A stretch of DNA of 716 bases from Escherichia coli (GCF_003334255.1 NZ_QOWU01000196.1); one strand, 5' to 3'; shown: positions 1 through 716, counted from the first letter of the stretch. Notes: generated by a model not told the origin, from the letters alone. Numbers and translations: made by a program.

Positions 1-5
1 TTGAC

Positions 6-200
6 ATGACTGACTCCACTCAAACAAAAGACTTATACAGCGATTTACGCTTCATCATCATACAACAGCAATCAGGCAGGATGGATCCAACACGTGCAAG
101 CAAGGCCTGGAAAGAAGCCCTTACCGATCAGGGGATCGATGTAATTAGCGAAGTCATGGCTGAAGTGATTTTTAGGCTGACAAGAGACGAATCACTGTAA
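6..200 (+). CDS. Hypothetical small protein (64 aa from first ATG; start uncertain, possibly 5'-truncated at window edge)
   Basis: Open frame from ATG 6-8 to TAA 198-200. The frame stays open upstream to position 3, so the true start may lie outside the window, and no RBS can be assessed because only 5 nt precede the ATG. An in-frame internal ATG at 81-83 is an alternative start. Same strand as, and 25 bp upstream of, the better-supported ORF2. Product not recognised. Confidence 0.45.
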   Translation: MTDSTQTKDLYSDLRFIIIQQQSGRMDPTRASKAWKEALTDQGIDVISEVMAEVIFRLTRDESL

Positions 201-209
201 TCATCGCAT

Positions 210-225
210 AAGGACCGAGTGAAGA
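210..225 (+). promoter_or_regulatory. Putative ribosome-binding region for ORF2 (AAGGA at 210-214, GAAGA at 221-225)
   Basis: Purine-rich Shine-Dalgarno-like motifs directly upstream of ATG 226-228. AAGGA sits 11 nt from the start, which is on the long side; GAAGA abuts the start codon. Confidence 0.4.
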
Positions 226-561
226 ATGAAGCAACAACGAAATGCACGCATCAATAACAACACCGAACGCCACGTTGCACGCCAGCACTTCCGTAAAAAT
301 AGTGCGACCGTAACCACTGAAATCCACGCAACACCAGACGGCCATCCGATAAAACAAACCGGCAAGCACACCTGGACGATTGGCGACACTGGCATCGTTA
401 TTCACAAAAGTTTTCGCAGCCCTGTTACTGGCAGATTTAATTTCACCCTGACTCGCGGGGATGATTACTTCGGACAGGATTTCACATTTTTTGAAGCCTT
501 AAGAACGGCAGACAGATTAATCAACGGCCTGCGTTTTCAATATCCGGGAAGCAAGCACTGA
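226..561 (+). CDS. Hypothetical protein, 111 aa, with a strongly basic N-terminus and an aromatic-rich C-terminal half; function unknown
   Basis: Longest ORF in the window, ATG 226 to TGA 559-561, followed immediately in frame by TAA 562-564. It has an upstream SD-like motif and a single in-frame ATG. The antisense ORFs overlapping it are shorter and have Cys/Trp-rich composition typical of spurious reverse frames. No family recognised from memory. Confidence 0.6.
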   Translation: MKQQRNARINNNTERHVARQHFRKNSATVTTEIHATPDGHPIKQTGKHTWTIGDTGIVIHKSFRSPVTGRFNFTLTRGDDYFGQDFTFFEALRTADRLINGLRFQYPGSKH

Positions 562-566
562 TAAAT

Positions 567-572
567 AAAGGA
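567..572 (+). promoter_or_regulatory. Shine-Dalgarno-like motif (AAAGGA) for ORF3
   Basis: AAAGGA at 567-572 lies 7 nt upstream of ATG 580-582, which is near-ideal spacing, and sits just after the ORF2 tandem stops. Confidence 0.5.
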
Positions 573-579
573 TTCAGCC

Positions 580-716
580 ATGATCGAAGCCTACAAAATA
601 CTTATTAATAACGCGTTGCAGCGTTACCACTTCGAACTTGCAAACCGGGGCGTAACTAAGGATGAAAGCCTTCGTAACTCACTGCGCGGCGCAATTATGG
701 GGCTATACAACTGCGC
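580..716 (+). CDS. Hypothetical protein, N-terminal 45 codons only (3'-truncated by window end)
   Basis: ATG 580-582 with a well-spaced SD; frame is open through the window end (MIEAYKILINNALQRYHFELANRGVTKDESLRNSLRGAIMGLYNC...). It is absent from the supplied ORF track, presumably because no stop codon is reached. Same strand and 18 bp downstream of ORF2. Confidence 0.5.
   Translation, partial: MIEAYKILINNALQRYHFELANRGVTKDESLRNSLRGAIMGLYNC

Follow-up and report, generated by a model that had tools for sequence, protein, structure and literature searches.

Genes of a probable early operon in a P88-like prophage of Escherichia coli, and a divergent pair with overlapping start codons

The stretch of DNA analysed here, 716 nucleotides from Escherichia coli that are called the window throughout, probably represents the early (lytic) operon of a P88-like prophage at its promoter-proximal end. 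It carries three small genes on one strand, and the first of them, ORF1, is likely to differ in origin from the two that follow. It is this structural account, taken as a whole, that is considered probable. The start of ORF1 overlaps that of a divergent gene encoding 145 aa, and pairs of the same build occur elsewhere in P2-like phages. What such a pair may do for the prophage is taken up below, at a lower grade of confidence.

Location and gene organization of the window

In the chromosome of E. coli DETEC-S792 the window is found with 100% identity, and it corresponds to 20001-20716 in the numbering of the locus (L001) used here. As the annotated neighbourhood indicates, the host element is a P88-like prophage (Xuanwuvirus, P2-family) that adjoins chpBS. 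The genes of L001 are arranged in the order integrase (-), HTH repressor (-), Cox-family protein (+), a 145-aa hypothetical protein (-), ORF1, ORF2, ORF3 and a 41-aa hydrophobic protein. Further along come more small genes, an exonuclease, a Dam methylase and the replication endonuclease gpA, and then the portal, terminase, capsid and lysis genes. The features of the window itself are listed in Table 1.

Table 1. Features of the window, numbered from its first nucleotide; coordinates marked L001 refer to the locus
Feature	Position	Strand	Details
Start of the divergent 145-aa gene	1-7	-	ATG plus 4 nt; phrog_2266; whole gene L001:19570-20007
ORF1	6-200	+	64 aa; from ORF listing and annotation
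SD-like GGAG of the divergent gene	14-17	-	CTCC on the + strand; 6 nt upstream of the ATG
Spacer ORF1-ORF2	201-225	+	25 bp; purine-rich, SD-like 210-225, with AAGGA at 210-214 and GAGTGAAGA at 217-225
ORF2	226-561	+	111 aa; Pfam DUF4761 / phrog_2492
Spacer ORF2-ORF3	562-579	+	18 bp; AAGGA at 568-572, 7 nt 5' of the ORF3 ATG
ORF3, part in the window	580-716	+	45 codons plus 2 nt; Pfam DUF4754 / phrog_2549

An earlier description, made from the sequence alone (the sequence-only reading), had reported three closely spaced ORFs on the same strand, and both the ORF listing and the sequence confirm them together with the lengths of the two gaps. The SD-like motifs that it mentioned are present before ORF2 and before ORF3. 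It had also stated that no terminator separates the ORFs; when L001:18500-21500 was scanned for the consensus, the plus strand, the two spacers included, gave no terminator-like site. On one strand, 94% of the window is taken up by ORFs of 45 codons or more, against a mean of 50% in first-order Markov simulations, 1.6% of which reach 94%. In view of the ORF coordinates, the spacers, the scan and the coverage simulation, that description is accurate, save for two corrections that concern the start of ORF1 and the end of ORF3. ORF1 had been thought to start possibly upstream of the window; its annotated ATG is at position 6, and this start is conserved in all the diverged copies examined. ORF3 does continue past the window, as had been said, and its end can now be placed at L001:20822, 106 bp beyond the edge (the full gene, L001:20580-20822, encodes 80 aa).

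The spacer between ORF1 and ORF2 is conserved in relatives, a 3-nt indel being seen in the alignment with L004/L010. An internal promoter at window positions 177-204 was considered and set aside; it is a weak consensus match, the sole such site in the window, and it is not conserved in L004/L010. Rfam gave no match in the region at E up to 1, no NCBIfam model matches there, and the repeats found were only short two-copy matches at chance level. A defence or anti-defence island had been among the contexts proposed for these genes. No such family was matched in PADLOC-DB 2.0, in which none of the seven proteins of the region had a match better than E 0.009-0.047.

The probable early operon and its putative promoter

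Another of the contexts proposed was a phage early region, and it is this one that the gene order int, C, cox, ORF1-3, A in a P2-like prophage upholds. The window lies 3' of int, the C repressor and cox and 5' of the replication gene A. It is thus placed between cox and A, on the same strand, in a prophage that has P2-type structural genes. The block made up of ORF1, DUF4761 and DUF4754 is, moreover, found behind at least four different immunity modules.

A candidate promoter, TTGACA-N17-TAGTTT, is present at L001:18949-18977, and its -35 hexamer is overlapped by the start codon of the repressor. The Pe promoter of phage P2, annotated as TTGACA-N17-TAGTAT, has the same layout, and the L001 site is likened to it by reading of the sequence only. 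The site is missing from the list produced by the consensus scan, as its -10 hexamer matches the consensus at only 3/6 positions. The general architecture of the P2-type switch has been described (PMC3448106).

It is proposed that, when the C repressor is lifted, transcription would begin at this P2-type Pe, about 1 kb upstream. The transcript would then read cox, ORF1, ORF2, ORF3 and further small genes, up to A. Phages P2 (Pe: cox, orf78, B, orf80-83, A) and 186 (pR: apl, cII, fil, dhr, ..., A) likewise possess a divergent repressor/Cox switch, and the -35 of Pe overlaps the repressor start. They are also alike in having small accessory genes between cox and the rolling-circle replicase A. 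The homology with L001, however, is limited to Cox and A, which are the only P2/186 early proteins with relatives in the L001 prophage. An equivalence of the window's genes with P2 Orf78 and B, or with 186 CII, Fil and Dhr, was therefore rejected for lack of similarity. ORF1 has none to P2 Orf78, 186 Fil or 186 Dhr, and the comparison of DUF4761 with P2 Orf78 gave an hhalign probability of 0.9%.

ORF2 and ORF3 as resident genes of P88-like phages

The sequence-only reading had placed none of the three proteins in a known family, which still holds for ORF1 and no longer for the other two. ORF2 matches Pfam DUF4761 (PF15958; i-E 3.9e-29, residues 12-104 against positions 4-99 of the 105 in the model) and phrog_2492 (E 1.7e-34). 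The full-length ORF3 protein matches Pfam DUF4754 (PF15946; i-E 1.1e-15, residues 3-77 against positions 3-77 of 80) and phrog_2549 (E 1.8e-28), and the stop codon of its gene overlaps, as ATGA, the start of the 41-aa hydrophobic protein. By the Nei-Gojobori method, dN/dS values of 0.06-0.28 were obtained for ORF2 and of 0.08-0.67 for ORF3, although dS has reached saturation between the sequences that are furthest apart. On these alignments, both genes are judged to be under purifying selection.

The AlphaFold (AF2) model of ORF2 begins with a disordered, strongly basic tail (residues 1-33, pI 11.8), after which come a five-strand sheet and, at the C-terminus, a helix; the core has a pLDDT of 84-94. 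In Foldseek, the top AFDB50 matches are DUF4761 proteins, and the AFDB matches as a whole are only DUF4761 or uncharacterised phage proteins, spread across Enterobacterales; there was no fold match to any characterised protein. ORF3 is acidic (pI 4.7) and probably helical. Its profile resembles, among PDB entries, designed helical repeat proteins only, a likeness which we take to be compositional.

DUF4761 is a narrow family, of which 19 members were found in a profile search of 1.84 billion representative proteins. Its most distant relatives are 64-87 aa long and have the C-terminal core alone in common. Each of them is located 11-26 bp 3' of the gene in the cox position, in P2-like prophages of Enterobacterales, and a Phage_Cox Pfam match was obtained in 2/4 of these loci. 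DUF4761 can be described as a positionally fixed ‘second gene after cox’ across the P2-like prophages of Enterobacterales. This fixed position, along with the lack of a characterised fold match, makes it a defined target for studies of the early lytic programme.

By tblastn, ORF2 has counterparts in P88 and in further sequenced phages of E. coli and Citrobacter that are Xuanwuvirus or P88-like (51-53% protein identity), and the set for ORF3 is nearly the same (about 42%). In P88 and Xuanwuvirus (Peduoviridae), the early operon consists of cox, DUF4761, a hypothetical gene, DUF4754, a small membrane protein and so on up to A, with the order and strand that are seen in L001. The short hydrophobic ORF after DUF4754 encodes 37 aa in P88 and 41 aa in L001, a likeness of size and position and not of homology. 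P88 differs from L001 in that neither ORF1 nor the antisense 145-aa gene is present between cox and DUF4761. In P88, DUF4761 and DUF4754 are also separated by an additional gene of 92 aa, whereas in L001 the gap is only 18 bp. By this comparison of genomes, DUF4761 and DUF4754 belong to the resident early gene set of P88-like phages.

As for the function of these two proteins, a literature search found DUF4761, DUF4754, their Pfam accessions and the protein accessions in no paper, and the papers on P88 deal with other topics. Neither protein has a catalytic motif; one has a basic disordered tail and the other is acidic and helical, and on these grounds they may be regarded as small binding proteins. 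Most likely, ORF2 and ORF3 would bind phage or host macromolecules early in lytic growth. The basic disordered tail of ORF2 suggests contact with nucleic acid.

A divergent gene pair with overlapping start codons

ORF1 and the divergent 145-aa gene have ATG codons (6-8 and 7 to 5, respectively) that share 2 nt, and the overlap takes the form of CATG at 5-8. The 145-aa protein is a member of phrog_2266 (E 1.4e-31, residues 5-140 against positions 3-143 of the 144 in the profile), to which it also aligns over its full length, and it has no match in Pfam or the PDB. Its gene has a terminator-like hairpin of its own on the minus strand; the consensus scan found no promoter for it. The GGAG motif of this gene is embedded in codons 3-5 of ORF1, where the Ser4 codon TCC supplies the GGA.

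Sequenced phages with a relative of the 145-aa gene include Klebsiella ST147-VIM1phi7.1 and Escherichia Midge, at 26-28% identity, and Salmonella FSLSP004 is also among the matches. In ST147-VIM1phi7.1 (gp04/gp05) and Midge (045/046), a divergent partner of 64 or 63 aa is joined to the large gene by the same 2-nt overlap of the ATG codons. When phrog_2266 loci were scanned in IMG/VR, the CATG overlap was present in all of them (43/43), and a divergent partner of 63-64 aa in 42/43. Also in 42/43, the pair lies between portal and gpA; it occupies the edge nearer to portal, and variable genes separate it from A. The gpA-gpQ cos-proximal region of P2-like phages is a hotspot of many anti-phage systems (Rousset et al., PMC9122126). 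Only the window's own type of pair is located between cox and DUF4761, where ORF1 reads in the direction of the early operon.

The small partners elsewhere belong to phrog_2454. These phrog_2266 and phrog_2454 pairs of the gpA-gpQ (old/tin) hotspot share with the L001 pair a large gene that is homologous over its full length (27-31% identity), the CATG overlap and a small partner of 64 aa. In both, an SD-like GGA lies 7 nt upstream of the ATG of the large gene and is provided by the Ser4 codon of the small one. The first four codons, M-x-[D/N]-S, are common to ORF1 and phrog_2454 as well. The two kinds of pair differ in location, as that of L001 follows cox inside the early operon, whereas the hotspot pairs are next to cos. 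They differ, too, in the small gene, for ORF1 is not a member of phrog_2454 and sequence similarity between them is undetected. A homology of ORF1 with phrog_2454 was looked for in three ways and gained no support, since BLASTP returned nothing, hhalign gave 0.3%, and an ungapped colinear profile comparison gave z = -0.9 against column shuffles.

On account of the common geometry, length and first four codons, ORF1 is considered equivalent to phrog_2454 in position. Either a homologue that has diverged very far or a replacement would fit; as similarity is undetected, it may be a non-homologous replacement rather than a diverged orthologue.

In related prophages that do not have the large gene, its first 12-14 codons persist upstream of ORF1, and the homology with L001 begins at 19964-19973. 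This remnant 5' of ORF1 indicates that the large gene was deleted and ORF1 kept in related prophages. A second CDS annotated over the start of ORF1 is present in 2/20 E. coli genomes and absent from about 18/20. Judging from these comparisons, loss of the large gene, with ORF1 retained, has occurred in most relatives of the window.

The three genes had been read as a single cassette. In terms of origin, however, as far as gene content and arrangement tell, they are not one unit. ORF1 derives from a divergent pair, of which it is the small half and which is found elsewhere in P2-like phages, while DUF4761 and DUF4754 are residents of the P88-like early region. A description of the overlapping-start pair was not found in the literature.

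Possible roles of the pair

It may be envisaged that, in the lysogen, the large gene is expressed from its own promoter. In lytic growth, ORF1 would be expressed from Pe, and read-through would interfere with the large gene. A reciprocal expression of ORF1 and the large gene is plausible on this scheme. Going further, it is suggested with considerable doubt that the pair constitutes an undescribed two-gene prophage system, either for exclusion or defence or as a self-contained regulatory switch, in which the small protein or the overlapping 5' transcripts antagonise the large one. If this were true, the move of the pair into the Pe operon would couple the antagonism to the lysis-lysogeny decision, with the large gene on in the lysogen and ORF1 on in lytic growth.

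A more specific version, which holds that ORF1 and the 145-aa gene form a prophage exclusion, defence or addiction system, is likewise unlikely. The role of effector or regulator would then fall to the large protein and that of antagonist to the small one, and an ORF1 standing alone would be an orphan antidote. The rigid architecture of the pair (43/43 loci) and its location in the gpA-gpQ region in 42/43 loci speak for it, and so does the terminator-like hairpin of the large gene, which is moron-like. The retention of the small gene where the large one is gone, in about 18/20 E. coli genomes, is compatible with an orphan antidote and is not diagnostic of one. Against it, PADLOC, Pfam and NCBIfam gave no match to either partner of either type of pair, the PADLOC search including the pairs of the Klebsiella phage and Midge. 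Moreover, in the 42 hotspot loci the pair is always at the portal-proximal edge, and the variable cargo lies beyond it. This constant position implies that the pair could belong to the backbone and not to the cargo. For phage Midge, the annotators wrote only ‘putative transcriptional regulator’, on the basis of a 91% HHpred match to T7 gp5.5/5.7.

Distribution and coding status of ORF1

ORF1 encodes an acidic protein (pI 4.7), the AF2 model of which is a three-helix bundle with pLDDT 87 and pTM 0.72. It had no match in Pfam, PHROGs, NCBIfam, PADLOC, 50,697 phage records (tblastn) or a PDB profile search. A search of 5.8 billion protein clusters gave ten relatives, each of E. coli where its source is named, and all homologues found belong to P2-like prophages of that species. 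ORF1 is present in 20 of 5,426 complete E. coli genomes, directly upstream of DUF4761 in the loci examined. An 18-aa N-terminal extension in one homologue (P0033) was set aside, since a 1-nt deletion, by which an upstream GTG comes into frame, is its simplest explanation.

The gene is fast-evolving, with dN/dS of 0.3-1.3, and its variable sites are distributed as 31/25/33 over the three codon positions. The frame, on the other hand, is open, exactly 64 codons long and free of indels in 8/8 diverged copies; the one of lowest identity (72% in nucleotides, 50% in protein) is unannotated in its RefSeq genome. The other five frames over the same stretch contain 1-7 stops, and the chance that the ORF1 frame would stay open under random substitutions is 0.13-0.33 per lineage. 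The protein has two conserved blocks, RFII.QQ.SGR.DPTRA and VMAEVIF, around a variable central segment of which there are two allele types. Conserved blocks flanking such a two-allele segment suggest that recombination inflates the dN/dS of ORF1. For the ORF1 frame, then, the evidence is mixed and the constraint appears weak, and the balance favours coding. The sequence-only reading had taken the ORFs to be real genes, with a dN/dS near 1 as a sign to the contrary. The claim is supported; ORF1 alone approaches that value, and there the value is confounded by mosaic alleles.

A stretch kept as the promoter, 5' leader or ribosome binding site of the 145-aa gene, or as a leader of the early operon, in which the open frame is incidental, would also account for part of these observations. 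It would fit the dN/dS of 0.9-1.3 in some pairs, the near-even spread of variable sites over codon positions, the absence of any family, phage or PDB match, the copy left without annotation, and the SD-like motif of the large gene within codons 3-5. Such a non-coding role is nevertheless distinctly improbable, as the frame has stayed intact in every diverged copy when the other frames carry stops, and the pattern of blocks and alleles points to recombination as the source of the raised dN/dS. ORF1 also persists in about 18/20 genomes that have no annotated antisense CDS overlapping it, so that it is not needed there as the leader of the large gene. The AF2 model is a confident one, and the equivalent position in 42 other loci is occupied by a clearly conserved protein of 63-64 aa, phrog_2454.

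ORF1 in relation to its downstream neighbours

That ORF1-3 would instead function together as a single module, serving for instance anti-defence or host takeover, to which the adjacency of the 145-aa gene is secondary, is very unlikely. Their joint occurrence behind several immunity regions, the tight spacing without a terminator, and the small, non-enzymatic products (two acidic and one basic) are in its favour, yet P88 and other sequenced Xuanwuvirus have DUF4761 and DUF4754 without ORF1, many relatives have an extra gene of 70-92 aa between DUF4761 and DUF4754, distant DUF4761 genes occur without DUF4754, one lineage has a nonsense codon in DUF4761 and an intact ORF1, and the CATG geometry (43/43) ties the position of ORF1 to the 145-aa gene.

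The reading preferred here, an early operon of resident genes into which ORF1 came from a divergent pair, leaves the window as ordinary phage accessory DNA, in which RefSeq already has DUF4761, DUF4754 and a hypothetical protein. The one feature worth follow-up is the overlapping-start pair, which is frequent at the border of the gpA-gpQ anti-phage hotspot. Natural variants in the window's lineage, namely those with the pair intact, with the large gene deleted and with DUF4761 knocked out, lend themselves to simple genetic tests.

The divergent gene pair and the hotspot

The start of ORF1 overlaps that of a divergent 145-aa gene of the phrog_2266 family, for which no Pfam match was found; the two ATGs form CATG. 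Among IMG/VR loci, the family is accompanied by a divergent partner with an overlapping start in 43 of 43 cases, and this partner is 63-64 aa long in 42 of the 43. The phrog_2266 gene usually adjoins cos, in the interval between portal and gpA, the replication gene. Between the gene pair and gpA, several P2-like phages carry a 'polymerase' and HTH gene pair as cargo, while others carry a tum/DinI-like gene, as seen in locus L020 and the equivalent stretch of about ten IMG/VR loci. As this differing cargo shows, it is beyond the phrog_2266 pair that the cos-proximal hotspot varies. An ORF1 homologue (64 codons, 50% protein identity) is also present in E. coli JNEC-KY176 (NZ_AP045172.1), where it lies without RefSeq annotation in the 352 bp that separate cox from DUF4761.

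Features of the prophage locus (L001) and of the loci compared with it
Feature	Coordinates	Strand	Remark
TTGACA-N17-TAGTTT	L001:18949-18977		-35 hexamer overlapped by repressor start codon
Hairpin, 13-bp stem	L001:19498-19531		3' of 145-aa gene stop
145-aa gene, phrog_2266	L001:19570-20007 (window 1-7)	-	divergent from ORF1
41-aa hydrophobic protein	L001:20819-20944		GRAVY +1.0
75-aa early-operon gene, WP_000225756.1	L001:21979-22206		annotated hypothetical
ORF1 homologue, JNEC-KY176	L009:2987-3181
DUF4761 with in-frame TAG	L004:6225-6620; L005:3665-3934
Cargo	L020:3071-4307

Transcription signals

The upstream promoter-like sequence is identical in layout to the annotated early promoter of P2 (Pe); it was missed by the consensus scanner because its -10 hexamer matches at 3 of 6 positions only. 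A perfect TTGACA hexamer also occurs at window 1-6, overlapping the ORF1 ATG. As no matching -10 hexamer is found 16-18 nt downstream of it, this hexamer is probably incidental. Read on the - strand, the hairpin behind the antisense gene resembles a terminator; it is not followed by a T-run on the + strand, so Pe transcripts should not be stopped there.

Genes downstream of ORF3

The ORF3 stop overlaps the ATG of the hydrophobic protein as ATGA, which suggests translational coupling of the two. The protein probably has a single membrane-spanning segment, and a 37-aa ORF at the equivalent position in phage P88 is annotated as a membrane protein. Further downstream, the WP_000225756.1 gene is flanked by a 3'-5' exonuclease and a Dam methylase, with no antitoxin-like gene adjoining it in the L001 annotation; the annotation of strain EC2 gives this accession the name 'ParE family toxin-like protein'.

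Mosaicism of DUF4761

In other E. coli genomes, megablast matches span either 1-508 or 263-716 of the window, a sign of mosaic recombination with breakpoints within DUF4761 (ORF2), at 263 and 508. Its C-terminus occurs in two variants that differ by locus, ...QYPGSKH and ...NFHAN/NFHAK; among the loci examined, an extra gene of 70-75 aa precedes DUF4754 only with ...NFHAN. In one prophage lineage, an in-frame TAG stands where the GQDFT motif otherwise has its conserved Gln, cutting DUF4761 to 89 aa, and the flanking ORF1 is intact.
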